Shown here: positions 1 to 64,000 of the stretch, piece by piece
Numbering within the stretch: the stretch's first letter is position 1
How the letters are laid out: each line of letters begins with the position of its first letter
Assembly: GCA_963662465.1 (NCBI GenBank)
Contig: OY759599.1
Location: forward strand, 5,344,001-5,408,000
Source of the DNA: Desulfatiglandales bacterium
GTDB lineage: Bacteria; Desulfobacterota; DSM-4660; Desulfatiglandales; Desulfatiglandaceae
DNA length: 64,000 bases
Reading direction: 5' to 3'
Made by a program: the position numbers and the translations under genes
Notes under the pieces: generated by a model
What the model saw: the letters and a program-made list of their open reading frames with translations, nothing else
What the model was told of the DNA's origin: nothing
Databases searched by the model: none

Positions 1-233
1 ACCCGGTACGAACGCGAAAGCTTCTCTTGAACAAGCGGGAAATCAAACGGTTGATCGGAAAAACCGAAGCAAAAGGCTATTCCCTGATTCCCACCAAGGT
101 CTATTTTACACGGGGCAAAGCCAAAGTGGAAATTGCACTGGCAAAAGGCAAGAAAAAATACGATAAAAGACAGGCGCTGAAAGAAAAAGAGTTAAAACGG
201 GACATAGCGCAGGCACATAAGGAACAACGCTGA
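1..233 (+). CDS. smpB: SsrA-binding protein, 3' part (gene starts before the window)
   Basis: [12 protein letters not shown]...[30 protein letters not shown] is the SmpB C-terminal signature. Confidence 0.95.
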
Positions 234-237
234 AGGT

Positions 238-281
238 TGTGAAAAACCTCACTTGACGACCGTTTTTTTTTGTGATAGGCA
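238..281 (+). promoter_or_regulatory. Possible Rex-like operator abutting a weak sigma70 promoter of fhs
   Basis: TTGTGAA-AAAC-CTCACTT (238-255) resembles TTGTGAA-N4-TTCACAA; TTGACG at 253-258 with a poor -10 17 bp downstream. Confidence 0.25.
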
Positions 282-392
282 AGGATTCTCAAAAAAGTTT
301 CGGGTCTATTTTAGATATGTGAACATTCACTTGGGAAGGATTTTGTTTCCAACCCATAAAAACATCATAACCATGAAGGAGGAATAATAAGA

Positions 393-2156
393 ATGGCTTA
401 TAACGCGGTAGAAATGGCAGATTGGCAGATTTCCGAAGCTGCCGAAAAAAACATGCCGACACCTGATGAATGGCGGGAGAAGTTAGGCCTTAAGACCGAA
501 GAAATGCTTCCGATGGGAAGACTGGCCAAGTTGGATTTTCTGAAAATCATCGATCGCCTCCAGGACCAGCCCGATGGCAAATACATTGAAGTTACAGCCA
601 TTACCCCCACGCCTCTGGGCGAAGGCAAAAGCACCACCTCCTGCGGTCTGATGGAAGGTTTGGGAAAACGCGGCGTTAGCGTCGGCGGCGCTCTCCGACA
701 GCCCTCCGGCGGCCCCACCATGAATGTCAAGGGAACTGCAGCCGGCGGCGGTAACTCACTCCTGATTCCCATGACCGAATTCTCACTAGGACTCACCGGC
801 GACATCAATGACATCATGAACGCCCACAACTTGGCCATGGTGGCCATGACAAGCCGTATGCAGCACGAGCGCAACTACAACGACGAGCAGCTTCAACGTT
901 TGACGGGCATGCGTCGCCTCGATATCGATCCCACCCGCGTGGAAATGGGCTGGATTATCGACTTCTGCGCCCAGTCGCTGCGAAACATCGTCATCGGTAT
1001 GGGCGGCCGCTTTGACGGCTTCACCATGCAGAGTAAGTTCGGCATCGCCGTGGGCTCCGAGTGTATGGCGATCCTGGCGGTTATCCGTGACCTGGCCGAT
1101 CTCAAAGAACGCCTCAACAACATTACCGTGGCCTTTGACAAGAGCGGCAAGCCGGTCACCACCGGCGATCTGGAAGTGGGCAACGCCATGACCGCTTTCA
1201 TGCGCAACACCATTAACCCGACCCTCATGTGTACCGCCGAGTACAATCCTTGCATGGTGCATGCCGGCCCCTTTGCCAATATCGCCGTGGGTCAGTCCTC
1301 CATCATTGCCGATCGCGTGGGTCTGAAATTGTTTGATTACCACGTCACGGAATCCGGATTCGCGGCCGACATCGGCTTTGAGAAATTCTGGAACGTTAAA
1401 TCCCGCTTCAGCGGTCTGAAACCCAACGTATCGGTTTTGACCTCTACCATCCGCGCCCTGAAAATGCACGGCGGCGGCCCCAAGGTTACCCCCGGCATCA
1501 AAATGGACGAAGTCTACACCAAAGAGAACCTGGAACTGGTGGAAAAAGGCTGCGAGAACATGGTCCACATGATCGGAGTTATCCGCAAAGCCGGCATTAA
1601 CCCGGTGGTCTGCATCAACCGCTTTTACACCGACACCGACGCTGAGTGCGCCATTGTCCGCAAGGCGGCCGAGGCTGCGGGCGCCCGATGCGCCGAATCC
1701 AAGCATTGGGAAAAGGGCGGGGACGGCGCGCTTGAGTTTGCCGATGCCGTTATCGATGCCTGTAATGAGGAAAACGATTTCAAATTCCTCTATCCGTTGG
1801 AGATGAAGCTGCGTGACCGCGTCGAAAAGATCGCCAAGGAAGTCTACGGCGCTGATGGCGTTTCCTGGACCCCCGAAGCCGAAGCCAAGGCCAAGATGCT
1901 GGAAGCCGATCCCAAGTACGCCGACTTTGCCACCATGATGGTCAAGAGCCACCTGAGCCTGTCCCACGATCCGACCGTCAAGGGCGTGCCCAAGGGCTGG
2001 ACCCTGCCCATTCGGGACGTGTTGATCTACTCCGGCGCCAAGTTCCTTTGTCCCTGCGCGGGCGCCATCAGCCTGATGCCCGGCACCGGTTCCAACCCCG
2101 CCTTCAGGCGGATTGACGTGGATACAACAACCGGAAAGGTGAGCGGCCTGTTCTAA
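393..2156 (+). CDS. fhs: Formate--tetrahydrofolate ligase
   Basis: [55 protein letters not shown] motifs; AAGGAGG RBS. Confidence 0.97.
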
Positions 2157-2184
2157 TTAGAACGCGGTTCTATTATTAACCCCC

Positions 2185-2220
2185 AAAAAAAGGATGATCA
2201 TGTGATCATCCTTTTTTTTT
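2185..2220 (+). terminator. Intrinsic (bidirectional) terminator after fhs
   Basis: A-tract, GGATGATCA-tg-TGATCATCC, T9. Confidence 0.85.
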
Positions 2221-2648
2221 GAATTGAGTTATTGACTTTCGGGCATAGCCCACTCACAAATCAAGATAATAACCCCATCCCCACAGGTATAGTTGAACTA
2301 ATTTTCCCCATACAAGGATCATTTTCAGTCCTTGAGTCCCATTGTGGGCTTTTTTTACCATTATTAAATAGGCCACCCAGTCAGCCGCATAAGTCTAAAT
2401 GTTGTGGGGTTGTATAACCCATCAAAATTAAAAGGCGTTTTCGGTAAACAAGAATGCATTATGAACATTCATAACTTGAATCCAAGGTAAGTCAAATGTT
2501 TGGCCGTTGGCTAATTCAAACAGGCTCCTAACAGCCCTCTGGCAAATTCAGCACAACTATCTGAATTTATGGACGATTTTAATGAACATTGTTAAATAGG
2601 TTTGCTAGATTAGAGTCCCAAAGATACCCTTAATTTGGGAGGCGAGCT

Positions 2649-3738
2649 ATGCAACTGGCTGAAAATGTTAAGAATGGCGATTTGACGCCGGTATTTGAAG
2701 ACGGGACCAAGCTAACTGCCGAGGGAAAGTTTGAATTATGGCGCCAAATCTATTTATACCCCAACGCACCGAGTCGGCAAATCTTGGAGGAAGCCAGCCA
2801 ACTCAATATCACCATCCGGCATTTGAATCGCCTCAGGAACTCATGGGGTATCAGCCGGACAAAGGGCCGTCCCAAGAAACCCATGGCAGAGCAGTCGTCA
2901 TCAGATGTGCCGGTTTCTATCAAACTCAATGCCAACTTATCGTTTATCGGGGTACACATTTTTGCCTGTTGGGTCGAGATGCAGGGTCTTTTCCCAACGG
3001 TCCTGGAACTTCTTAAGGAAGCCATCTCATTGCATATGGGAAACTACCCACAAGATTCTTTCCCTTTATTGAGCCACCAAGATGAAACTTTGTTGGCCCG
3101 TTTCAAGGCGCTTTTCTTTGCTCCGCTGTTCGGTGTCCAAAAATTGATCGAGTATGATGTCCGAGAACATGCTCTCGAAACCGTTATCGGCAGAAGCTAT
3201 CAAAGTTCCACCTTGAACCGGTTTTTGGGCCAATTGGAACGTATCGACGCCGCACCGGTACCCAAGAATGCTCTGATATCAGCAGATGAGAACGCTGGCA
3301 ACATCTGTTTCATCGATGGTCACATGATTCCTTTTTGGAGTCGGCTTTCGATGCACAAGGGCAAAATCACCATGCTGGGAAGAATTATGACCGGATCTCA
3401 GGCGATCGGGCCCATATTGAAACGGGTCATGGCTATTTACTTCGACTACCAACCACCTGACACGCGTCTTCCCAAGATGATTATCGAGTTTTGCGCTCAA
3501 ATCGTCACTTTGACGGGAATCGAAATTTTCGTCATCGATCGGGAGGTCAATTCGGAAGCCATTGCGCAAGAATTTGCCGAGAACGGATGGGGTCTTTTGT
3601 GCATGCTGGATAAAAGCGAATATAAAGACCTTTCCGATTGGGAGAGCGAGTATATTGGCGAGCTCACTGACGTAGCCGAAGTATATCAAGGCCACTGGAA
3701 ACCGGAAAAGAAGAAGAACGACGACACGAGGCATTTTG
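2649..3738 (+). pseudogene. Putative DDE transposase, C-terminally truncated by the IS21-type element
   Basis: N-terminal HTH-like ...KGRPKK, FIDGH and VIDREVNS acidic motifs; after ...DDTRHF the frame runs into the IS21 left inverted repeat (ORF track extends it to 3827). Confidence 0.55.
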
Positions 3739-3988
3739 CTTCAACGCTAATCAAAACTGAACCAAGTTTGCTAATGGAAATTGAACCATTGGCTGTCACC
3801 GCCGGTGAGTACGGCCCTCAGGTATAGCGGACGATGAGGGATCCATAAGTGGCGGCAAAGGAGTCGTTGATGTAGATTTACTTTTCAATAAATTTTTATA
3901 AAATCTATTTTCTTTGGATTTGGTTTTCTTCTTCCAAGACAGAGGCTTGGTTAAGTGGAAATGCGATTTACTTTGTAGAATGGATGGT

Positions 3989-4024
3989 GAAGGCCCGAAG
4001 TAGCCGCTTCGGGCCTTCTTTTTT
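3989..4024 (+). terminator. Intrinsic terminator-like hairpin inside the IS21 left end
   Basis: GAAGGCCCGAAG-tagccg-CTTCGGGCCTTC followed by a T tract. Confidence 0.7.
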
Positions 4025-4073
4025 GACCACCGGATAGAGCCGGAAGCCACACACACGCCAATTTTATATAAGT

Positions 4074-4517
4074 GTGTTTCCGGCCAATTGCAAGGCCGGA
4101 ATGATGGGAGATGTCCTTTTAAGAGTGGTTCAATGCCGATGTTGTGGTTGCTTTTTTCACGTCTGTCGGTCGTGTTGGCGTGGCCAGGCCTATTGTGGGG
4201 AACGATGTCGCAGGATACGCCAAAGACAGCTGCACCGGAAAGCTCAGGGGAAATACCGCAATTCGAAAAAAGGGAAAGAGCGCCGTCGTTTGTACGAAAA
4301 AACAAAAAAATCCAAAAAAAATGGACTGAACCCTGGTGATGATAGTTCAACACCTCAAAAAGACTGTGATATTGAACCCAAAAAGCGGTCGGGGAACCGA
4401 CCCAGCTGTCTTTTTTGCGGGTCGATCGGGGTTGTTGTGGACCATTTTCCTCGCCGTGCTTATGCAGGGAGGGTTTTTTCAGATGTAACAGGCTTTGAGA
4501 AAACCCCATATCCATGA
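4074..4517 (+). CDS. Cys-rich (Zn-finger-like) basic hypothetical protein, IS21 passenger; start may be ATG ~4101
   Basis: CRCCGCFFHVCRSCWRGQAYCGERC and CLFCG motifs, R/K-rich helix. Confidence 0.65.
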   Translation: MFPANCKAGMMGDVLLRVVQCRCCGCFFHVCRSCWRGQAYCGERCRRIRQRQLHRKAQGKYRNSKKGKERRRLYEKTKKSKKNGLNPGDDSSTPQKDCDIEPKKRSGNRPSCLFCGSIGVVVDHFPRRAYAGRVFSDVTGFEKTPYP

Positions 4518-4529
4518 CAGGAGAAAAAA

Positions 4530-4949
4530 ATGATCAAAAAAAGAGTCCTTTTTCCCGAAAGAGTGCGTGTCATCAATGGAAGCTTCGGCTTTCTGGAGCA
4601 TCGTTTTTTGAGAAACGGCTTTTGGGAGAGCCTGAATCATCATGAGCTGCTGCTCTACATTTTTCTGGTGTTGGTATCTGACAAAAACGGGCTCTCTTAT
4701 TATGGTTACGACAGAATCTGCCGGATTTTAAAGGTGCATTTGGATCAATATATCGATGCCCGCGATGGCTTGTTGGACAAGGATCTGATTGGGTTTGATG
4801 GCCGTCTGTTTCAGGTTCTTTCGCTTCCCAGACGTCCTGTGATTGTGAAACAGGTAAAGGAGATCCGGCAAGGAAATTGGGTCAGTCTTGGAGAAACCAT
4901 AGAGGAAATCTTTCGGGAGACTGGGTATGGAATCCATCCGAACCGTTGA
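4530..4949 (+). CDS. Winged-helix/HTH-like hypothetical protein, IS21 passenger
   Basis: AGGAG RBS; ELLLYIFLVLVSDKNGLSYYGYDRICRIL...ARDGLLDKDLI resembles HTH_36-like replication-protein wHTH. Confidence 0.7.
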   Translation: MIKKRVLFPERVRVINGSFGFLEHRFLRNGFWESLNHHELLLYIFLVLVSDKNGLSYYGYDRICRILKVHLDQYIDARDGLLDKDLIGFDGRLFQVLSLPRRPVIVKQVKEIRQGNWVSLGETIEEIFRETGYGIHPNR

Positions 4950-5811
4950 TATTCATTTGCTGGAGTTGCGTTACGCTCATTGCCGGATAATGAATCACCA
5001 GGCTTTAAAGCGATTGAGGGATTCCATCGAAACTTACGGGCAGATCGTTCCGGCCCTGGCTATTGAAGAAAAAGACAAACTGATTCTGATTGATGGCTAC
5101 CTGCGTGTTCGAGCGCTTTGTGCTTGTGGAAAGGACCGGATATGTGTCCAATTCTCAAAAGAAAACGAACAAAATGCCATGTTTTCGCTTTTAACCAAGG
5201 CCAATGAACGGCAATGGGAAGTCATTGAGCAGTCTGTTTTACTTCAGGAATTACATCGGCGTTTTGGGTGCAGCCTCTCCCATATTGCAACCCGAATAGG
5301 GCGCGACAAGAGTTTTGTAAAACGGCGGCTGGACCTGGTTGAAGCCCTGCCGGAAAATATTTTGAGAACCGTGATTGCAGGCTCACTTTCAACCTGGGCT
5401 GCCAGCCGTGTCATGGCGCCGTTGGCGCGCGCCAACGGTGAAGACGCACAAAAACTGTTGGCCCACCTGGAAAAAGAACCTCTATCCACAAGGGAACTGG
5501 CCCGTTTCTACGCACATTACCAGAAAAGCAACCGGTCTGTTCGAGACCACATGCTGGAAAATCCATCCCTTTTCATAAAAGTTCTCGAACAAAGAACCCA
5601 GTCTAAACAAGCCAAAGAAGTTCATGATGGACCGGAAGGCAAATGGTTCAAGGATATTGAAATGGTATATGCGGTTCTCAAACGTCTGGTGAAAACCGTT
5701 TCGCATGTCCATTACCCAAAAAGCGATCAGTTGAAGAAACAAACGCTCAAAACCTGGGTGAAAAAGATAGAAAAACAAGCACTGGAACTCAAGAAAGCGA
5801 CCCAATTATGA
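4927..5811 (+). CDS. ParB/RepB/Spo0J N-terminal domain protein with HTH, IS21 passenger
   Basis: LRDSIETYGQIVP...LIDGYLRVRA (ParB box, variant GxxR), then HTH SLSHIATRIGRDKSFVKRRL; stop overlaps istA start (ATGA). Confidence 0.85.
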   Translation: MESIRTVDIHLLELRYAHCRIMNHQALKRLRDSIETYGQIVPALAIEEKDKLILIDGYLRVRALCACGKDRICVQFSKENEQNAMFSLLTKANERQWEVIEQSVLLQELHRRFGCSLSHIATRIGRDKSFVKRRLDLVEALPENILRTVIAGSLSTWAASRVMAPLARANGEDAQKLLAHLEKEPLSTRELARFYAHYQKSNRSVRDHMLENPSLFIKVLEQRTQSKQAKEVHDGPEGKWFKDIEMVYAVLKRLVKTVSHVHYPKSDQLKKQTLKTWVKKIEKQALELKKATQL

Positions 5812-7190
5812 TCCGACAATCCAAAAAAGATGCCATTGTGGAATTGAAAAAAACCGGCATGAGTTTGCGCGACATCGCCAAAACCCTGAAGGCCGGTCGC
5901 AATACCGTCACGAAGGTTTTAGATGATCATGACGAAGAGGCGGTACCCCAAAGGAACTCCCGGTATGAAGAACATGTCCCGTTGATCCGCGAGCTTTTCA
6001 AGGAATGTAAAGGAAATGCCGTGCGAGTAGCCGAGGAACTGGAAAGCCGCCAACAGATCAAAATCCCTTATCAGAGTCTGACCTGGATTATGAGAAAGTA
6101 CGAGATCCGGGAACGTAAAAAAAGACGGGCGGGCCAATACCATTTTAAACCCGGTCAGGAGATGCAGCATGATACGTCACCCCATCTGGTTGTCATTAAT
6201 GGGAAAAAAATGTCGACCCAGTGCGCGTCCCTGACCCTGGCCTTTTGCCGAAGGATTTTTATTCAGTATTACCCCTGTTTTACCCGGTTTGAGTGCAAGG
6301 TTTTCCTAAAAAAAGCATTCGAGTTTATGGACGGGGTGTGTTCCCGGTGCATGGTTGACAACACCAATGTTATTGTGGCCGGCGGCACCGGGCCTGATGC
6401 ATTGATTGCGCCTGAAATGAAATACTTCGGCGATATGTATGGAACCCGGTTTGAGGCCCATGCTGTAGGAGACGCCAATCGAAGTGCCCGTGTGGAAAGG
6501 CCTTTTCATTTTGTGGAAAACAATTTTCTTCCCGGTAGAACATTTGTTAGCTGGCAGGATTTGAACCGGCAGGCAATCGACTGGTGCCGGAATACAAGCG
6601 ATAAAAAGTTTAAACGGGCTTTAGGGATGACGCCGGATGAGGCCTATGTCATTGAAAAGCCATATCTCATTGATTTACCGGCATACCAGCCGCCAGTCTA
6701 TGTGGCAGAACACAGGGTAGCCGATGTTCAGGGATATGTGCACTTGGACACCAACCGCTATTCAGTCCCTGAAGCGCTGATTGGGAACTCCCTGGAAGTA
6801 CAGAAACATTGGCTCAAGGTCATCGTTTACGACAAAAACACAAAAGTGGCGGAACATGACCGCATACTGGATAAACGCAACACCCGAACAACCCTGCCCG
6901 GTCACCATGTTCCCATTCGAAGAAAAAAAGATCCCCGAATCCCTTCAAAAGAAGAACAGCTGTTGACGGGAGAGGATGCCATCCTGGATGAGTATGTGGC
7001 TGAACTGAAGAAAAGAAGTCACGGTCGCGGTGTGGTCAAGTTACGTCGGTTGCTTCATCTGAAACGCACTTATCCCGGGGAACCTTTTTTGAAAGCCATA
7101 ACACAGGCGCTTAAATATGGACTTTTTGATTTGTCGCGTCTGGAAAACATTATTCTCGATTATATCGCGGGAGACTTTTTTGATCTATGA
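5808..7190 (+). CDS. istA: IS21 family transposase IstA
   Basis: N-terminal HTH, PGQEMQHD, MVDN, SARVERPFHFVENNFL (DDE), GYVHLDTNRYSVP. Confidence 0.92.
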   Translation: MIRQSKKDAIVELKKTGMSLRDIAKTLKAGRNTVTKVLDDHDEEAVPQRNSRYEEHVPLIRELFKECKGNAVRVAEELESRQQIKIPYQSLTWIMRKYEIRERKKRRAGQYHFKPGQEMQHDTSPHLVVINGKKMSTQCASLTLAFCRRIFIQYYPCFTRFECKVFLKKAFEFMDGVCSRCMVDNTNVIVAGGTGPDALIAPEMKYFGDMYGTRFEAHAVGDANRSARVERPFHFVENNFLPGRTFVSWQDLNRQAIDWCRNTSDKKFKRALGMTPDEAYVIEKPYLIDLPAYQPPVYVAEHRVADVQGYVHLDTNRYSVPEALIGNSLEVQKHWLKVIVYDKNTKVAEHDRILDKRNTRTTLPGHHVPIRRKKDPRIPSKEEQLLTGEDAILDEYVAELKKRSHGRGVVKLRRLLHLKRTYPGEPFLKAITQALKYGLFDLSRLENIILDYIAGDFFDL

Positions 7191-7906
7191 AAAAGAAAAT
7201 TGAACAGTTACTCATTGATTTGAAGTTTAAAGGCATGCTGAAGGCTCTCGAAGAACAGTTGGCTTCGGCTGAAAAGAACGGTTTTTCCATTCACGAGGTC
7301 ATCTACAATCTCCTGGCTGAGGAATTACGTTTCCGGCAGGAGCGCAGCATGATCTATCGGGTCCAGATTGCAAAGCTTCCATGGGAATGGACCCTCAACT
7401 CCTTTCCGTTTGATCTTCAGCCGGGAATACAGAAGAGCCGGATCATGACGTTGTCCGGCCTTGACTTTATCAGCCGAAGAGAAAACATCGTGTTCCATGG
7501 AAAAACCGGCGTCGGCAAAACGGGATTGGCCGTGGGGATCCTTCGTCAAGCCATTATTGCCGGGTACCGGGGGCGTTTTTATAATGTTCAGGATTTGCTG
7601 GATCAGCTCTATGCGTCTTTGGCAGATCGGTCCACCCCGAAACTCCTCAATGCCCTTTGCAGATATGACCTGCTTCTGCTCGATGAACTGGGATACCTGA
7701 CCCTCAAAAAAGAGCAGATGAACGCCTTTTTTAAACTCATGAAAGATCGCTATGAAGCCGGTCGGTCCACAATTATTACGACCAATCTTCAACCTGAACA
7801 ATGGTATTCGCTGCTTGAACCAAAGGACATGGTCGATGCCTTGCTGGATCGTCTCAACCATCGCTGCATCAACATTCATATTGATGGTCCTTCCCTCAGA
7901 AAATGA
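7187..7906 (+). CDS. istB: IS21 helper AAA+ ATPase IstB
   Basis: Walker A GKTGVGKT, Walker B LLLLDELGY, STIITTN, ALLDRLNH, IDGPSLR. Confidence 0.95.
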   Translation: MKKKIEQLLIDLKFKGMLKALEEQLASAEKNGFSIHEVIYNLLAEELRFRQERSMIYRVQIAKLPWEWTLNSFPFDLQPGIQKSRIMTLSGLDFISRRENIVFHGKTGVGKTGLAVGILRQAIIAGYRGRFYNVQDLLDQLYASLADRSTPKLLNALCRYDLLLLDELGYLTLKKEQMNAFFKLMKDRYEAGRSTIITTNLQPEQWYSLLEPKDMVDALLDRLNHRCINIHIDGPSLRK

Positions 7907-7992
7907 GATGTTCGCCAAAGGGCCGGTTTTGAGGTCTGAATATCACCGGTCTGTTTGAATCTCGTTACACGAATATCAGAAATTACCTTGTC

Positions 7993-8202
7993 TTGGAGCT
8001 TGAAATGAGAGGTGGAAAACGGGTAGGCGCCGGCCGAAGAAAGAAACCGGAACATTTGAGACGTGAACTGCTCACCATTCGTCTCCCCAAATGGATGATT
8101 CTACAGCTGAAAAAAAACGGGGAAATTGGATATTTGATTGAGGATCAATTGGCGAAGGGAGGCCTCCTGAATTTACCGGACGACTATGACATAGACAAAT
8201 AG
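7993..8202 (+). CDS. Small AT-hook/ribbon-helix-helix-like protein, IS21 passenger (likely ATG at 8005)
   Basis: MRGGKRVGAGRRKKPEHLRRELLTIRLPKW pattern seen in small DNA-binding proteins; GGAG upstream. Confidence 0.55.
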   Translation: MELEMRGGKRVGAGRRKKPEHLRRELLTIRLPKWMILQLKKNGEIGYLIEDQLAKGGLLNLPDDYDIDK

Positions 8203-8467
8203 TTCCTCAATAAGCATTGCCCTTAACCGAAAAATCTAATCCCCTCTTCTCTGCCATCACCATATTGATGGTATCCTCATCACTGATTCTTCAACCAGAA
8301 CGCTACGTGTCTCACCAGCATTTTTAAAATACCATCTGATATACTCTTTCATGCAACCTCTAACAAATTTACAAGAAAACCCTTCTAAAAGGAAAAGACC
8401 AGTGCGCAATATCTGGTTCCGTTTGGATTAGCAAAACTGGTTCCATTTTAGTTAGCGCCCAAGATAA

Positions 8468-9881
8468 GGGAATTCCCAAGAAATAACCTACGCATTATTT
8501 CAAACATAATGTTATCCTGAAAAGATAAATGCATCAGAATCTTTATTTGCATTGAAACGCAATTTAAAAAAATGAGGGGACAAAAATTGAAGGAGGTGGT
8601 ATGAGCATAATGTATGAAAGACATGAAATTCATACATTGAAAAAAGTAACGGGTAAAAAGAATGAACGGAGAAACAAAAAATCTGATAAAAGATGCATGC
8701 AGACGACTGACTGGTTACAAAAGAAGAGCATATCAGGCCGACATTACCAGGAAATATTTCAACGGGAGTGCATACAAAGCCGAACGGGAGATGGGATGGG
8801 GGAGAGAGTGTGTAACAAAAGGCCTTAAAGAAGCCGAAAGCGGGATCAGATGCATGGATAATTTTCAGGGACGGGGAAAAAAGAAAACAGAAGACACGAT
8901 TCCCGGTATTAAAGAAGACATAATATCCCTTGCAGAACCTCAAACTCAGGCGGACCCTACCATGAAAAGCTCTATCACATATACAAGAATTACAGGAAAA
9001 GCTCTCAAAAAGGCACTGATTGATGAGAAAGGATACGACGGTGAGGATCTTCCCTCGAAAAACACTCTGATCAACATGTTGAACCGCATGGGATACAACC
9101 TGAAACGAGTCCTGAAATCCAAACCTGCGAAAAAGATAAAACAGGTCGATGAAATATTTGAAAATGTATGGAAGGCAAACCGTGACTCCGATGAGAATCC
9201 CAACTCTCATCGGATTTCTATTGATGCCAAGGCAAAAGTGAATATAGGCGAGTTCTCAAGAAACGGAAAGTCACGGGATCGGGAAGCGAAGAAAGCTGAA
9301 GACCATGATATGAATCCCGAAATGAAATTGGTTCCGTACGGTATTCTTGACGTTTTGAGCGGAATGCTTTCTATTTTTTTCGGCACATCTTTTGAAACAA
9401 GTGATTTCATCGTTGACTGTTTAGAGATGTGGTGGGAAAAAAACAGAATTACCTATCTTCATATAAACGAGTTGGTTATCAATCTTGACAATGGTCCGAA
9501 TTCAGCAAGCGGTCGGACTCAATTCATTCGCAGAATGACCGAATTCAGTGACAAAACAGGTTTGCGAATCCGCCTGGTTTATTATCCTCCCTATCATAGT
9601 AAGTACAATCCGGTTGAAAGATGTTGGGGAATATTGGAGGGACATTGGAACGGAGAAATATTGGATTCAATATCAAAAGCAGTCAATTGGGCATCTACGA
9701 TGACATGGAAAGGGATAAAGCCCATTGTCACGTTGCTGGAAAAGGCATATAAGAAGGGAATCCGGCTTACAAAAAAAGAAATGAAACCTTACAAAAACAG
9801 AATTAAACGTTCCGACACACTGCCCAAATGGGATGTACTTATTGAATCTGGAGTTGGGTAGTTTATTTCTTGGGAATTCCC
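8468..9881 (+). mobile_element. ISAzo13-family IS with 3-bp TSD (TAA)
   Basis: 19-bp TIR GGGAATTCCCAAGAAATAA at 8468 and its revcomp ending 9881; TAA at 8465-8467 and 9882-9884. Confidence 0.92.
8662..9861 (+). CDS. ISAzo13 family transposase
   Basis: RISIDAKAKVNIGEFSRNGKSR, NLDNGP, LVYYPPYHSKYNPVERCWG, LPKWDVLI. Confidence 0.92.
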   Translation: MNGETKNLIKDACRRLTGYKRRAYQADITRKYFNGSAYKAEREMGWGRECVTKGLKEAESGIRCMDNFQGRGKKKTEDTIPGIKEDIISLAEPQTQADPTMKSSITYTRITGKALKKALIDEKGYDGEDLPSKNTLINMLNRMGYNLKRVLKSKPAKKIKQVDEIFENVWKANRDSDENPNSHRISIDAKAKVNIGEFSRNGKSRDREAKKAEDHDMNPEMKLVPYGILDVLSGMLSIFFGTSFETSDFIVDCLEMWWEKNRITYLHINELVINLDNGPNSASGRTQFIRRMTEFSDKTGLRIRLVYYPPYHSKYNPVERCWGILEGHWNGEILDSISKAVNWASTMTWKGIKPIVTLLEKAYKKGIRLTKKEMKPYKNRIKRSDTLPKWDVLIESGVG

Positions 9882-9884
9882 TAA

Positions 9885-10658
9885 GAAAGGATGATCGCCT
9901 CGTTTAACTCCCAGAATATAATGAAAGTTTTGCTTTTGTATTTCCTCTATATGGGGTGCATTCGAACTTAACGCGTCTTCTGTAATGATGAGAGACAGAT
10001 GCGGATGATCCCTTTTCAGCTTACTCAAGAAACGTTTCGCTGCATTACGCTCACAGTCGTTTTTGCTTTGGCCGTCCTGCTTTACTATGAATTCCGGAGC
10101 AAGCGGAATGACCTCTTTGAAATCGGGATGCACAATCGCTGCCCCCAGCATCTGCTGGTAATAGGTCTTTTCGCCGGTTTTTTTCGATACTTTTACCAAA
10201 CAATTATCAGAGTAGAGCTTTTTCGAAGAGAAAAAGCCCGTTCCATCCAAAGATAGAAGATAACATCCTTCGAAAAAAGTCATACGTTCAAGCACTTTTC
10301 CTCTTTGCAGTTCCCAGAAGATATTCCTAAACGGTTTCCGAAGTTCTTCTGCGAGTACTTCATCAAGAATAGTGCGCATCTGACTGTCGCAAGGAACTTT
10401 TCCTATATGGTATATTCCAGCCAGATTACTATCGGTTTTTCTTCTTCCATCAAAAGCAAGCAATGAGGGATCCTTGAGCGAAAACATTGAAAACCCGGAC
10501 ATCAGTGCATCCGCCATTGGGATTTCGGGATCCTCACGATAGTCAGACACCTCCGAAAAATCTTTATGCAAACGTTTGAGCATTGCGTCTGCATTTAGAT
10601 GCTTGCGAATTCCAATCTTGCCCTTTTGTTTTTTTCTTTCTTGGCGTGTGATTCCCAT
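9885..10658 (-). pseudogene. Truncated DDE transposase (IS4-like/ISNCY), C-terminal part lost
   Basis: MSGFSMFSLKDPSLLAFD, LSLDGTG, KQDGQSKNDCERNAAKR, ITEDALSSNAPHI; frame ends at GDHPFL at the ISAzo13/IS21 junction; probable outer TIR CAGCAATTCCCGCTCA ending at 10848 (minus strand). Confidence 0.8.
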
Positions 10659-10875
10659 AGGGAGTAATCATCGTTCAAGTTGCTCCCAAAGTCCAGTTTT
10701 TCCTGAAAGATGCCAAATTTTTTTTTATTTCTTTTGAAAATTTGAGAAAAAAGCCTTTCTGGGTTATTCATTCAATGTAAACCTTTACGAAAAGGAAATA
10801 CCAAAATGTACTGTTTTCAGGCCTTTCAAGGGTGAGCGGGAATTGCTGTACCTCCTTTAATCTTGATTTAAAGAC

Positions 10876-11252
10876 CTATTTTTTCTTTGAAATGATGACG
10901 TACCTGCTAGTTACACCGATTATTTTTTTCTTTTGCATAGCGGATACTACATTTGCCTTAAAACGCTCTGAGGAGAGTGGCGCCTGAAAAATATGAGTTT
11001 CCTGCCAGCCGCTTTGATTTAGAATCCAAAGGTAATCATTGATTAAAATCGAATTCACCCGGGTCTCATTTTTGGCAGGGGTGTTTTGGAAATCGCGCCA
11101 GTCAGCATTGATAAATGCCATCTGTGTACTCTGTTTGGCGTTCAGGTGTGCCAGCGTAAAAAAGCTTTTTAGAAATTTTAAATAGTTCGCTTTTGACATT
11201 CCTGATATGCCATCAGGATCGTAGTTGTTTGATTGCTTTTTAAAATAATAGA
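10876..11252 (-). pseudogene. C-terminal fragment of a probable DNA methyltransferase-like protein, cut by the mini ISL3-like element
   Basis: YYFKK...YLKFLKSFF..AH..AK.ST.MAFINADW resembles the region after the (D/S)PPY motif of N6/N4 methylases; 5' part replaced by the IR at 11253. Confidence 0.35.
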
Positions 11253-11695
11253 GGCTCATCGCGGATTGACGTGAAAACATTCCCGGAGGGGAAAAGTTGT
11301 ATAGTCCGTAGGTCAGGTTGTCCCGCGTTCACTTTTTTACCTCGAAATTTCGATTTTCATGCCAGCCCCCATGAACGTACAAAATTCCACATGTCCACAC
11401 GCGGGATTACCTGACATTGATTCGGCATAAACCGATAATCCCATTGGCGACGTTGGGGTGGTGAGAATGTCAGGGAACGGCGCGTTGAGGTTTTTTCGGT
11501 CGTTTGATGGATTTCAACCCATTTGGGGTTCAACAGCGTCAGAGGAAAAAACGGGACGCGCCGCACCCTGACCTACCACGTGGGAAAAATAACCATGGGA
11601 TCGTCGGGTTCCGAATACATACGATTCTTTATGACGAATGCACCGAGGTTTTTCTTGGTGACGAAACATTTTTTCACGTTAATCCGCGTTGAGCC
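11253..11695. mobile_element. Non-autonomous/internally deleted ISL3-like element (443 bp)
   Basis: Imperfect TIR GGCTCATCGCGGATTGACGTGAAAA vs revcomp GGCTCAACGCGGATTAACGTGAAAA; GGCTC ends are typical of ISL3; no intact ORF and no TSD seen. Confidence 0.65.
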
Positions 11696-11710
11696 GAAAT
11701 TTTAAAAACA

Positions 11711-11793
11711 AATATCGAATATCGAACAAGGAATGTCGAATTATGAAGTTTTCCTTCGACATTCGTTATTCCTTGTTCGATATTTTGCGGTTC
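11711..11793. repeat. Palindromic heptad-unit (CGAATAT/CGAACAA) intergenic repeat, copy 1
   Basis: aatatcgaatatcgaacaaggaatgtcgaa...ttcgacattcgttattccttgttcgatattttgcggttc; inverted homolog of 13022-13118. Confidence 0.8.
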
Positions 11794-12023
11794 AAAAAGA
11801 GGCATTAAATACAACGTGTTACAAATGTGAGAGATAAACTCTCAGAATGAAACTGTAAGAATCTAACCCCTTCCAAAACCAAAGTCAAGATTCTGAAATT
11901 ACAGGTTCATTTTCTTTTGACAGGCCCGTTGTAAAGAAGCGGGGAACGCTCTTCCGTTATTCAGTCGAGTGCCATCCCCGGCGGGTGGGAAGGCTATTGA
12001 AGTCGCAGCAAGTTAGGCACATT

Positions 12024-12242
12024 TCACGCCACTTGATAGATCAATGGACGAAAATGAGGGGTTGGTATCGGTTTGCCATTGGCACGTGCTGCTTCAAGCC
12101 ATGCCTTTTTTGCCTTCAACGCTTCCCGCAATGCTTCCTCCGGCGTTTTGCCAAAGGCCGAGCAATGTTTCAAGTCAGGAATATCTGCAATGTAGCCCTC
12201 ATCCTCTTCGCTGTAAAACACATTGACATGATACTCTTTCAG
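12024..12242 (-). CDS. hicB: HicB family antitoxin (short form); start codon appears to be CTG (degenerate ATG)
   Basis: KEYHVNVFYSEEDEGYIADIPDLKHCSAFGKTPEEALRE...WLEAARANGKPIPTP. Confidence 0.85.
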   Translation of the reverse strand: MKEYHVNVFYSEEDEGYIADIPDLKHCSAFGKTPEEALREALKAKKAWLEAARANGKPIPTPHFRPLIYQVA

Positions 12243-12493
12243 TTGCCATCCTCCATTTTAAGATCATACCGTTCAATAAGTTGCAGTAGTTGTTTTACCT
12301 GATATGGTTTTGCTTTTCCGTTGACATCTTGAAGGTTTACCAGTTCTGATACCTCGGGATGTGCAAAAATGTGATGGCTCCCATTGATACGCTGTTACCG
12401 AGATCCAAAGATCTCAGCACCTGCAACCGCCTCAGAAAACCGGATATTTTTTGAACCGGAAAGCAGTTTTTGCAACAGTTTGCTTTTATTCAT
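12239..12493 (-). pseudogene. hicA: HicA family toxin with internal TAA stop
   Basis: Manual translation MNKSKLLQKLLSGSKNIRFSEAVAGAEIFGSR*QRINGSHHIFAHPEVSELVNLQDVNGKAKPYQVKQLLQLIERYDL; GSH motif; coupled to hicB. Confidence 0.85.
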
Positions 12494-12568
12494 ATCTTTC
12501 TCGTGTATCGATATCTTTCGTGGATTTTCGCGTGTGAAAAAAGCGGGACGTTATCATTGAGTAACTAA

Positions 12569-12673
12569 AGGGAATTGGTATGGCCCGTAATCATTGGAAC
12601 AGTTCGTGATCAGAGTCGGCAGGCCGTATGTCCTGAAATAGGCCCGAACGAAATGATCCGAACCGGCTTTTGA
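12569..12673 (-). pseudogene. rfbB: ~35-codon internal fragment of dTDP-glucose 4,6-dehydratase
   Basis: Manual translation [35 protein letters not shown] matches the conserved RfbB/RmlB segment. Confidence 0.8.
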
Positions 12674-12689
12674 GGAGGTGATGTGTTTT

Positions 12690-12920
12690 TCAGGCATAAG
12701 CGGGAGGCTGTATCCCCATATTTTCCATCAGTTCCGTAAGAGAAACTTTTCGATAAAGTGCCAATTCTGATAGATATCGCATGCGCTGAGCTTCCATTTT
12801 TTCGATTTGGTCTGTTAATCGCAACAATTCACTATATTCTTCTGAACTTAGTGCCTCATCCCGCCTTTTATCAATTAGTTCATCATATTGTTCCTGAACT
12901 TCTGCCGGCAATCCTTGATT
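12690..12920 (-). pseudogene. C-terminal part of a helical antitoxin-like hypothetical protein
   Basis: NQGLPAEVQEQYDELIDKRRDEALSSEEYSELLRLTDQIE..EAQRMRYLSELA; no good start, 5' part replaced by REP/repeat sequence. Confidence 0.5.
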
Positions 12921-12929
12921 CGCAGGTCC

Positions 12930-12956
12930 GTAGGGGCGGACCTATGTGTCCGCCCT
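12930..12956 (+). repeat. GTAG-type REP-like palindrome
   Basis: GTAG-GGGCGGAC-ctatgt-GTCCGCCC. Confidence 0.65.
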
Positions 12957-13021
12957 TCTTGTTTGGGCCCGCCTGTATAACTTTTTTGGGGTTGGTTTTA
13001 ATTTCGCCCACTGTTAAAAGA

Positions 13022-13118
13022 GAACCGCAGAATGTCGAACAAGGAATATCGAATGTCGAAGTATAATGCGCTGTTTTGATTTCATAATTCAACATTCCCT
13101 GTTCGACATTCGACATTC
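13022..13118. repeat. Palindromic heptad-unit intergenic repeat, copy 2
   Basis: gaaccgcagaatgtcgaacaaggaatatcgaatgtcgaag...ttcaacattccctgttcgacattcgacattc. Confidence 0.8.
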
Positions 13119-13228
13119 AAAACATACTGGTGGGCGATGTTAGAACCAAGCCCGAAAATACCAAGGAAACAATGAATAAGCACAACGCCAAAGCCTCACG
13201 ACCCTTCACATCCGTCGCAATTGCATTG

Positions 13229-13564
13229 TTATGCTCCGGCGCTATGCTGTAAACTATTGCCGGCATCTTTAATAGGGATAATTCGTCGTTTAATATCCGC
13301 CCAAATTTTATGTTTCATCATTCGCAGATCATATTCAGTTTGCAGATTTAGCCAAAACTGAGCTTCAACCCCAAAATACCGCTGTAGCCTCAAGGCTGTG
13401 TCAGCAGTAATGGACCTTTTTCCATTCACAATTTCACTTACCCTGTTGGGGGAAACTGAGAGTTCCCGAGAAAGCTGGTTAATGCTGATGTCTAATGGTT
13501 CTAGAAAATCCTCACGAAGGATTTCACCCGGTTTTATTGGGTCAAGATTTTTTTTTGCACTCAT
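13229..13564 (-). CDS. higA: HigA/VapI family antitoxin (Xre HTH)
   Basis: PIKPGEILREDFLEPL...RVSEIVNGKRSITADTALRLQRYFGVEAQFWLNLQ.EYDL. Confidence 0.93.
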   Translation of the reverse strand: MSAKKNLDPIKPGEILREDFLEPLDISINQLSRELSVSPNRVSEIVNGKRSITADTALRLQRYFGVEAQFWLNLQTEYDLRMMKHKIWADIKRRIIPIKDAGNSLQHSAGA

Positions 13565-13613
13565 AGGGACACCTCAGTGATAGTCCGTAATTTCAACATG
13601 GGTCGCATTACCG

Positions 13614-16346
13614 CTTATCGTTCGCGTTTTAAAAATAAGTTCTGCAAATTTTGCCGAGGAGGCAGGCAGCACTTACTTGGCGGAACAACATCTCCACGAT
13701 AAAATACGATATCAGAGGCATTGGTAGTACATCCCCGGTAAGGATACAGGCCCATAAGGGGAACAGGAACGAGCGCCTTGATAGATTGATTCGAAATTGT
13801 CGTAATTCATAGCTATTATTATTTTTTAATGGATTCAAAAACAATACGATAACATGCTGGAATAACGATGGACATTCACAGCTGTTTGTATTATATTAGT
13901 TTCCCAACATTACAACCACTTGAAATAACAGGGGAACTATATGAACCGACATGTGACGCATGTGTTCATTTTCGCATCAGTGTGTTTTTTGGTTTGGTTT
14001 TGCAGTTTTTCAAAGGTGCAGGCATCACCTGTTTCAGCAGGTACTGGAAATAATATAAATGCCGGTGCATCATCAAATCAACAAACTGGTCAATCTGAAA
14101 ATCAACCCAGACCTTTCGGTCAGAAGAATGATCGGCAGAAAATCCCAAAGCTTGAACGAAACAGGCTGGAAGAAGGTAAAAAATCAGCACCTGTAAGGAA
14201 ACGAAAAAAAAAGAAAAAATCAAATAAAACGAAAACTGCCAAGAAAAAGCGTGAGGGAACTCTATCATCGGATGATGATGCCTCTCACATTGCAAACAAA
14301 AGGAAAAAGGTCAAAAAGATTAACGTTACAGCAGAAAGAGTTGACGATATACCCCTATTGATAAAGGCCATGGTGAAAATGGGTATACAAGAAGCTATAG
14401 ACCAACACATCCCAGTTCAAAAGAACCAAAGAGATTTGAGCTGGGGATGGACGGCTGTTATATGGTTGGCATATATGTTATCGGAGGGAGACCATCGCAA
14501 AGTAGTCGTCCGGGAATATGTATCTGGAATGCGGCATACCTTAATCGAATTAACAGGATTGATAATCTCCGAAAATGATTTCACAGACGATCGTTTAGCG
14601 AATCTTGCCAGGTATTTAAGCGATAACGATATTTGGAGCAAAGTTGAAGAGAGAATAAGTGGCAATACGATTGAAGCATATGAGTTGCCGGAAGAAACTG
14701 TCAGGGTTGATGCTACGACTGTATCCGGCTACCACAAAACAGTTGAAGGTGGGATATTCCAATTTGGTGTTAGTAAAGACGACCCCAATAGACCGCAAAT
14801 AAAAATCATGACGGGTTCGCTGGATCCTCTTGGGATGCCGTTAGCCACGGATGTTGTTCCAGGGCAAATGGCCGATGACAAATTGTATGCACCTATCATA
14901 AGTCGCATTCACTCTATGCTCCAGAAACAAGGTGTCCTTTATGTGGGCGATTGCAAACTGAGTTCTCTTGAAAATCGTTTACACATTAAGGAAAAAGCGG
15001 AAGGACATTACTTATGTCCATTGCCTAATACTGGGAAAACCCCAGAATATATGGAGAAATGGATAGATGAAGGAAATTTGAAAGACAAAAAGAACGAGTT
15101 GATAAAGTACATCGTCCAAGACGATAAAGGTCAAGAGGAACTGAAAGCAAAAGGGTATGAGATAGAGCGTAACCAATCTGGTGAAATAAATGGAAAAGTG
15201 CTGAAATGGAAGGAACGCGTATTGATTGTAAAATCACCAGCGTATGAAAAGCAAAAAGAACTGGGATTGGAACGACGGCTTAAAAGCGCCGAGGAAAAAT
15301 TATATGCTCTGACACCACCAAGAGGCCCGGGGAAAAGGCAGATCAAAGAAAGAGAAAAATTAATAGAATCAGCAAAATCGATTTTGAAAAAACATAGGGT
15401 GAAAGATTTCCTTAAATATGAATATGTGCGGGAAGTAGAAAGTAAAACGAAATATATTGGTAAAGGTAGAGGGAGTGTCAAAAGAGAAAAAGGTTGAAGA
15501 AAGAATACGTTATCAAATAACAAAAGTGACACGGATTAAGGAAGCAATAGATGCGGAGAAGAAGAAGTATGGGTGGAAGGCCTATGTTACAGATGTATCA
15601 AAGGAGCGACTTGATTTTATTGATGTAGTTAGGTCTTATCGAAAACAATACCGGGTTGAACGAATATTTAACCGACTGAAAAGTAGGCTAAACATCGCTC
15701 CATTTTACGTAAAAAGGGAAGATCAAGTTAAAGGAATAACGCATCTTCTGATGATAGGAGTCAGGGTAATTACTCTGGTTGAATTTGTTGTTCGCCGCTC
15801 ATTAGCAAGAAGCGACGAAAAGCTTGTTGGATTGCACCTGGGAAATCCCAAGAAAGCTACGAACAATCCAACGTGTGAGAAGCTATTAAATGCTTTCAGC
15901 AAAATTACATTAACGATAATTGAAACAGGAGATAGTGTGATAAGACATCTAACCCCACTTTCTCAATTGCAACGTGAAATTCTAAAACACTTTGGACTTA
16001 GCACTTCTATATACGATAATTTAGAAGTTATGCAATAGTAAAATATTATCGTCATAGTCCTTACAGGTTGTCACAATTGAAATACAGATTTTACGACAAT
16101 TTATATGATTGTTGGAGATATGGAACGATGGTGTTTTACGCACGATCCATTCCATTTTCTGCCCTATTGTGTTGTTCCAATATTCGACGTGTGTTGTTTT
16201 TCAGGCTTTACTAACCCATGGATGCATGTTGCTCAAAAAGACTCCTGGTAGGCTTTCCGGAAATAACTTTTCCCCCTGCCAAGAGAGGTACCCTCTACCA
16301 GATTTCGAAATTAATCGAAGTGCAAATTTAAAACGCGAACGATAAG
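13614..16346 (+). mobile_element. IS1634-family IS (2733 bp), 6-bp TSD TTACCG
   Basis: Perfect 20-bp TIR CTTATCGTTCGCGTTTTAAA; TTACCG at 13608-13613 and 16347-16352. Confidence 0.92.
13941..16038 (+). pseudogene. IS1634 family transposase, frameshifted near 15480-15495 (ORFs 13941-15497 and 15457-16038)
   Basis: ERVDDIPLL, VRVDATT, FGVSKDDPNRPQIK, YVGDCK, YRKQYRVERIFNRLK. Confidence 0.85.
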
Positions 16347-16678
16347 TTACCGTCATTCCATTCGAAACATACGCGCCACTGCTTATTGATAGTGATAGCA
16401 TATTGCCCTTTTCGATCCTCAGAAAGAGCATGAAATTTGTTTCTTGGGTTAAGCATCAACGCTTTTATGCTGGGGGCGGCATGAAGAACCATTAAGCGTT
16501 TTCTTGCCTGCCTTTCAAAGACTTGAAAGCGGCGTACCCGCTGATCATTAAATAGTTTTTCAGTATCTCGGCAGGCAAATGATCTAATCATGCCTAAAAT
16601 GTATTACGCAAGGCGTAATATGTCAATGTAATGCGTGGAATCCCAGCAAAGAGGTTGCGAAGGGTGGAGACCATCAGC

Positions 16679-16851
16679 GTTTTGCCGAAGCGGCGGGGGA
16701 GGGCCATGAAGTAGTAGCGGCCCTCCTCCAGCATTCGGAGAATCCAGGGGGTCTTGTCCACATACAAAAACCCCTCACTGCGAATGATCTCAAAGGATTG
16801 CAGGTCAATGGGCAGTTTGAGAGGGGGCATTTGGCTGAATCTCCTTAAAAA
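16679..16851 (-). pseudogene. N-terminal fragment of an AAA-ATPase-like (AAA + PD-(D/E)XK) protein, direct-repeat copy 1
   Basis: KLPIDLQSFEIIRSEGFLYVDKT...YYFMALPRRFGKTL; 173-bp near-identical copy at 21922-22094. Confidence 0.8.
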
Positions 16852-17201
16852 ACAAAGGGCTTTTTGAATTTCTTTCAGGATGCTTTAACGGGCCGTCAAT
16901 TGTCAAACAAAAAACAAATAATGGTGGGCGAAGTTAGAACCAAGACCCAAAATCCAATGACGCACCGCATTTCTCTTGCTCCTGAAACCCTTTTATTCTA
17001 TACTTTCCATAAAAAAAACGAAGTTTTAGCGCTTCGTCAATATTGTATCATAGTGCCTGAACGAAAACCTCTAAACATCGTTTTCCAATTTTCGTTAGAG
17101 ATTTACAACTAGATGATATGGTTTCGCTTTTTCACTTAAAACTTAAAACCGTGCCTGAACGGCTTTTTCGTTCAGGCACTATCATAGGATAGGAATTCAG
17201 C

Positions 17202-17567
17202 ATGGACGGGCTAGGTTTGACATCGGATACTGACGGCAAAGACAAGCCGGCGTCAGAGGGATTGCCGCACAATCTTCGAACTTTTTTCTGGGATGTGGAT
17301 ACTGGCAGACTCTCCATTACCGGGTCGGCCCATTTTATCATCGGCCGTTTGATGGAACATGGCGATGAAGACGCGGTGAGATTCCTCTTTAAAAGTTACA
17401 GCCGTGATGAACTGGTCCAGGTTTTGAGAAAGAACAGGACCATTTCAAGGCGTTCACATGTTTTCTGGCGCCTTTTCCTTGGAATCGAAGAAAAATCATG
17501 TACACTGAAACGATATCCAACGCCTTATGGCAACTGCTCAAACGCCTCGATGGATTCCCGGAGTTAA
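17202..17567 (+). CDS. Putative antitoxin (DUF6922-like) of an AbiE-type pair
   Basis: LRTFFWDVD...FIIGRLMEHGDEDAVRFL..YSRDEL...FWRLFL; overlaps the downstream nucleotidyltransferase gene. Confidence 0.75.
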   Translation: MDGLGLTSDTDGKDKPASEGLPHNLRTFFWDVDTGRLSITGSAHFIIGRLMEHGDEDAVRFLFKSYSRDELVQVLRKNRTISRRSHVFWRLFLGIEEKSCTLKRYPTPYGNCSNASMDSRS

Positions 17568-18142
17568 AAATCGCGTATCTGGGGGGTGGAACAGCTCTGG
17601 CGCTTCAATTGGGACATCGCCGTTCTGATGATCTCGACTTTTTCCTTCCGGAAGACTTTAATATACAGACTCTGCTGCGAGAGTTCGGAAAACAGGACAT
17701 GACAATCACGGTTCTCGCTCAGACATCACGCCACACGGAACTTATCGTTCAGTCCTTAAAAGTCGATCTCATCGAAGAGCAGATCCCCCTGACGCGCCCG
17801 GCTCGATTGATCCATCGGGAAATCAGGAATCTGAATATGGCGGATGCCGTGGATATTGGGCGTATGAAACTTCTGACCATCGGGAGCAGGGGCGGCAGGA
17901 AGGATTTTGTCGACCTTTTCTGTCTTACGAGAGACATAATTTCTCTAAAGTCTCTGATCGCCTTGTCCATTGAAGAAAACCGGGGCATCAGGTACAGCAA
18001 ACTATTGTTCTTAAAGGGCCTCGTGGATTTTGAAACGGCCGACCTGGAACCGGATCCTGTCATGATCTGGGAAATAGACTGGGATACTGTGAAAAAAACC
18101 CTGATCGCTGAGGTAAAACAAATCGCCGGTGAGATTTGTTAA
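17498..18142 (+). CDS. Nucleotidyltransferase AbiEii/AbiGii toxin family protein
   Basis: YLGGGTALALQLGHRRSDDLDFF, MKL.TIGSRGGRKDFVDLF. Confidence 0.88.
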   Translation: MYTETISNALWQLLKRLDGFPELKIAYLGGGTALALQLGHRRSDDLDFFLPEDFNIQTLLREFGKQDMTITVLAQTSRHTELIVQSLKVDLIEEQIPLTRPARLIHREIRNLNMADAVDIGRMKLLTIGSRGGRKDFVDLFCLTRDIISLKSLIALSIEENRGIRYSKLLFLKGLVDFETADLEPDPVMIWEIDWDTVKKTLIAEVKQIAGEIC

Positions 18143-18298
18143 TCCACTTTGATCCAAAATATTGCATGAGCGCGTTTTCTGAGAAATGCAAAGGCGTCTT
18201 TGCGGGACATTTCAGATAGCCGGTTTGAAACAGCAGGGCCCCCACGCCCAAACGCTCTAGGTCGTACACACTGAAAAGGGATTGTAAACCTGTTATAT

Positions 18299-18757
18299 TT
18301 AGAAAGACAACATCCTATCCCCACCGATCACACCCTCCACCGTCTCCGGGCGGTTTTTTTGTTTGGTGGATCGTTCTTCTAAATATTGTTCCGCAGCATC
18401 TACCAACAACTGAGATCTTTTCATTCCGGCGCTTGTCCTGTATTCATCTACTCGAACCAACAGTTTTTCCGGGAAAATCACATTAAATCGTTTGGTCTTT
18501 GTATATTTCTTTTTGATAGATTCATTCACCGGAATCGGTATGATTTCAGATTCCGGATTTTCGCTCTGCAACTTTTCACGAGACGATTTTTGATGTACCA
18601 CTGTCTCCTGTTCAGATAAACATGCAGCCAAAGCATCAACCCCCATTTTATAGGCTTCATCCCAGGTTTTACCGAAGGTCTCACAGATTTCCACATCTGG
18701 AATTGAGACTAAGACATTATCATCTTCTTTTGTGAAGACAGCGTAAAAAAACTCCAT
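18299..18757 (-). CDS. hicB: HicB family antitoxin with C-terminal RHH domain
   Basis: FYAVFTKE...VSIPDVEICETFGKTWDEAYKMGVDAL; TKRFNVIFPEKLLVRVDEY....MKRSQLLVDAA. Confidence 0.88.
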   Translation of the reverse strand: MEFFYAVFTKEDDNVLVSIPDVEICETFGKTWDEAYKMGVDALAACLSEQETVVHQKSSREKLQSENPESEIIPIPVNESIKKKYTKTKRFNVIFPEKLLVRVDEYRTSAGMKRSQLLVDAAEQYLEERSTKQKNRPETVEGVIGGDRMLSF

Positions 18758-18889
18758 TTTTGCCTCCTTTTTTATTCTTTAATTCCGGCTCGTTTCAAAA
18801 TATTGTTTACCGTTATATAATAAAAAACCAACAGGTTACACTCCCCATTACAGCATAAATAAATATTTTTCAATAGCTATCGAAAAAAG

Positions 18890-18949
18890 AAACCTCCTGT
18901 TAAGATGAAGTCGCTTTCCAAACAACTTTAACTTAAAAAGGAGGTTTCA
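18890..18949 (+). promoter_or_regulatory. RBS-sequestering hairpin of the IS110 transposase gene
   Basis: GAAACCTCCT...AGGAGGTTTC inverted repeat covering the Shine-Dalgarno. Confidence 0.6.
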
Positions 18950-18950
18950 A

Positions 18951-20237
18951 ATGGACGGTGTAGATACTACCAGGCTGGAGCGTTTTCGTCAATTGAGGAA
19001 GGAAATCCGTGGATCCAAGGAACATTTGATTGTAGGCATTGACGTGGCCAAGGATAATCATCATGCTTTTTTGGGGACAGCCAGGGGAAAAACACTTCTG
19101 AAGCGGTTGGTTTTTAACAACAATTTTCAGGGGTATGAGAAATTGTTCACATACGTTGATGCTACCAAAGTTAAGAATAACCTGAATAAAGTGGTCTTTG
19201 GTCTTGAACCGACCGCCAATTACCACAAACCTCTGGGCGAACATTTGATCAAATGCGGTTTTGATGTGGTGCTTGTGGCAGGCACGGCCGTGAAGAAAAA
19301 CCGTGAATTACTGGATGGGCGCTGGGATAAGCATGATACGAAGGATGCGGCCAATGTAGCGGATTTGGTTTCCCAAGGCAAATGTCTGTTTTACGAATAT
19401 CCGATCATGCCGATTCGTGAACTGCGAAATCTCCTGTCTTTTAAACGTCGGCTGAAAAAACAGGAACATGGGGCCAGAGTACGGATTCGGAATCATTTGC
19501 TTGCTCAGTATTTTCCTGAATTGGATCCTTATTTTTCCCGGATATCAGGCTGTAGCCTTAGCGTTGTGAAATGGTGTCTGGAACCTTCTTTGATTGCAGG
19601 ACTGGAGTACGAAGAGTTCCTTAGGTTGGTCGCACCCGGTAAACGTACGGTAAGACAACTGGAGTACGTGAAGCAGATTTGGGAAAAGGCATTTGAATCC
19701 ATCGGATGTAATGCCGGGGGAACCGTTCAGTTTGAGGCAAAAATGATGGTGGAAGAACTTGAACATGTTCGGGAATCAATTTTGGAAGTCGAAGAAAAGA
19801 TTGAAGAAATTTGCTTGGCTTTTTCTGAATACAAACATCTTCTCACCATACCTGGTTTTGGAAAAGATATTTCATCGAAGGTTTTGGGCGCTATCGGCAA
19901 CCCATTTCGGTTTGATAATGCAAAACAGGTGGTAAAACTGTCAGGGTGGGACCTGAATGCAAACCGTAGCGGAAAAAGTTCAGCGGGTGCTACGGCCGTA
20001 ATTTCTAAAAAAGGCAAAGCCGACCTGCGCTATGCGTTGTACCAGGCGGCCCTGGTTGCTTCATCTAGAAACCAACACTTTGTTGCATACTTTACGGAAA
20101 AACTCCGGGGAAGATCCCGCGAACGGGGCATCAAGACAAAAATGAGAGTGAAACTGGCGGCTAAACTTCTGGTAATCGCGTGGACCTTAATGAAAAAGCA
20201 GGAACCGTTCAATCCTGAATATTTGAAAGTAACATGA
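18951..20237 (+). CDS. IS110 family transposase/recombinase (DEDD)
   Basis: IVGIDVAKDNH, FGLEPTANY, KHDTKDA (DEDD); LLTIPGFG, NRSGKS, ISKKGKADLRYALY. Confidence 0.95.
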   Translation: MDGVDTTRLERFRQLRKEIRGSKEHLIVGIDVAKDNHHAFLGTARGKTLLKRLVFNNNFQGYEKLFTYVDATKVKNNLNKVVFGLEPTANYHKPLGEHLIKCGFDVVLVAGTAVKKNRELLDGRWDKHDTKDAANVADLVSQGKCLFYEYPIMPIRELRNLLSFKRRLKKQEHGARVRIRNHLLAQYFPELDPYFSRISGCSLSVVKWCLEPSLIAGLEYEEFLRLVAPGKRTVRQLEYVKQIWEKAFESIGCNAGGTVQFEAKMMVEELEHVRESILEVEEKIEEICLAFSEYKHLLTIPGFGKDISSKVLGAIGNPFRFDNAKQVVKLSGWDLNANRSGKSSAGATAVISKKGKADLRYALYQAALVASSRNQHFVAYFTEKLRGRSRERGIKTKMRVKLAAKLLVIAWTLMKKQEPFNPEYLKVT

Positions 20238-20380
20238 TAGAAGCCAAATCAGCCAAGAACCTCCGGTAAAGCCGGGGGTTTACTCAGAATAATGTCCACA
20301 CTATCAGGAAGTGGGGGCATGGAGACGGCAGTCAAACGACATCATTGCACAATGAGCAACATAAGACAGCCGGAGTTGAA

Positions 20381-21316
20381 ATGGATGAACTTGAACGATT
20401 TAAAAAAGAAATTAGCCTGATGGAATATGCACCGGCCCACGATTACACTGAGCTTGACCGTAGCCAGTCCAGCAAGACATGTGTAGTACTCAGGCGCGAG
20501 GCTGATGACGGCAAAATCGCAGTGAGCCGGGGCTATGATGGGCATTGGGTTTACTATGATTTCAGGCGTGGCAAAGGTGGTTCAATCCTTGACTTTGTAA
20601 TGCAGCATACCGGCTGCAATCTTGGCCAAACAAGAAAAGAGCTGAGAAAAGCGTTATGCAGCAACGTTAATTCTTTTTCCCATACTGCCCCTTTACCTAA
20701 TCCTCGATCAGCCACCAAGAACCGGCAAAAAGTGGCGTGGGAATATGCTGACACCACGCCCATTACAAGGCATCATGATTACTTGGAAAGCCGGGGGATT
20801 GGCCTTGAAGGCATTTTGGCTGGTCGGTTTGCCGGCGCCGTAAGAGTTGATCGGTATCGGAATGTTTGTTTTCCGTATTTTGATTTTAAGGGGATAGCGG
20901 GTATTGAAAGGCGGAATCATAATTTCAAATGTTACACGAAAGGAGGCAGTAAAGGGTTGTGGAGGAGTACGCTGATAGAGGGTGACTCAAAGGCCGTGAT
21001 TTGTGAAGCTCCAATTGACGCACTTTCCCATAGCAAACTGCGCCATGATAGCAACGACCGAACCAGGTATTTTGCAATCGGCGGCCAGATTAGCTATTTT
21101 CAATGGGAGTTGATTGATGGTCTGATAAAGAAATACAGTTCCGAAAAAATGGATATTTTTCTTGCATTTGACAACGACCCAGCCGGAAGAAAATATATCC
21201 GACAATTCCAGGAGCGTTATTCAGGGGTGTCATTTACGTTAGATTTGCCGCCCCAGGAAGGTCAGGACTGGAATGATGTTCTTCAGAGCAAACAACCAAT
21301 CGAGGGAAAATCTTGA
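20381..21316 (+). CDS. DUF3991/Toprim domain primase-like protein (IS110 cargo); ORF track start 20345
   Basis: GHWVYYDFRRGKGGSILDFV, YLESRGI, VICEAPIDALS, FLAFDNDPAG, GQDWNDVL; GGAG RBS before ATG 20381. Confidence 0.85.
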   Translation: MDELERFKKEISLMEYAPAHDYTELDRSQSSKTCVVLRREADDGKIAVSRGYDGHWVYYDFRRGKGGSILDFVMQHTGCNLGQTRKELRKALCSNVNSFSHTAPLPNPRSATKNRQKVAWEYADTTPITRHHDYLESRGIGLEGILAGRFAGAVRVDRYRNVCFPYFDFKGIAGIERRNHNFKCYTKGGSKGLWRSTLIEGDSKAVICEAPIDALSHSKLRHDSNDRTRYFAIGGQISYFQWELIDGLIKKYSSEKMDIFLAFDNDPAGRKYIRQFQERYSGVSFTLDLPPQEGQDWNDVLQSKQPIEGKS

Positions 21317-21372
21317 TTATTTTCTGAAGGGAAATGCAGTTGTTGTTTTACATATAAAAGCATGCAAGTTTA

Positions 21373-21532
21373 TCAGTGAGAGAGCTCGATGACTAACGTT
21401 GGGACCATTTTGGATCTCGTAGGGGACAATACTGGGCCTCTCACTGAACTTTACAACCTGGATAAGGGATGATAGGTGGCCGCCCAGCAGGGCGAGCATG
21501 CCGGATAAACGTAACGATAAGGTGTAGAGTTC
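21373..21532 (+). ncRNA. Putative IS110 bridge RNA (target-binding loop 21373-21447, donor-binding loop 21446-21532)
   Basis: Two adjacent stem/internal-loop/stem modules whose loop strands match the element's target and circle-junction sequences around the GT core (see findings). Confidence 0.75.
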
Positions 21533-21857
21533 ATAAAAGGTGAGAAACTCACTGAAAACTGCAAAAAGTCCGCAACGGACTTAATGCTGAATTGTGCAAA
21601 AAATTTTGGACATAGCGTAACTACCTGTTATTACAGGGTTTGCAGTTTTTTGAAGTTTTTTCTTGACAGGAGCATTATAGGATGTCCCCTTTGGGATGTC
21701 GGCAGCTTGCCTGGGGATTGGTATTGTTTGTCCGTTTTTTCCCCAAATTTCGTGACGGCCTTCTCGGAGGAAGTTCCACCCGGATGCGCTCAAGAGTTTG
21801 AGTAGTTCCCGCTTTGTCATTTCCGTCCCCCCGCAGTTGAAGTTGGAAGTATTGTAG

Positions 21858-21901
21858 TGTGTAATTGGGTATCAATCAAACGAAAAATACACAATTACAC
21901 A
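21858..21901 (-). promoter_or_regulatory. Inverted-repeat operator upstream of hicAB
   Basis: TGTGTAATTG...CAATTACACA. Confidence 0.55.
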
Positions 21902-21921
21902 TTTTGCAAGACAATTTCCCA

Positions 21922-22094
21922 GTTTTGCCGAAGCGGCGGGGATGGGCCATGAAGTAGTAGCGGCCCTCCTCCAGCATTCGGAGAATCCAGGGGGTCTTGT
22001 CCACATACAAAAACCCCTCACGGCGAATGATCTCAAAGGATTACAGGTCAATGGGCAGTTTGAGAGGGGGCATTTGGCTGAATCTCCTTAAAAA
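21922..22094 (-). repeat. Direct-repeat copy 2 of the AAA-ATPase-like 5' fragment (with nonsense change)
   Basis: Near-identical to 16679-16851; CAA changed to TAA in the coding frame. Confidence 0.85.
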
Positions 22095-22113
22095 TACTTC
22101 CCGGATACCCCAC

Positions 22114-24056
22114 GAGGGGTTTGCGCTGTGCTTAAGTCTCTGGTATCCTGGAGGGATTTGGCAGTGTCAAAAAAACATTACCCCAAAAAAAAGATGGGTG
22201 GGCATCCTGAAATCAAGCACTTAGCTAGATCGAGTCGGAATTTTCCATTTTTTCACCCCAAGCGAAAGAACTTGTCGGAATACCTTGATTTTAATACAAA
22301 ATATTGTACAATGCCTTCATCAGATAACAGGATAGAGTGTTTCTTTAAATATTTGATGGAGGCCGAAACTTGGCAGCAGTGAGTCCGTTTCTTTTTTCGT
22401 GGAATGATGTCGAAGCACGCTCGGATTTGGACCGTTTCTATCTGGTGCGCGATAATCTGCCTGATGAGAATATTGTAGCGGCACTTGAAAAGCGTCGCGG
22501 CAATGGGAGAGATGATTTTCCGATACGCGCAATGTGGAACGCGCTTATTGCGGGAGTCGTGTTCCAGCATGCATCCATTGAATCTTTGATTCGCGAATTG
22601 TCCAGGAATCCGGCGTTATTAGAGGCATGCGGATTTGATATTCTGCCGAGGCAAAAAAAACCGGTAGCTGAACTGAGACGCAATGAGGAAACGGGCCGAA
22701 TGGAAATCATACGGTCTGAGAGCGGAAATGCATATTTTTTGGTTCCAGGTAGTTGGAATTTCTCAAGATTTTTAAGGAGCGTCATAGAACTGGAAGAATA
22801 TGGTAATATGGTCAGCGGCATGGTGCGTGGGCTTCGAGAATCCTTAATGACAGAACTCCCTGATTTTGGTTGTCATTTAGGGTATGACGGCAAGGCTATC
22901 AACAGTTATAGTACGGGACAAGAAAGCCGGAAAACCGGTGAAACCTCCGATACGGATGCAGATTGGGGCAAGCATGAAACGAAAGGGACAGACAGTAAAA
23001 CCGGAAAGCAGTGGACAAAAGTAAAAAGCTGGTTTGGATATGGCCTTCATTTGATCGCTGATACCCTATATGAAATTCCGGTGGCAGTTCATGTAACACC
23101 TGCCTCGCATTCGGAACACAAGGAACTGCGAAGCATGATCAAAGAAATTTTTGAGGAAACACCGCAGCTTGGCGAGCGCTGTGATGATTTTGTGGCGGAC
23201 CGTGGTTTGGATTCCGGCAAAACTAAGGCTCAGCTGTTGGATGAATATGGGATTCGGCCCGGCATTGATACCCGTGAACTGTGGAGAGATGAAAAGAATG
23301 AGCCGGGATACGATCCTGCAAAACCGATCACACGACCTCTTTATCCTGACCGGGCAGATACCATTGTGTATACTGAGAAAGGGACAGTCCATTGTATTTG
23401 TCCGGCTACTGGAGAACAGCGGGACATGGCTTTTTGTGGCTTTGAAAAAAATCGCAATACCCTGAAATATCGTTGTCCCGCAGCTGCAAACGGCTTTTCC
23501 TGTGAAGGATGTGGAGAGTGTTCATCTGCGGGGCAAGTTAATCCCGGAGATTATGGGCGAATTGTCAGAATAAATATCACTGAGGAAGATCGGCGAATCT
23601 TCACACCCATTCCCTATGGTACGCAGGGTTGGGACCGAGCGTATAATCGGCGTTCTTCTTTGGAGAGAATCAACAGTCGGATCGATAATGATTTTGGTTT
23701 TGAGAAACATTACATACGCGGCCAAGCCAAAATGCAAACAAGAGTTTGCTTGGCCACCGCCGTAATGATGGCAATGGCCCTTGGTCATGTAAGGGCTGGC
23801 CGTATTGAGCAAATGCGCTCCCTTGTACGGCCAATAGCCAGAGCCGCCTAATCCAATTTATTTAAAATAGTTATAAATAAATGATTTAATTTAAATTTAA
23901 AGGGATTAGCATGTCCAATTATCGGGTTTTTGGGGTATGTCTTTGGAAACCATAATATTCTGCTGCCATGTCGCCCTCTCAGACCTCGCGCCCGCGTTTT
24001 TTTGGGGCCCAGAACACCCCCGGTACGGCACAAAAACGGTACAGCGCAAACCTCTC
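22114..24056 (+). mobile_element. IS element (IS1182/IS5-like), 1943 bp, 5-bp TSD CCCAC
   Basis: TIR GAGGGGTTTGCGCTGTGC / revcomp GAGAGGTTTGCGCTGTAC; CCCAC at 22109-22113 and 24057-24061. Confidence 0.85.
22370..23851 (+). CDS. DDE transposase (IS1182/IS5-like; DUF772-like N-term, Cys-rich insertion)
   Basis: GYDGKAI, DADWG, WFGYGLHLIAD, VADRGLDS, YNRRSSLERINSRID; GGAGG + TTG start. Confidence 0.88.
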   Translation: MAAVSPFLFSWNDVEARSDLDRFYLVRDNLPDENIVAALEKRRGNGRDDFPIRAMWNALIAGVVFQHASIESLIRELSRNPALLEACGFDILPRQKKPVAELRRNEETGRMEIIRSESGNAYFLVPGSWNFSRFLRSVIELEEYGNMVSGMVRGLRESLMTELPDFGCHLGYDGKAINSYSTGQESRKTGETSDTDADWGKHETKGTDSKTGKQWTKVKSWFGYGLHLIADTLYEIPVAVHVTPASHSEHKELRSMIKEIFEETPQLGERCDDFVADRGLDSGKTKAQLLDEYGIRPGIDTRELWRDEKNEPGYDPAKPITRPLYPDRADTIVYTEKGTVHCICPATGEQRDMAFCGFEKNRNTLKYRCPAAANGFSCEGCGECSSAGQVNPGDYGRIVRINITEEDRRIFTPIPYGTQGWDRAYNRRSSLERINSRIDNDFGFEKHYIRGQAKMQTRVCLATAVMMAMALGHVRAGRIEQMRSLVRPIARAA

Positions 24057-24228
24057 CCCACTGTATAAAGTTGACATTTTCTCAAAATTTCTTAATGATT
24101 CTTTTTTGTTGAATCGCCATTTGCCTTAACATGCCCATCCATAATCCGTGCGCCGGCTTTTGCGGCTGTTACTCACGCCTTCAGGCAGGATAGGGACATC
24201 CTCAGATTTCAGGAAACCGGAGACCGGA

Positions 24229-26007
24229 ATGAAAAGCCCGGGAAATTATAAACCCGTGATCATCATTGGCGCCGGGCCGGCGGGCCTCACAGCGGCCTAT
24301 GAATTGATCAAACAGGGTCGTCGTCCGGTGGTGCTGGAAAAAGGCGACCGACCTGGCGGAATCGCGCGGACGGAGGTTTTCAAAGGGTACCGATTCGACA
24401 TCGGCGGCCATCGGTTTTTCACGAAAAACGACGCCATCATGCGACTCTGGCGGGAGGTTCTGGGCGACGGGTTCATTACAGTACCCCGGAAATCCCGAAT
24501 ATATTACGAGGGGAAATTTTTCGACTATCCTCTGGAGTTTTTGAACGCCCTATCGCGCATGGGGTTGATGGAAAGCCTGTTGATTCTTTTGAGTTATCTC
24601 AGGGCGCAGATCCTGCCTTACCCTGAAGAGAAGACCTTTGAGCAATGGGTCTCCAATCGGTTTGGCCGACGGCTCTATGGAATATTTTTTGAGCCCTACA
24701 CCGCTAAAATGTGGGGCATGCCGTGCCGCAACATCCCGGCGGACTGGGCCCGGCAACGAATCAAGGGATTGTCCCTGATGGTCGCCCTTTCCGATGCCTT
24801 GCTCGGAAATCAAAAGGCAAAGAGCCTGATCCACGAGTTCTACTACCCCCGAGAGGGCCCCGGCATGATGTGGGAGGGTTTTGGGAAACGGATTGAGGAA
24901 AATGGCGGCAGTGTTCGGTTCAATACGAGCGTTGTCGGCCTGAATTACGCAAACGGACGGATAAACGGCGTTCAGTGCGTTCAGCAAGAGAAAACGTTTG
25001 AAATGCCGGTGGACCACCTCATTTCCAGCCTTCCACTCAACAAACTGGTCCGCATGCTCAGCGCCGAAGCGCCGATTGCGGTGTTGGAAGCGACCGACAC
25101 ACTTTCTTATCGGGCCCTGATTCTCGTGGTCCTGATTCTCCATAAAGGGGCATATTTCCCGGACCAGTGGATCTATATCCATAGCCCGGGGTTCAAGGTC
25201 GGCCGCATCCAGAATTTCAAAAACTGGAGTGCCGACATGGTCCCGGATCCCCAAAAAACGAGCCTTGGCATGGAATATTTTTGCAGTGAAGGCGACGCGT
25301 TGTGGAAGATGTCCGATGGGGAATTGTCGGAGATTGCGACCCGGGAATTGGCCGGCCTCGGACTGGCGACGGAAAAAGACGTTCAGGATGCCTTTGTGGT
25401 GCGCCAGCCGGATGCTTACCCCATCTATCATGACGGGTATGCAGATCAACTCGGGATTATTCGTGGTTTTCTCGCCGGCTTTCTCAACCTTCAAACCATC
25501 GGCCGCAATGGCATGCACCGTTACAATAACATGGACCATTCCATGCAGACGGGGATACTGGCAGCCAAAAATGTTTCAGGCGCCGATCACGACATCTGGT
25601 CGGTCAATGAGGAAGCGGAGTATCATGAAGAAGGCCGAACGGTCTCTTCACCCGAAACCCTTATGGAAACAGCCATCATTCAATCATTTGCCATGATGCA
25701 CAAAGGCGCATTTGGTATTGCCTTGGGAACGGTTGCGGGGTTGCTGTTTTTTGTGGCGACCCTGTGGCGGGTGTTGAAAGGCGGAGAGGCGGTGGGTCCC
25801 AATTTGCAATTGTTGTCGCAATATTTTCCGGGCTATACGGTAACGGTAACAGGCGCCTTTATGGCCTTTGCCCACGGTTTTTTCTGGGGGTTTCTGTTCG
25901 GTTGGCTCTTTGCGTACCTTCGAAACCTGTCACTGGTTCTCTATCTGCGTCGCGTGAAAAAGAAAGCCGAACGGGCCGCATTAAAGGCCTTCATGGATCA
26001 TCCCTGA
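24229..26007 (+). CDS. FAD-dependent oxidoreductase (HemY / UDP-galactopyranose mutase-like) with C-terminal membrane domain
   Basis: IIIGAGPAGLTAA, GYRFDIGGHRFF, GRNGMHRYNNMDHSM; two hydrophobic helices at the C-terminus. Confidence 0.85.
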   Translation: MKSPGNYKPVIIIGAGPAGLTAAYELIKQGRRPVVLEKGDRPGGIARTEVFKGYRFDIGGHRFFTKNDAIMRLWREVLGDGFITVPRKSRIYYEGKFFDYPLEFLNALSRMGLMESLLILLSYLRAQILPYPEEKTFEQWVSNRFGRRLYGIFFEPYTAKMWGMPCRNIPADWARQRIKGLSLMVALSDALLGNQKAKSLIHEFYYPREGPGMMWEGFGKRIEENGGSVRFNTSVVGLNYANGRINGVQCVQQEKTFEMPVDHLISSLPLNKLVRMLSAEAPIAVLEATDTLSYRALILVVLILHKGAYFPDQWIYIHSPGFKVGRIQNFKNWSADMVPDPQKTSLGMEYFCSEGDALWKMSDGELSEIATRELAGLGLATEKDVQDAFVVRQPDAYPIYHDGYADQLGIIRGFLAGFLNLQTIGRNGMHRYNNMDHSMQTGILAAKNVSGADHDIWSVNEEAEYHEEGRTVSSPETLMETAIIQSFAMMHKGAFGIALGTVAGLLFFVATLWRVLKGGEAVGPNLQLLSQYFPGYTVTVTGAFMAFAHGFFWGFLFGWLFAYLRNLSLVLYLRRVKKKAERAALKAFMDHP

Positions 26008-26049
26008 TCCGTCCGTACGGTTTTTTAAGTTTTGGGTGAGGAGGACAAA

Positions 26050-26394
26050 ATGAAAAAAGATGATAAAATGGACCGCGATGAAACGGAGAAGCTGGTGGGG
26101 AATGTTCTCCGGCTTAACGCAAAAGTCCTGGCGCTCGTTCTGGGACTGCTTTTCGGCATTGCTATATTCATTGCAACCAACTGGCTCCTCATCAAAGACG
26201 GTGATCCCGTGGGCCCCCACTTGCAGCTTCTGAGCCAGTACTTTATCGGGTACAGAGTCTCCTTTATGGGGAGTTTTGTGGGATTTGCCTATGGCGCTCT
26301 CCTGGGGGGCGCAAGCGGTCTTCTGCTCGGGTGGATCTACAACTGGATGGTGCTTCTCACAAGCAAAGAAAAAAGCGGAACACTTATGTCATGA
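26050..26394 (+). CDS. Two-TM membrane protein paralogous to the C-terminal domain of the upstream oxidoreductase
   Basis: VGPHLQLLSQYFIGYRVSFMG vs VGPNLQLLSQYFPGYTVTVTG. Confidence 0.8.
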   Translation: MKKDDKMDRDETEKLVGNVLRLNAKVLALVLGLLFGIAIFIATNWLLIKDGDPVGPHLQLLSQYFIGYRVSFMGSFVGFAYGALLGGASGLLLGWIYNWMVLLTSKEKSGTLMS

Positions 26395-27293
26395 AACACA
26401 ATCCTTGCCCTTTTTTTTCCATCATCATACCCACCTACCAACGACCGGCGCAATTAGAACAGTGCCTCCGGGCCATCACGCGACTGGATTATCCCGCCAA
26501 CCGATTTGAGGTGGTGGTGGTGAATGACGGCAGCAGGGGGCATCCTGAAAAAGTTGTAGCCCCCTTTGCTGCTCGCATTAACGTGACCTTGTTGAAAGCG
26601 GATCACAACGGTCCCGCCACCGCCCGCAATATCGGCGCCGCCGGGGCAAAAGGGGAGTTTCTGGTATTTACCGATGATGATTGTCTTCCGCTTCCCAACT
26701 GGCTTCAATCTTTTTCGAAGTGTTTTTCGGAGGCCCCTGATGGTCTCATCGGGGGTCGAACCCTTAACAGCTTACCCGACAATCCCTATTCCACCGCCGG
26801 TCAGTTGCTCTGTGATTATCTGTATGCCGCCTACAACGCCGATTGCCAAAACGCACGATTCCTCACCTCCAACAACCTGGGCCTGAAAAGGCAACATTTC
26901 ACTCGAATCGGCGGTTTTGATGCGAACTTTCGCTGGGCCGGCGGCGAGGACAGGGAATTCTCCCGCCGGTGGCGGCATCATGGGCGCCGTATCATTTATG
27001 CTCCGGAGGCTGCGATTTTGCATCACCACGCATTGACGTTCAATACGTTTTTCAGGCAACATTTTATTTATGGCCGGGGGGCCTTTCTTTTTCATCGCAA
27101 ACAAAAGGATCTCTCCGAGCGTTTCACGAAGTGGGAGCATCTTTTGTTTTATTCAAGGCTTTTAAGGTATCCGTATCAACGCCCCTTCAACCGAAGAACC
27201 GCCCATTGTGGCGCTCTCTTCATGGTTTCTCAGGTTGCCGTGGCGGCCGGATATTTCTCGGAATGGATGAACAAGGTCTCAAATCTCTATTAA
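26391..27293 (+). CDS. Glycosyltransferase family 2
   Basis: FSIIIPTYQR, VVVVNDGS, GPATARNIG, FTDDDC, GGFD.NF..AGGED. Confidence 0.92.
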   Translation: MKHNPCPFFSIIIPTYQRPAQLEQCLRAITRLDYPANRFEVVVVNDGSRGHPEKVVAPFAARINVTLLKADHNGPATARNIGAAGAKGEFLVFTDDDCLPLPNWLQSFSKCFSEAPDGLIGGRTLNSLPDNPYSTAGQLLCDYLYAAYNADCQNARFLTSNNLGLKRQHFTRIGGFDANFRWAGGEDREFSRRWRHHGRRIIYAPEAAILHHHALTFNTFFRQHFIYGRGAFLFHRKQKDLSERFTKWEHLLFYSRLLRYPYQRPFNRRTAHCGALFMVSQVAVAAGYFSEWMNKVSNLY

Positions 27294-27663
27294 CTGAGCG
27301 CGAGGCTGTTCTTTAATGCGTCGTCGACCTTTTTCATGGAATCTTTTGATAGTGAGCCTAATTTTGAGGCTGTAAGCCTCATTTTGTCAATGGTCCTGAC
27401 CTGGGACAAGTTCACAATCGAATCTTTCTTGAGACTGTTTTCGCCCTTCTCGATGGCAACGCAGATGGGATAAGAGGCCTTCTTATTCGAATACTCGGTA
27501 ATGACCGCGACAATGGTTGTTGGGGACTATATTGCCAATGTCATTTTGAATCACGAGAACAGGACGGGTTTTGCCTGTTTCTCTCCCCACAACAGGGTCA
27601 AGGTGCGCATAGTGGATGTCGCCCCGCTTAACTTGAATACTCACCATAGGTTTATCGCCCCAT
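27290..27663 (-). pseudogene. mazF: MazF/PemK toxin, frameshifted near 27530
   Basis: VKRGDIHYAHLDPVVGRETGKTRPVLVIQNDIGN / SPTTIVAVIT...DSIVNLSQVRTIDKMRL...MKKVDDALKNSLAL in two frames. Confidence 0.88.
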
Positions 27664-27938
27664 TAAAGGTTCTCAGCGTCAACGTATTTGAAATCATCTG
27701 AAATTTCAATATTTTCCTGAGCCAGTTCTTGATAGGCATACCTCATTTTTTCCTCAAACATCCTTTTTTCAATTTTCTCTAATTTCTCTTCAATAGACTG
27801 CCGAACCAGGGTCGAGACTCCCTCCCCTTGAAAAACAGATAGCCGGTGAAGCCTGTCCTTGAGTTCAGAAGAGATTTGTACATTAAGCCTGACTTTTTTG
27901 GGGCGGAATTCTGATAATATAGTTTGATCCTCCTTCAA
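27663..27938 (-). CDS. Ribbon-helix-helix antitoxin, partner of mazF
   Basis: VRLNVQISSELKDRL....GVSTLVRQSIEEKL...MRYAYQELAQENIEIS; stop overlaps mazF start. Confidence 0.75.
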   Translation of the reverse strand: MKEDQTILSEFRPKKVRLNVQISSELKDRLHRLSVFQGEGVSTLVRQSIEEKLEKIEKRMFEEKMRYAYQELAQENIEISDDFKYVDAENL

Positions 27939-28234
27939 TACATAAGATTATCTATCATAAAATAAGCTCCAAATCAAGGCAAGAAATTGTGCAAGTACGT
28001 AGGCAACGCCTGAAGAGACAAAAAGGTTCGGGGGTGGGCAAGTGGCCTCCAGTTCATGCGCACGGGAAGCAGAGCCACCAAGACCGGCATTCCCAACTTG
28101 GAATGATGCTTCACGCATGACTCCAACCTACGGGCTTGACAATGACGGACATAAAGCGGGGCAAAATGTTTGAACACGATTTAAAAGATTAAATGATGGA
28201 CAGGATTACAATGGCCGATAAAATGCAACGGTCC

Positions 28235-28314
28235 TGGCGTTCTCCTGGGGGGCTTGAGCGGTCTTCTGCTCGGGGGGATCTACAACTGGGTGGTGCATCT
28301 CACAAGCAAAGAAA
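28235..28314 (+). repeat. 80-bp degenerate direct copy of the 3' end of the membrane protein gene (26292-26371)
   Basis: tggcg(t/c)tctcctggggggc...agcggtcttctgctcggg(g/t)ggatctacaactgg...tctcacaagcaaagaaa. Confidence 0.85.
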
Positions 28315-28328
28315 TCAGAATGAACAAG

Positions 28329-28345
28329 TGTAAAAAAATATGACA
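28329..28345 (+). promoter_or_regulatory. Putative enhancer (UAS) for a sigma54 activator (PilR-like)
   Basis: TGT-N11-ACA about 105 bp upstream of the -24/-12 box, with an AT-rich spacer. Confidence 0.5.
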
Positions 28346-28449
28346 CTTATCCGGAAAAAAATTTTACAATAGACTAATGAATATTTTTTATTTGAAATAA
28401 CATCAAGTATTTCAATACAATATTCCTATGGTTGCGTTATGTTTACATA

Positions 28450-28465
28450 TGGCATGAACATTGCT
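28450..28465 (+). promoter_or_regulatory. Sigma54 (-24/-12) promoter of the minor pilin operon
   Basis: TGGCAT-GAACA-TTGCT matches TGGCAY-N5-TTGCW. Confidence 0.8.
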
Positions 28466-28546
28466 TTGACATTCAGCGTCAACCCAAACGGAAAAGGCGC
28501 CGCCGATCCTGATGTCGGAAAGCCTGACAATATTAACGGAAGCACA

Positions 28547-29116
28547 ATGGATCAGATGCTGAGAATGAGCGCATTCTCAAAAAAGATATCCACGCATGCA
28601 GGGTACTCTCTGGCGGAATTAATGACGGTCATCGTGATAATCGGGATTCTCTCCGCCATCGCGGTTCCCGGGTTTCTCGCATGGCTGCCGGATTATTATT
28701 TGAAGGGTGCGGCGAGGGATCTCCGGGCCGGTTTTCAACTGGCCAAAATAACCGCCATCAAAAGCGGCCGCAACTGCACCATCACTTTCAATCAGCCGGT
28801 TGACGGTGATACTTACGATTATGTGATTTTTCAGGATGATGACAATGATCTGGAGTTGGACAATTCCGAAACCGCCGGCATCGTCAAAAAAGTCAAATGG
28901 CTGGATTACCACCCCAGTATTTCCTTAGATTCAAATAGCTTTACCGATAACGATGACGGCTTGCCGGCGGTTGCTTTTCGGTCAAACGGTATTCCGAGAA
29001 AAAACGGCGTTGGGTTTGCTGCAGGCACGGTTTCCCTTAAGAACACGGACAACAGTGAAGCCGATATCGTCATGTCCAGGGCAGGCAATATCAGAGTTGA
29101 GTTCGCTATCCATTAG
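28547..29116 (+). CDS. fimT: FimT/FimU (GspH-like) minor pilin; start placed downstream of the sigma54 box
   Basis: AG/YSLAELMTVIVIIGILSAIAVP prepilin motif; AFRSNGIP, MSRAGNIR. Confidence 0.85.
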   Translation: MDQMLRMSAFSKKISTHAGYSLAELMTVIVIIGILSAIAVPGFLAWLPDYYLKGAARDLRAGFQLAKITAIKSGRNCTITFNQPVDGDTYDYVIFQDDDNDLELDNSETAGIVKKVKWLDYHPSISLDSNSFTDNDDGLPAVAFRSNGIPRKNGVGFAAGTVSLKNTDNSEADIVMSRAGNIRVEFAIH

Positions 29117-29122
29117 GGTGAT

Positions 29123-29824
29123 TTGATGGTTACACCTAAGAAAAACCCAGGTTTTACACTGGTCGAATTGCTGGTGGCCGTTTCTATATCGGCCATTATC
29201 ATGACGGGCGTTTATGCTGCCTACAATTCTCAGAATAAATCCTATGTGGTTCAGGAGGAGGTGGCGGCCCTTCAACAGAATCTCAGGGCGGCCATATTTT
29301 ATATGTCAAATCAGATTCGAGAGGCCGGGTGTAATCCGAATCCGGCGCAAATGGATACCAACAGACCCCGAATTCTGACCGCCGATGTGGGTGAAATCAA
29401 TTTCACTGCGGATATTACCGGGGGGGCCACTGGAAATGCGGACGGAGATACGGACGATTCATACGAAAACGTTACCTATTCCCTTTACACCTCCGACGGC
29501 ATTCAGAAACTGGGCGTAAAGAGTACGGCCACTGCCACGAATCAACCGGTGGTTGAAAATGTGGATGCCCTCAATTTTGTTTATCTGGACCAGAACGGAA
29601 ACCGGCTGGACGATGATGGGAATGGAAATGTCACCACCAGCATGAATGCCATTCGATCGGTTGAGGTAACCCTTGTGGTGCGTGCGTCTCGGGAAGACCC
29701 CGCTTATACTGACGGCAACGAATATCAAAATCAGTGGGGAGACGTTATCTTGGCGGCGCAAAACGATCATTTTCGCCGCAAACGATTGAGTACGTGCATC
29801 GCATGCCGAAACCTGGGATTGTAG
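29123..29824 (+). CDS. pilW: Type IV minor pilin PilW
   Basis: G/FTLVELLVAV, QQNLRAAI.YMSNQIREAG, AIRSVEVTLVVR, RNLGL. Confidence 0.88.
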   Translation: MMVTPKKNPGFTLVELLVAVSISAIIMTGVYAAYNSQNKSYVVQEEVAALQQNLRAAIFYMSNQIREAGCNPNPAQMDTNRPRILTADVGEINFTADITGGATGNADGDTDDSYENVTYSLYTSDGIQKLGVKSTATATNQPVVENVDALNFVYLDQNGNRLDDDGNGNVTTSMNAIRSVEVTLVVRASREDPAYTDGNEYQNQWGDVILAAQNDHFRRKRLSTCIACRNLGL

Positions 29825-29832
29825 GAATAACG

Positions 29833-30279
29833 ATGATGCCATTCGGAAATAAATATCAACGAACCAAAACGGTATGCCTTTGCTGGAAAAGCCACGGCGG
29901 CTTCACTATCCTGGAAGTACTTATTGCAATGGCGGTGCTGGCTGTCGGTATTCTGGCTGTGGGAAGCATGCAGGTGACTTCCATCAAGGCGAATGCCCAC
30001 GCGAATCAGATAACGGAAGCCAGCGTACTGGCTCGGGACCGGCTGGAAAAGCTCATGGGACTGGATTATACGGATGCGGGGTTGACTGAAAACACCTATC
30101 AGGATTCCGATCCGCCCGCCGGGTACACCATCAGTTGGGAGATATGTGACGGGGGCGGCGCCGGTTGTGGTGCCGACGATCCCATCGTTAATACAAAGCT
30201 CATTGAGGTTACGGTGCAACACCCCAAACTCAATAAAGATATGGTACTCATGAACATCAAACCGGGACCGCCACCCTAG
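29833..30279 (+). CDS. pilV: Type IV minor pilin PilV
   Basis: G/FTILEVLIAMAVLAVGILAVGSMQ, ASVLARDRLEKL. Confidence 0.88.
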   Translation: MMPFGNKYQRTKTVCLCWKSHGGFTILEVLIAMAVLAVGILAVGSMQVTSIKANAHANQITEASVLARDRLEKLMGLDYTDAGLTENTYQDSDPPAGYTISWEICDGGGAGCGADDPIVNTKLIEVTVQHPKLNKDMVLMNIKPGPPP

Positions 30280-30292
30280 CATTGAGGACACC

Positions 30293-30871
30293 ATGAAAGA
30301 GATTAAACCGTTGAAAAACGAAGACGGCGCCATCCTGGTCGTATCCCTGATCATACTCGCGTTGGCCAGCATGATCGGCATTGCCGCCACCATGACCGCT
30401 TCCCTTGAGCTTCAGATTTCCGGCAACGACATGCGCTATGCGGAAAATTTCTACAGGGCCGAAGCAGCCGCCATGGTGGGTGCGCGCACGATAGAAGAGA
30501 GTACCGCCAAATTGCCTCTCGGAGAGTACTCCTACGATAATGAAGACATCCCCTTGCCCAGCATTCCTGGGAAGGGCCTCCCACCCTTAAACATTCCGAA
30601 CCCTGACAATATCAGTGACGACGCCAACTGGACAACCGGAACGGACAAAATCTCCGCGGATGCACCTGATGCCATTTCAGACGAAGGTTATGAAGCCAGG
30701 TTTCTGCCCGTTGAAGTGCCGGCAAGAGGCGCTTCAAAGGATCTTGCCGGCGCCTCCGGAACCAGTATGCATGAATTCGTCGTCTACGGAAGATCGATTC
30801 TGGAACCGGCCAATTCCACCCAAAGGTTGGGTGAAGTGATTATTGAAGTGGGATACAAAAAACGGTATTAA
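30293..30871 (+). CDS. pilX: Type IV minor pilin PilX
   Basis: NEDG/AILVVSLIILAL (no Glu5), ELQISGN....ENFYRAEAA. Confidence 0.88.
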   Translation: MKEIKPLKNEDGAILVVSLIILALASMIGIAATMTASLELQISGNDMRYAENFYRAEAAAMVGARTIEESTAKLPLGEYSYDNEDIPLPSIPGKGLPPLNIPNPDNISDDANWTTGTDKISADAPDAISDEGYEARFLPVEVPARGASKDLAGASGTSMHEFVVYGRSILEPANSTQRLGEVIIEVGYKKRY

Positions 30872-30883
30872 AGGAGGCGAATT

Positions 30884-33800
30884 ATGTCTTTCATCCAGCC
30901 AACCCTTCTCAATCTCTTTCGGCAACTGATGAAAAAAGGCGCCAAAGCAACCGCCCTGGTGGTTTTCGCTTTCCTTTTCACGCCTGTTTTTCTCCATATC
31001 TTCGCCGACCGGGCCGAGGCTGCATCTTTCTACTTAACTGTTAAGATCCACCCGGGGGCGGCAAAGAATGCCGGGGCCGGCTGGGAGGTCCGATATATTT
31101 CCCCCTCGACCTCCCAGTGGTACGGCACTTTTAGTCATAACACACAGGTTGAGGGAAGCGTTTGGGGCACCGTCGGGGTCGAAATCAAGGGGACCAACGT
31201 CGCCGGTTGGACCACCCCGGCCAACGAATATGCATGGTTCCACGATGGGGAGTCCAAGACCGTGCATCTCTGGTACACCCAAACCCCCGTGACAACGACC
31301 ACCACTTCCACCACGACTACCACCAGTACCAGTACCACCACAACAACGACCACCACAACAACAACAACGACAACCACCACAACAACGACAACGACAACCA
31401 CCACAAGCACCAGCACAACGAGTACAACCTCCACAACCCTGCCCGGATCCCTTTGCCTGGATATCGCCGATATTCCCATGGATACACAGCTTCAGGCGGC
31501 GCCGGCCAACATCATGTTCGTCATCGATGATTCCGGCAGCATGGACTGGGAGTTCATGACTTCTGAAAGCAGCGGGATTTTTCACGGGGAATATTACAAT
31601 TTCGATTTGGGTTCCGGAACCGACAACGCCTATTCGGACAGCTACATCGTGGAAGGAGACGAAAAACGACTCTGGAAAGCCAGATGGGCCGAATACAACA
31701 AGATGTACTATAATCCCACGGCGGACTACACCCCCTGGCCGGGCCAAGCTGACGCTAGTACCACGGCGCCCCGTTCCAATCCCATTAACGCAAGCCCCAC
31801 CCTGACCCTGGCCGACGAGTATGATTCCGTTGAAACGGGCATTATCGTGGACAATTCGGATGCAGGCTTCACCAAGTCCGCCAATGGCTGGGCAATGACT
31901 TCAGCAAGCAGCGACTATGGGTCTGATTATTACTATACCTACAATAACGATAGCAACGCGGACTGGGCCCAATGGACGCCGGATATCCCGGAATCAGTCA
32001 ATTACGAGGTTTTTGCCTGGTGGGTGAGCAACAGCAGTAGACGAACCAATGTGGCGTACAAAATTTATCACAACGGAACGCCCAGCACCGTTACCGTCAA
32101 TCAACAGCAGAATGGCGGGCAATGGAATTCCCTGGGTTCCCACGCCCTTTCACCAGGCGATTATGTTAAACTTGTTACGACTGACCCCGGAACCAGCAGA
32201 TACTGCGCCGATGCCATGAAGTTTGTGCCGGGTGGGGGAGGCGCCATCAGCATCAAAAACGCCCACTACTACACCTACTCCGACAGTGAGGATACACCTT
32301 ACCTGATCGTGCTGGACGGCAGCATCAAATATTATCGCTTCAGCCGGAATGATGAGGATGATGTGTCCGAAGCCGGCCTCATCCTGGACACAACGCCCCC
32401 TGACGACGTGGTTCCCAAGGACAGCGATGACAACATCCGTTCCTATGCGGCGGAACTTCAAAACTTCGCCAACTGGTTTTCCTTTTACCGGCGCCGTGAA
32501 CTGACCGCCAAGGCGGCCATCGCCCGGGTTATCGACCAGATCGAGGGTGTGAAAGTCGGGTTTTACTCCATCAACAACCGCATCAATCAAACGGTTCTGC
32601 CGGTGAATGTCACCCTGGGCGCCAGTACCTTCGACGATACCACCACCCTCCTGAACCTTTTGTATAGCCTCAATTCATCAAGCGGCACCCCCCTTCGCAA
32701 CGCTCTCAAGAACGTGGGGGATTACTTTGATCAGGCCGGCGGCACCGGGGGCATCGGATCATCTCCCTATGCTTCCCTTGTTGACGGCGGCGCCTGCCAG
32801 CAGTCTTTTGCCATTGTGGTAACAGATGGATTCTGGAACGGCTATCTCTCGGGCATCGGAAACGAGGATGGCGGCGAGGGGGCGCCCTATGCGGATAACT
32901 GGTCGGGCACCCTCGCGGACGTGGCCATGAAGTACTATAAAACCGATCTTTCTACCAGCCTGACCGACCTGGTTCCCTCCAGTTACCCGGATTTGGCGAC
33001 CTGGCAGCACATGGTGACGTACGGCATTTCCTTCGGCGTCACCGGAACCTTGAACCCCTTTGATTATGACCTTTACAACATGGATGTTGCCCAACGCGTC
33101 TACCCCGCGTGGCCCAACCCCACCGACACGGAAAACCAGGAACGGGTCGACGATCTGTGGCATGCGGCGGTCAATGGCCGGGGGCAATTTCTGAGCGCCG
33201 CCAACCCGGAAAATCTCATCGATTCCCTGGAGGCCCTCATGGAAAACGTCATGAGCCGCATCGGAAGCGGCGCTTCCATATCCATTAACGGTGAGGAACT
33301 TCAGGCGGGAAGCCGTATTTACCAGGCCAGCTATTCCACGGATAACTGGACCGGCGACGTCAAGGCCTATGCCCTCAACCAGAGTTCGGGCGCCGTCATT
33401 CGGGACAACTATATCTGGTCCGCCAGTGAAGAACTGGCGGATATGACCCATGGCAGCCGTATCATTGCCACTTACAACACCGCTACTTCGACCGCCATTC
33501 CGTTCCAGTACAACCAACTCAGTCCGGCCCAGCAATTGCAATTGGATGCTGATCCCACCACGGCGGAGAGCATCCTGAATTATCTCCGGGGCGATGCCGC
33601 CGGCGAACAGCAAAACGGGGGCATCTTCAGAAATCGCAACAGCAAGCTGGGGGACATCGTTCACTCCTCGCCCACCTATTTTGACGACGTTATCTACGCC
33701 GGCGCCAACGACGGCATGCTGCACGCCTTCAACGCCTTGAATGGGCAGGAACTCTTTGCCTATGTGCCGGGCCAGGTGTTTGCCAACCTGTCCGACCTGG

Positions 33801-35212
33801 CCAATTTTGTTTATGCCCACCAATACTATGTGGATCTGACGCCCTATGTGGCGAACACGGGAAGCGGCACGCTGCTGGTGGGAGGGCTGGGGAAGGGGGG
33901 GAAAGGCTACTACTGCCTGGATGTGACCAACGCCAAAACCATGACGTCCGAAAGCGAACTGGCCGGCAACGTGAAATGGGAGTACCCCAACGCTGGGACG
34001 CCTTCGGGAGAAAGCAACGATATGGGGTACAGTTTCAGTGAGGCCTATATTGTTAAGTCCAATGACACGGCCCATCCCTGGGTGGCGGTATTTGGAAACG
34101 GCTATGCCAGCGCCAACGAACACGCCGTTCTCTTTGTGCTGGACGCCTTTACGGGCGTCAAAATCGCCCAGATCGACACCGGGATCGGATCCTGCAACGG
34201 TCTGTCCACGCCTATTCCCGTGGATGTGGGCCTGGATTACAAAATGGACTATGTCTATGCGGGGGATCTCAAGGGGAACCTGTGGAAATTCGATATGACC
34301 GGATCCAGCGCCAACTGGAAGTTAGCCTTTGGCTCACAACAACCCCTCTTTGAGGCCAGGGACGCCGCCGGGGCCGCACAGCCCATCACCACCAAACCCG
34401 AGGTTATGCTGCATTGCTCGCCCGAACTCCCCGGCTATATCGTCGTCACGGCCACGGGAAAATACCTCGGCGATGCGGATTTTGCTGATACCCAGACGCA
34501 AACCATCTACGGCCTGTGGGACTACGGCGATGATGCGGACGACAGCGAATATCTGGGGATTTTCAATCGCGGATCGACGCCTCAACTTTCCAACCAACCG
34601 AATGCCGTGACGCTGCTTCAGCAGGTGGAAGTCTATTACGGTCAACCCAGCAACAGCAATTACCCCCTCAGGGTCCTGAGCCAGTACACGCCTGACTGGA
34701 TTACCATGGCCGATGATATGGATGGTCAGGCAGTCGACCCATCAGACAGCGAAGACAACAATGCCGGATGGTATTTCGACCTTCCCATCAGTAAGGAAAG
34801 GGTCATCCGTAATTTTATGATTCGAAACGGCAAAGTCATCTTTATTTCGTCCATTCCCAAGAGTTCGCCATGCGCCGCCGGCGGGGATTCCATTCTCCAC
34901 GAAATAAACGCATGCACTGGAGGAAGGATGACCCAGGCCCAATTCGATATTAACAACGACGGCGTCATTGACGACGGCGACATGATCACAATCACCATTC
35001 CCGATCCTGATAACCCCGATAACACAATTGACATCCTGGTAGCCCCCACGGGCATCACCTATCCGGAGATGATCTATCCCCCGAAAATTATGCGACTCCC
35101 GGACGGCACGGAAACCAAGTATTTCAGCACCGCCTCCGGAAGTATCGAAATGCTTAAAGAGAAAGGGGAAAAACGGGGGATTTTTTACTGGCGGGAGCGG
35201 ACGGCGGATTGA
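30884..35212 (+). CDS. pilY1: PilY1/PilC pilus tip adhesin (signal peptide, poly-Thr linker, vWA, golvesin-like insert, beta-propeller)
   Basis: NIMFVIDDSGSM MIDAS, DDLWHAAVNGRG, LGDIVHSSP, GANDGMLHAF, YAGDLKGNLWKFD, GWYFDL. Confidence 0.93.
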   Translation: MSFIQPTLLNLFRQLMKKGAKATALVVFAFLFTPVFLHIFADRAEAASFYLTVKIHPGAAKNAGAGWEVRYISPSTSQWYGTFSHNTQVEGSVWGTVGVEIKGTNVAGWTTPANEYAWFHDGESKTVHLWYTQTPVTTTTTSTTTTTSTSTTTTTTTTTTTTTTTTTTTTTTTTSTSTTSTTSTTLPGSLCLDIADIPMDTQLQAAPANIMFVIDDSGSMDWEFMTSESSGIFHGEYYNFDLGSGTDNAYSDSYIVEGDEKRLWKARWAEYNKMYYNPTADYTPWPGQADASTTAPRSNPINASPTLTLADEYDSVETGIIVDNSDAGFTKSANGWAMTSASSDYGSDYYYTYNNDSNADWAQWTPDIPESVNYEVFAWWVSNSSRRTNVAYKIYHNGTPSTVTVNQQQNGGQWNSLGSHALSPGDYVKLVTTDPGTSRYCADAMKFVPGGGGAISIKNAHYYTYSDSEDTPYLIVLDGSIKYYRFSRNDEDDVSEAGLILDTTPPDDVVPKDSDDNIRSYAAELQNFANWFSFYRRRELTAKAAIARVIDQIEGVKVGFYSINNRINQTVLPVNVTLGASTFDDTTTLLNLLYSLNSSSGTPLRNALKNVGDYFDQAGGTGGIGSSPYASLVDGGACQQSFAIVVTDGFWNGYLSGIGNEDGGEGAPYADNWSGTLADVAMKYYKTDLSTSLTDLVPSSYPDLATWQHMVTYGISFGVTGTLNPFDYDLYNMDVAQRVYPAWPNPTDTENQERVDDLWHAAVNGRGQFLSAANPENLIDSLEALMENVMSRIGSGASISINGEELQAGSRIYQASYSTDNWTGDVKAYALNQSSGAVIRDNYIWSASEELADMTHGSRIIATYNTATSTAIPFQYNQLSPAQQLQLDADPTTAESILNYLRGDAAGEQQNGGIFRNRNSKLGDIVHSSPTYFDDVIYAGANDGMLHAFNALNGQELFAYVPGQVFANLSDLANFVYAHQYYVDLTPYVANTGSGTLLVGGLGKGGKGYYCLDVTNAKTMTSESELAGNVKWEYPNAGTPSGESNDMGYSFSEAYIVKSNDTAHPWVAVFGNGYASANEHAVLFVLDAFTGVKIAQIDTGIGSCNGLSTPIPVDVGLDYKMDYVYAGDLKGNLWKFDMTGSSANWKLAFGSQQPLFEARDAAGAAQPITTKPEVMLHCSPELPGYIVVTATGKYLGDADFADTQTQTIYGLWDYGDDADDSEYLGIFNRGSTPQLSNQPNAVTLLQQVEVYYGQPSNSNYPLRVLSQYTPDWITMADDMDGQAVDPSDSEDNNAGWYFDLPISKERVIRNFMIRNGKVIFISSIPKSSPCAAGGDSILHEINACTGGRMTQAQFDINNDGVIDDGDMITITIPDPDNPDNTIDILVAPTGITYPEMIYPPKIMRLPDGTETKYFSTASGSIEMLKEKGEKRGIFYWRERTAD
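31292..31438 (+). repeat. ACN-codon low-complexity tract encoding ~49 Thr/Ser in PilY1
   Basis: acaacgaccaccact...acaacaacgacaacc. Confidence 0.95.
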
Positions 35213-35258
35213 GAAAAGTGAAGAGTGAAGAGTGAAAAGTGAAGAGTGAAGGGAGAGG
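35213..35258 (+). repeat. Heptad tandem repeat (GTGAARA)x5-6 after pilY1
   Basis: gaaaagtgaagagtgaagagtgaaaagtgaagagtgaagggagagg. Confidence 0.8.
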
Positions 35259-35262
35259 GGCA

Positions 35263-35823
35263 ATGAAAGGGAGAATTGCCATAAACCTTTGGCGGTTTGT
35301 TTTTCTGGTGATGTTCTTTATGCTGACGGGTGTTCCTTCATTTGCGAAGGTTTACCAATATCGGGACCAAAACGGTCAGTTATGTTTTACAAATCAACTG
35401 TCGGATGTTCCCGAAGATCAACTGCCTGAAGTTCTGATGAAGCAGCCTGAAAAGTCGGCGGAAGCTCAGAAAACAGGTGAAAAAGCAACGGAACGGAACC
35501 CATCGGAACCGGAAAAGACAACCGAGCTTCCGACTGAAACGCCGGGGGCTGAAAGTCCCGACAAGCCGGTGCCAATCCCGATTGTTGAAGATCTCAACAA
35601 AGAAAAGGCCGCCCTGGACAAGATTCATGCAGCGCTTATGAAGCGGAAAAAGGATCTTCAGAAAGAAAAAGAAACCCTGAAGACGCCGGAACAAGTGCGG
35701 GAATACCAAAAAAAAGTGACCCGTTTGAACAACGAGATCGACAATTATACGAAACGCAACACAGCCTTTCAGAAAAAGGCCGATGCCTATAACAAAGCTG
35801 TTCGAGAAAAAGGAGATGAATGA
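35263..35823 (+). CDS. DUF4124 domain secreted protein with C-terminal coiled coil
   Basis: Signal peptide ..SFA/KVYQYRDQNGQLCFTN...VPED. Confidence 0.8.
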   Translation: MKGRIAINLWRFVFLVMFFMLTGVPSFAKVYQYRDQNGQLCFTNQLSDVPEDQLPEVLMKQPEKSAEAQKTGEKATERNPSEPEKTTELPTETPGAESPDKPVPIPIVEDLNKEKAALDKIHAALMKRKKDLQKEKETLKTPEQVREYQKKVTRLNNEIDNYTKRNTAFQKKADAYNKAVREKGDE

Positions 35824-36191
35824 TGCGCGAAACGCACGGAACCCCTTTGTCGACATCCCTTACGCTGGCCCTGTTCCTCCTGACGGCCTTTTTTGCCATT
35901 GCGGCGCCTGAGTGCGCCAAAGCAGGTCAGACGCGAGGGGAAGGTTTCATCACCGGTTCTTCCCTTTCGGATTTCGACGGGGTGGGTCATATTGACAGCA
36001 TGGAAGGAGGTCAATTTGTGATCGATGACCGTTTAAGAGAGTTGTCTTCCGAAATAAAATATTATAAACCGGGACCCATCAAAATTCCCGCATCCGCCTT
36101 TTCCGTGGGCAGCCGGGTGGGATATGTGGAAGACCGCAATGGTCGGATTGTCTCACTGTGGCTTTTACCCGGCAAGTCAAAAGGAAAATGA
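35820..36191 (+). CDS. Small exported protein, PilY2-like
   Basis: Signal peptide; G.ID......VIDD.....FSVGSRVGY....G.IVSLW; position after pilY1. Confidence 0.5.
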   Translation: MMRETHGTPLSTSLTLALFLLTAFFAIAAPECAKAGQTRGEGFITGSSLSDFDGVGHIDSMEGGQFVIDDRLRELSSEIKYYKPGPIKIPASAFSVGSRVGYVEDRNGRIVSLWLLPGKSKGK

Positions 36192-36213
36192 TCCCCCGTT
36201 CAGGACCTGACGA

Positions 36214-38037
36214 ATGAAAAAAAAACCCGGCGATCCTTTCGCCCCTGACACGATCTGCGATATTTTAAAAGAGCGAAACCTCATTTCCCCCCTCCAGGAA
36301 AAAATAATCCTGGCAAAAAGGCGCGAGGTTGAAAAAAAGATCGGACTGATCAATCGCGGAAAAAAAGACAATTTTTTTCCGGATGCCCGGTTTTTGGACA
36401 GTATATCCATTATCGATGTGATCACGTTCCTCAATCTCGAACGAGCCGATCAGACGGAAAAAGTGCTGGATGAGGATCTCATCTACCAGACCCTGGCCGA
36501 TGAATGGGATGTTCCCTACAAAAAAATAGATCCCCTCAGGCTGGACCTGAACCTGGTCACCACAACGATCCCCCACACCTTTGCCATGAAACACCTGATC
36601 CTCCCCATTGCCATTGAAGATCGGCATCTCCTTGTGGCCACGGCAAACCCGTTTCTTGAGGAAGTCCTGGAAGATGTGGCAAGGGTCAGCCATATGCCCG
36701 TCAAGCCCGTGGTTACCTCAAAAAGCGACGTCATTCGCTTGATCAAGGAATTTTTCGGCTTCAAACGGTCCATCTCAGCGGCCGAAACCCAGTTTACACG
36801 CCCAGGCGTCGATATCGGAAACCTGGAACAGTATGTGCGTTTGGATGACGCTTCAGATGATCCTGGCGTCAATGTCCGACATATCGTCAACGCCGTGGAT
36901 CATATTCTTTCCTATGCCTTTGACCAGCGCGCAAGCGATATTCACATTGAACCCAAGCGGGAAACCAGCATGGTGAGAATGCGCATCGACGGGGTCCTTC
37001 ACACGGCCTACAACCTTCCCAAGCCGGTTCATGCCGCCATCGTGAGCCGCATCAAAAACCTGGCGCGTTTGGATATGAGTGAAAAAAGGAGGCCCCAGGA
37101 CGGTCGAATCAAGACGGACAAAGCGGGCCTGGAGGTGGAAATCAGAGTGTCCACCATTCCCGTGGCCTTCGGGGAAAAGCTCGTTATGCGGATCATGGAC
37201 CCCACTGTGCTTTTTCAAGATCTGAAATACCTGGGCTTTTCTTCCCGTGATATGGCCTTTTACCAAAAATTCATCGAGATGCCTCACGGCATCGTACTGG
37301 TATGCGGACCTACCGGCAGTGGAAAATCTACAACCCTTTATTCAACCCTTCGAATGCTGTCGACCCCTGAAGTCAATGTGACCACCATTGAAGATCCCAT
37401 AGAAATGATCCATGAAGAATTCAACCAGATCGGCGTTCAGCCGGCAGTCGGGGTAACCTTTGCTTCCATTTTAAGAAATATCCTCCGGCAGGATCCGGAC
37501 ATCATTATGATTGGTGAAATGCGCGATCTGGAGACGGCGGAAAATGCCGTTCAAGCCGCCTTGACCGGGCATCTGGTGTTGTCAACCCTTCACACCAACG
37601 ATGCTCCTTCCGCCGTCACGCGGCTCATGGATCTGGGAATTCCGCCTTTCCTGATTGAAACCACATTGATCGGCGTACTGGCCCAGCGCCTTGTACGAAA
37701 AATTTGTCTTCATTGTCGGAAATCATTTATCATGAACCGTAAGCAACTGGCCCACATGGGTCTCGATCCCGGAAAAGAGGGACAATATAAGCTGTACCGG
37801 GGAGAAGGGTGCGTCAAGTGTCGCGGCACCGGTTATATGGGGCGGATCGGCATTTTCGAGGTGTTCCCCTTGACGGAGCGGATCAAAACTTTGATCCGGG
37901 AACAGGGATCTCAGTCGTCGATTCGAGACGAGGCCCTCCGGCAAGGCATGATTCCCCTCAGGCAAAATGCCATGAAGGCAGTGCTGAAAGGAATAACCAC
38001 ATATCAGGAGGTGCTCAGGGTCACCTGGGAACAGTAG
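36214..38037 (+). CDS. pilB: GspE/PilB family assembly ATPase
   Basis: RASDIHIEP, RRPQDGRI, GPTGSGKST, TIEDPIE, LRQDPDIIMIGEMRD, LSTLHTND, CxxC..CxxC. Confidence 0.9.
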   Translation: MKKKPGDPFAPDTICDILKERNLISPLQEKIILAKRREVEKKIGLINRGKKDNFFPDARFLDSISIIDVITFLNLERADQTEKVLDEDLIYQTLADEWDVPYKKIDPLRLDLNLVTTTIPHTFAMKHLILPIAIEDRHLLVATANPFLEEVLEDVARVSHMPVKPVVTSKSDVIRLIKEFFGFKRSISAAETQFTRPGVDIGNLEQYVRLDDASDDPGVNVRHIVNAVDHILSYAFDQRASDIHIEPKRETSMVRMRIDGVLHTAYNLPKPVHAAIVSRIKNLARLDMSEKRRPQDGRIKTDKAGLEVEIRVSTIPVAFGEKLVMRIMDPTVLFQDLKYLGFSSRDMAFYQKFIEMPHGIVLVCGPTGSGKSTTLYSTLRMLSTPEVNVTTIEDPIEMIHEEFNQIGVQPAVGVTFASILRNILRQDPDIIMIGEMRDLETAENAVQAALTGHLVLSTLHTNDAPSAVTRLMDLGIPPFLIETTLIGVLAQRLVRKICLHCRKSFIMNRKQLAHMGLDPGKEGQYKLYRGEGCVKCRGTGYMGRIGIFEVFPLTERIKTLIREQGSQSSIRDEALRQGMIPLRQNAMKAVLKGITTYQEVLRVTWEQ

Positions 38038-38100
38038 GGCAACGCCGGGTAGTTGCTCTGTTTGGAGTATTATCAGGGCAGGGCGGGGGCCTGTCCCTAC
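38034..38100. repeat. GTAG-type REP doublet
   Basis: GTAGGGCAAC-gccgggta-GTTGCTC ... gggcagggcgggggcctgtccCTAC. Confidence 0.55.
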
Positions 38101-38177
38101 TGTATGTGGTAAGGTCTAGACTCTAACATACAATATGCATGCATTTTCCCATAATTAAACCATCCTGGCATAAACCA

Positions 38178-38206
38178 TTGACAACACTTGGTTTTTATTA
38201 GATAAT
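38178..38206 (+). promoter_or_regulatory. Sigma70 promoter of pilMNOPQ
   Basis: TTGACA-17 bp-GATAAT. Confidence 0.65.
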
Positions 38207-38242
38207 CTACAAATGTCGGTAAATATATGTGGAATATTGTTT

Positions 38243-39325
38243 ATGACCGTAAAGAAAAAAAATCAGTTGGTGGGCGTGGATATTGGCTCCCATTCCATCA
38301 AAGTGGTTGAAATCGATCAAAACAAACGAGGGCGATTTTTAAAGAATTTCGGCGCCGTCGGGTTGCCTCGGAATGCAATTCGGGAAGGCGACATCGTTGA
38401 AAAGACGGTGGTGGCTGAGGCTCTGAAAACGCTTTTTAGAAATCTGAAAATCAAGAACAGAAACGTTGCTGTTGCGTTGTCCGGATATCCGGTCATGGCC
38501 AAACGCATTACGCTGCCCAATACCAACCGAGAGAAGATCGAAAGCGCTATTCACGAACATGCTGAACAATACATACCCTTTGATATAAACGATGTGAATC
38601 TTGATTTTGACATTCTGAAAAGCAATGATGATCCTTTAGAAAAGGAGCATACGGATGAAGAGAATGAAGCCCTTGACGTTATGCTGGTTGCCGCCAAAAA
38701 AGATGTCATTGAAACTTATTTGGAACTGCTGGCAGCCGCGGATCTGACGCCGAGCGTACTGGACGTGGATGTGTTTGCCCTTCAAAATGCGGTTGAAATG
38801 ACCATCGGAGACAACAAAGAAGGTTATGCCATTGTCAATGTAGGGGCCGAAGAACTCGGCATCAATACCCTGTTCAATGGGTCGTCCCTGTTTTCCCGCG
38901 ATTCATCTTTTGGCGGCTCGCAGATCACGGATCTCATTATGAGCCATTTCGACGTGAATTTTGAAAAGGCCGAAGCGATCAAACTCGGTACGGAACAGAA
39001 CAAACCATGGGATGAAAACCTCGTAACCGGCGCTGCCGGCGTGGTTTCGGATTGGGTACAGGAAATCAAGCGCGCCCTGGATTTCGTGGATACCACCTAC
39101 CCGGACAAAACCATCAGCAAAATCTTTATATGCGGTGGTTCCTGCCGGATTAAAGGGTTTCAGGGCTACCTGGAAGACCAGGCCAGACTGCCTGTGCTGG
39201 AATTGAATCCTTTTTCGAATCTCATCACGAACCATGACCTCTTTGATGAAAAATACCTGAACTTTATGGCGCCGCAGGCTTGCGTGGCCACGGGACTGGC
39301 CCTGAGGAGCATTGACGATAAATGA
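38243..39325 (+). CDS. pilM: Type IV pilus assembly protein PilM
   Basis: VGVDIGSHSIKVVE, AEQYIPFDI, VLDVDVFAL, VATGLALR. Confidence 0.95.
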   Translation: MTVKKKNQLVGVDIGSHSIKVVEIDQNKRGRFLKNFGAVGLPRNAIREGDIVEKTVVAEALKTLFRNLKIKNRNVAVALSGYPVMAKRITLPNTNREKIESAIHEHAEQYIPFDINDVNLDFDILKSNDDPLEKEHTDEENEALDVMLVAAKKDVIETYLELLAAADLTPSVLDVDVFALQNAVEMTIGDNKEGYAIVNVGAEELGINTLFNGSSLFSRDSSFGGSQITDLIMSHFDVNFEKAEAIKLGTEQNKPWDENLVTGAAGVVSDWVQEIKRALDFVDTTYPDKTISKIFICGGSCRIKGFQGYLEDQARLPVLELNPFSNLITNHDLFDEKYLNFMAPQACVATGLALRSIDDK

Positions 39326-39921
39326 TTAAAATCAATCTCCTCCCTTTCAGAGGGGCACGCAGAAGAGAAAACGTCAGGCGTCAGATCAACGTTTTCTTTT
39401 TATGCCTGCTCTTCCTTTTTTCGCTCATGTTTTACTTTCACATCGACTCAAACATCCAGTTGGAGGAATTAAAGACCAGGGAAAAAAGCCTTCAAAAAGA
39501 ATTGAAAACTTACGAGCATATCACCAAGGAGATTGCGCAACTTAAAAACGAAACACAAACGCTTAAAACCAAACTGGAAGTCATCCGGAATCTGGAAAAA
39601 CAAAGGGTGGGTCCGGTTCAACTCCTGGCTCAAATCGCATATGCGGCGCCATTGGATCGTTTATGGTTGGAAAGCCTGACGGAGTCCCAAGGCGTGGTAA
39701 CATTGCAGGGAACCGCCATGGACAATGATACCGTGGCGCTTTTCATGACCGAACTTGAAAAGGCGCCCCAGATTCGCTCCGTGGATTTGGATAAGACCAC
39801 GCTCAAGTTTTTTCCGGAGCAAAAACTCAGGGCCGCCGGTTTTGTGTTGACGTGCCGTACGGCTTATGGGGCAGCAGCGCCCGAAAAAGAAAAAAAGCAG
39901 CAGAAGAAAAAAAGGCGGTGA
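39322..39921 (+). CDS. pilN: Type IV pilus assembly protein PilN
   Basis: MIKINLLP, TM helix, coiled coil. Confidence 0.95.
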   Translation: MIKINLLPFRGARRRENVRRQINVFFLCLLFLFSLMFYFHIDSNIQLEELKTREKSLQKELKTYEHITKEIAQLKNETQTLKTKLEVIRNLEKQRVGPVQLLAQIAYAAPLDRLWLESLTESQGVVTLQGTAMDNDTVALFMTELEKAPQIRSVDLDKTTLKFFPEQKLRAAGFVLTCRTAYGAAAPEKEKKQQKKKRR

Positions 39922-39927
39922 TTTTAG

Positions 39928-40557
39928 ATGCTTCTGCCAAAGTTATTAAACTGGCAATCCCTGGTCGAGGCTTTTTTTGAAAAAGCCGGAAAGATCGAGA
40001 GAAAAAAACGCCTTTTGATTTCTTTTGGAACGATTATTTTGTTTTGCGGCGCTTTCTATGCGGTGGATTACATGCCTAAAGCCGAAAAAATCGCCAATGT
40101 GAAAGAGAATGTGGATCGGTTGGAACAACAGTTAAGGACAGTCAAGATTCGCGCTGGAAGTTTACGGAAATTCAGGGAAGAATTTGCACGGGTGCAGGAA
40201 CAATTTCAAGATGCTCTCAAACTGCTGCCGGACAAACGAGAAATCCCTAATCTTTTGCGGAATATTTCACAGATGGGAACAGATTCCAACCTCGAGTTTC
40301 GCCTCATCAGTCCCCAACCGGAAAAACCCAAGGATTTTTATATGGAAATTCCCGTAGCGCTGGAAGTAAAAGGCGATTATCGAAACATTACCCTCTTCTT
40401 TGACCAAATCGGGCGTATGGATCGTATTATGAATATTCTCAATATCTCCATGAGCCCGGATAAGCCTCTGTCGACGACGCTCATCACAAAATGCATGGCC
40501 ATTACCTACCGGTTTAAAGGAAAAGACGATGTTAAAGAAGCGCCTAAAAAGAAATAA
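39928..40557 (+). CDS. pilO: Type IV pilus assembly protein PilO
   Basis: LLPDKREIPNLL, FYMEIPV.L.V.GDY, AITYRF. Confidence 0.95.
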   Translation: MLLPKLLNWQSLVEAFFEKAGKIERKKRLLISFGTIILFCGAFYAVDYMPKAEKIANVKENVDRLEQQLRTVKIRAGSLRKFREEFARVQEQFQDALKLLPDKREIPNLLRNISQMGTDSNLEFRLISPQPEKPKDFYMEIPVALEVKGDYRNITLFFDQIGRMDRIMNILNISMSPDKPLSTTLITKCMAITYRFKGKDDVKEAPKKK

Positions 40558-41155
40558 CAGGCGTATCGCACCTGCGCTTTTTTTGTTCATTGCTCTGGGG
40601 CTCTGTATGGTGATGCTTATCCGGCAAAATGCAGCCCACGCAAGTTCAACGGTCGTCTACAAACCCATGCTCCCTCAGAAAAACTTAAACACCGGTGAAA
40701 GCACCCCCCCCCCTCCCATGGATCTGGAAACGCTGCCGGACCCTTTTCTCTCCTATCTGGTGAGAGCGGGAAGAAACGAGGCGGCCCTGCTGAACCAGGA
40801 AAAAGAGAAGCTCAAACAAGCGGAACAAAAACTCGCGAATTTGAAGGCCGATGCGGCTGAAAGGCTGCGGCAAATGCGGGAACCCAAAACTGAACTTCAA
40901 AAACTGAACCTGCACCAGCTTTTATTGACGGCGATTATCCGCTCTCCGGAAGGGGCATGGGCCATGGTCAGGGATGAAAAGGGCATGGGCTACATCCTTA
41001 AAAAAGGAACCGCCATCGGTACCATGGGGGGGCGTGTCGCAAAAATATCCGGGCCACAGAAAAAAGTCATCATTAAAGAACCCTATTTGGAAAAAGAGAT
41101 TGAAATCAAGTATAAGACGGTTTCCATCGAGTTGCCGGACGAGGTTTTTGAATAA
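40529..41155 (+). CDS. pilP: Type IV pilus assembly protein PilP
   Basis: PDPF, TELQKL.L.QL.LTAII, AMVRD..G.GYILKKGT.IG..GG.V..I. Confidence 0.85.
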   Translation: MLKKRLKRNNRRIAPALFLFIALGLCMVMLIRQNAAHASSTVVYKPMLPQKNLNTGESTPPPPMDLETLPDPFLSYLVRAGRNEAALLNQEKEKLKQAEQKLANLKADAAERLRQMREPKTELQKLNLHQLLLTAIIRSPEGAWAMVRDEKGMGYILKKGTAIGTMGGRVAKISGPQKKVIIKEPYLEKEIEIKYKTVSIELPDEVFE

Positions 41156-41171
41156 GAGTGGGGAAAAGTAA

Positions 41172-42500
41172 ATGAAAAGGATAACCCAATGGATGATATG
41201 CCTGTTTCTAGTGGGATGTGTGTTCTCGACGGCCACGGTCGCCGAGGAAAGTGACCTGTTATCCCTGAATGCGGGCATCGACCAACTGGCGTTACAACTG
41301 ACCCGCAAAATCGCCGACAGATACTTCAATGCGGATAAAAAGCCCTTGGTCCGGGTGGCTTTTTTCGACTTTGTCGACGCCGAAGGCAACATTACCGTTG
41401 GGTCGCGATATGTTTCAACCCGGCTCAGGCTGGCCTTTGCCGAGGGTCTTCAGTTTGAACTCCTTCCGGTTCAAGATTTTGAAAAACGGGGAGTTGTACT
41501 CACCCCAAAAGAATTTTCAAACAACGTTGGTTTGAAAGAACAACTGATGGATGAATTTAGAGCGGATGTTTACATTTTCGGAACCGTTGCTGCGGAAGGA
41601 GATTCAAACGAGGTCTGCAAGGTGACGCTCTGGGGGATTGCGCCACCTTATGAAAACTGGTACACAATCGAATCCCTCGATGTTGAAAACCCCCTCCCAT
41701 GGAAACTGGCCTTCTCCCCCTCGGGGAGTCAATTTTTCAAACATGTGACGATGGAAGGCGCAAGCGGCGTAAAAAAAGAGATCAAAGGGGAAAACCTGGG
41801 AAAGGTTATATTCTTAACCCAACCCATCTGCGACGATCTGAATCTTTCCTGGCAAATCAAAGCAGACGGAATGGTGTACGACCTTCGGAAAATTCGTGAT
41901 ATCGGGTCATTGCGGAATCGAACCGGGGGCGTCTTTCAGAGCCGCGTCAAAAGCCGGGAAACACTGAAAGAACTGAGCTACGTCATCCAGGATTGCGCCC
42001 TTATCATCAGGGAACAGGACGGCAACGGGTTTAAATGCGAGCCTTACGTGATCCCGGAAGAGAGCGATTATTTCTTTCTTCCCATCAGCCGGGATGAAAC
42101 CGGTCTGCGGTTTCAATATATATGGGGAAGACGGGGCCTGAGTAAGCGACCCTCCTCCATTGAAGGCGGCAAAGGCTGGAAACTTAACATGGCGCAGGAG
42201 GATTATGACATGATTCTTCCCGTTGGCGCGAATATGGCCACGGCCGTTCTCTCCCCTATCGCCGAAAGCCTCTACGGCTCAAAAACGCCCCGGGCCGATT
42301 ATGTCATTCGATTCAAATTTCTGGTCAAGCCTGGGCTGAACATTTACGTCATCAACTTTGAGTACAAGCGAGACTGGCCCGAAATCTATGTGCGCCGACT
42401 GGAAATAGAGGAAACGCGCGATATCCCAAAGATCAAATCCATAAGAAAAATCACAGAGGTTTACCGGGTTTACGGCGAAGAAACGGGCGAGGAGGATTGA
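41172..42500 (+). CDS. Exported hypothetical protein inserted between pilP and pilQ (FlgO/TolB-N-like N-terminal region)
   Basis: Signal peptide; GIDQLA.QL...RVAFFDFVD.EG.....SRYV; closely coupled to neighbours. Confidence 0.65.
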   Translation: MKRITQWMICLFLVGCVFSTATVAEESDLLSLNAGIDQLALQLTRKIADRYFNADKKPLVRVAFFDFVDAEGNITVGSRYVSTRLRLAFAEGLQFELLPVQDFEKRGVVLTPKEFSNNVGLKEQLMDEFRADVYIFGTVAAEGDSNEVCKVTLWGIAPPYENWYTIESLDVENPLPWKLAFSPSGSQFFKHVTMEGASGVKKEIKGENLGKVIFLTQPICDDLNLSWQIKADGMVYDLRKIRDIGSLRNRTGGVFQSRVKSRETLKELSYVIQDCALIIREQDGNGFKCEPYVIPEESDYFFLPISRDETGLRFQYIWGRRGLSKRPSSIEGGKGWKLNMAQEDYDMILPVGANMATAVLSPIAESLYGSKTPRADYVIRFKFLVKPGLNIYVINFEYKRDWPEIYVRRLEIEETRDIPKIKSIRKITEVYRVYGEETGEED

Positions 42501-44882
42501 TTGATGCGATTAAATAAAAACAGGGCATTGCCGAACACGTTGGGCTTTTGGCTCTCCCTGCTGGGCTTCCTGATGTGTTCCTGTTCGACCCCTTCCGCCA
42601 TCCAGGTCACGGATGAAACCGGCCGCCAAGGGATTCTGGAGGCCATTGAGATCACAGCAACGCCTGAAAAGACCACCATCACCATGACGGCTCCCGGCGT
42701 TCGGACCGATCGGAAAGCCTACACCCTCACCGATCCGCTGCGCATCTGCGTGGACATTCAGGGAAAGCCTGCGGAAGACCTGCCCAGGCAGTGGTATCCG
42801 GAAGAGGGTCCCGTCGAAAAAGTCATGATTCAGGATCGCGGTCCCGGTCACATGGGCATGGTGGTATATGTCAGGCCCGAGGAGTATAAATACCGACTTA
42901 CGCCCGGAAAAGACAAGATTCTCCTGACGGTTACGCCGTTGGGTTCCGAAAAATTCGCAGCCCCTAAACCGGCTTCGCCGGTACAGGGTGATGCACCACA
43001 ACCAAAAAATCTTAATGTGGCCGTCATTGAGCGATCCGGCAACCGCACCCGACTGAGTATCGCTATAGACCGGCAAATCGAACACAATATCAACCTGGAC
43101 GGAAACCTTCTCTTGATCGATTTAAAAGGCGTTGCGGTGACGCCCCAGGGGTTAAAAGCGCTTGAGGTCGACCCCGTGGGAGGGGCCATCAAGGGTATCC
43201 GAGCCGTTTATTCACCCCAGGGCCCAACTGTACGCCTGAAAGTCATTTTAAGGGTGCCGGCGCCATACCATGTCACCCGTGATGAGACCCTGCTGATGGT
43301 TGATTTTGACGCCATGCCGGACGGGTCGTTGACTCCTCCGACCCCGGCTTTGCCGGCTCCGCCTGCCGTTATCCGGCCTGCGGCCCCCAAGTCTCCCGCC
43401 AAGCCGGCCCAAAGAATATCCGGCAATTCCCAACTTTCCGCCGGGACAAAGCGCGGCGATTCCAACGAAAAAACCCGCGCTGAACTTTCCGAGGCTACCA
43501 GCAAGGAGTACGCCGGCCAGAAGATGAGCTTCGACTTTGTGGATACGGACATTCGCAATATCCTCAAGCTCCTGGCTGAAGTGGCCAACCTCAACATTGT
43601 TTGGGGAACCGATGTGGAAGGCAAAATATCCATGCGGCTGGATAACGTCCCATGGGATCAAGCCCTGGAAATGGTCCTTAAGCCCAACGGATTGACCTAC
43701 CAGATTGAAGATGAAGTACTCTGGGTGGTTCCCCGGGCCAAACTGATGGACATGGAGATCGCCGAAAAAAAGCGAAAAGGCGCTTTAATGGCCGCCAAAC
43801 GGCTCCAGGGGATATTTGAAGCCAAGGTGGTGGAATTTATCACGGTTCGCCACAGACCCGTGGCGGACATTTTCAAGATGCTCGTGGGGGATGCCAGTGC
43901 AACGCCGCCGGTCCTGCCCATCCTGGATGTTGAAAGCGCAGAATCCCAGGAAAAAGAAGAAGGAGAGGAACAACAGGGAAAAAACATCAAAATCGCCGCT
44001 CTGGATCTTTATCTCTCCTATGATTCGGGCACCAACATGATTATTGCAAACGGGGTCCGCGCCAAGGTGGACAAGGTCAAGGAGCTTGTCCACAAGCTGG
44101 ATGTACCGGAAAAACAGGTACTGATCGAAGCCCGAATCGTGGAAGCCACCACCGGCTTTACCCGGGATCTCGGGATACAATGGCAATCCCTGGATGGGCA
44201 GAACAACGGCATTACCCGAAAATGGTACAACTCCAGCGGCAGCGCCTTTGACGGCAGTTTCTCCACCAATGCACCGGCAAACTGGGCCCCCAATATCGGA
44301 CTGGCATTCGGCTGGCTCACGGACGGGGGCTTAGGCTCCCTGGCTCTGGATGCTTCCCTGGCCCTGGCCGAGGAAGATCAGAAGGTCAACATCATCTCGG
44401 CGCCCAAGGTGATGACGGTTAACGGAGGGGAGGCCTTCATATCACGGGGGACCGTGGAATACTTTTCCGTCAGGACCCTGGATACCATTAGTTTCGAACA
44501 GATCCCCGCGGTACTCTCCCTGAAAGTCAGTCCCACGGTAAGCGCGGATAACTCTCACGTGACTATGGTGGTGGAGGTAACGGACGACAAGTCCCTTCCC
44601 GCTGAACAAACGGACACGGCGGAAGGAACCCAGGAGTCTCCGCCGGGACGGACCGAAAAGAAGATCACCAGCACCCTGATTGTAAAAACCGGGGATACAG
44701 TGGTGATCGGCGGCATCTATCAAAAAGAGGAGCGAACCGGGGATTCGGGAATCCCGTTTTTAAAGGATATCCCCCTTGTGGGATGGCTCTTCAAGGCTGA
44801 GCGAAAAGAGCGGGGGCAAACAGAACTGTTGATCTTCTTGACTCCCACCGTGGTCAAGAGCATTATTGAAAAGGATTTATGA
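42501..44882 (+). CDS. pilQ: Type IV pilus secretin PilQ (AMIN domains, STN, secretin)
   Basis: MSFDFVDTDIRNIL, VPWDQALE, QVLIEARIVEA, GIPFLKDIPLVGWLFK, ELLIFLTP. Confidence 0.95.
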   Translation: MMRLNKNRALPNTLGFWLSLLGFLMCSCSTPSAIQVTDETGRQGILEAIEITATPEKTTITMTAPGVRTDRKAYTLTDPLRICVDIQGKPAEDLPRQWYPEEGPVEKVMIQDRGPGHMGMVVYVRPEEYKYRLTPGKDKILLTVTPLGSEKFAAPKPASPVQGDAPQPKNLNVAVIERSGNRTRLSIAIDRQIEHNINLDGNLLLIDLKGVAVTPQGLKALEVDPVGGAIKGIRAVYSPQGPTVRLKVILRVPAPYHVTRDETLLMVDFDAMPDGSLTPPTPALPAPPAVIRPAAPKSPAKPAQRISGNSQLSAGTKRGDSNEKTRAELSEATSKEYAGQKMSFDFVDTDIRNILKLLAEVANLNIVWGTDVEGKISMRLDNVPWDQALEMVLKPNGLTYQIEDEVLWVVPRAKLMDMEIAEKKRKGALMAAKRLQGIFEAKVVEFITVRHRPVADIFKMLVGDASATPPVLPILDVESAESQEKEEGEEQQGKNIKIAALDLYLSYDSGTNMIIANGVRAKVDKVKELVHKLDVPEKQVLIEARIVEATTGFTRDLGIQWQSLDGQNNGITRKWYNSSGSAFDGSFSTNAPANWAPNIGLAFGWLTDGGLGSLALDASLALAEEDQKVNIISAPKVMTVNGGEAFISRGTVEYFSVRTLDTISFEQIPAVLSLKVSPTVSADNSHVTMVVEVTDDKSLPAEQTDTAEGTQESPPGRTEKKITSTLIVKTGDTVVIGGIYQKEERTGDSGIPFLKDIPLVGWLFKAERKERGQTELLIFLTPTVVKSIIEKDL

Positions 44883-45658
44883 TGCATTTAAGGGAACGTT
44901 GTTTTTCGGGTGTTTTGGGGTTGTTTTCGGTATTGTTCTTGCTCGTACTTCTGTTCGGGTGCGGCGCCGACCAGGCCGCTCAAAAGAAAAAAGCAAACTC
45001 CCTGGCAAATCTGGGCGACGCCATGGCCGCCGATGGGAATACCCGGGGAGGCTTGCGAAAACTTCTGGAAGCAGCCAGGCTGAACCCGGAAAATGCCATG
45101 ATACACCAGCAGATTGCCCTTGTTTTTCGAACCCTGGGGGATTACCCGCTTTCCCTTAAATATTTCCGCAAGGCCCTGGAATTGCAGCCCCGGTTTCCCG
45201 AAGCCACAAACAACATGGGGACCGTTTATCTGCTCATGGGAGATTGGAAAAAGGCCATTGCCTGTTTCAACGAAGCTGCGGATGACATCCAATATGAAAC
45301 ACCCCAATATGCCTATAACAACATAGGTCTGGCCTATTTCAAAATGGGCGATGATCAAAAGGCCATCCAAAGCTATGAGCGGGCGCTGAGACTGACACCC
45401 TCCTATGCGGTTTGCCATATCAATCTGGCGAACGTTTACGAGGCCAAAGGAGACGTAAAACAAGCAGAGGTCCAATACCGGGAGGCGCTTCTCTACCAAC
45501 CCCGCAACCCGGCAGCCCATCTGGGGATGGCGAAACTGCTGATCCAAAACGGCAACCCCCAGGAGGCCAAAGAACACCTGGTCCAGGTCATTAAGGCTGA
45601 ACCCAAGGGGCCGGAAGCCAGGGAGGCGAGAAAACTGCTGGAAACGCTTCAGGGTTGA
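44879..45658 (+). CDS. pilF: TPR lipoprotein, PilF/Tgl pilotin-like
   Basis: Lipobox LFGC, multiple TPRs, YETPQYAYNNIG; directly after pilQ. Confidence 0.8.
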   Translation: MMHLRERCFSGVLGLFSVLFLLVLLFGCGADQAAQKKKANSLANLGDAMAADGNTRGGLRKLLEAARLNPENAMIHQQIALVFRTLGDYPLSLKYFRKALELQPRFPEATNNMGTVYLLMGDWKKAIACFNEAADDIQYETPQYAYNNIGLAYFKMGDDQKAIQSYERALRLTPSYAVCHINLANVYEAKGDVKQAEVQYREALLYQPRNPAAHLGMAKLLIQNGNPQEAKEHLVQVIKAEPKGPEAREARKLLETLQG

Positions 45659-45796
45659 GATTTGGTTTTTTCTCGCGCAAAGGCGCAAAGGCGCAAAGAA
45701 AAAATGTGACCTTTTGGGTGGTTGCGGTGTTTACAAAATGATAAAATTGGAAAAAGGAAAGGTGTGCCGGATTCTTCCGGATGACGATATAAGTAG

Positions 45797-46309
45797 ATGC
45801 GAAGCGCCAGGTCATCTCGGTCGGACGGGGGGAATTTTAATATAATGAGATGGTTGATAATGTTTTGCTTTGGGGTTTGTTTGGGTTGTTTTTTTCCGCC
45901 GGCGTCGGGCTATGCGGTTGAGAATTCTCCGAGGATTATGGATCGCGAAATCATTGAAGCCCTTACCCGACTGGAGGAGGGTGTTAAGACCAACAGGGAA
46001 ATGATTGTAAACTTGCGAACCGAAATGGGTTACATGCGAACCGAGATGGGTTCCTTGCGAACCGAAATGGGTTCCATGCGAACCGAAATCCTGGGGTTCA
46101 TGAAGTGGGGTTTCGGCCTGCTGTTTACCGGCATGCTTATTCTTGTGGGTTTCATACTTTGGGACCGGCGCAGTACTCTGCAGCCCGTTAGGGAAGATAT
46201 TGCCGAATTGGAAACACTCAAGGTAGATCGCGTTATTGCCGCCATGAGAACTCTTGCTAAGGAAGATTCCAGGGTTGCGCAGGTCCTTCGAGGTGTGGGA
46301 TTGCTTTAA
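45797..46309 (+). CDS. Coiled-coil membrane hypothetical protein with RTEMG heptad repeats (start likely ATG 45845)
   Basis: DREIIEALTRLEEG, (LRTEMGS)n, TM ..VGFILWDRRS. Confidence 0.7.
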   Translation: MRSARSSRSDGGNFNIMRWLIMFCFGVCLGCFFPPASGYAVENSPRIMDREIIEALTRLEEGVKTNREMIVNLRTEMGYMRTEMGSLRTEMGSMRTEILGFMKWGFGLLFTGMLILVGFILWDRRSTLQPVREDIAELETLKVDRVIAAMRTLAKEDSRVAQVLRGVGLL

Positions 46310-46389
46310 AACGCGGAGCGGGATAAAGTTATCAGAAGAATAAAACAGTTCAAAAATCCGCAATCAAAAAATGGGTGGGGGAAAGAGAA

Positions 46390-49300
46390 ATGAATATTAA
46401 AAAATCCGTTCGGTCCGTGATGACGGCAGCCGTTTTCGTCTGCATGCTAACCCTTCTGTTTTCCTGCGGGGGTGGCGGCGGGGACTCCGAAAGCACCCCG
46501 GGGGAAAGCGGCAGCATTACCCTTTCCACCAGCGCTACAACCCTTCCCGCAGACAACTCCAGTTCCTGTATCATTACCGCGACCATTCTGGACGGATCCG
46601 GCAGTCCGGTACGGCACTATACCGACGTGACCTTTACCACGACCCTGGGCCGTTTTAGAAACGGAAGCACCAGCTACACGGTCAAGACTCAGCCGCCCCT
46701 GGGTTCCGATGGCTTGCCGAACCCTGACGCCGACCCCACGGGCATGGCGCAGGTTGCTTTGATTGCCGGTTGGACGTCCGGTAGCGCCAAAGTGACGGTC
46801 TCCTCCAACGGGGTAACCCAGAGCATTTATATCAGCATGACTGGAACCGCCGGGAATATCACCCTTACGGCCAGCCCCGCCACCATGCCGGCTGACGGCG
46901 TCACCTCCTCCACCGTCACTGCAAGTGTCACCGACAGCAGCGGCACAGGCGTTACACCAGGAACACCCGTTACCTTCAAAACCGGTCTGGGCCTTTTCCA
47001 AAATGGTCAGAAAACCTACACCATTACCACTCCGGATAGTACGGGGACCGTCAGCGTTTCGCTCATTGCCGGGGTGGTTCCCGGCGTTACCTATGTGGAG
47101 GCTTCAGCAAACGGCATCACCCAAGCCGTGTCTATCAGCCTAACTCGAACCGATCCTGTCCGTTCGGAAATCAACGTGGATGCGGATCCATTGCGGATTG
47201 CGGCGGATGGGCAGTCTACTTCCATTGTGACCGCCACCGTGAGTTCTATTCCGGGCGCTACCGCCTCCGCCAATGCCGCGGGAACGCCCATTTCGGGTGT
47301 TCCCGTAACCTTTTATGACACCACTTCCTCCGCTACGCCGGACCCATTGCCCACAAACAACACCTGGACGGGAACCGGTACCTCCCTATTTGTAGTCCCG
47401 GCGTTTTACGCCAATGGGTCCATTATCTTTACTATAACCTATGTGGGGGCGGAGAGTTCGAATTTCGCGGTTGTTCTCTGGAAAATCGACGCGGATCCCA
47501 ATATTAAAAAATTTCTGGTTAATACAACGGGCCCGGTTGACGGGCAGTCCGTCACCTATACGCTGGCTTCAGGAAATTATCAGTTTCAGATCCTTTCGGA
47601 CGGTTACTGGGAGATTAAGGTGGATGGGGATATTTCGACGGCAACTACTACCGAACCCATTGTGCTGGCTATTGCACAAACCGATAGCAACGGCAAGGCA
47701 AGATACGCCTATACCGGCAGCACAACGCCGGGCGTGGTGACCATCAAAGCGGAAACCGGGGAAGTGAGCAATTCCGTAAATGCGCTCAGCGGTACGGTGG
47801 ATATCACCCAGACCGAAGGACCGCCGTCCAGGGTCGATGTGAAAGCGACCCCCCCATCCACTTACGCCAACGGTGAAAACGAAATTATTATCGAGGCGGA
47901 TGTCTGGGATGAAAACGGTGATCCCGCGCCCAATGGCGCCGTGGTCTCTTTTTCCGCCACCGCCGGGACCCTGAAAGAGACTTCCACCACAACCGTGAGC
48001 GGCAAAGCCTCTACGACCCTCATTGCGGTGGCCGGCGCTACCAATTCTGAATCAACGGTTACCGCCACCAGCGGTGGCTATGCCGACGCCACCGTCGTAA
48101 CCTTTACGGGTGTGTCCCTGTCGGATATGCAGGCAACACCGGTCGCCATCTTTGCAAACGGGACGGATACCTCCGAGATTACCGTTCGGCTCAAGGATCA
48201 ATCCGGCGTGGCCGTGGTCGGAGAGACAATTGCTTTTGAGACGGACAAGGGGACCCTCAGTGTTCTTTCGGTAGTGACGGATGCCGAGGGCCTGGCCAAA
48301 ACCACGCTGATGGCCCCTACCGTTAGCGGAAAGGCTGCCGTCAAAGCCGTCTATGGAACCCTCACCACAAATACCACTGTTTCCTTTGAACCGGTCGGGG
48401 CCGGTTCCATCACCCTTGCGGCCGATCCCTCGAGCATCCCGGCGGACGGCACCAGTTCCAGCAACGTCACCGCCACCATCAAATACAGCAGCGGCGCCGC
48501 CGTGCCCAAAGGGACCTCGGTTACCTTTGTCACCAACCTGGGGACATTCAGCAATGGGAAACAGACCTACACGGTTATTACCCCTGACGATGCCGGTGTG
48601 GTCTCCGCTTCCCTCATTGCCGGCACGACACCGGGAGCAGCTAAAATTACCGTATCCGCCATCGGCATCAGCCAGACCGTTTATGTGGGCATCGGCGGCG
48701 ATCCGGTGACCATTTCCCTAACCGCCGACCCTACCAGCATACCGGCGGATGGGATCAGTTCCTCCACCATTACGGCGACCCTAAAGGACAGCAGTGGTGC
48801 GCCGGTAACGCCGGGCACTCCCGTGACCTTCATAACCGATATCGGAACTTTTTCCGGGGGCGGTACGACCATTAACGTTGCCACGCCCGATGCCACGGGA
48901 ATTGTATCCGTTTCCCTGATATCGGCCACGACGGCCGGCACGGCAACCGTAACAGCCACATCCAGCGGCATCACCCAATCGGTAAATGTCGCCTTTTCGG
49001 GAAGTGTGGTGGGCAGCATCATGGTCACCGCTAATCCGAACACCCTTCCCGCTGATGGAACCAGCACCAGCATCATTCGGGCTGATGTGCGGGATGCACA
49101 GGGAAATCCCGTACCTGATGGAGAATCCATCGGTTTTGTAGTCCTCACGGGTACAGGTACGCTCTCCAGCAATTCGGCTTCGACTGTGGGCGGTTTCGCG
49201 GAGGTGACTTACACGGCTTCAAAAACCGCGGGTACTGAAACCATTCGGGCCATGAGCACGAACAATGTATCCGGCACGGTGGATATTGCCCTAACCGGGG

Positions 49301-51096
49301 CAGCCATCGGAAGCGTGCAGGTTACTGCCAATCCCACTTCCATTTCAGCCGACGGAAAGACTACCAGTACCATTACCGCCACGGTCAAAACAGCCGATAA
49401 TCAGGTGGTGCCGGATGTTGTGGTGACCTTTAAGACCTCCCGCGGGGCCATCACCTCCCCCCATACTACCGATGCCGGCGGCCAGGCTGTGTCCACCCTG
49501 ACCAGCGATCAGTTCAACGATCCCAGTGTTCTGGTGACCGCCACATGCCAGGGGGTTGAGGGGACGGTCCTGGTGTCTTTTACGGGTCTGAGCCTGACCC
49601 TGGCGGCCAATCCCACCAGCGTGCTGGCGGGAGAAAGTTCCACCATCACCGCCACCTTCAAAAACGCTTCCGGCAACCCCATCAACGGCGCCACCCTGAC
49701 CTTCAGCACGGATAAAGGCACCCTTAATCCGTCCACACCGCAGCAAACCAATGCTTCAGGCCAAGCGGTTGTCACACTGACTTCCACCACATCCGGGACC
49801 GCTACGGTCACGGTTACCGGCGGCGGCGCCACCGCCACTGCCACCGTGAATTTCACCCGCTACCTCTTTACCCTGGAGGCCAAACCCACCAGCATTCGGG
49901 TTAACGAAAACAGCGTTATCACCGCCATGATACTGGATAACGGTGTTCCCAAAGTTGGCGAAACCGTCTTTTTCAGCTCAACCTTGGGAACCCTGAATCC
50001 GTTCCAGTCTGTTACCGGGGCAGATGGAAAGACGACTTCGACTCTGACTGCCCTCACGCAGTCCGGGATCGCCGTGATCAACGGCACGGTCACCATTGCC
50101 ACGGACACGCCTCCGACGGAGTTGGCCGCCAATACCCAGGTGGTGATTACGGGTGGCGATGCCGCTAAAGTTGTTCTCACTGCGGATCCGGACGTCATTT
50201 CCACGGAAGGCGGCGTAGCCACCATTACCGCCACCGTGTATGACGCCAACGACCAGCCGGTCCGCGAACAGGAGGTCTATTTCAGGATCAACGCCGGCCC
50301 CGGCGGCGGTGAATTTCTGAGCGCCAGCGTCAAAATCACCAACGACTTTGGTGTTGCCACGGTCGAGCTGACAGCGGGAAGCCTCCCCAGTACCTACCAG
50401 GGAGTTGAAATCGAAGCCAATACCCAGGCCGATTTCGGCGGCAGCCTGGGTCTCACGACCCTCACCATTGCGGGGCCGGTGGCCAATATCGGCATCGGCA
50501 TGGATTTGCACACCCTGACACCCGAGGGAGGAGATTTAACCGTTGATATTACTGCCATTGTCACGGATACCAACGGGAACCCCGTTTCCGACGGCACCAA
50601 TGTCAGCTTTTCTGTACAGGCGGTAGAGTTTGACGAGGACCGTTCCAATGACCACGTGATTGATTGCTGGGATGCTGACAGAAATGTTCTGAGCCCCTGT
50701 CCTCCCGTGGGAACCCCCGGCTACGGTTTCACCTGGTTCAGCGATGATGTGAACCAGGATGGAGAAATGTACGGTTGTACGGGGACGTCCGGTGATCCTT
50801 GTCCACATGGTCCCATGAGTACCACCGAGGATGTAAACCATAACGGCATCCTGGATCCGGGTGAAGACAAAAATGATAACGGCGTCATCGATCCCATTCA
50901 GGGCTGCGTTATCGACGGCAGCGTGGAAACAGTCGGCGGCCTGGCAAGGGCCAAACTTGTTTACCCGCAACCGCAGGCCAACAATATTACGGTCAGGATA
51001 ACTGCCGAAGCCGGCGGGGTCAGCAATTTCTATGACACCGTGCTGCTGTGTACCGAAACCATGGTTGATCAGGGTACCTGCGGGATCGGGTATTAG
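46390..51096 (+). CDS. Invasin-like Big_1 (bacterial Ig-like) repeat lipoprotein
   Basis: Lipobox LFSC-GGGGG; >10 repeats of P..IPADG.S.S.ITAT..D..G.PV..GT.VTF.T..G; C-terminal EDVNHNGILDPGEDKNDNGVIDP. Confidence 0.9.
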   Translation: MNIKKSVRSVMTAAVFVCMLTLLFSCGGGGGDSESTPGESGSITLSTSATTLPADNSSSCIITATILDGSGSPVRHYTDVTFTTTLGRFRNGSTSYTVKTQPPLGSDGLPNPDADPTGMAQVALIAGWTSGSAKVTVSSNGVTQSIYISMTGTAGNITLTASPATMPADGVTSSTVTASVTDSSGTGVTPGTPVTFKTGLGLFQNGQKTYTITTPDSTGTVSVSLIAGVVPGVTYVEASANGITQAVSISLTRTDPVRSEINVDADPLRIAADGQSTSIVTATVSSIPGATASANAAGTPISGVPVTFYDTTSSATPDPLPTNNTWTGTGTSLFVVPAFYANGSIIFTITYVGAESSNFAVVLWKIDADPNIKKFLVNTTGPVDGQSVTYTLASGNYQFQILSDGYWEIKVDGDISTATTTEPIVLAIAQTDSNGKARYAYTGSTTPGVVTIKAETGEVSNSVNALSGTVDITQTEGPPSRVDVKATPPSTYANGENEIIIEADVWDENGDPAPNGAVVSFSATAGTLKETSTTTVSGKASTTLIAVAGATNSESTVTATSGGYADATVVTFTGVSLSDMQATPVAIFANGTDTSEITVRLKDQSGVAVVGETIAFETDKGTLSVLSVVTDAEGLAKTTLMAPTVSGKAAVKAVYGTLTTNTTVSFEPVGAGSITLAADPSSIPADGTSSSNVTATIKYSSGAAVPKGTSVTFVTNLGTFSNGKQTYTVITPDDAGVVSASLIAGTTPGAAKITVSAIGISQTVYVGIGGDPVTISLTADPTSIPADGISSSTITATLKDSSGAPVTPGTPVTFITDIGTFSGGGTTINVATPDATGIVSVSLISATTAGTATVTATSSGITQSVNVAFSGSVVGSIMVTANPNTLPADGTSTSIIRADVRDAQGNPVPDGESIGFVVLTGTGTLSSNSASTVGGFAEVTYTASKTAGTETIRAMSTNNVSGTVDIALTGAAIGSVQVTANPTSISADGKTTSTITATVKTADNQVVPDVVVTFKTSRGAITSPHTTDAGGQAVSTLTSDQFNDPSVLVTATCQGVEGTVLVSFTGLSLTLAANPTSVLAGESSTITATFKNASGNPINGATLTFSTDKGTLNPSTPQQTNASGQAVVTLTSTTSGTATVTVTGGGATATATVNFTRYLFTLEAKPTSIRVNENSVITAMILDNGVPKVGETVFFSSTLGTLNPFQSVTGADGKTTSTLTALTQSGIAVINGTVTIATDTPPTELAANTQVVITGGDAAKVVLTADPDVISTEGGVATITATVYDANDQPVREQEVYFRINAGPGGGEFLSASVKITNDFGVATVELTAGSLPSTYQGVEIEANTQADFGGSLGLTTLTIAGPVANIGIGMDLHTLTPEGGDLTVDITAIVTDTNGNPVSDGTNVSFSVQAVEFDEDRSNDHVIDCWDADRNVLSPCPPVGTPGYGFTWFSDDVNQDGEMYGCTGTSGDPCPHGPMSTTEDVNHNGILDPGEDKNDNGVIDPIQGCVIDGSVETVGGLARAKLVYPQPQANNITVRITAEAGGVSNFYDTVLLCTETMVDQGTCGIGY

Positions 51097-51324
51097 GGAT
51101 GTCCTAGGGAAGGTTTGAAAGAAGGGAAATCGGAAGACGGGGATTTGGATATTCCGGTCGTCCTTTTTCAATGAAATAAAGAATGCTGGAAAATTTTTGT
51201 ATTAAAAGCCAATCTGAAAATTGGTTAACTCAGCATCAGAACAACTCATCGGCTCGTTTCGCCGCAAGAAACGATAGGCCGGACAAATCGCGCCGGACCT
51301 GACAGGGGACAGGGAGGGGATCGC

Positions 51325-54300
51325 ATGAAAAAACTGCTGATGACCGTGACATTGCTGTTCGGGTTCATCCTGTTTACAATGCCCGCTTATGTAGAATCGA
51401 CGGGGGCCGTGGATTCACCAGAAGCGTCAAAGATGGAGATCGAATCTGATGCAACACGGGCCTGTCCGAATTGTTCCGGGAACGCCCCTGTCATCAGGGA
51501 CGTTATATTTCAAACGGGATCCACTTGCAGCTGTTCAGGCACCATCTCCCTGACCATCGGCCCGAATGTCACCGTGGAGCCGAACGCCACTGTCTCTTTC
51601 AGATCCCCCCAAATCAACATCAAGAGTGGAACCGATTTTAAACCTGGCTCGGTTGTCACCATGTGTTGGATCAATGAGCCCATTTCCATTGATCTGACCG
51701 CGGCTCCCACTAGCATCCCCGCCGATGGTTCCAGCTATTCCATCATTACCGGCGTTTTCAGGGATGGAAATGGAAATCTCGTGCCAAAAGGCACGTCGCT
51801 TACCTTTACCACCACCCTCGGGGCTTTTACAACAAACAGCGCCCAGACCTACACCATAAAGACCTACGACGACACAGGAACCGTGGCCATATTCCTGTAT
51901 TCCGGTACAACTGCGGGAACCGCGACTGTTACTGCGACCCTGGGCGGAACAACCGAAGACGTACCGGTGACGATTTATAGCAGAGTAACCGCGGGCATTG
52001 TTTTACAGGCCGATCCGGATGTTCTGGATGCGGACGGGGTCAGTACCAGTACTGTTCGCGCTTCCGTAACCGATGCAACCGGAAGTCCGGTAACAGATGG
52101 AACTTCCATTGCCTTTAGTATGATATCCGGCAAGGGGAGTCTTTCCGCGGCCAGTGCCGTCACAGCCGGAGGTATTGCCACTGTAACCTACACCGCTTCG
52201 ACGACTGCTGGAACGGAAACCGTAAAGGCGGAGGCCTCAAACGGCGTGACGGATACGTTTGATATAACGCTTACGGGAACACCCGGGCCCGCTAATTTTG
52301 CCCTGTCCACTAATCAAACCGCCGTCAAATCCGATAACTCGGAATCAGCGATCATCACGGCAACGGTTGTCGACGGCAATAACGCCAGTTATCCCGGTGC
52401 GACAGTCTCTTTTTCTTCCGACGGCGGTCAGCTCAGTGTATCTTCGGCCGTAACGGACGATAAGGGACAGGCGAGCATCACCCTTTCTTCCGGAAGCATC
52501 AACCGAAGCAACAGGATCATTACCATTACCGCAACCATTGCGAATTTAGGTTCAAGAACCATTCCAGTACAGGTAGTCGGTTCCACCCTCAGTAAAATAA
52601 CGGACAAAACCACCATAACGGATGACAATACAACGGTTGCCGAACTGACCGTGACCGCGAAGGATGCCGGCGGAGTAGCGGTTTTCAATGCGGAAATCCA
52701 ATTTTCATTTGGCCTGGATGATACCGGAACGGCGACAATAACCCCCGTGAATCCAGTCACATACCCCTATACAGATGTTTCCGGCCAATTAAAGGTCATT
52801 GTAACGGGCGTTAGAGCCGGTTCGGTAACGGTTATCGCCGGTGCATTGGGGGCGACCGCCACCCAGGCATATACCGTCAGCGCGGTGGGCACTGAATTCG
52901 GCGTGGTGATCCCTTCTTCCGATCCTTTCAGCGCCAGCATTCGCAATCCCGCCACCCTGGCCACCACACCCAACAATATTTCCATTGCCTTCGTTGACGG
53001 CAATCCCGATACGATTACCCGTTCCGATGGAAATTCCTTCACCGTAGACGGCTACCTGGCCGGCGACACGATCATGGTTGGCGGATCCACCGATAATGAC
53101 GGCGTATATACCGTCCAAACCGTCTCTAACACCACACTAACGCTTATAAATACCGATACACTCACCGCTGAAGGGGCCGGAGAAACCGTTACCATCACCA
53201 ATGGCGTGCTGGTGCGGGTTCGTGCCTTTGATCAGACCCAGGTCTCTTTTTCCACCACAATCGGTGCATGGGACGACAGTGTTTCGGCTGTCGCCGTTAA
53301 AGCCGTTCCTGCCTCGGGTTATGTATGGAGCGTCCTCACGGCCGATACCGCCGGTTCCGCCACAATCCAGGTTTACGATACGGGCAATACGACCATTTCG
53401 GATGGCGCCACGGTCGTTTTTTCCGCACCATCCGCCGATGCCGCAAAGCTGAACCTGCAGGCTAACACCTATGTTTTGGCCCCAAGTACCGGCGATATCC
53501 AAAATATGGCGGTCTTAACGGCAACCGTCAGATCCGCCTTAGGGCAGGTGGTGGGAAAAGCGCCCGTGGTATTCTCCATTAAAAACACCACAGGCGGTGG
53601 TGAGACAGTATCTCCGGTCGTTGTCCTGACGGACAGTTCGGGCGTCGCCAAAACCACATTTACATCAGGATCCTTAAGCACTGGGGCTGAAGGCGTTGAA
53701 ATTACGGCAACCGTATTGAACGAAGGGCAGACCGTTGACAACACATCAATTGACTTTTCTGATAATTACCCGGCTCCTTGCGTCATCACGCGGAGCGATG
53801 GTGGTTCCTTTATTGCCGACGGGTTTGAAAGTGGAGAAGAGATTCGGGTATTTGGATCCGAAGTTAATGATGGCTACTATATTATTGCTTCCGTAACGGT
53901 CTCAACGCTTACACTTCACAGCGAAGAGAGGCTCAACCAGGAAAGTGCCGGCAAAAGCATCACCATTATCGCCGTCACCGGTTCAATCAACATGGTAATT
54001 GGTGGAACGGCGGGTTCCGTAGTCATCGGTCGGGGATCCACCGTCTATTCGGTGGACGATGCCACTTACAGGGTTCCCATGTCTGTTCTCGTGGCGGACT
54101 CCAACGGTAATCCAGTATCGGGGGCGCTGGTAAGTTTGAGTGCCTGGCCGGCGCAGTATTCATCCGGTGTCTGGTATGATCGCAATCCCAATGGGACAGT
54201 TCGGAATTACAACACGTATTTCACACGGACTTCCCTGAATGAGGACATCAATGAGAACACGATCCTTGATCCCGGGGAAGACCTCAACGGTGACGGCGAG

Positions 54301-57300
54301 CTGACCCCGCGCAACTCCGCGGCGGGAGATGTTCCCACAACCGTAACCACGGATGCCAACGGCGTTGCAACTTTCGATCTGGTCTATTTGAAGAACAGCG
54401 CGGCCTGGATTTACAACCGGATAAAGGCCAGCACCAAGGTCCTCGGCACGGAGATCACATCATCCGTTGAATTCAGGTTGCCGTACATCACAAAAGAAGG
54501 CGAAGCCGGCGATCTGCCTGATTCACCTTATCCCATTTCACTGGTGACGGACACCACAACACCGGTTTCGGTAACCTTCCCTCAATTTGGGGTTGATACC
54601 ATCGTCAATCCCGACGAATTTAGCCCCACTGATCCCCTGACCGCGGGCGACTCCAATATGGTTGGGCATACATACACCTTTGACCCCACGGGCGGCACGC
54701 CGGCCAAAGTGGGAGACACCATCCTGGATTGGATCACGGCAAAAGGATCTTCCTATGACTGGAGTTCCACCGTAAACGATGATATGACGGCCTATTTTCA
54801 GGTGCGTATCGCGGTCAAATACGGCAACGCAGCAGGGTCGGTTATTGTCCTCAATGTCAACCCGAGTGAAATTACAGCCGACGGTGCCGATACCAGCATT
54901 ATTACGGCATCGGTGACAAACAGTCAGGGCGGCGCTGTAGCGGATGGTACTCGGGTCGATTTTTCTACGGATCTTGGGAATTTATCAGCTGCCTTCGCAT
55001 TGACGGTCAACGGCGTTGCCACGGTAACCCTAACCAGTGGGACGGTTGCCGGCACCTCAACGGTGACCGCAAACACGATGGACGGCGCGACCGACAATAC
55101 TACGGTCGGCTTTGTGGCGGGACCGGTAAGCAATGTTTCGGTCACCGCCACGCCTGATACCATTGAGGCTGATGGGATCAGCACCAGTTCCATTAAGGCC
55201 ACGGCAAAAGATGTGAACGGAAATCCGGTCGCCGATGAAACCATCACTTTCACAGCGGTCAGCGGAACGCTGTCACCGGTAACCGCCAAGACCGACGCAA
55301 ACGGGCTGACCTCGGTCACCTATACTTCGCCCAATAGCCCGCCAGCCGGGGGGACGGATACGATTACCGCAACGTCCACCAACGGTACAGCAGGCACAAA
55401 AGATATTGAAATCATAACGGTTCCCGTGGAAACAGTCACCGTGAAAGCCGGAACCGCCGCTATTGTCGCTGATGGCATCACCGGCACCATTATTCGGGCT
55501 ACGGTAAAAGATGCTGAAGCGAATAATATTCCTGACGGCACTACCGTTTCTTTCACGACCACCGCCGGAACCCTTTCTGCGGCAACCGCAACTACCGTTA
55601 ATGGTGTGGCCTCCATCATGTTGACCAGCTCCACCATCGTTGGATCCGCAACCGTAACAGCCGCATGCGGCGGCGTTTTGGGTAATACCACGGTCACCTT
55701 CATTTCAGGGCCCGTCGGCGTAATTTCTTTGAGTGCTAATCCTGCAACCATTCCCGCCGATGCATCCAGTACCAGCAACATCCGGGCCTATGTCGCGGAT
55801 GTGAACGGAAATACGGTTGCGGACGGGGTCACTATCCGTTTCCGGGTGACCACGGGTATGGGGACCCTTTCTTCAAGCACGGCGACTACCGTCAATGGGG
55901 TGGCCACAGTGACTTTTACCGCATCTGCAATACCAGGAATCGAGGTCGTCACGGCCGATGCGGCAAACGGCGTCAACGACACCGTCAATGTGACCCTGCA
56001 AGGGGCGATCGTTGGATCAGTGAACGTAGCTGCGGGCAGCGACAGCATCACGGCGGATGGTTCTTCCAGCACCTGGATTTCCGCTACGGTCAAAGATACC
56101 AAAGACAATCCGGTGCCTGACGGCACCAATGTTTCTTTTACCACCACCTCCGGAAGCTTGTCAGCGGCTTCCGCCACCACCACGAACGGCGTAGCCACGG
56201 TAACCCTTATCAGTTCCGTCAATGCCGGTTCTGCCACGGTGACGGCCACTGTTGGCGGCGTGAATGGTAAGAAGACCGTAAATTTCGTCGCAGGTCCGGT
56301 TACCGGGGTAGCGGTTACAGCCAGTCCCGCCAATCTGACTGCTGACGGGACCAGCACCAGCACCATCCAGGCCACTGTTATTGACACAAACGGAAACACC
56401 GTGTCCGGTGAAACGATCCGATTCACCGCCGTGAGCGGTACCCTGTCGGCTTTGACCGCCATAACAAATACAAACGGCGTGGCCACGGTAACCTACACGG
56501 CTCCCAACGCGGTCCCGGTCGGCAATACCGACACGATTACCGCACGCTCCAGTAACAATACCATCGGAACGGCGGCCATTACGCTCATTTCGACGAATGT
56601 GGGGTCGGTGAGTGTGGCATCCGGTTCTTCATGGCTGTTTGCGGATGGAACATCGGGGACGTTGATCACGGCCACGGTAAAAGACATAAACGGCAACAAC
56701 GTGACCGACGGCACACTGGTCAGCTTCACGACCAGCGCCGGGACCCTCTCCCCCGCGACTGCTACCACGGTTAACGGTAAAGCACACGTGACATTGACAA
56801 GTGCCAGGCTTCTGGGCAAGGCCCGGGTGGTCGCAGTTTCAGGGGGCGTGAATGCCACGGTAGATGTGAACTTTATCGCCGGATCCATCAATACCCTAAC
56901 AGTCCTTGTCAATCCGGACAACCTGACAGCGGACGGGGTTAGCACCAGCACCATCAAGGGGATCGCCCGAGATTCAAGCAATAACCCCGTTGAAGGGGAG
57001 ACCCTCACTTTCACGGCTGTGAGAGGATATCTCTCCTCGGTTACCGCCATTACCAATGCGAATGGTGAGGCTACGGTCACCTACACGGTGCCTGATGCGG
57101 TTCCGGCCGGCGGAAATGATACGGTTACGGCAACCGCCACCAACGGTATTTCGGGCGCTGACACTATTGCTCTGATAGACGCTATTGTGGGAGATGTTCA
57201 GGTAGTTGTCGGCAGCGACACCCTTATTGCGGACGCGAGTTCAAGCACCCTGGTTCTGGCGACGGTGACCGACATTAACGGAAATCCGGTCGCTGATGGC

Positions 57301-60300
57301 ACGACGGTGAGCTTTTCCACCACTGCCGGGTCGTTGTCTGGTGCTACTGCAACCCTAAACGGGATGGCAAGAGCAACATTGACCAGTGCTGCGGCCCTTG
57401 GCACGGCAACTGTCAGTGTCACTTGCGGCGGCGTGAATGACTTCGTGACCGTTAACTTCATTGCGGGTCTGGTCAGTTCTGTAAAAGTATTGGCCAATCC
57501 GAACAACCTGACGGCGGACGGGGTCAGCACCAGTACCATTAAAGCTACGGCCACGGATGCAAACAACAACCCGGTCTTGGGTGAAACCCTGACCTTCAAC
57601 GTGGTGAGCGGGGATCTATCCGCCATCACGGCTGTTACCAATACAAACGGTGTTGCAACGGTAACGTACACGGCGCCGGGTGCGGTACCCGCGGTTGGAA
57701 CGGATACGTTAACGGCTTCGTCCACCAACGGAAAATCGGGTACGGAAACAATTACCTTGATTGATGCTGTTATCGGCAAAGTGGATGTGAGTGCCGGCAG
57801 TGCCGGCATCGTAGCAGACGGCTTATCCAAGACTCTGATTAGCGCGACGGTTACGGATATCAACGGCAACGCTGTTGCCGACGGTACAACTGTGAACTTT
57901 ACGACCACTGCCGGCGATTTGTCCTCAGGCACCGCTGCCACCATAAACGGTGTTGCAACGGTGACTTTGACCAGTGCAACCGCCCTTGGAACGGCCACGG
58001 TTACCGCGACTTCAGGTGGCGTAAACGATACGGTAAAGGTAAGTTTTATCGCCGGTCCGGTTGATGCGGTAACGGTGCTTGCCACACCGGACAACCTGAC
58101 GGCTGATGGGGTCAGTATCAGTACTATCAAAGGAACGGCAGTTGATGCAAACAACAACCCGGTTGCAGGCGAAACCCTGACCTTCAACGTGGTGAGCGGG
58201 GATCTATCCGCCATCACGGTTGTTACCAATACAAACGGTGTTGCAACTGTGACTTACACAGCGCCGGGTTCGGTACCCGCAGTTGGAACGGATACGGTGA
58301 CGGCTTCGTCCACCAACGGAAAATCGGGTACGGAAACAATTACCTTGATTGATGCTGTTGTCGGCAAAGTGGATGTGAGTGCCGGCAGTGCCGGCATCGT
58401 AGCAGACGGCTTATCCAAGACTCTGATTAGCGCGACGGTTACGGATATCAACGGCAACGCTGTTGCCGACGGTACAACTGTGAACTTTACGACCACTGCC
58501 GGCGATTTGTCCTCAGGCACCGCTGCCACCATAAACGGTGTTGCAACTGTGACTTTGACTAGTGCAACCGTCCTTGGAACGGCTACGGTTACTGCGACTT
58601 CAGGCGGCGTAAACGATACGGTAAAGGTAAGCTTTATCGCCGGTCCGGTTGATGTGGTAACGGTGCTTGCTATACCGGACAACCTGACGGCTGATGGGGT
58701 CAGCACCAGCACCATCAAGGGAACGGCAGTTGATGCAAACAACAACCCGGTTTTCGGTGAAACCCTGACCTTCAACGTGGTGAGCGGGGATCTATCCGCC
58801 ATCACGGTTGTTACCAATACAAACGGTGTTGCAACTGTGACTTACACAGCGCCGGGCTCGGTACCCGCGGTTGGAACGGATACGGTGACGGTAACGTCCA
58901 CCAACAACAAATCCGGAACGGATACGATCACGCTGATAGACGCTATTGTTGGATCCGTAGACGTAAGTTCAGCGAGCAAAAGCATCATAGCGGACGGTTC
59001 TTCAACCACCCTAATATTTGCGACGGTGAAAGACATCAATGACAACCTGGTAGCCAACGGCACGGAAGTAAATTTTTCAACGAGTGCCGGAACCCTGTTG
59101 GCAGCCAGCGCTGAAACGACCAACGGTATTGTAACCGTCAGCTTGAGAAGCCCAACAATCGTGGGAACAGCGACCGTCATCGCCACATGCGGTGGGGTTT
59201 CAGGAAATACAATTGTTACCTTCATTCACGGTCCGGTTAAAGTTATTACCCTTACTGCCAATCCCAAGATCCTGACGGGCGACGGCGCCAGCACGAGCAT
59301 CATTCGAGCGATGGTCACGGATATAAATGGAAACGCCATCGACGGCGAAACTATCAGTTTCAGCGTGAGTACGGGCGCCGGTACAGTTTCCGCCCCAACA
59401 GCGGAAACCAGCGGCGGCGTTGCCACGGTGACCTATACGGCTTCTGATACCGCCGGTGTTGACACCATCACGGCGGAATCGACAAACGGCACTTCAGAAA
59501 CCGTAAACATTACGCTAGAACCGGGAAAAAACGGTGGCGTCATAACGGTTACTGCATCGCCTGAGACGATACCTGCGGACGGCGCTTCCACTTCAGTTAT
59601 CGCCGCCACCTTGGAATATACTAATGGAACACCCATTGTGGGGGTGCCTGTTACTTTTTCAAAAACCATTACTTCCAAGCCGGATGATGACACCTATGAA
59701 GGAACGGGCAGCAAAGTGACCACGCCTTTCCATACGGATGGTGGTAATTTGACATTTACGTTGAATCATGATGGTGCATCCAATTTTATCGTATGGCTGT
59801 GGGAGCAGAATCGAGGAAGAATTTCACTCCTCGTAAACAAAATTGGCAAGGTCGAAGATTTTGAAACGGTTGAGGCGTTGGATCAGGGAGATTATTTCTT
59901 TGAAGTGTACGCAGACGGGACTTGGACCATCAAAATTGATGGCAATATCTCATCCATTGCCGAGACCGAGCTGGCTACAGTGATTACTGATGCCCTGGGT
60001 CATGCGGCATACACCTACACCAGCAGCACTATTAAAGGCCAATATACCATCTATGCCAAATCCGGGGAACTGAGCGACAATGTTTTGATTACCCAAACAG
60101 CCGGCGATCCTGCTCAAGTGGAGATCACCGTACCGGATACCACGATATACGCCAATGGCGAGGAAGGCATTGAAATATATGCTGTGGTCACGGATGTAAA
60201 CGACAATCTGGTGGAAGACGGTACGAGCGTAAGTTTTGTCGCCACTCTTGGGAGTATCGATGCGACCGCGAATACGATGAATGGAACGGCGACAGCCCGA

Positions 60301-63300
60301 TTGACGTCCAACACCAGTGCCGTAGACGTTACCTCCGATGTTACGGCGACCGTCAACAGTCACACGGATACGGCGCAAGTGAACTTCTACGGTGTTTCTT
60401 TGGATGAAATATCCGCTGATCCGCAAACCATTAATGCTAACGGCACGGATATCTCAACCATTACGGTCCAGCTGATGGATGAAGACGGCGTGGCCATTAG
60501 CGGGGAAACGATTGCTTTTTCGACCACTTCTGGAAGTTTGAGCCCGGGCACGGCCCAAACAAACCAGCAGGGAACTGCTACAACCCAACTGCTTGCACCC
60601 TTAGCAGCAGGTACTGCGATGGTAACCGCCAATTACGGGCAGATCGTCGCCACTGTGAATGTGACCGTCGTGGCACCGCAGGTGGCAACCGTTGCTGTTT
60701 CCGCTAGGAATGGAACCCTTGTTGCGGATGGTGTGTCAAGCACCAGAATTGAAGCCTTGGTAAAAGACAACCAGAACAACACCGTAGCAGATGGAACAAC
60801 TGTGAATTTCAGCACAACAGGTGGCGTAATAACGGAGGTCACTACCACAGCAAACGGGGTTGCCACGGCAAAATTGACCAGTCCTGTTACCGTGGGAACA
60901 GCGACCGTCATCGCCACATGCGGTGGGGTTTCAGGAAATACGATTGTTACCTTCATTCACGGTCCAGTGGAAGTTATTACCCTCACTGCCGATCCCGACA
61001 ACGTAACGGCGGATGGCGTGAGTACGAGTACCATCAAAGCGACTGCTAAGGATGCAAACGCTAACCCGGTATCGGGTGAAACGCTGAACTTCATTGCAAA
61101 ACTTGGCGATCTTTCCGCCATTACGGCCATCACCAATACAAACGGCATAGCAACGGTGACGTACACTGCGCCTGTGGGTTCAGCCGGCAGCCCGGATACA
61201 GTAACAGCCACCTCGACGAACAGCAAAACCGGATCAGATGAAATAACGCTTGTTGACGCCAGTGTTGGCGATATCCAGTTGAGCGCAGGAAAAACTCAGT
61301 TGATAGCGAATGGCTCGGCCAGTACAATAATCACGGCAAGGGTCTGGGATTTGAACGGGAATGCGGTTGCGGACAACACGCCTGTTACATTTGGTACGAC
61401 GGCGGGAACCCTGTCAGGAGAAACAACGACCACAAACGGTGTGGCGACGGCGATCCTGACGAGCAGCACGACAGCCGGAACTGTGACGGTAACAGGCACT
61501 TGTGGAAACTTGAACGATACTGTGAATGTGGAATTCATAGCAGGACCGGTAGCGACAGTGACAGTGGTTGCCGATCCCGACAACGTGACGGCGGACGGCG
61601 TCAGTACGAGTGGCATTAAAGCGACTGCGACGGATGCAAACGCTAACCCGGTATCGGGTGAAACCCTGACTTTCAGCGTATCTCTTGGTGATCTTTCCTG
61701 GATTACAGCTGTAACGGATGCGAACGGCGTAGCAACAGTGATGTACACGGCGCCTGTAGGCTCAGCCGGCAGCCCGGATACAGTAACGGCAACGTCGACG
61801 AACAGCAAAACCGGATCAGATGAAATAACGCTTGTTGACGCCAGTGTTGGCGATATCCAGTTGAGCGCAGGAAAAACTCAGTTGATAGCGAATGGCTCGG
61901 CCAGTACAATAATCACGGCAAGGGTCTGGGATTTGAACGGGAATGCGGTTGCGGACAACACGCCTGTTACATTTGGTACGACGGCGGGAACCCTGTCAGG
62001 AGAAACAACGACCACAAACGGTGTGGCGACGGCGATCCTGACGAGCAGCACGACAGCCGGAACGGTTACGGTGACAGGCACTTGTGGAAACTTGAACGAT
62101 ACTGTGAATGTGGAATTCATAGCAGGACCGGTAGCGACAGTGACAGTGGTTGCCGATCCCGACAACGTGACGGCGGACGGCGTCAGTACGAGTGGCATTA
62201 AAGCGACTGCGACGGATGCAAACGCTAACCCGGTATCGGGTGAAACCCTGACTTTCAGCGTATCTCTTGGTGATCTTTCCTGGATTACAGCTGTAACGGA
62301 TGCGAACGGCGTAGCAACAGTGATGTACACGGCGCCTGTAGGCTCAGCCGGCAGCCCGGATACAGTAACGGCAACGTCGACGAACAGCAAAACCGGATCA
62401 GATGAAATAACGCTTGTTGACGCCAGTGTTGGCGATATCCAGTTGAGCGCAGGAAAAACTCAGTTGATAGCGAATGGCTCGGCCAGTACAATAATCACGG
62501 CAAGGGTCTGGGATTTGAACGGGAATGCGGTTGCGGACAACACGCCTGTTACATTTGGTACGACGGCGGGAACCCTGTCAGGAGAAACAACGACCACAAA
62601 CGGTGTGGCGACGGCGATCCTGACGAGCAGCACGACAGCCGGAACGGTTACGGTGACAGGCACTTGTGGAAACTTGAACGATACTGTGAATGTGGAATTC
62701 ATAGCAGGACCGGTAGCGACAGTGACAGTGGTTGCCGATCCCGACAACGTGACGGCGGACGGCGTGAGTACGAGTGCCATCAAAGCGACTGCGACGGATG
62801 CAAACGCTAACCCGGTATCGGGTGAAACCCTGACTTTCAGCGTATCTCTTGGTGATCTTTCCTGGATTACAGCTGTAACGGATGCGAACGGCGTAGCAAC
62901 AGTGATGTACACGGCGCCTGTAGGCTCAGCCGGCAGCCCGGATACAGTAACGGCAACGTCGACGAACAGCAAAACCGGATCGGATGAAATAACGCTTGTT
63001 GACGCCAGTGTTGGCGATATCCAGTTGAGCGCAGGAAAAACTCAGTTGATAGCGAATGGCTCGGCCAGTACAATAATCACGGCAAGGGTCTGGGATTTGA
63101 ACGGGAATGCGGTTGCGGACAACACGCCTGTTACATTTGGTACGACGGCGGGAACCCTGTCAGGAGAAACAACGACCACAAACGGTGTGGCGACGGCGAT
63201 CCTGACGAGCAGCACGACAGCCGGAACTGTGACGGTAACAGGCACTTGTGGAAACTTGAACGATACTGTGAATGTGGAATTCATAGCAGGACCGGTAGCG

Positions 63301-64000
63301 AAAGTGACAGTGGTTGCCGATCCCGACAACGTGACGGCGGACGGCGTCAGTACGAGTGGCATTAAAGCGACTGCGACGGATGCAAACGCTAACCCGGTAT
63401 CGGGTGAAACCCTGACTTTCAGCGTATCTCTTGGTGATCTTTCCTGGATTACAGCTGTAACGGATGCGAACGGCGTAGCAACAGTGATGTACACGGCGCC
63501 TGTAGGCTCAGCCGGCAGCCCGGATACAGTAACGGCAACGTCGACGAACAGCAAAACCGGATCAGATGAAATAACGCTTGTTGACGCCAGTGTTGGCGAT
63601 ATCCAGTTGAGCGCAGGAAAAACTCAGTTGATAGCGAATGGCTCGGCCAGTACAATAATCACGGCAAGGGTCTGGGATTTGAACGGGAATGCGGTTGCGG
63701 ACAACACGCCTGTTACATTTGGTACGACGGCGGGAACCCTGTCAGGAGAAACAACGACCACAAACGGTGTGGCGACGGCGATCCTGACGAGCAGCACGAC
63801 AGCCGGAACGGTTACGGTGACAGGCACTTGTGGAAACTTGAACGATACTGTGAATGTGGAATTCATAGCAGGACCGGTAGCGACAGTGACAGTGGTTGCC
63901 GATCCCGACAACGTGACGGCGGACGGCGTCAGTACGAGTGGCATTAAAGCGACTGCGACGGATGCAAACGCTAACCCGGTATCGGGTGAAACCCTGACTT
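51325..64000 (+). CDS. Giant Big_1 repeat surface/adhesin protein, >4225 aa, open at window end (absent from ORF track)
   Basis: GGAGG RBS + ATGAAAAAACTG signal peptide; frame 1 gives Ig-like repeats wherever I read it, and the track lists no closed + ORF in that frame, consistent with no stop before 64000. Confidence 0.9.
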   Translation, partial: MKKLLMTVTLLFGFILFTMPAYVESTGAVDSPEASKMEIESDATRACPNCSGNAPVIRDVIFQTGSTCSCSGTISLTIGPNVTVEPNATVSFRSPQINIKSGTDFKPGSVVTMCWINEPISIDLTAAPTSIPADGSSYSIITGVFRDGNGNLVPKGTSLTFTTTLGAFTTNSAQTYTIKTYDDTGTVAIFLYSGTTAGTATVTATLGGTTEDVPVTIYSRVTAGIVLQADPDVLDADGVSTSTVRASVTDATGSPVTDGTSIAFSMISGKGSLSAASAVTAGGIATVTYTASTTAGTETVKAEASNGVTDTFDITLTGTPGPANFALSTNQTAVKSDNSESAIITATVVDGNNASYPGATVSFSSDGGQLSVSSAVTDDKGQASITLSSGSINRSNRIITITATIANLGSRTIPVQVVGSTLSKITDKTTITDDNTTVAELTVTAKDAGGVAVFNAEIQFSFGLDDTGTATITPVNPVTYPYTDVSGQLKVIVTGVRAGSVTVIAGALGATATQAYTVSAVGTEFGVVIPSSDPFSASIRNPATLATTPNNISIAFVDGNPDTITRSDGNSFTVDGYLAGDTIMVGGSTDNDGVYTVQTVSNTTLTLINTDTLTAEGAGETVTITNGVLVRVRAFDQTQVSFSTTIGAWDDSVSAVAVKAVPASGYVWSVLTADTAGSATIQVYDTGNTTISDGATVVFSAPSADAAKLNLQANTYVLAPSTGDIQNMAVLTATVRSALGQVVGKAPVVFSIKNTTGGGETVSPVVVLTDSSGVAKTTFTSGSLSTGAEGVEITATVLNEGQTVDNTSIDFSDNYPAPCVITRSDGGSFIADGFESGEEIRVFGSEVNDGYYIIASVTVSTLTLHSEERLNQESAGKSITIIAVTGSINMVIGGTAGSVVIGRGSTVYSVDDATYRVPMSVLVADSNGNPVSGALVSLSAWPAQYSSGVWYDRNPNGTVRNYNTYFTRTSLNEDINENTILDPGEDLNGDGELTPRNSAAGDVPTTVTTDANGVATFDLVYLKNSAAWIYNRIKASTKVLGTEITSSVEFRLPYITKEGEAGDLPDSPYPISLVTDTTTPVSVTFPQFGVDTIVNPDEFSPTDPLTAGDSNMVGHTYTFDPTGGTPAKVGDTILDWITAKGSSYDWSSTVNDDMTAYFQVRIAVKYGNAAGSVIVLNVNPSEITADGADTSIITASVTNSQGGAVADGTRVDFSTDLGNLSAAFALTVNGVATVTLTSGTVAGTSTVTANTMDGATDNTTVGFVAGPVSNVSVTATPDTIEADGISTSSIKATAKDVNGNPVADETITFTAVSGTLSPVTAKTDANGLTSVTYTSPNSPPAGGTDTITATSTNGTAGTKDIEIITVPVETVTVKAGTAAIVADGITGTIIRATVKDAEANNIPDGTTVSFTTTAGTLSAATATTVNGVASIMLTSSTIVGSATVTAACGGVLGNTTVTFISGPVGVISLSANPATIPADASSTSNIRAYVADVNGNTVADGVTIRFRVTTGMGTLSSSTATTVNGVATVTFTASAIPGIEVVTADAANGVNDTVNVTLQGAIVGSVNVAAGSDSITADGSSSTWISATVKDTKDNPVPDGTNVSFTTTSGSLSAASATTTNGVATVTLISSVNAGSATVTATVGGVNGKKTVNFVAGPVTGVAVTASPANLTADGTSTSTIQATVIDTNGNTVSGETIRFTAVSGTLSALTAITNTNGVATVTYTAPNAVPVGNTDTITARSSNNTIGTAAITLISTNVGSVSVASGSSWLFADGTSGTLITATVKDINGNNVTDGTLVSFTTSAGTLSPATATTVNGKAHVTLTSARLLGKARVVAVSGGVNATVDVNFIAGSINTLTVLVNPDNLTADGVSTSTIKGIARDSSNNPVEGETLTFTAVRGYLSSVTAITNANGEATVTYTVPDAVPAGGNDTVTATATNGISGADTIALIDAIVGDVQVVVGSDTLIADASSSTLVLATVTDINGNPVADGTTVSFSTTAGSLSGATATLNGMARATLTSAAALGTATVSVTCGGVNDFVTVNFIAGLVSSVKVLANPNNLTADGVSTSTIKATATDANNNPVLGETLTFNVVSGDLSAITAVTNTNGVATVTYTAPGAVPAVGTDTLTASSTNGKSGTETITLIDAVIGKVDVSAGSAGIVADGLSKTLISATVTDINGNAVADGTTVNFTTTAGDLSSGTAATINGVATVTLTSATALGTATVTATSGGVNDTVKVSFIAGPVDAVTVLATPDNLTADGVSISTIKGTAVDANNNPVAGETLTFNVVSGDLSAITVVTNTNGVATVTYTAPGSVPAVGTDTVTASSTNGKSGTETITLIDAVVGKVDVSAGSAGIVADGLSKTLISATVTDINGNAVADGTTVNFTTTAGDLSSGTAATINGVATVTLTSATVLGTATVTATSGGVNDTVKVSFIAGPVDVVTVLAIPDNLTADGVSTSTIKGTAVDANNNPVFGETLTFNVVSGDLSAITVVTNTNGVATVTYTAPGSVPAVGTDTVTVTSTNNKSGTDTITLIDAIVGSVDVSSASKSIIADGSSTTLIFATVKDINDNLVANGTEVNFSTSAGTLLAASAETTNGIVTVSLRSPTIVGTATVIATCGGVSGNTIVTFIHGPVKVITLTANPKILTGDGASTSIIRAMVTDINGNAIDGETISFSVSTGAGTVSAPTAETSGGVATVTYTASDTAGVDTITAESTNGTSETVNITLEPGKNGGVITVTASPETIPADGASTSVIAATLEYTNGTPIVGVPVTFSKTITSKPDDDTYEGTGSKVTTPFHTDGGNLTFTLNHDGASNFIVWLWEQNRGRISLLVNKIGKVEDFETVEALDQGDYFFEVYADGTWTIKIDGNISSIAETELATVITDALGHAAYTYTSSTIKGQYTIYAKSGELSDNVLITQTAGDPAQVEITVPDTTIYANGEEGIEIYAVVTDVNDNLVEDGTSVSFVATLGSIDATANTMNGTATARLTSNTSAVDVTSDVTATVNSHTDTAQVNFYGVSLDEISADPQTINANGTDISTITVQLMDEDGVAISGETIAFSTTSGSLSPGTAQTNQQGTATTQLLAPLAAGTAMVTANYGQIVATVNVTVVAPQVATVAVSARNGTLVADGVSSTRIEALVKDNQNNTVADGTTVNFSTTGGVITEVTTTANGVATAKLTSPVTVGTATVIATCGGVSGNTIVTFIHGPVEVITLTADPDNVTADGVSTSTIKATAKDANANPVSGETLNFIAKLGDLSAITAITNTNGIATVTYTAPVGSAGSPDTVTATSTNSKTGSDEITLVDASVGDIQLSAGKTQLIANGSASTIITARVWDLNGNAVADNTPVTFGTTAGTLSGETTTTNGVATAILTSSTTAGTVTVTGTCGNLNDTVNVEFIAGPVATVTVVADPDNVTADGVSTSGIKATATDANANPVSGETLTFSVSLGDLSWITAVTDANGVATVMYTAPVGSAGSPDTVTATSTNSKTGSDEITLVDASVGDIQLSAGKTQLIANGSASTIITARVWDLNGNAVADNTPVTFGTTAGTLSGETTTTNGVATAILTSSTTAGTVTVTGTCGNLNDTVNVEFIAGPVATVTVVADPDNVTADGVSTSGIKATATDANANPVSGETLTFSVSLGDLSWITAVTDANGVATVMYTAPVGSAGSPDTVTATSTNSKTGSDEITLVDASVGDIQLSAGKTQLIANGSASTIITARVWDLNGNAVADNTPVTFGTTAGTLSGETTTTNGVATAILTSSTTAGTVTVTGTCGNLNDTVNVEFIAGPVATVTVVADPDNVTADGVSTSAIKATATDANANPVSGETLTFSVSLGDLSWITAVTDANGVATVMYTAPVGSAGSPDTVTATSTNSKTGSDEITLVDASVGDIQLSAGKTQLIANGSASTIITARVWDLNGNAVADNTPVTFGTTAGTLSGETTTTNGVATAILTSSTTAGTVTVTGTCGNLNDTVNVEFIAGPVAKVTVVADPDNVTADGVSTSGIKATATDANANPVSGETLTFSVSLGDLSWITAVTDANGVATVMYTAPVGSAGSPDTVTATSTNSKTGSDEITLVDASVGDIQLSAGKTQLIANGSASTIITARVWDLNGNAVADNTPVTFGTTAGTLSGETTTTNGVATAILTSSTTAGTVTVTGTCGNLNDTVNVEFIAGPVATVTVVADPDNVTADGVSTSGIKATATDANANPVSGETLT
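57500..58890 (+). repeat. 588-bp (196 aa) tandem repeat, ~2.3 copies, inside the giant protein
   Basis: GATGCAAACAACAACCCGGT recurs at 57556, 58144 and 58732. Confidence 0.9.
60990..64000 (+). repeat. 582-bp (194 aa, two Big_1 domains) near-identical tandem repeat, >=5 copies, continuing past the window
   Basis: GGCAGCCCGGATACAGTAAC at 61186, 61768, 62350, 62932 and 63514. Confidence 0.97.

Follow-up and report, generated by a model that had tools for sequence, protein, structure and literature searches.

Known ParB clamps serve chromosome and plasmid segregation and repression, and donor licensing and immunity in IstA/IstB transposons are so far poorly understood. In phage Mu, an internal enhancer provides a cis site beside a DDE transposase and an AAA+ ATPase. 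For the IS21 family, integration of pre-cleaved IS5376 ends in vitro by IstA and IstB only is described in the available text of PMC10122671, which also gives at least two subrepeats per end as a family feature. The portion of PMC10293859 available reports no target selector for IS21 and does not mention ParB. The parS pattern is given as 16 bp with a central CG (PMC5450999, available text). Within a 64,000-nucleotide window, the whole stretch of DNA analysed, we characterized an IS21-related transposon in which parB is coupled to istAB and carries a parS-like palindrome inside its own coding sequence. The literature searched, which left ISfinder, TnPedia and subscription journals outside its scope, held no description of a ParB clamp paired with an IS21-type transposon.

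The preliminary description had placed the genes inside IS21 terminal repeats. The boundaries of the element proved exact (Table 1), but its ends are CTT...AAG, not the CA-3' of IS21. Across the genome, all 26 left ends begin with CTT and all 26 right ends finish with AAG, so that AAG-3' stood at 52/52 ends, and ends of related elements likewise read CT...AG. A pair of subrepeats spaced 24 bp is found in each end, as expected of the IS21 family. The genome carries 25 near-identical copies, 21 uninterrupted and 4 with insertions, and their near-identity suggests a recent burst. Target duplications of 5-8 bp flanked 19 of the 25 (nine of 7 bp, eight of 8 bp, one each of 6 and 5 bp); none was seen at the flanks of the window copy. 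The ORF layout described earlier, with its gap and overlaps leading into istA and istB, was borne out. The element has six ORFs, not the two genes of IS21, and dN/dS was below 1 for all of them where measurable.

Table 1. Features of the transposon in the window and, by position in their own loci, of three gene-less miniatures.
Feature	Position	Strand	Evidence and remarks
IS21-related transposon, 4,725 bp	3739-8463		boundaries exact
Left end, starts CTT, two subrepeats 24 bp apart	3739..3788	+	inverted repeat I1; 26 left ends with same boundary
Terminator-like hairpin, then T run	3989..4018	+	putative; co-travels with window-type Cys gene
Cys-rich basic protein, CxxC...CxxC...YC...C	4074-4517	+	GTG start, ATG at 4101; family F7
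wHTH-like protein, optional	4530-4949	+	12-bp gap after Cys gene; PF13730 weak
ParB-family protein with nucleotide-binding fold, HTH domain and a helical domain at the C terminus (residues 203-294)	4927-5811	+	23-bp overlap with wHTH gene; AF2, Foldseek, Spo0J alignment
16-bp parS-like palindrome GTTGGCGCGCGCCAAC, predicted ParB binding site	5421-5436	.	inside parB; codon test, covariation
IstA-type DDE transposase, triad D122, D184, E230	5808-7190	+	ATGA overlap with parB; NF033546, PF22483
IstB AAA+ helper ATPase	7187-7906	+	ATGA overlap with istA; NF038214, PF01695
Small basic protein, 69 aa, optional	7993-8202	+	ORF call
Right end, ends AAG, two subrepeats 24 bp apart	8414..8463	+	inverted repeat; 26 right ends
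Miniature L260	258-512		duplication 7 of 8 matching
Miniature L263	1405-1679		8-bp duplication, imperfect left end
Miniature L290	2855-3240		5-bp duplication

The best match of IstA was NF033546 (E 1.9e-37, 129 bits, under the cut-off of 160), and its triad was kept across 56 sequences (D in 55/56 with one gap, D in 56/56, E in 56/56). IstB matched NF038214 with 225 bits, over the cut-off of 200. A DDE transposase with a kept triad, IstB directly downstream and a short target duplication are as in the IS21 family; its IstA lies in a separate clade. Because the terminal CA-3' is replaced by AAG-3', the element is classed as IS21-derived and not as a canonical IS21 member.

Coupling of parB to istAB was found in 85 of 89 informative loci, istA being missing from 4/89, and was kept across ParBs as little as 22% identical. 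An IstA-first search gave the same picture: among close IstA relatives, 19/19 with upstream DNA in view have ParB (5 further loci, with too little upstream DNA, lie outside the 19). The refuting check set out in the preliminary description, a general lack of the module next to related IstA, thus did not go against ParB. The ParB and IstA trees of 56 elements agreed, with a Mantel rho of 0.92 against 0.23 for the highest of 999 permutations; 21 of the 26 IstA splits with support of at least 0.95 were shared by the ParB tree and none was in conflict. Together with purifying selection on parB, these results uphold the earlier view that ParB is a built-in component of the element and not fitness cargo. 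ParB was missing next to the sister IstA L210 and from all 23 distant IS21 loci; as a general rule, then, an IstA-type enzyme can do without it. The element shows multi-copy mobility with target duplications, its IstA and IstB are intact, and ParB has long been co-inherited with IstA.

ParB was modelled by AF2 with a pLDDT of 96.7, and the model, which has the ParB fold and HTH domain of ParABS systems, matched M. xanthus ParB in Foldseek (E 1e-10). A GYLR box in place of GxRR had been pointed out previously. The box is present (D56-G57-Y58-L59-R60), but the departure is only partial, because the key Arg is found in 110/111 homologues and GxRR in 30/111. Invariant D56 and conserved Q39 could serve hydrolysis by another route. 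In the alignment to Spo0J, the E78 position is Tyr in 102/111 homologues and the ENLQR motif is absent; both hydrolytic glutamates are missing, and the GERR and ENLQR CTPase motifs of ParABS are lacking. As aligned, these losses match those of PadC, which binds CTP without hydrolysing it (PMC8494293, available text). The N-terminal ParA-stimulating tail is absent (median 8 residues before strand 1), Pfam and NCBIfam revealed no cognate parA among the element's ORFs, and tblastn gave no ParB match in plasmids. With neither ParA tail, parA nor hydrolytic glutamates, ParB is probably a long-lived clamp rather than a partition motor adaptor.

The parS-like site lies 372 bp before istA and in the window copy is a perfect palindrome over 20 bp (5419-5438). 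By sequence criteria alone, it corresponds to the 16-bp palindromic parS of ParABS. The first reading of the element, made from sequence only, had missed it. We scanned with a codon-degenerate pattern that fixes the peptide and leaves synonymous bases free, and obtained 120 loci, of which 119 were clear parB homologues and one, L192, was dropped. With clustering at 70% identity, 25 of 36 clusters had all six palindromic codons, where 0.07 would be expected, and the Leu at the site was TTG in 36/37 against 6.8 expected, the expected counts being computed from each parB gene's own codon use. The palindrome is conserved at synonymous sites and is under selection at the DNA level. Exactly one perfect 16-bp palindrome, always in homologous codons, occurred in 19 of the 23 parB genes reached through IstA, with ~0.3 expected by chance over all windows. 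These 19 palindromes represent seven different sequences, among which change is symmetric, and the peptide at the site varies with the DNA (LARAN, MARAI, IARAI, FMRIN, FIRIN, FIRMN, FTRVN).

The 16-bp pattern with central CG given in PMC5450999 (available text) holds for all seven variants, although the core composition stated there does not hold for every one. Variant GTTTATGCGCATAAAC, present in L309, L314 and L319, agrees at every base with the Burkholderia cenocepacia chromosome II parS tabulated in PMC7022226 (available text). Since one variant equals a secondary-chromosome parS, parB was probably captured from a plasmid-type partition locus. The degenerate pattern was not found in viral contigs, and a third, deeper ParB-IstA lineage (L325) had no palindrome at the homologous position or within 3.5 kb. 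A pattern match in G099 (L294) was coding and was attributed to chance.

The site also occurs in non-coding DNA of three gene-less miniatures with family-type ends (L260, L263 and L290), and lone ends lie 230-270 bp from a site at L337 and at 3,732,981 in G000. Flanks of miniatures and lone ends were mostly unlike parB. The miniature sample is biased because it was found by palindrome search. End-first searches recovered one two-ended element, which is L290 with its site, and ends with no site nearby at L328 (2.5 kb), L354 (350 bp) and L361 (1.5 kb). The L354 end is shared with L337. Of 27 palindrome matches outside parB, 22 lacked a pair of family ends; these resemble chance occurrences or have no explanation. 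The 255-bp miniature offers little room for clamp spreading.

The Cys-rich, wHTH and ParB genes had been taken for one coupled module, a view that did not survive profile assignment over 98 loci. The Cys slot was filled by family F2 in 56/98 loci, and F2 and the window family F7 (profile built from 13 loci) are two distant families (hhalign probability 77.5%). The wHTH gene was present in 6/98 loci and the small basic gene in 5/98; the Cys and wHTH genes are likewise found at the head of IS21 elements without ParB and of recombinase-trio elements. Being swappable and found in ParB-less elements, the Cys-rich, wHTH and AT-hook genes do not form one module with ParB, and their products are likely interchangeable regulators, not clamp subunits. 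The Cys-rich gene had a dN/dS of 0.32 against L004. The wHTH-like protein had 412 homologues, a dN/dS of 0.30 and a PF13730 match under the family cut-off (E 5.5e-5); its single-sequence structure model reached a pLDDT of 42, and its Atlas matches were clusters without a name, in which 20-29% of the members carried PF13730. For the 69-aa ORF (dN/dS 0.06-0.28), Pfam, NCBIfam and PHROG returned nothing, the earlier AT-hook/RHH label reflecting the look of the sequence alone; tblastn found close relatives in other insertion elements of this genome (G000). An Rfam search gave nothing above chance.

We consider it quite possible, if a little short of probable, that ParB binds the parS-like site, loads as a CTP-type clamp and acts in cis to mark the donor copy. 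Going by ParB biology, a ParB dimer would use its HTH domain to bind the 16-bp site and would close on DNA, loading as a CTP-type clamp on its own element from a site inside parB. In the least certain step, clamps would spread over the 1.7 and 3.0 kb that separate the site from the ends and would aid IstA in pairing or licensing these ends, much as an internal enhancer does. Such cis action would mark the donor copy for transposition. More tentatively, a ParB-parS module may have been turned into a required cis enhancer in a widespread lineage, as a CTP-loaded, hydrolysis-poor sliding clamp that enters DNA within its own gene and licenses end pairing, with protein and site co-evolving in the same 16 bases.

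The main rival, which strikes us as rather unlikely, is a KorB-like autorepression in which ParB at its site blocks or silences the operon and thereby controls how much IstA and IstB is made and how many copies there are; the Cys-rich or the small basic protein might serve as a co-repressor. The site does lie within the operon ahead of istA, ParB-mediated silencing near parS is described in the available text of PMC7022226, and KorB was the best two-domain structural match of the ParB model (VIA Z 12.3, 192 aligned, rmsd 5.5), a likeness of structure alone. However, autorepression leaves the site in gene-less miniatures unexplained, unless these are decoys, and variation in the Cys, wHTH and small genes is not tied to ParB; the 25 near-identical copies point to a recent burst. 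It is improbable that the clamp instead serves an excised intermediate, tethering a transposon circle to the nucleoid or SMC, or protecting it until insertion. Copy-out/paste-in has been proposed for IS21 (PMC11208146, available text), hydrolysis-dead ParB still recruits SMC (PMC8494293, available text), and this role would call for a site in cis, in keeping with the miniatures. Yet the element has no parA, its ParB has no N-terminal tail, and circles left no direct trace: no end-to-end junction turned up in the contigs assembled from four public runs, a result that is compatible with circles all the same.

Equally doubtful is a role in target immunity or targeting, with ParB marking copies, keeping IstB off or steering insertion. 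Immunity of IS21 is suggested but unexplained in the available text of PMC11208146, and none of the 4 interrupted copies was interrupted by the same element, a test without power because copies cover only ~1.4% of the genome. The target selection proposed in the preliminary description left no trace of orientation, spacing or gene-context bias among the 25 copies: 15/25 were co-oriented with the fork (p 0.42), gaps under 40 kb numbered 3 against 2.8 expected, and 16/19 insertions lay in long ORFs against a background of 0.86. Target duplications had no evident consensus, and the 25 copies gave no sign of long-range immunity. That ParB is a passenger, a captured plasmid parB and parS idle in transposition, is very unlikely. 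The secondary-chromosome parS variant and the 4/89 loci without istA would suit it, but the coupling across such divergent ParBs, the congruent trees, the co-varying site, its retention in miniatures and the absence of parA all speak against it.

If the proposed cis action on the donor copy is true, a transposon-built clamp would put CTP switches to a new use and place IstA/IstB under a new layer of control. The natural ParB/site pairs, seven in number, are a ready series on DNA-binding specificity under a twofold constraint, each base having to serve both the coding of the protein and the site itself, and miniatures of 255-386 bp make the cis requirement directly testable.

Compared with known systems, the element is like IS21/IS5376 in that one operon encodes the DDE transposase and the AAA+ helper, each end has a pair of subrepeats, duplications measure 5-8 bp and target specificity is not strong, but differs in its CTT...AAG ends, its IstA (under the NCBIfam cut-off, in a separate clade), its integral parB with internal palindrome and its extra swappable genes. 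With ParB/parS, especially the Burkholderiales secondary-replicon (Bsr) systems, it has in common the ParB fold and a 16-bp central-CG palindrome, identical in one variant to the B. cenocepacia site, whereas parA, tail, E78 and ENLQR are absent here and a single site lies inside a transposon parB. KorB of plasmid RK2 is the closest in two-domain structure and is a ParB used as repressor, and PadC of Myxococcus xanthus shares the loss of hydrolytic motifs; neither is from a transposon, and no KorA-like partner is evident here. Unlike Tn7-like elements, this one has no TniQ/TnsD homologue, preferred attachment site or orientation bias in its 25 dispersed copies. It resembles the systems with the Mu enhancer and the Tn7 accessory subunits in that a DDE transposase and an AAA+ ATPase are joined by something further, either a cis site within the element or additional subunits.

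We compared the element's boundaries and copies across the whole source genome (G000; contig C1). Twenty-six left and 26 right ends fall at precisely its boundaries, and 25 copies, complete or interrupted, are ~99.5-100% identical. Target duplications of 5-8 bp were found at 19 of these, the window copy being without one. All six ORFs and their couplings were confirmed as first described; the catalytic DDE residues of IstA are intact, and IstB scores above the cut-off of its family. The termini, like those of relatives, are CTT...AAG, whereas IS5376 of the IS21 family ends in CA-3' (PMC10122671, in the text available). The element operates like IS21 (IstA triad, IstB, duplications), as the preliminary description held, yet lacks two defining IS21 features, terminal CA-3' and a content of only two genes; we therefore name it IS21-derived rather than IS21-type. 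Such elements may already figure in IS catalogues. We judge this IS21-derived transposon to be active, and its ParB and parS-like site to be co-evolving.

Both conserved ParB-istA-istB synteny and congruent trees, proposed earlier as checks, were recovered. In the 90% clustered set, 984 proteins are related to ParB at E<=1e-10; at 50% identity, 145 clusters reach E<=1e-30. Of 98 loci examined, 85 have istA immediately after parB and 9 stop at a contig edge; istA is absent in four (L057, L123, L137, L150), three of them with a broken parB. A reciprocal IstA-first search of 209 genomes of the class placed ParB upstream in 19/24 loci examined, upstream DNA being too short in the other 5. In a phylum sample, ParB accompanied five close IstAs, two others being edge or fragment; two close IstAs were without it, one in a broken element (L236) and one (L210) whose N-terminal half resembles an ordinary IS21 protein. 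More distant IS21 loci, 23 in all, showed no ParB within 1.5 kb. ParB and IstA trees agreed over 56 elements, and in a quick IstA tree a single branch (SH-aLRT 99) held 24 ParB-bearing IstAs; the sister of this branch is L210, and another ParB lineage, L325, falls outside it. L325 and the ParB-less L238 are useful natural controls. dN/dS against L004 was 0.21 for parB, 0.15 for istA, 0.06 for istB, 0.30 for the wHTH gene and 0.32 for the Cys-rich gene.

The parS-like palindrome inside parB also occurs once in the genome outside a gene. In a codon scan of at least 120 loci, with the peptide fixed and synonymous bases left free, all six codons were palindromic in 25/36 clusters among the matches listed, against 0.07 expected. 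Among 23 parB genes reached via IstA, 19 carried a lone perfect 16-mer palindrome at homologous codons, in seven sequences differing by paired changes; two had 7/8 pairs, one had 6, and that of L325 had none. In the available text of PMC5450999, parS sites of this kind are palindromic, 16 bp long and have CG at the centre.

A second ParB-IstA-IstB element is present in the same genome (L069, L070), its ParB 22% identical to that of the window element. It has CTAT...ATAG termini and, after istB, a primase-type zinc-finger gene and the small basic gene; another IS21 element is nested within one copy. Since it bears a different palindrome, variant GTTCATACGTATGAAC, the two ParB elements would address different sites.

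Outside parB, the palindrome has 27 exact matches, a sample collected through the site itself; in five cases a family-type end is no more than ~270 bp away, far more than chance would give for a 16-mer. The deletion derivative L295 ends directly after a 15/16 copy of the site, and end-first searches yielded three ends without it (L328, L354, L361). A requirement for the site in cis is suggested, short of proof. Locus L073 has the palindrome and an unpaired right end next to a 3' gene fragment, presumably of comM/YifB; no left end turned up within 33 kb.

Locations of features in the window and in compared loci
Feature	Position	Remark
Gene	window 393-2156	presumably formate-tetrahydrofolate ligase
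Transposase-like ORF	window 2649-3827	interrupted by the element's left end
A/T-rich left-leader tract	window 3895-3940	
Terminator-like hairpin	window 3989-4018	
parS-like palindrome	window 5421-5436	within parB; in 25/25 copies
ISAzo13 copy	window 8467-9882	begins 3 bp past the element's right end
Truncated transposase	window 9789-10658	minus strand
Gene	window 12024-12221	presumably HicB-like antitoxin
Gene	window 13229-13564	presumably HigA-like antitoxin
Transposase-like ORF	window 13941-15497	
Palindrome variants 1-4	homologous parB codons	GTTGGCGCGCGCCAAC, TATGGCGCGCGCCATA, TATTGCGCGCGCAATA, GTTTACGCGCGTAAAC
Palindrome variants 5-7	homologous parB codons	GTTTATGCGCATAAAC, GTTTATACGTATAAAC, GTTCATACGTATGAAC
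Closed miniatures with site	L260, L263, L290	site near family-type ends
Lone ends with site	L337; G000 3,732,981	family-type end within ~270 bp
Lone right end (L073)	G000:C1 3,732,420-3,733,254	
Second ParB element	G000:C1 ~6,813,500 (L069); ~8,094,500 (L070)	
Three-recombinase elements	L071 300-5274; L072 3874-7977	
Third ParB-IstA lineage	L325 2755-3492	without palindrome
Chimeric-looking IstA	L238 3589-5208	ParB absent

The element lies among a cluster of insertion elements in the window. The stem of its hairpin is conserved in sequence among distant relatives (L109, L295, L077, L136) and at a patch of the genome that lacks genes (G000 3,458,644); the hairpin may double as a binding site for a protein. 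The A/T-rich tract recurs in the phage-borne miniature L290 (~3105-3150) and at two isolated genome patches (G000 1,868,084 and 3,458,518).

The Cys-rich, wHTH and small basic genes form no single module with ParB, and the earlier view of Cys-rich, wHTH and ParB as one unit was not borne out. Either of two distantly related Cys-rich families (hhalign 77.5%) fills the slot upstream of parB, in 56 and 12-13 of 98 loci; the wHTH gene is found in 6/98 and the small basic gene in 5/98, and Cys-rich and wHTH genes stand upstream of istA in 8 ParB-less loci. The wHTH gene also heads two elements of the same genome (L071, L072), near a different Cys-rich gene; the three genes of each are called tyrosine-recombinase-like from the look of their sequences.

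For ParB and its site we tentatively favor a role in cis on transposition, the most likely reading, for which the Mu enhancer provides the comparison. Autorepression ranks second, at distinctly lower probability, and a function in handling circles is unlikely. Target selection by the module had been proposed; spacing, orientation and ORF context of 25 copies matched random expectation, the ORF test being insensitive and the result bearing on immunity only at ranges above ~20 kb, and we consider immunity or targeting improbable. That parB and its site are cargo is very improbable. Ordinary partition is also unlikely, because ParB is without an N-terminal tail and parA is absent.

The model of the element's ParB is confident (pLDDT 96.7), and its residues 1-202 match ParB, Noc and KorB. 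Where Spo0J has AGERR and ENLQR, the element's protein has DGYLR opposite the former and is missing the latter. According to the available text of PMC8494293, E78 and E111 are required for hydrolysis and dispensable for binding or closure, and PadC is without both; the element's ParB likewise departs at the GERR/ENLQR motifs. Slow hydrolysis is only a prediction, because the invariant D56 could stand in for the missing hydrolytic glutamates. On the DNA side, the family variant GTTTATGCGCATAAAC is the same sequence as parS of B. cenocepacia chromosome II, as given in the available part of PMC7022226.

Follow-up and report, generated by a model that had tools for sequence, protein, structure and literature searches.

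Bridge-RNA recombinases have been modelled and engineered as one protein and one RNA. In the 64,000-nt stretch of DNA analyzed here (the window), an IS110-family element of 2,874 bp, located at 18812-21685, retains a gene for a primase-like protein between these two parts. This raises the questions of whether the gene belongs to the mobile unit, where it came from and what it may do for the element. The element interrupts hicA and carries a GT core at both ends (Table 1). Deletion of 18812-21683 in silico restored a hicA frame of 58 aa on the minus strand, with its stop 14 nt before the ATG of hicB, and a HicB_lk_antitox match (Pfam) adjoins the HicA_toxin match. The empty site was also observed in the contigs of runs X1 and X2, which belong to one public sample. 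One contig of 1,949 nt in each run joins 18811 to 21684, skipping 2,872 nt, with 0 mismatches across 212 and 217 flanking bases, and the joint is ambiguous by 2 nt, which are the GT core. The empty-site contigs and the restored frame confirm to the base the limits given in the original prediction, namely an element that splits hicA with GT on both sides. The empty site has a single copy of the core and the filled site one at each end of the element, and no long terminal inverted repeats were found.

Table 1. Coordinates (window positions) of the element, its parts and the interrupted hicA gene.
Feature	Position	Strand	Evidence
hicA toxin gene, 3' part (last 13 codons and stop)	18772..18811	-	Sequence; in-silico empty site; X1/X2 contigs
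Left end (LE), 139 nt, non-coding	18812..18950	+	GT core 18812-18813; -10-like box; recombinase RBS
DEDD (RuvC-like) bridge recombinase, ORF1, 428 aa	18951..20237	+	Pfam; NCBIfam
Spacer: structured leader upstream of the primase, opening the captured segment	20238..20380	+	Fold; copy comparison
DnaG-type primase (predicted), ORF2, 311 aa	20381 (ATG)..21316 (stop)	+	Pfam, profile and fold matches
Short linker, end of the captured segment	21317..21361	+	Homology to primase-less relatives
Bridge (seek) RNA gene	21362..21585	+	49 right ends aligned; covariation; guides; fold
Left target guide	21391-21399	+	Within bridge RNA
Right target guide, GGGGAC	21422-21427	+	Within bridge RNA
Donor-guide-like stretch	21460-21473	+	Within bridge RNA
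Terminal hairpin	21567-21582	+	Within bridge RNA
Right-end tail	21586..21685	+	TTGACA 21663-21668; GT core 21684-21685
hicA, 5' part	21686..21820	-	Pfam HicA_toxin 1e-6; in-silico empty site

ORF1, which had been read as a DEDD recombinase, matched DEDD_Tnp_IS110 (5.5e-23) and Transposase_20 (7.7e-17) in Pfam, with the DEDD/RuvC-like domain N-terminal and Transposase_20 C-terminal as in the IS110 family. It also matched the NCBIfam model NF033542, 'IS110 family RNA-guided transposase', at 171.6 bits (cut-off 140), and 5,425 of the 8,000 candidates scored were recombinase homologues. The non-coding right end (21317-21685), announced as 370 bp, measures 369 nt and contains a conserved structured RNA, whose gene begins after the primase stop, as had been claimed for the guide RNA. 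In the consensus, compensatory changes were observed in 23 of 36 pairs, and the fold has a z-score of -5.57; no Rfam family matched positions 18000-22500 at E up to 1. When compared by eye, left guide and left flank are identical at 8/8 positions in L028, L030, L048, L069 and L070, which carry four different guide sequences. By the same comparison, the right guide varies together with the right flank (L054, L102), and a donor-guide base varies together with the terminus of the right end, RE (L047, L053/L054/L097, L059/L082). The element possesses the structured RNA with loops matching target and donor that is expected of the IS110 family, and its short LE and the guide RNA in a long right end follow the layout described for the IS1111 subgroup (PMC11208160). 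Taken together, these results identify it as an IS110-family insertion sequence that is mobile, works with a bridge RNA and has an IS1111-type layout.

The LE shows a -10-like box (TATATA/TATAAT) at 18814-21, next to the GT core, and its start, GTTATATA, is kept in copies at other sites. At the opposite end, the TTGACA lies 17 nt before the right end, and the right terminus is conserved across the 49 aligned right ends. Judged from these motifs, circularisation would yield a promoter composed of TTGACA, 17 nt and the LE TATATA. In the inserted form, a hybrid flank/LE promoter-like site covers 18794-18821, with 10/12 matches. None of the listed contig joints is of the 'goes back' type that marks a circle junction, contigs being a form of data that loses rare forms.

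ORF2 had been described as an intact DUF3991/Toprim protein with its own RBS, a description borne out by a GGAG placed 5 nt upstream of the ATG and by Pfam matches to Toprim_2 (1.6e-12) and DUF3991 (3.9e-6); an alternative TTG start lies at 20345. Residues E209, D264 and D266 of the Toprim domain are invariant among the 38 sequences aligned. Residues 77-232 match the T7 gp4 primase fragment (profile, E = 1.1e-6), and the protein matches phrog_239, primase/helicase, at 4.3e-13. The predicted structure (pLDDT 87.7) gave Foldseek matches to Aquifex DnaG (2au3, 1.5e-9), DnaG cores, T4 gp61 and Twinkle, covering the fold of the RNA-polymerase domain (N-subdomain and Toprim). The fold of the N-domain resembles the zinc-binding domain (ZBD) of DnaG (1d0q, Foldseek probability 0.99), and no set of four conserved Cys/His was seen in the primase alignment. 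The protein stops about 10 residues past Toprim and has no helicase-binding C-domain. Overall, sequence profiles and the structural model confirm ORF2 as a predicted intact DnaG-type primase, which would combine a zinc-less ZBD-like domain with a Toprim polymerase domain.

The primase had been claimed to be an integral part of the mobile unit, and a search for full-length copies at other sites had been proposed. Other genomes, and metagenomes, contain such recombinase-primase-RNA copies at differing sites, with 85-98% nt identity (L017, 97.6%; L008, 90.5%; L104, 89.7%; L018, 87.7%; L106/L107, 87.2%; L020, 85.5%). The composite occupies at least 12 different sites, with 12 different right flanks and the same gene order and junctions, and the left target guides differ between copies. 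In 10 comparisons, the primase dN/dS was 0.20-0.33, compared to 0.08-0.15 for the recombinase. Together, the copies elsewhere, their differing left guides and purifying selection uphold the claim of integrality. Within the same copies, primase dS reaches only about half the recombinase value, which simple co-descent does not explain.

Among 80 loci of recombinase relatives, the primase is present in 6 and the RNA block directly follows the recombinase in 67, while 4 loci were too short and 3 were left unresolved; the RE measures 313-367 nt in most primase-less relatives. L027, whose recombinase is 91% identical (aa), has no primase and is placed in the recombinase tree just outside nine primase-bearing copies. 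The 164 nt that separate its recombinase from the RNA show no similarity with the captured segment (best local score 21), and we therefore rejected L027 as a deletion derivative of the composite. Since the RNA directly follows the recombinase in 67/80 loci and L027 is primase-less at 91% identity, the primase is a secondary, lineage-specific acquisition of a young subclade, neither ancestral nor one-off. The original prediction had held that close relatives with the RNA right after the recombinase would point to a one-off insertion: such relatives do exist, L027 included, but the number of occupied sites contradicts the one-off event.

The captured segment begins with the spacer, predicted as a structured stretch of about 140 bp and found to be 143 nt with a folding energy of -44.3 kcal/mol (z = -3.88, 200 shuffles). 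It is absent from primase-less relatives, with which homology restarts at about element position 2542-2567 (window ~21353-21378). A block of about 47 nt at its 5' side, holding the strongest hairpin, is missing in 3 of the 7 other copies compared (L018, L020, L031) and is therefore not a required part; the remaining ~80 nt, on the 3' side, are conserved. For the same reason, the hairpin was rejected as a priming (ssi-like) site, and no conserved priming hairpin was found. Capture, RNA-directed transposition as a unit, left-guide diversification, primase retention and the landing in hicA make up the established part of our best explanation. The ancestors were about 1.75 kb long, with an RNA gene beginning 10-30 nt past the recombinase stop, and a 1.13-kb segment, comprising the leader and the DnaG-type primase gene, was captured exactly in that slot in one young subclade. 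The resulting 2.87-kb composite then moved as a unit into AC|GT|CCCC-like sites picked by its RNA, its left guide diversifying while the primase stayed under purifying selection; hicA is its landing site in this genome.

The same primase family was found in other transposons and in plasmids. In 36 of 80 metagenome loci of the family, IstA-IstB genes lie directly upstream on the same strand, and long inverted repeats bracket all three IS21 genes in L118 (39 nt, 100%), L110 (48 nt, 90%), L141 (41 nt, 100%) and L122 (58 nt, 98%). The nearest primase outside the composite, 73% identical (aa), is that of the IS21 element in L110. In a primase tree obtained from a quick IQ-TREE run, IS21 genes were upstream in 35 of the 40 rows of one IS21-linked clade. 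A primase of 64% identity lies downstream of rve and AAA_22 genes, in a TniA/TniB-like element (L103), and a second IS110 lineage (L112) carries a primase of 62% identity beside a recombinase of 58%. Among plasmids, the family was detected in 445 records, 343 of them conjugative or mobilisable, and none of them exceeds 39% identity to the window primase. The same module is also C-terminal in proteins of 750-1,200 aa with Relaxase, MobA_MobL or Mob_Pre domains. In the IncQ-like plasmid pPNAP08, a Toprim protein of 829 aa takes the position of the relaxase-primase, alongside MobC, a RepA helicase and RepC. Some members of this large family thus form the C-terminal domain of a plasmid relaxase, others are plasmid genes standing alone, and others again are the third gene of an IS21-type, a TniA/TniB-type or one other IS110-type element.

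We consider that the best explanation of the whole, with a probability of roughly one half, is a captured and retained primase that serves the element by priming. More tentatively, the primase may lay primers on element DNA for the element's own transposition intermediates. Its gene would share transcripts with that of the recombinase, the promoter created on circularisation being the strongest source, and the enzyme would act independently of the host's helicase-primase pair. Excised circles, or transposition intermediates that are single-stranded or forked, could in this way be copied; a conservative cycle of cut-out and paste-in that lacks such priming would not raise the copy number. The accessible text on IS621 attributes excision to the recombinase-RNA complex (PMC13626964), and excision of IS621 is therefore regarded as conservative. 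The primase is dispensable for transposition as such, because 67/80 related loci have none. Other points against the role proposed here are the internal stop in the primase frame of one lineage, the low primase dS and the failure to find a conserved priming hairpin; moreover, a primase alone supplies neither origin nor helicase, and the link to transposons could reflect the easy capture of small plasmid genes. Contigs of RNA libraries (X11, X16) span the recombinase-primase junction and the stretch from primase to right end; these libraries may hold DNA, and contig depth cannot rank the parts.

A broader generalization, which we regard as unlikely as it stands, would be that a zinc-less, helicase-independent DnaG-type branch, derived from plasmid relaxase-primases, was repeatedly recruited as a cis-acting priming factor by transposons with circle or fork intermediates (two IS110/IS1111 lineages, IS21 and TniA/TniB-like). 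If this were so, natural RNA-guided IS110 transposition could include a replication step, in which the excised circle or a single-stranded intermediate is copied and which is missing from current cut-out and paste-in models. IS21 and IS110/IS1111 are both named among the families with circular intermediates in the accessible part of one study (10.1101/2023.06.07.543989).

Another reading of the same data is that the primase is neutral or self-serving cargo of plasmid or transposon origin, which helps itself, the host or the plasmid that carries it (it might, for instance, prime plasmid or ICE DNA in trans) and stays outside the transposition cycle. This would agree with the transposition of relatives that have no primase, with a family made mostly of plasmid proteins (the 445 records and the relaxase fusions) and with the internal stop in the primase frame of one lineage (L105, L106, L107). 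Published precedents point the same way, as far as their available text goes: cargo-bearing IS110 elements are enriched in plasmid-derived DNA (10.64898/2026.08.14.744561), and ISPpu9 has a selfish downstream module (PMC12288879). However, the repeated capture of one gene family directly after transposition genes, on the same strand and in three transposon families, the consistency of the IS21-linked clade and the purifying selection on the primase inside the composite make mere cargo somewhat unlikely. Even in that case, the element would show cleanly how an IS110 can carry cargo, with its ends known exactly and its empty site observed.

With the primase, the excised circle could also behave like a small plasmid that replicates autonomously or can be mobilised, and the element would then persist and spread as an episome. 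Relatives at the relaxase-primase position of IncQ-like plasmids such as pPNAP08 fit this scheme, and the Discussion of the 2026 preprint, in its available form, considers the possibility that some IS110 circles replicate as plasmids (10.64898/2026.08.14.744561). Yet the element encodes no initiator, helicase or relaxase and has no recognisable oriV/oriT. In X1/X2, its zero-mismatch pieces had a contig depth of ~45-63, similar to that of the flanks (46.5-47.1), and therefore gave no sign of a multicopy episome, contig depth being a poor measure; we find this scheme improbable. Toprim domains are present in defence nucleases, and a cargo gene for a Toprim nuclease with a role in defence or counter-defence would agree with a weak PADLOC match of ORF2 to PDLC03800, the DnaG-like domain of a DRT protein (E = 0.0014, 15.5 bits). 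This match is sub-threshold, no PADLOC defence family passed for the element, no partner gene lies within it, and fold and profile matches to primases extend over both the ZBD-like and polymerase domains, which leaves a defence function very improbable. A one-off secondary insertion or mis-annotation, placing an unrelated gene in a single copy, might be suggested by the single intact element copy in the source genome and by the many relatives that have no such gene, but is refuted for practical purposes by the recurrence of the composite, in identical gene order and with identical junctions, next to 12 different right flanks across several genomes and metagenomes.

In comparison with known systems, the element shares with IS1111-group elements (Durrant 2024, PMC11208160; Siddiquee 2024, PMC11187229) the DEDD recombinase, short LE, long RE with guide RNA, dinucleotide core at both ends, target- and donor-matching RNA loops and, putatively, a promoter split across the ends. 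It differs by the 1.13-kb protein-coding insert between recombinase and RNA, by an RNA that has no Rfam match and by a sub-terminal inverted match of only 6 nt (TATAAT), shorter than the 7-17 bp of that group. Expanded cargo-carrying IS110 elements (10.64898/2026.08.14.744561) and ISPpu9 with ssr9 (PMC12288879) likewise mobilise extra DNA, often plasmid-derived, and have a module downstream of the transposase, judging from the available portions of these papers. In contrast, the element here carries a single compact gene, always in the same slot inside canonical ends and retained while the whole subclade diversified. The claim that the architecture was undescribed holds in part: cargo-carrying IS110 elements have been reported in these two papers, whereas no IS110 element with a primase was found in the accessible text of the papers searched, and the available main text of the preprint (10.64898/2026.08.14.744561) contains neither 'primase' nor 'toprim'.

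On mobilisable and IncQ-like plasmids, relaxase-primase fusions and free-standing proteins named 'DUF3991 and TOPRIM domain-containing' have the same module without a helicase-binding domain, but the window protein stands alone, and the insertion sequence around it offers no relaxase, origin or helicase. IS21 elements with a third, primase-like gene place the same protein family directly after the transposition genes and inside the ends; their transposase chemistry differs, being that of a DDE IstA with an AAA+ IstB. IEE is, like the proposed role of ORF2, a case of a primase-type enzyme acting on circle-forming insertion sequences. Unlike ORF2, it is an AEP-type PrimPol-helicase fusion encoded outside the IS and promotes IS loss; the accessible part of the study reports that it enhances IS excision and leaves IS621 unaffected (10.1101/2023.06.07.543989). 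Relatives of the primase inside other transposon families hint that some transposons carry their own primer-making enzyme, which raises the question of whether DNA priming limits the success of circle-forming transposons. A 2.9-kb sequence-defined system with known ends, guide and target is well suited to testing whether circle copying boosts transposition. In addition, the interval from the recombinase stop to the RNA gene tolerates cargo, a property useful for the design of bridge-recombinase donors.

The 2,874-nt segment at 18812-21685 is a real, exactly delimited and recently mobile bridge-RNA element of the IS1111 type with a captured, selected primase of the DnaG type, a structural reading whose probability we put at about 0.9. 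It has GT at either end and splits a minus-strand hicA toxin gene. When 18812-21683 was removed in silico, a single 58-codon hicA frame was restored, with its stop 14 nt before the hicB start. Independent proof came from the empty site in a 1,949-nt Logan contig from X1 and X2, two sequencing runs of one public sample, in which 18811 is fused directly to 21684; 2,872 nt are skipped, neither flank carries a differing letter, and a 2-nt ambiguity remains in the cut. Since these runs also contain the remaining element as zero-mismatch pieces, and the break points of fragments from the element's own genome (19325, 19703, 20189, 21480 and 18852), they represent the same organism with the site empty; it is the empty form that the contigs read, and the filled form may coexist in the sample. 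The boundaries and parts in the original prediction were correct. The surroundings of the element are rich in mobile and defence-type genes, as presented in the table.

Features of the element, its neighbourhood and related loci (window positions, or positions within the named locus)
Feature	Positions	Remarks
AbiEii-family nucleotidyltransferase toxin gene	17498-18142	left of element
hicB	18299-18757	partner of hicA
Left end (LE)	18812-18950	
DEDD recombinase	18951-20237	428 aa
Structured spacer	20238-20380	143 nt; z = -3.88
Primase gene	20381-21316	GGAG 5 nt before ATG
Non-coding right end (RE)	21317-21685	369 nt
Left guide, loop side	21391-21399	
Opposite loop side	21422-21427	GGGGAC
DDE_Tnp_1 transposase	22370-23851	493 aa; right of element
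L002, 5'-truncated copy	1501-2995	own genome, C1:2924468-2928962
L004, solo right end	1501-1706	own genome; 206 nt, 99%
L005, solo left end	1501-1542	own genome; 41 nt, 98%
L017, repeat of last 30 nt of right end	4550-4579	127 nt downstream of full element
L019, nested ~1.6-kb insertion	about 6239-7876	in recombinase-primase spacer
L103, TniA/TniB-like setting	1014-4472	
L110, three-gene IS21 element	90-3517	metagenome locus; IstA, IstB, primase homologue; long terminal inverted repeats
L118, three-gene IS21 element	970-4606	metagenome locus; same gene set; long terminal inverted repeats
L141, three-gene IS21 element	39-3679	metagenome locus; same gene set; long terminal inverted repeats
L122, three-gene IS21 element	1494-5098	metagenome locus; same gene set; long terminal inverted repeats
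L112, recombinase and primase	183-2415	contig ends inside primase

We analyzed the guide RNA on an alignment of 49 right ends from relatives, for which RNAalifold gave 36 pairs with compensatory changes in 23; the copy in the window folds with z = -5.57. The matches that follow, between the RNA and the flanks or the RE terminus, were read by eye from a computed table. The left guide repeats the left flank plus GT. Guide and flank agreed in 8/8 positions at five loci carrying four different guide sequences (L028, L030, L048, L069 and L070), and the window's own left guide matched its hicA flank in only 5/8. The opposite side of the loop is the complement of GT plus the CCCC that flanks nearly every copy on the right, and guide and right flank have changed jointly in L054 and L102. 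In a further stretch of the RNA, one base covaries with the base preceding ATGT in the RE terminus, with three separate occurrences (L047; L053, L054 and L097; L059 and L082). As the RE has TTGACA placed 17 nt ahead of its terminus and TATATA follows the GT that opens the LE, the predicted circle would carry a consensus promoter aimed into the recombinase. ISPpu9 has an RNA module placed downstream (PMC12288879).

The composite moves as one unit. The primase had been proposed to be an integral passenger, and full-length copies with different flanks were indeed found at other sites in other genomes and in metagenomes. The 8.16-Mb genome itself holds one intact copy, one 5'-truncated copy and three small fragments. 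The truncated copy (L002; 96% nt) lies at another GT-CCCC site and consists of an intact primase (93% aa) with the right end behind it and, in front, the final 48 nt of the recombinase gene. This copy abuts a fragment resembling the start of an IS66-type transposase. Two of the loci in this genome, L004 and L005 (about 7.011 and 7.033 Mb), are solo ends separated by ~21 kb, the RE first and the LE after it; a hicB/hicA-like pair follows 130 nt past the solo RE. Among the 209 genomes of the order, seven carry the primase, own genome included: five of the ten other genomes of the genus and one of six in one further genus. Four full-length copies from other genomes keep the same part order (L017, 97.6% nt; L008, 90.5%; L018, 87.7%; L020, 85.5%), another bears a nested insertion (L019), and two are decayed (L022) or internally deleted (L021). 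Metagenomes added L104 and L106/L107, and partial copies in L105 and L108. Twelve different right flanks were observed, all of the form AC-GT-CCC(C). In L017, the flank at the 30-nt repeat resembles the inner LE and may be the trace of an older insertion. In one metagenome lineage (L105, L106 and L107), an internal stop splits the primase frame into two ORFs (103 and 198 aa). The left flank is common to L106 and L107, and their right flanks diverge after 6 nt.

Recombinase relatives were found at 80 loci in a scan that took a single genome for each species. The primase was present in six (recombinase 90-98% identical), 67 had the RNA block after the recombinase, four were too short downstream and three were of unresolved class. 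In the 67, the estimated recombinase-RNA gap was 10-462 nt, with 36 at ≤31 nt, and these elements measured ~1.73-1.80 kb. One relative (L027; recombinase 91% identical) carries in the primase slot a 164-nt insert unrelated to the primase segment, and branches in the recombinase tree just outside the nine primase-bearing copies. Because of these 67 loci and the position of L027, the ancestral order is recombinase then RNA, and the primase segment (element ~1427-2550) entered by a single capture at the root of what is a young subclade. A one-off secondary insertion had been the rival expected if relatives had the RNA straight after the recombinase; most do, but the composite occurs at many sites and is not a one-off. 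The slot after the recombinase tolerates inserts. That of L027 contains a terminator-like hairpin. Three further relatives (L068, L046 and L079) also have additional DNA in this slot, near it or within the RE. The distance to the RNA block was estimated at 462 nt for L068, 165 nt for L027 and 152 nt for L046; L079 has its RE terminus 1,620 nt past the recombinase, compared to 313-367 nt in most relatives.

Values of dN/dS were 0.20-0.33 for the primase (10 comparisons) and 0.08-0.15 for the recombinase. Within a given copy, the primase had diverged at synonymous sites roughly half as much as the recombinase (window 18951-21316 against L018, L020, L104 and others), for example 0.28 vs 0.44 and 0.16 vs 0.39. 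Elements may have recombined with each other, or the recombinase may have undergone gene conversion from relatives that lack the primase.

Pfam assigned Toprim_2 and DUF3991 to the protein, a profile of 38 homologues matched a T7 gp4 primase fragment (E = 1.1e-6), and the PHROGs matches were primase/helicase families. The best structural match of the AlphaFold model (pLDDT 87.7) was Aquifex DnaG, including its zinc-binding and polymerase domains (E = 1.5e-9), followed by Twinkle, T4 gp61, DnaG cores and T7 gp4; an isolated DnaG zinc-binding domain also matched. All 38 sequences keep the Toprim Glu and DxD; a set of four conserved Cys/His ligands and a helicase-binding domain are absent from the protein. 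From sequence and model, we read it as a predicted helicase-independent, zinc-less primase of the DnaG type.

Such a protein would be expressed along with the recombinase, chiefly from the promoter at the circle junction, and could prime synthesis on the element's own DNA independently of the host's helicase-primase pair. Excision of IS621 by the recombinase-RNA complex is conservative (PMC13626964); therefore, any duplication of the circle ahead of reinsertion would raise copy number. Circular intermediates are described for both IS21 and IS110/IS1111 (10.1101/2023.06.07.543989). Against a priming role, relatives manage without the primase, a stop interrupts it in one lineage, and the composite showed no origin and neither a helicase nor a conserved priming site. 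We give this putative role somewhat less than even odds.

In the literature searched, no IS110 or IS21 element was described as containing a primase, and the DUF3991 papers found did not concern transposons. A preprint describes expanded IS110 elements with cargo up to ~100 kb and raises plasmid-like circles; "primase" and "toprim" are absent from its main text, and its supplements could list such cargo (10.64898/2026.08.14.744561). The primase family (1,032 clusters at E ≤ 1e-30, 3,870 at ≤ 1e-10 and 9,670 at ≤ 0.001) is recurrently linked with transposons. Among 80 metagenome homologue loci, IstA and IstB lay directly upstream on the same strand in 36 and an IS110 recombinase in four; twelve had <300 nt upstream and 28 another context, including plasmid settings with KfrA, TrfA, RepA, Rep3, MobC and ParA. 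Also among these 28 is L103, by its gene content a TniA/TniB-like transposon setting, where a gene for an rve/Mu-transpos_C transposase (468 aa), one for an AAA_22 ATPase (267 aa) and then a 104-aa ORF lead up to a primase 64% identical to the window's. The three genes lie together within the longest inverted repeat (28-58 nt) in seven of the eight IS21-type loci inspected; the primase of one IS21 element (L110; 73% aa) is the nearest relative outside the composite. A quick tree placed the window's primase in a well-supported group of eight (four IS110, one IS21, one TniA/TniB-like, two of unknown context), apart from a clade of 40 with 35 IS21-linked genes. L112 is a second IS110 lineage (recombinase 58% aa; primase 62% aa, starting 5 nt after the recombinase stop) that likely captured its primase independently. 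In many members of the family, the primase forms the C-terminal domain of a relaxase, and in a 6.5-kb IncQ-like plasmid the primase module forms part of an 829-aa protein between MobC and RepA/RepC.

Follow-up and report, generated by a model that had tools for sequence, protein, structure and literature searches.

A predicted bridge RNA in the right end of a GT-core IS110-family insertion sequence with a primase-like passenger gene

The closest described relatives of the locus reported here are IS621 and ISCro4 (IS622), whose recombinases combine a DEDD domain with a catalytic serine and whose RNAs present a target loop followed by a donor loop, with the left guide before the right (PMC11208160, PMC11208158, 10.1101/2025.05.14.653916). 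As published, both systems also share with our locus a 9-nt left target guide, an 8-nt left donor guide, a 2-nt core, handshake bases, bulged A residues and likely repeat-end targets. [quoted passage not shown] Because the guide loops change in step with the insertion sites across about 50 relatives, the element is likely an IS110 bridge-RNA recombinase. Its domains, core, two-loop RNA, guide covariation and donor/handshake pairing, the last seen in few independent events, are those of the IS110 family. What is new is the position of the RNA, its closing helices, the GT core, the target class and the passenger gene; the mechanism is already published.

Several features set the element apart from IS621 and ISCro4 as they are described. 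Its RNA lies in the right end rather than the left, its natural core is GT rather than CT, extra helices extending to the 3' end close both loops, and a passenger gene is present; the recombinase, at 428 aa rather than about 326, has weak sequence likeness to theirs (E 2.5e-16). The IS1111 group (ISEc11, ISPa11; PMC11187229) is also reported to have a non-coding region downstream of the recombinase and a predicted joined-end promoter, as found here. In contrast to that group's 11-13-bp subterminal repeats, the longest here are 4-8 nt with one mismatch (43 distinct end pairs), and inverted repeats around the donor measure 0-4 bp. The IS1111 recombinases described are 330-350 aa long, their RNAs place the top-strand complement before the bottom-strand match whereas the left guide precedes the right here, and their GL-P-x4-S/TG motif corresponds to G-x-D-L-x4-SG in our protein. 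By the criteria of PMC11187229, we therefore rejected membership of IS1111, given the lack of long subterminal repeats, the 428-aa length and the IS110 guide order. The same paper names as exceptions those IS110-type elements that have their non-coding region on the 3' side, and by its description our element resembles them in size class (395-455 aa), in short or missing subterminal repeats and in its downstream non-coding region. The expanded cargo-bearing IS110s (10.64898/2026.08.14.744561), as presented in that report, likewise exceed 2 kb, hold plasmid-derived cargo inside intact ends and move as a unit; unlike theirs, the cargo here is a single primase-like gene, placed between recombinase and RNA. 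The terms 'primase', 'toprim' and 'DUF3991' are absent from the main text of that report. In the literature as far as consulted, neither this clade nor a primase passenger is described; the clade may already be listed in Supplementary Table 5 of PMC11208160.

The element occupies 18812-21683 (2,872 bp) within hicA. The 3' part of the split gene (18772..18811, minus strand) was identified by sequence reading and is continuous with 21684 in an empty-site contig; the 5' part (21686..21820, minus strand) was identified by PF07927 and the same contig; and hicB (PF15919) lies beyond the 3' part, at 18757. The left target (18805-18811) falls within the hicA 3' part and the right target (21686-90) within the 5' part. 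The GT core of the left junction (18812..18813, plus strand) consists of two letters that fit either side of the empty-site joint. Next to it, the left end (18814..18950, plus strand), the start of which is conserved across loci, holds the right donor TATAT, the predicted -10 half of a circle-junction promoter and a hairpin at 18890-18947. The right end (21663..21685, plus strand), also conserved across loci, holds TTGACA (the -35 half, 21663-68), the left donor (21677-83) and the GT core (21684-85). The empty site came from sequencing run X1, in which a 1,949-nt contig with 0 differences joins 18811 to 21684, with GT shared. [quoted passage not shown] The target and donor reconstructed in the earlier note were thereby confirmed. 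The joint reveals no target duplication at hicA, and the common core is a short one of 2 letters.

The source genome contains one further copy, partly deleted, and several end fragments of the element, and a 98%-identical element occupies a different site in L006. Three right-end fragments and one left-end fragment lie within 31 kb (G000:C1:7001490-7032610), amid genes of RAYTs, toxin-antitoxin systems and other ISs. Stretches made up of an end plus its flank reappear, nearly identical, in L006 and L089, and in L033 the first right end is followed by another at a distance of 160 bp. Such clustered fragments, recurring stretches and the double right end may have been left behind by several rounds of insertion or by incomplete excision. 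Additionally, copies with internal deletions that have lost the recombinase but retain either the right end or both passenger and RNA were seen in L094, L096, L097, L089 and G000:C1:2925968-2927462, and a DDE (PF13701) insertion sequence sits within the element in L008 (4385-5683), between recombinase and passenger gene. The surroundings in the window (13941-23851) form a cluster of mobile and toxin-antitoxin genes that includes a split DDE transposase (13941-16038), a HigB-like gene, a DUF6922 plus AbiEii pair, hicAB and a second DDE transposase (22370-23851).

The recombinase gene (18951..20237, plus strand) encodes 428 aa matching PF01548 and PF02371, with NF033542 above its cut-off; both the RuvC-like DEDD domain and the Tnp domain with its catalytic serine are present. 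Alignment to IS621 and ISCro4 identifies the catalytic residues as D31, E86, D129, D132 and S340, which are kept in 62-66 of 66 homologs. Upstream, the hairpin at 18890-18947 (-23.5 kcal/mol) belongs to a wider pattern, as a Shine-Dalgarno sequence and an upstream anti-Shine-Dalgarno sequence occur in 56/60 distinct upstream regions. This conserved left-end hairpin is predicted to cover the ribosome-binding site and would damp translation of the recombinase. Downstream of the gene, a palindrome (20258..20280, no strand assigned), which we take to be REP-like, lies in a 57-nt stretch confined to the nearest copies: it is present in L002, L006 and L007, absent from L008-L010 and L012, and skipped by an X1 contig.

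Between recombinase and RNA lies the passenger gene (20345..21316, plus strand; likely start 20381), to which Pfam assigns DUF3991 and Toprim domains and whose product has a DnaG-primase fold. Its structure model (pLDDT 87.6) has Aquifex primase 2au3 as best Foldseek match (E 2e-9), and the protein's score of 17.8 bits falls far short of the 283.6 bits set as the dnaG cut-off. Distant relatives (28-39%) are plasmid genes with a relaxase, coupling-protein or Rep gene nearby; matches to the primase profile occur in 7/209 genomes of the class and 1/401 of the phylum, and relatives on viral contigs are distant ones. We consider the passenger most likely a captured plasmid-derived gene that is dispensable for transposition. 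A more ambitious reading is that the clade domesticated a plasmid DnaG-type primase as a working part of the bridge system. It would prime the second strand on the single-stranded product, a circle or figure-eight, that remains when only the top strand is excised, thus making the excised circle double-stranded, and would raise transposition or let the circle persist. The result would be a self-contained, RNA-guided copy-out element, and a primase that helps to complete the circle would be relevant to whether IS110 circles arise by cut-out or by copy-out. Both the bridge system with such a working part and the domestication it implies seem doubtful to us, and the evidence divides. The acidic residues E221, D276 and D278 are intact and the E/DxD residues are kept in 20/20 copies examined; dN/dS is 0.23 over 11 elements (mean dS 0.28), vs 0.09 for the recombinase; the gene, present in 15/66 elements, falls on one side of a branch in the recombinase tree as a single gain (quick tree, support 69); and each adequately covered locus with an 82-96% relative also held parts of the element. 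A 76%-identical primase-like gene stands directly behind istB of IS21, another circle-forming family (L091:1-1450), and published work, as far as its accounts go, describes top-strand copy-out of an IS110 (10.1101/2025.10.25.684509) and a primase acting on circle-forming insertion sequences (10.1101/2023.06.07.543989). However, 51/66 recombinases, including that of the 91% sister L011, do without the gene; in 2/11 distinct cargo elements the gene stops early (at codons 95 and 17), yet each of these is found at two or more sites; the plasmid setting of the distant relatives fits plain capture; and the IS21 link is one locus. In the passenger-free sisters L011 (1550-1700) and L068 (3500-3650), a 135-nt stretch with a long hairpin takes the passenger's place.

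The predicted bridge RNA (21362..21563, plus strand) has a conserved two-loop structure of about 200 nt. An outer helix (21373-78/21550-55, extendable to 21362/21563) and a link helix (21442-45/21539-42) accompany the target-binding loop (21379-21441) and the donor-binding loop (21446-21532). The earlier note had read from a single copy where most of these parts lie, and its reading holds for the first-stem arms (TCAGTGAGAG at 21373-82, CTCTCACTGA at 21438-47), the target guides (21391-99 and 21421-27), the donor stem (21446-55/21523-32), the left donor guide (21464-72) and CGTAAC (21510-15); we also reproduced its match counts of 6/9, 7/7 and 6/9, and found that the right-end position of the RNA and the GT core hold across the clade. 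Its two complete 10-bp stems share 21446-47, and therefore both cannot be complete. For stem 1, the inner eight pairs are 99% kept, while the outer six are standard in just 17-47 of 55 homologs. The full 10-bp version was rejected, as the 5' arm pairs with the linker arm about as well in swapped combinations (-3.0) as in its own (-3.3). Instead, the partner with which the 5' arm covaries is a far 3' arm (21548-21563; -10.1 kcal/mol for own arms, -5.8 for swapped ones), and the linker finds its partner in 21539-44. The RNA therefore runs to about 21563, with both loops closed in one junction, and is longer than the earlier note had proposed.

The region folds better than its shuffles (z -2.56, 3/200), and in the window copy alone the two rival folds of the 5' arm, with the linker or with the far 3' arm, have equal energy (-67.1 vs -66.5). 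Over 55 homologs, a 43-pair model has 89.4% of 2,357 cells paired, against 29-45% in slid controls, and 26/43 pairs show two-sided change. Pairing is kept at 99% in the inner target stem, 96-98% in both hairpins and 85% in the donor stem, parts that agree with the two modules of the earlier note, and the outer helix is the weakest part of the alignment (67%). Each stem and hairpin also carries an invariant bulged A, placed as in the IS621 RNA.

Guide function is supported by the covariation of the target guides with the insertion sites. The left target guide (21391..21399, plus strand) covaries with left flanks, and the right target guide (21421-27), which together with its handshake dinucleotide (21428-29) occupies 21421..21429 on the plus strand, covaries with right flanks. 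Searching with the recombinase yielded 74 loci (48-98% identity), to which a passenger search added 19; 76/98 loci carried the RNA, and target guides could be read from 76/76, with the left end of L055 dropped for having two candidates. The ends were located without the guides but by patterns requiring GT, so the conservation of the core is partly built in. Outside the core, the left guide matched the left flank at 262/336 positions over 48 distinct pairs (shuffled 166.6 +/- 7.8) and the right guide matched the right flank at 139/195 over 39 pairs (shuffled 104.1 +/- 5.1). None of 20,000 flank shuffles reached either total. Displacing the flanks by 7 or 5 nt brought the matches to background (78/294 vs 74.7; 40/215 vs 46.8). 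Among nearest relatives with different guides, left guides fitted their own flanks better in 21 of 24 disjoint pairs, worse in 0 and equally in 3, and right guides did so in 14 of 23, with 1 worse and 8 tied; near-identical copies turn up repeatedly among these supposedly independent pairs. The covariation check proposed in the earlier note was thus passed by both target guides, with controls at background. The matches fall off with distance from the core, the right guide being tight at three non-core positions only (0.95, 0.95, 0.87, 0.49, 0.31), and L047 fits both of its guides poorly. Two loci, L032 and L043, have AT at the left junction; in L032 the left target guide and the right donor guide carry the matching AT, but the right junction is GT, a mixture that may reveal which of the strands becomes fixed once exchange has taken place.

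Under one alternative, the target loop alone is the working guide, acting as a short seekRNA, and the donor loop, like the outer helices, is there as a precursor, as a scaffold or for stability. Published descriptions give this idea some footing, in that short seekRNAs suffice (PMC11187229) and an RNA with the target loop only drives a partial pathway (10.1101/2025.10.25.684509). Furthermore, the donor guides here match less well (left 6/9, right four pairs plus a wobble) and vary little across loci. Nevertheless, the left donor guide (21464..21471, plus strand) and the right end change in step at three loci (L030; L058/L062) from two lineages, and the donor-loop stems are kept at 85-98%. The handshake also speaks for a working donor loop. 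By the rule described between the RNA loops of IS621 (PMC11208158), the base after the right donor guide (21510-15, with its handshake dinucleotide 21516-17; 21510..21517, plus strand) should answer to the left target guide, and the G21516 column complements position 7 of that guide in 72/73 loci. These complements include 7 A/T exceptions and 1 G/C exception, the A/T cases being confined to one Nitrospirota clade and representing 2-3 independent events only. The other handshake base, A21428, faces a T at donor position 7 in 67/67 loci, with no variation. We therefore regard a guide confined to the target loop as improbable and favor the two-loop bridge RNA. That the structure is instead a terminator, an attenuator or a DNA-level end signal, with flank matches due to chance or shared ancestry, is highly improbable: 6/9 matches at a single locus are weak alone and Rfam has no family at its gathering cut-off in the window, but the covariation of guides with flanks holds up against controls with displaced flanks and against swapping between nearest pairs, and the stems accept G-U pairs throughout.

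By analogy with IS621 (PMC11208160, PMC11208158, PMC13626964, as far as these accounts describe it), the bridge-RNA mechanism would begin with excision at the two GT cores into a circle, whose joined ends would form a promoter from TTGACA and the TATATAAT start. One transcript would then run through recombinase, passenger and RNA, to be processed or used as is, and the four guides would pair with target and donor. Top strands would be exchanged after GT, helped by the handshake bases, and insertion would follow. Both promoter halves are present at the joined ends, with TATAAT 19 nt from TTGACA and TATATA at 17 nt. Since the TATAAT spacing is 19 nt and a TA---T hexamer at 16-19 nt is absent in 23/47 loci, the junction promoter is only plausible. 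With 7 sites against 4.6 expected, a simple scan revealed no promoter inside the element ahead of the RNA. Contigs from four runs (X1, X4, X12, X16) contained no circle junction and showed no discrete RNA, and contigs drop rare forms; in the RNA runs X12 and X16, contigs of close relatives cover the element and may derive from DNA.

These observations describe a diverse clade, spread over Desulfobacterota, Nitrospirota and others, with a natural GT core and naturally reprogrammed guides and handshake bases. Non-CT cores of IS621 are reported to be less efficient (PMC11208160), and a clade with an IS621-like RNA in the right end offers a ready scaffold for ortholog screens.

The natural targets also appear to form a class. 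The earlier note had proposed GACTAAC-GT-CCCCT as the preferred target, of which the genome holds 0 perfect copies; the guide of a sibling copy, which differs by one base, matches 12 sites in the genome against an expected 0.93, many of them at RAYT-element ends. Its view of hicA as a relaxed-match site fits better, as the site matches at 5/5 right and 4/7 left non-core positions, inside the range of the relatives (10/48 pairs have 4 or fewer). The single base that separates the guide of the window copy from the sibling guide matches hicA, in this one case. The sibling-guide sites belong to a repeat family in which 7/18 members are no more than 65 bp away from a RAYT (Y1_Tnp) gene and some form the borders of 150-bp miniature elements. 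Among the relatives, a RAYT gene ends 33-123 bp from 7/54 left and 1/57 right junctions, the neighbor check having been made by Pfam on L013, and 47/54 left junctions have no nearby RAYT gene by the profile used. RAYT-type ends at the sibling-guide sites and at the left junctions of relatives make such ends likely one natural target class. REPs are described as targets of IS621 and ISPpu9 (PMC12288879). The preferred natural targets are likely NNNNAAC/GAC-GT-CCC motifs, among which are the termini of RAYT elements and of the miniature versions of these elements. Other target families considered by eye, namely attC, dif and CRISPR repeats, were dropped after the repeats mapped to RAYT ends. The multi-copy RAYT elements encode a 334-aa Y1 transposase with a C-terminal extension and share with the 150-bp miniatures common inverted ends that stop at GT(CCC), as at G000:C1:4146459-4147535, 1356868-1357887, 1352138-1352287 and 1431262-1431416; elements and miniatures alike look mobile as units.
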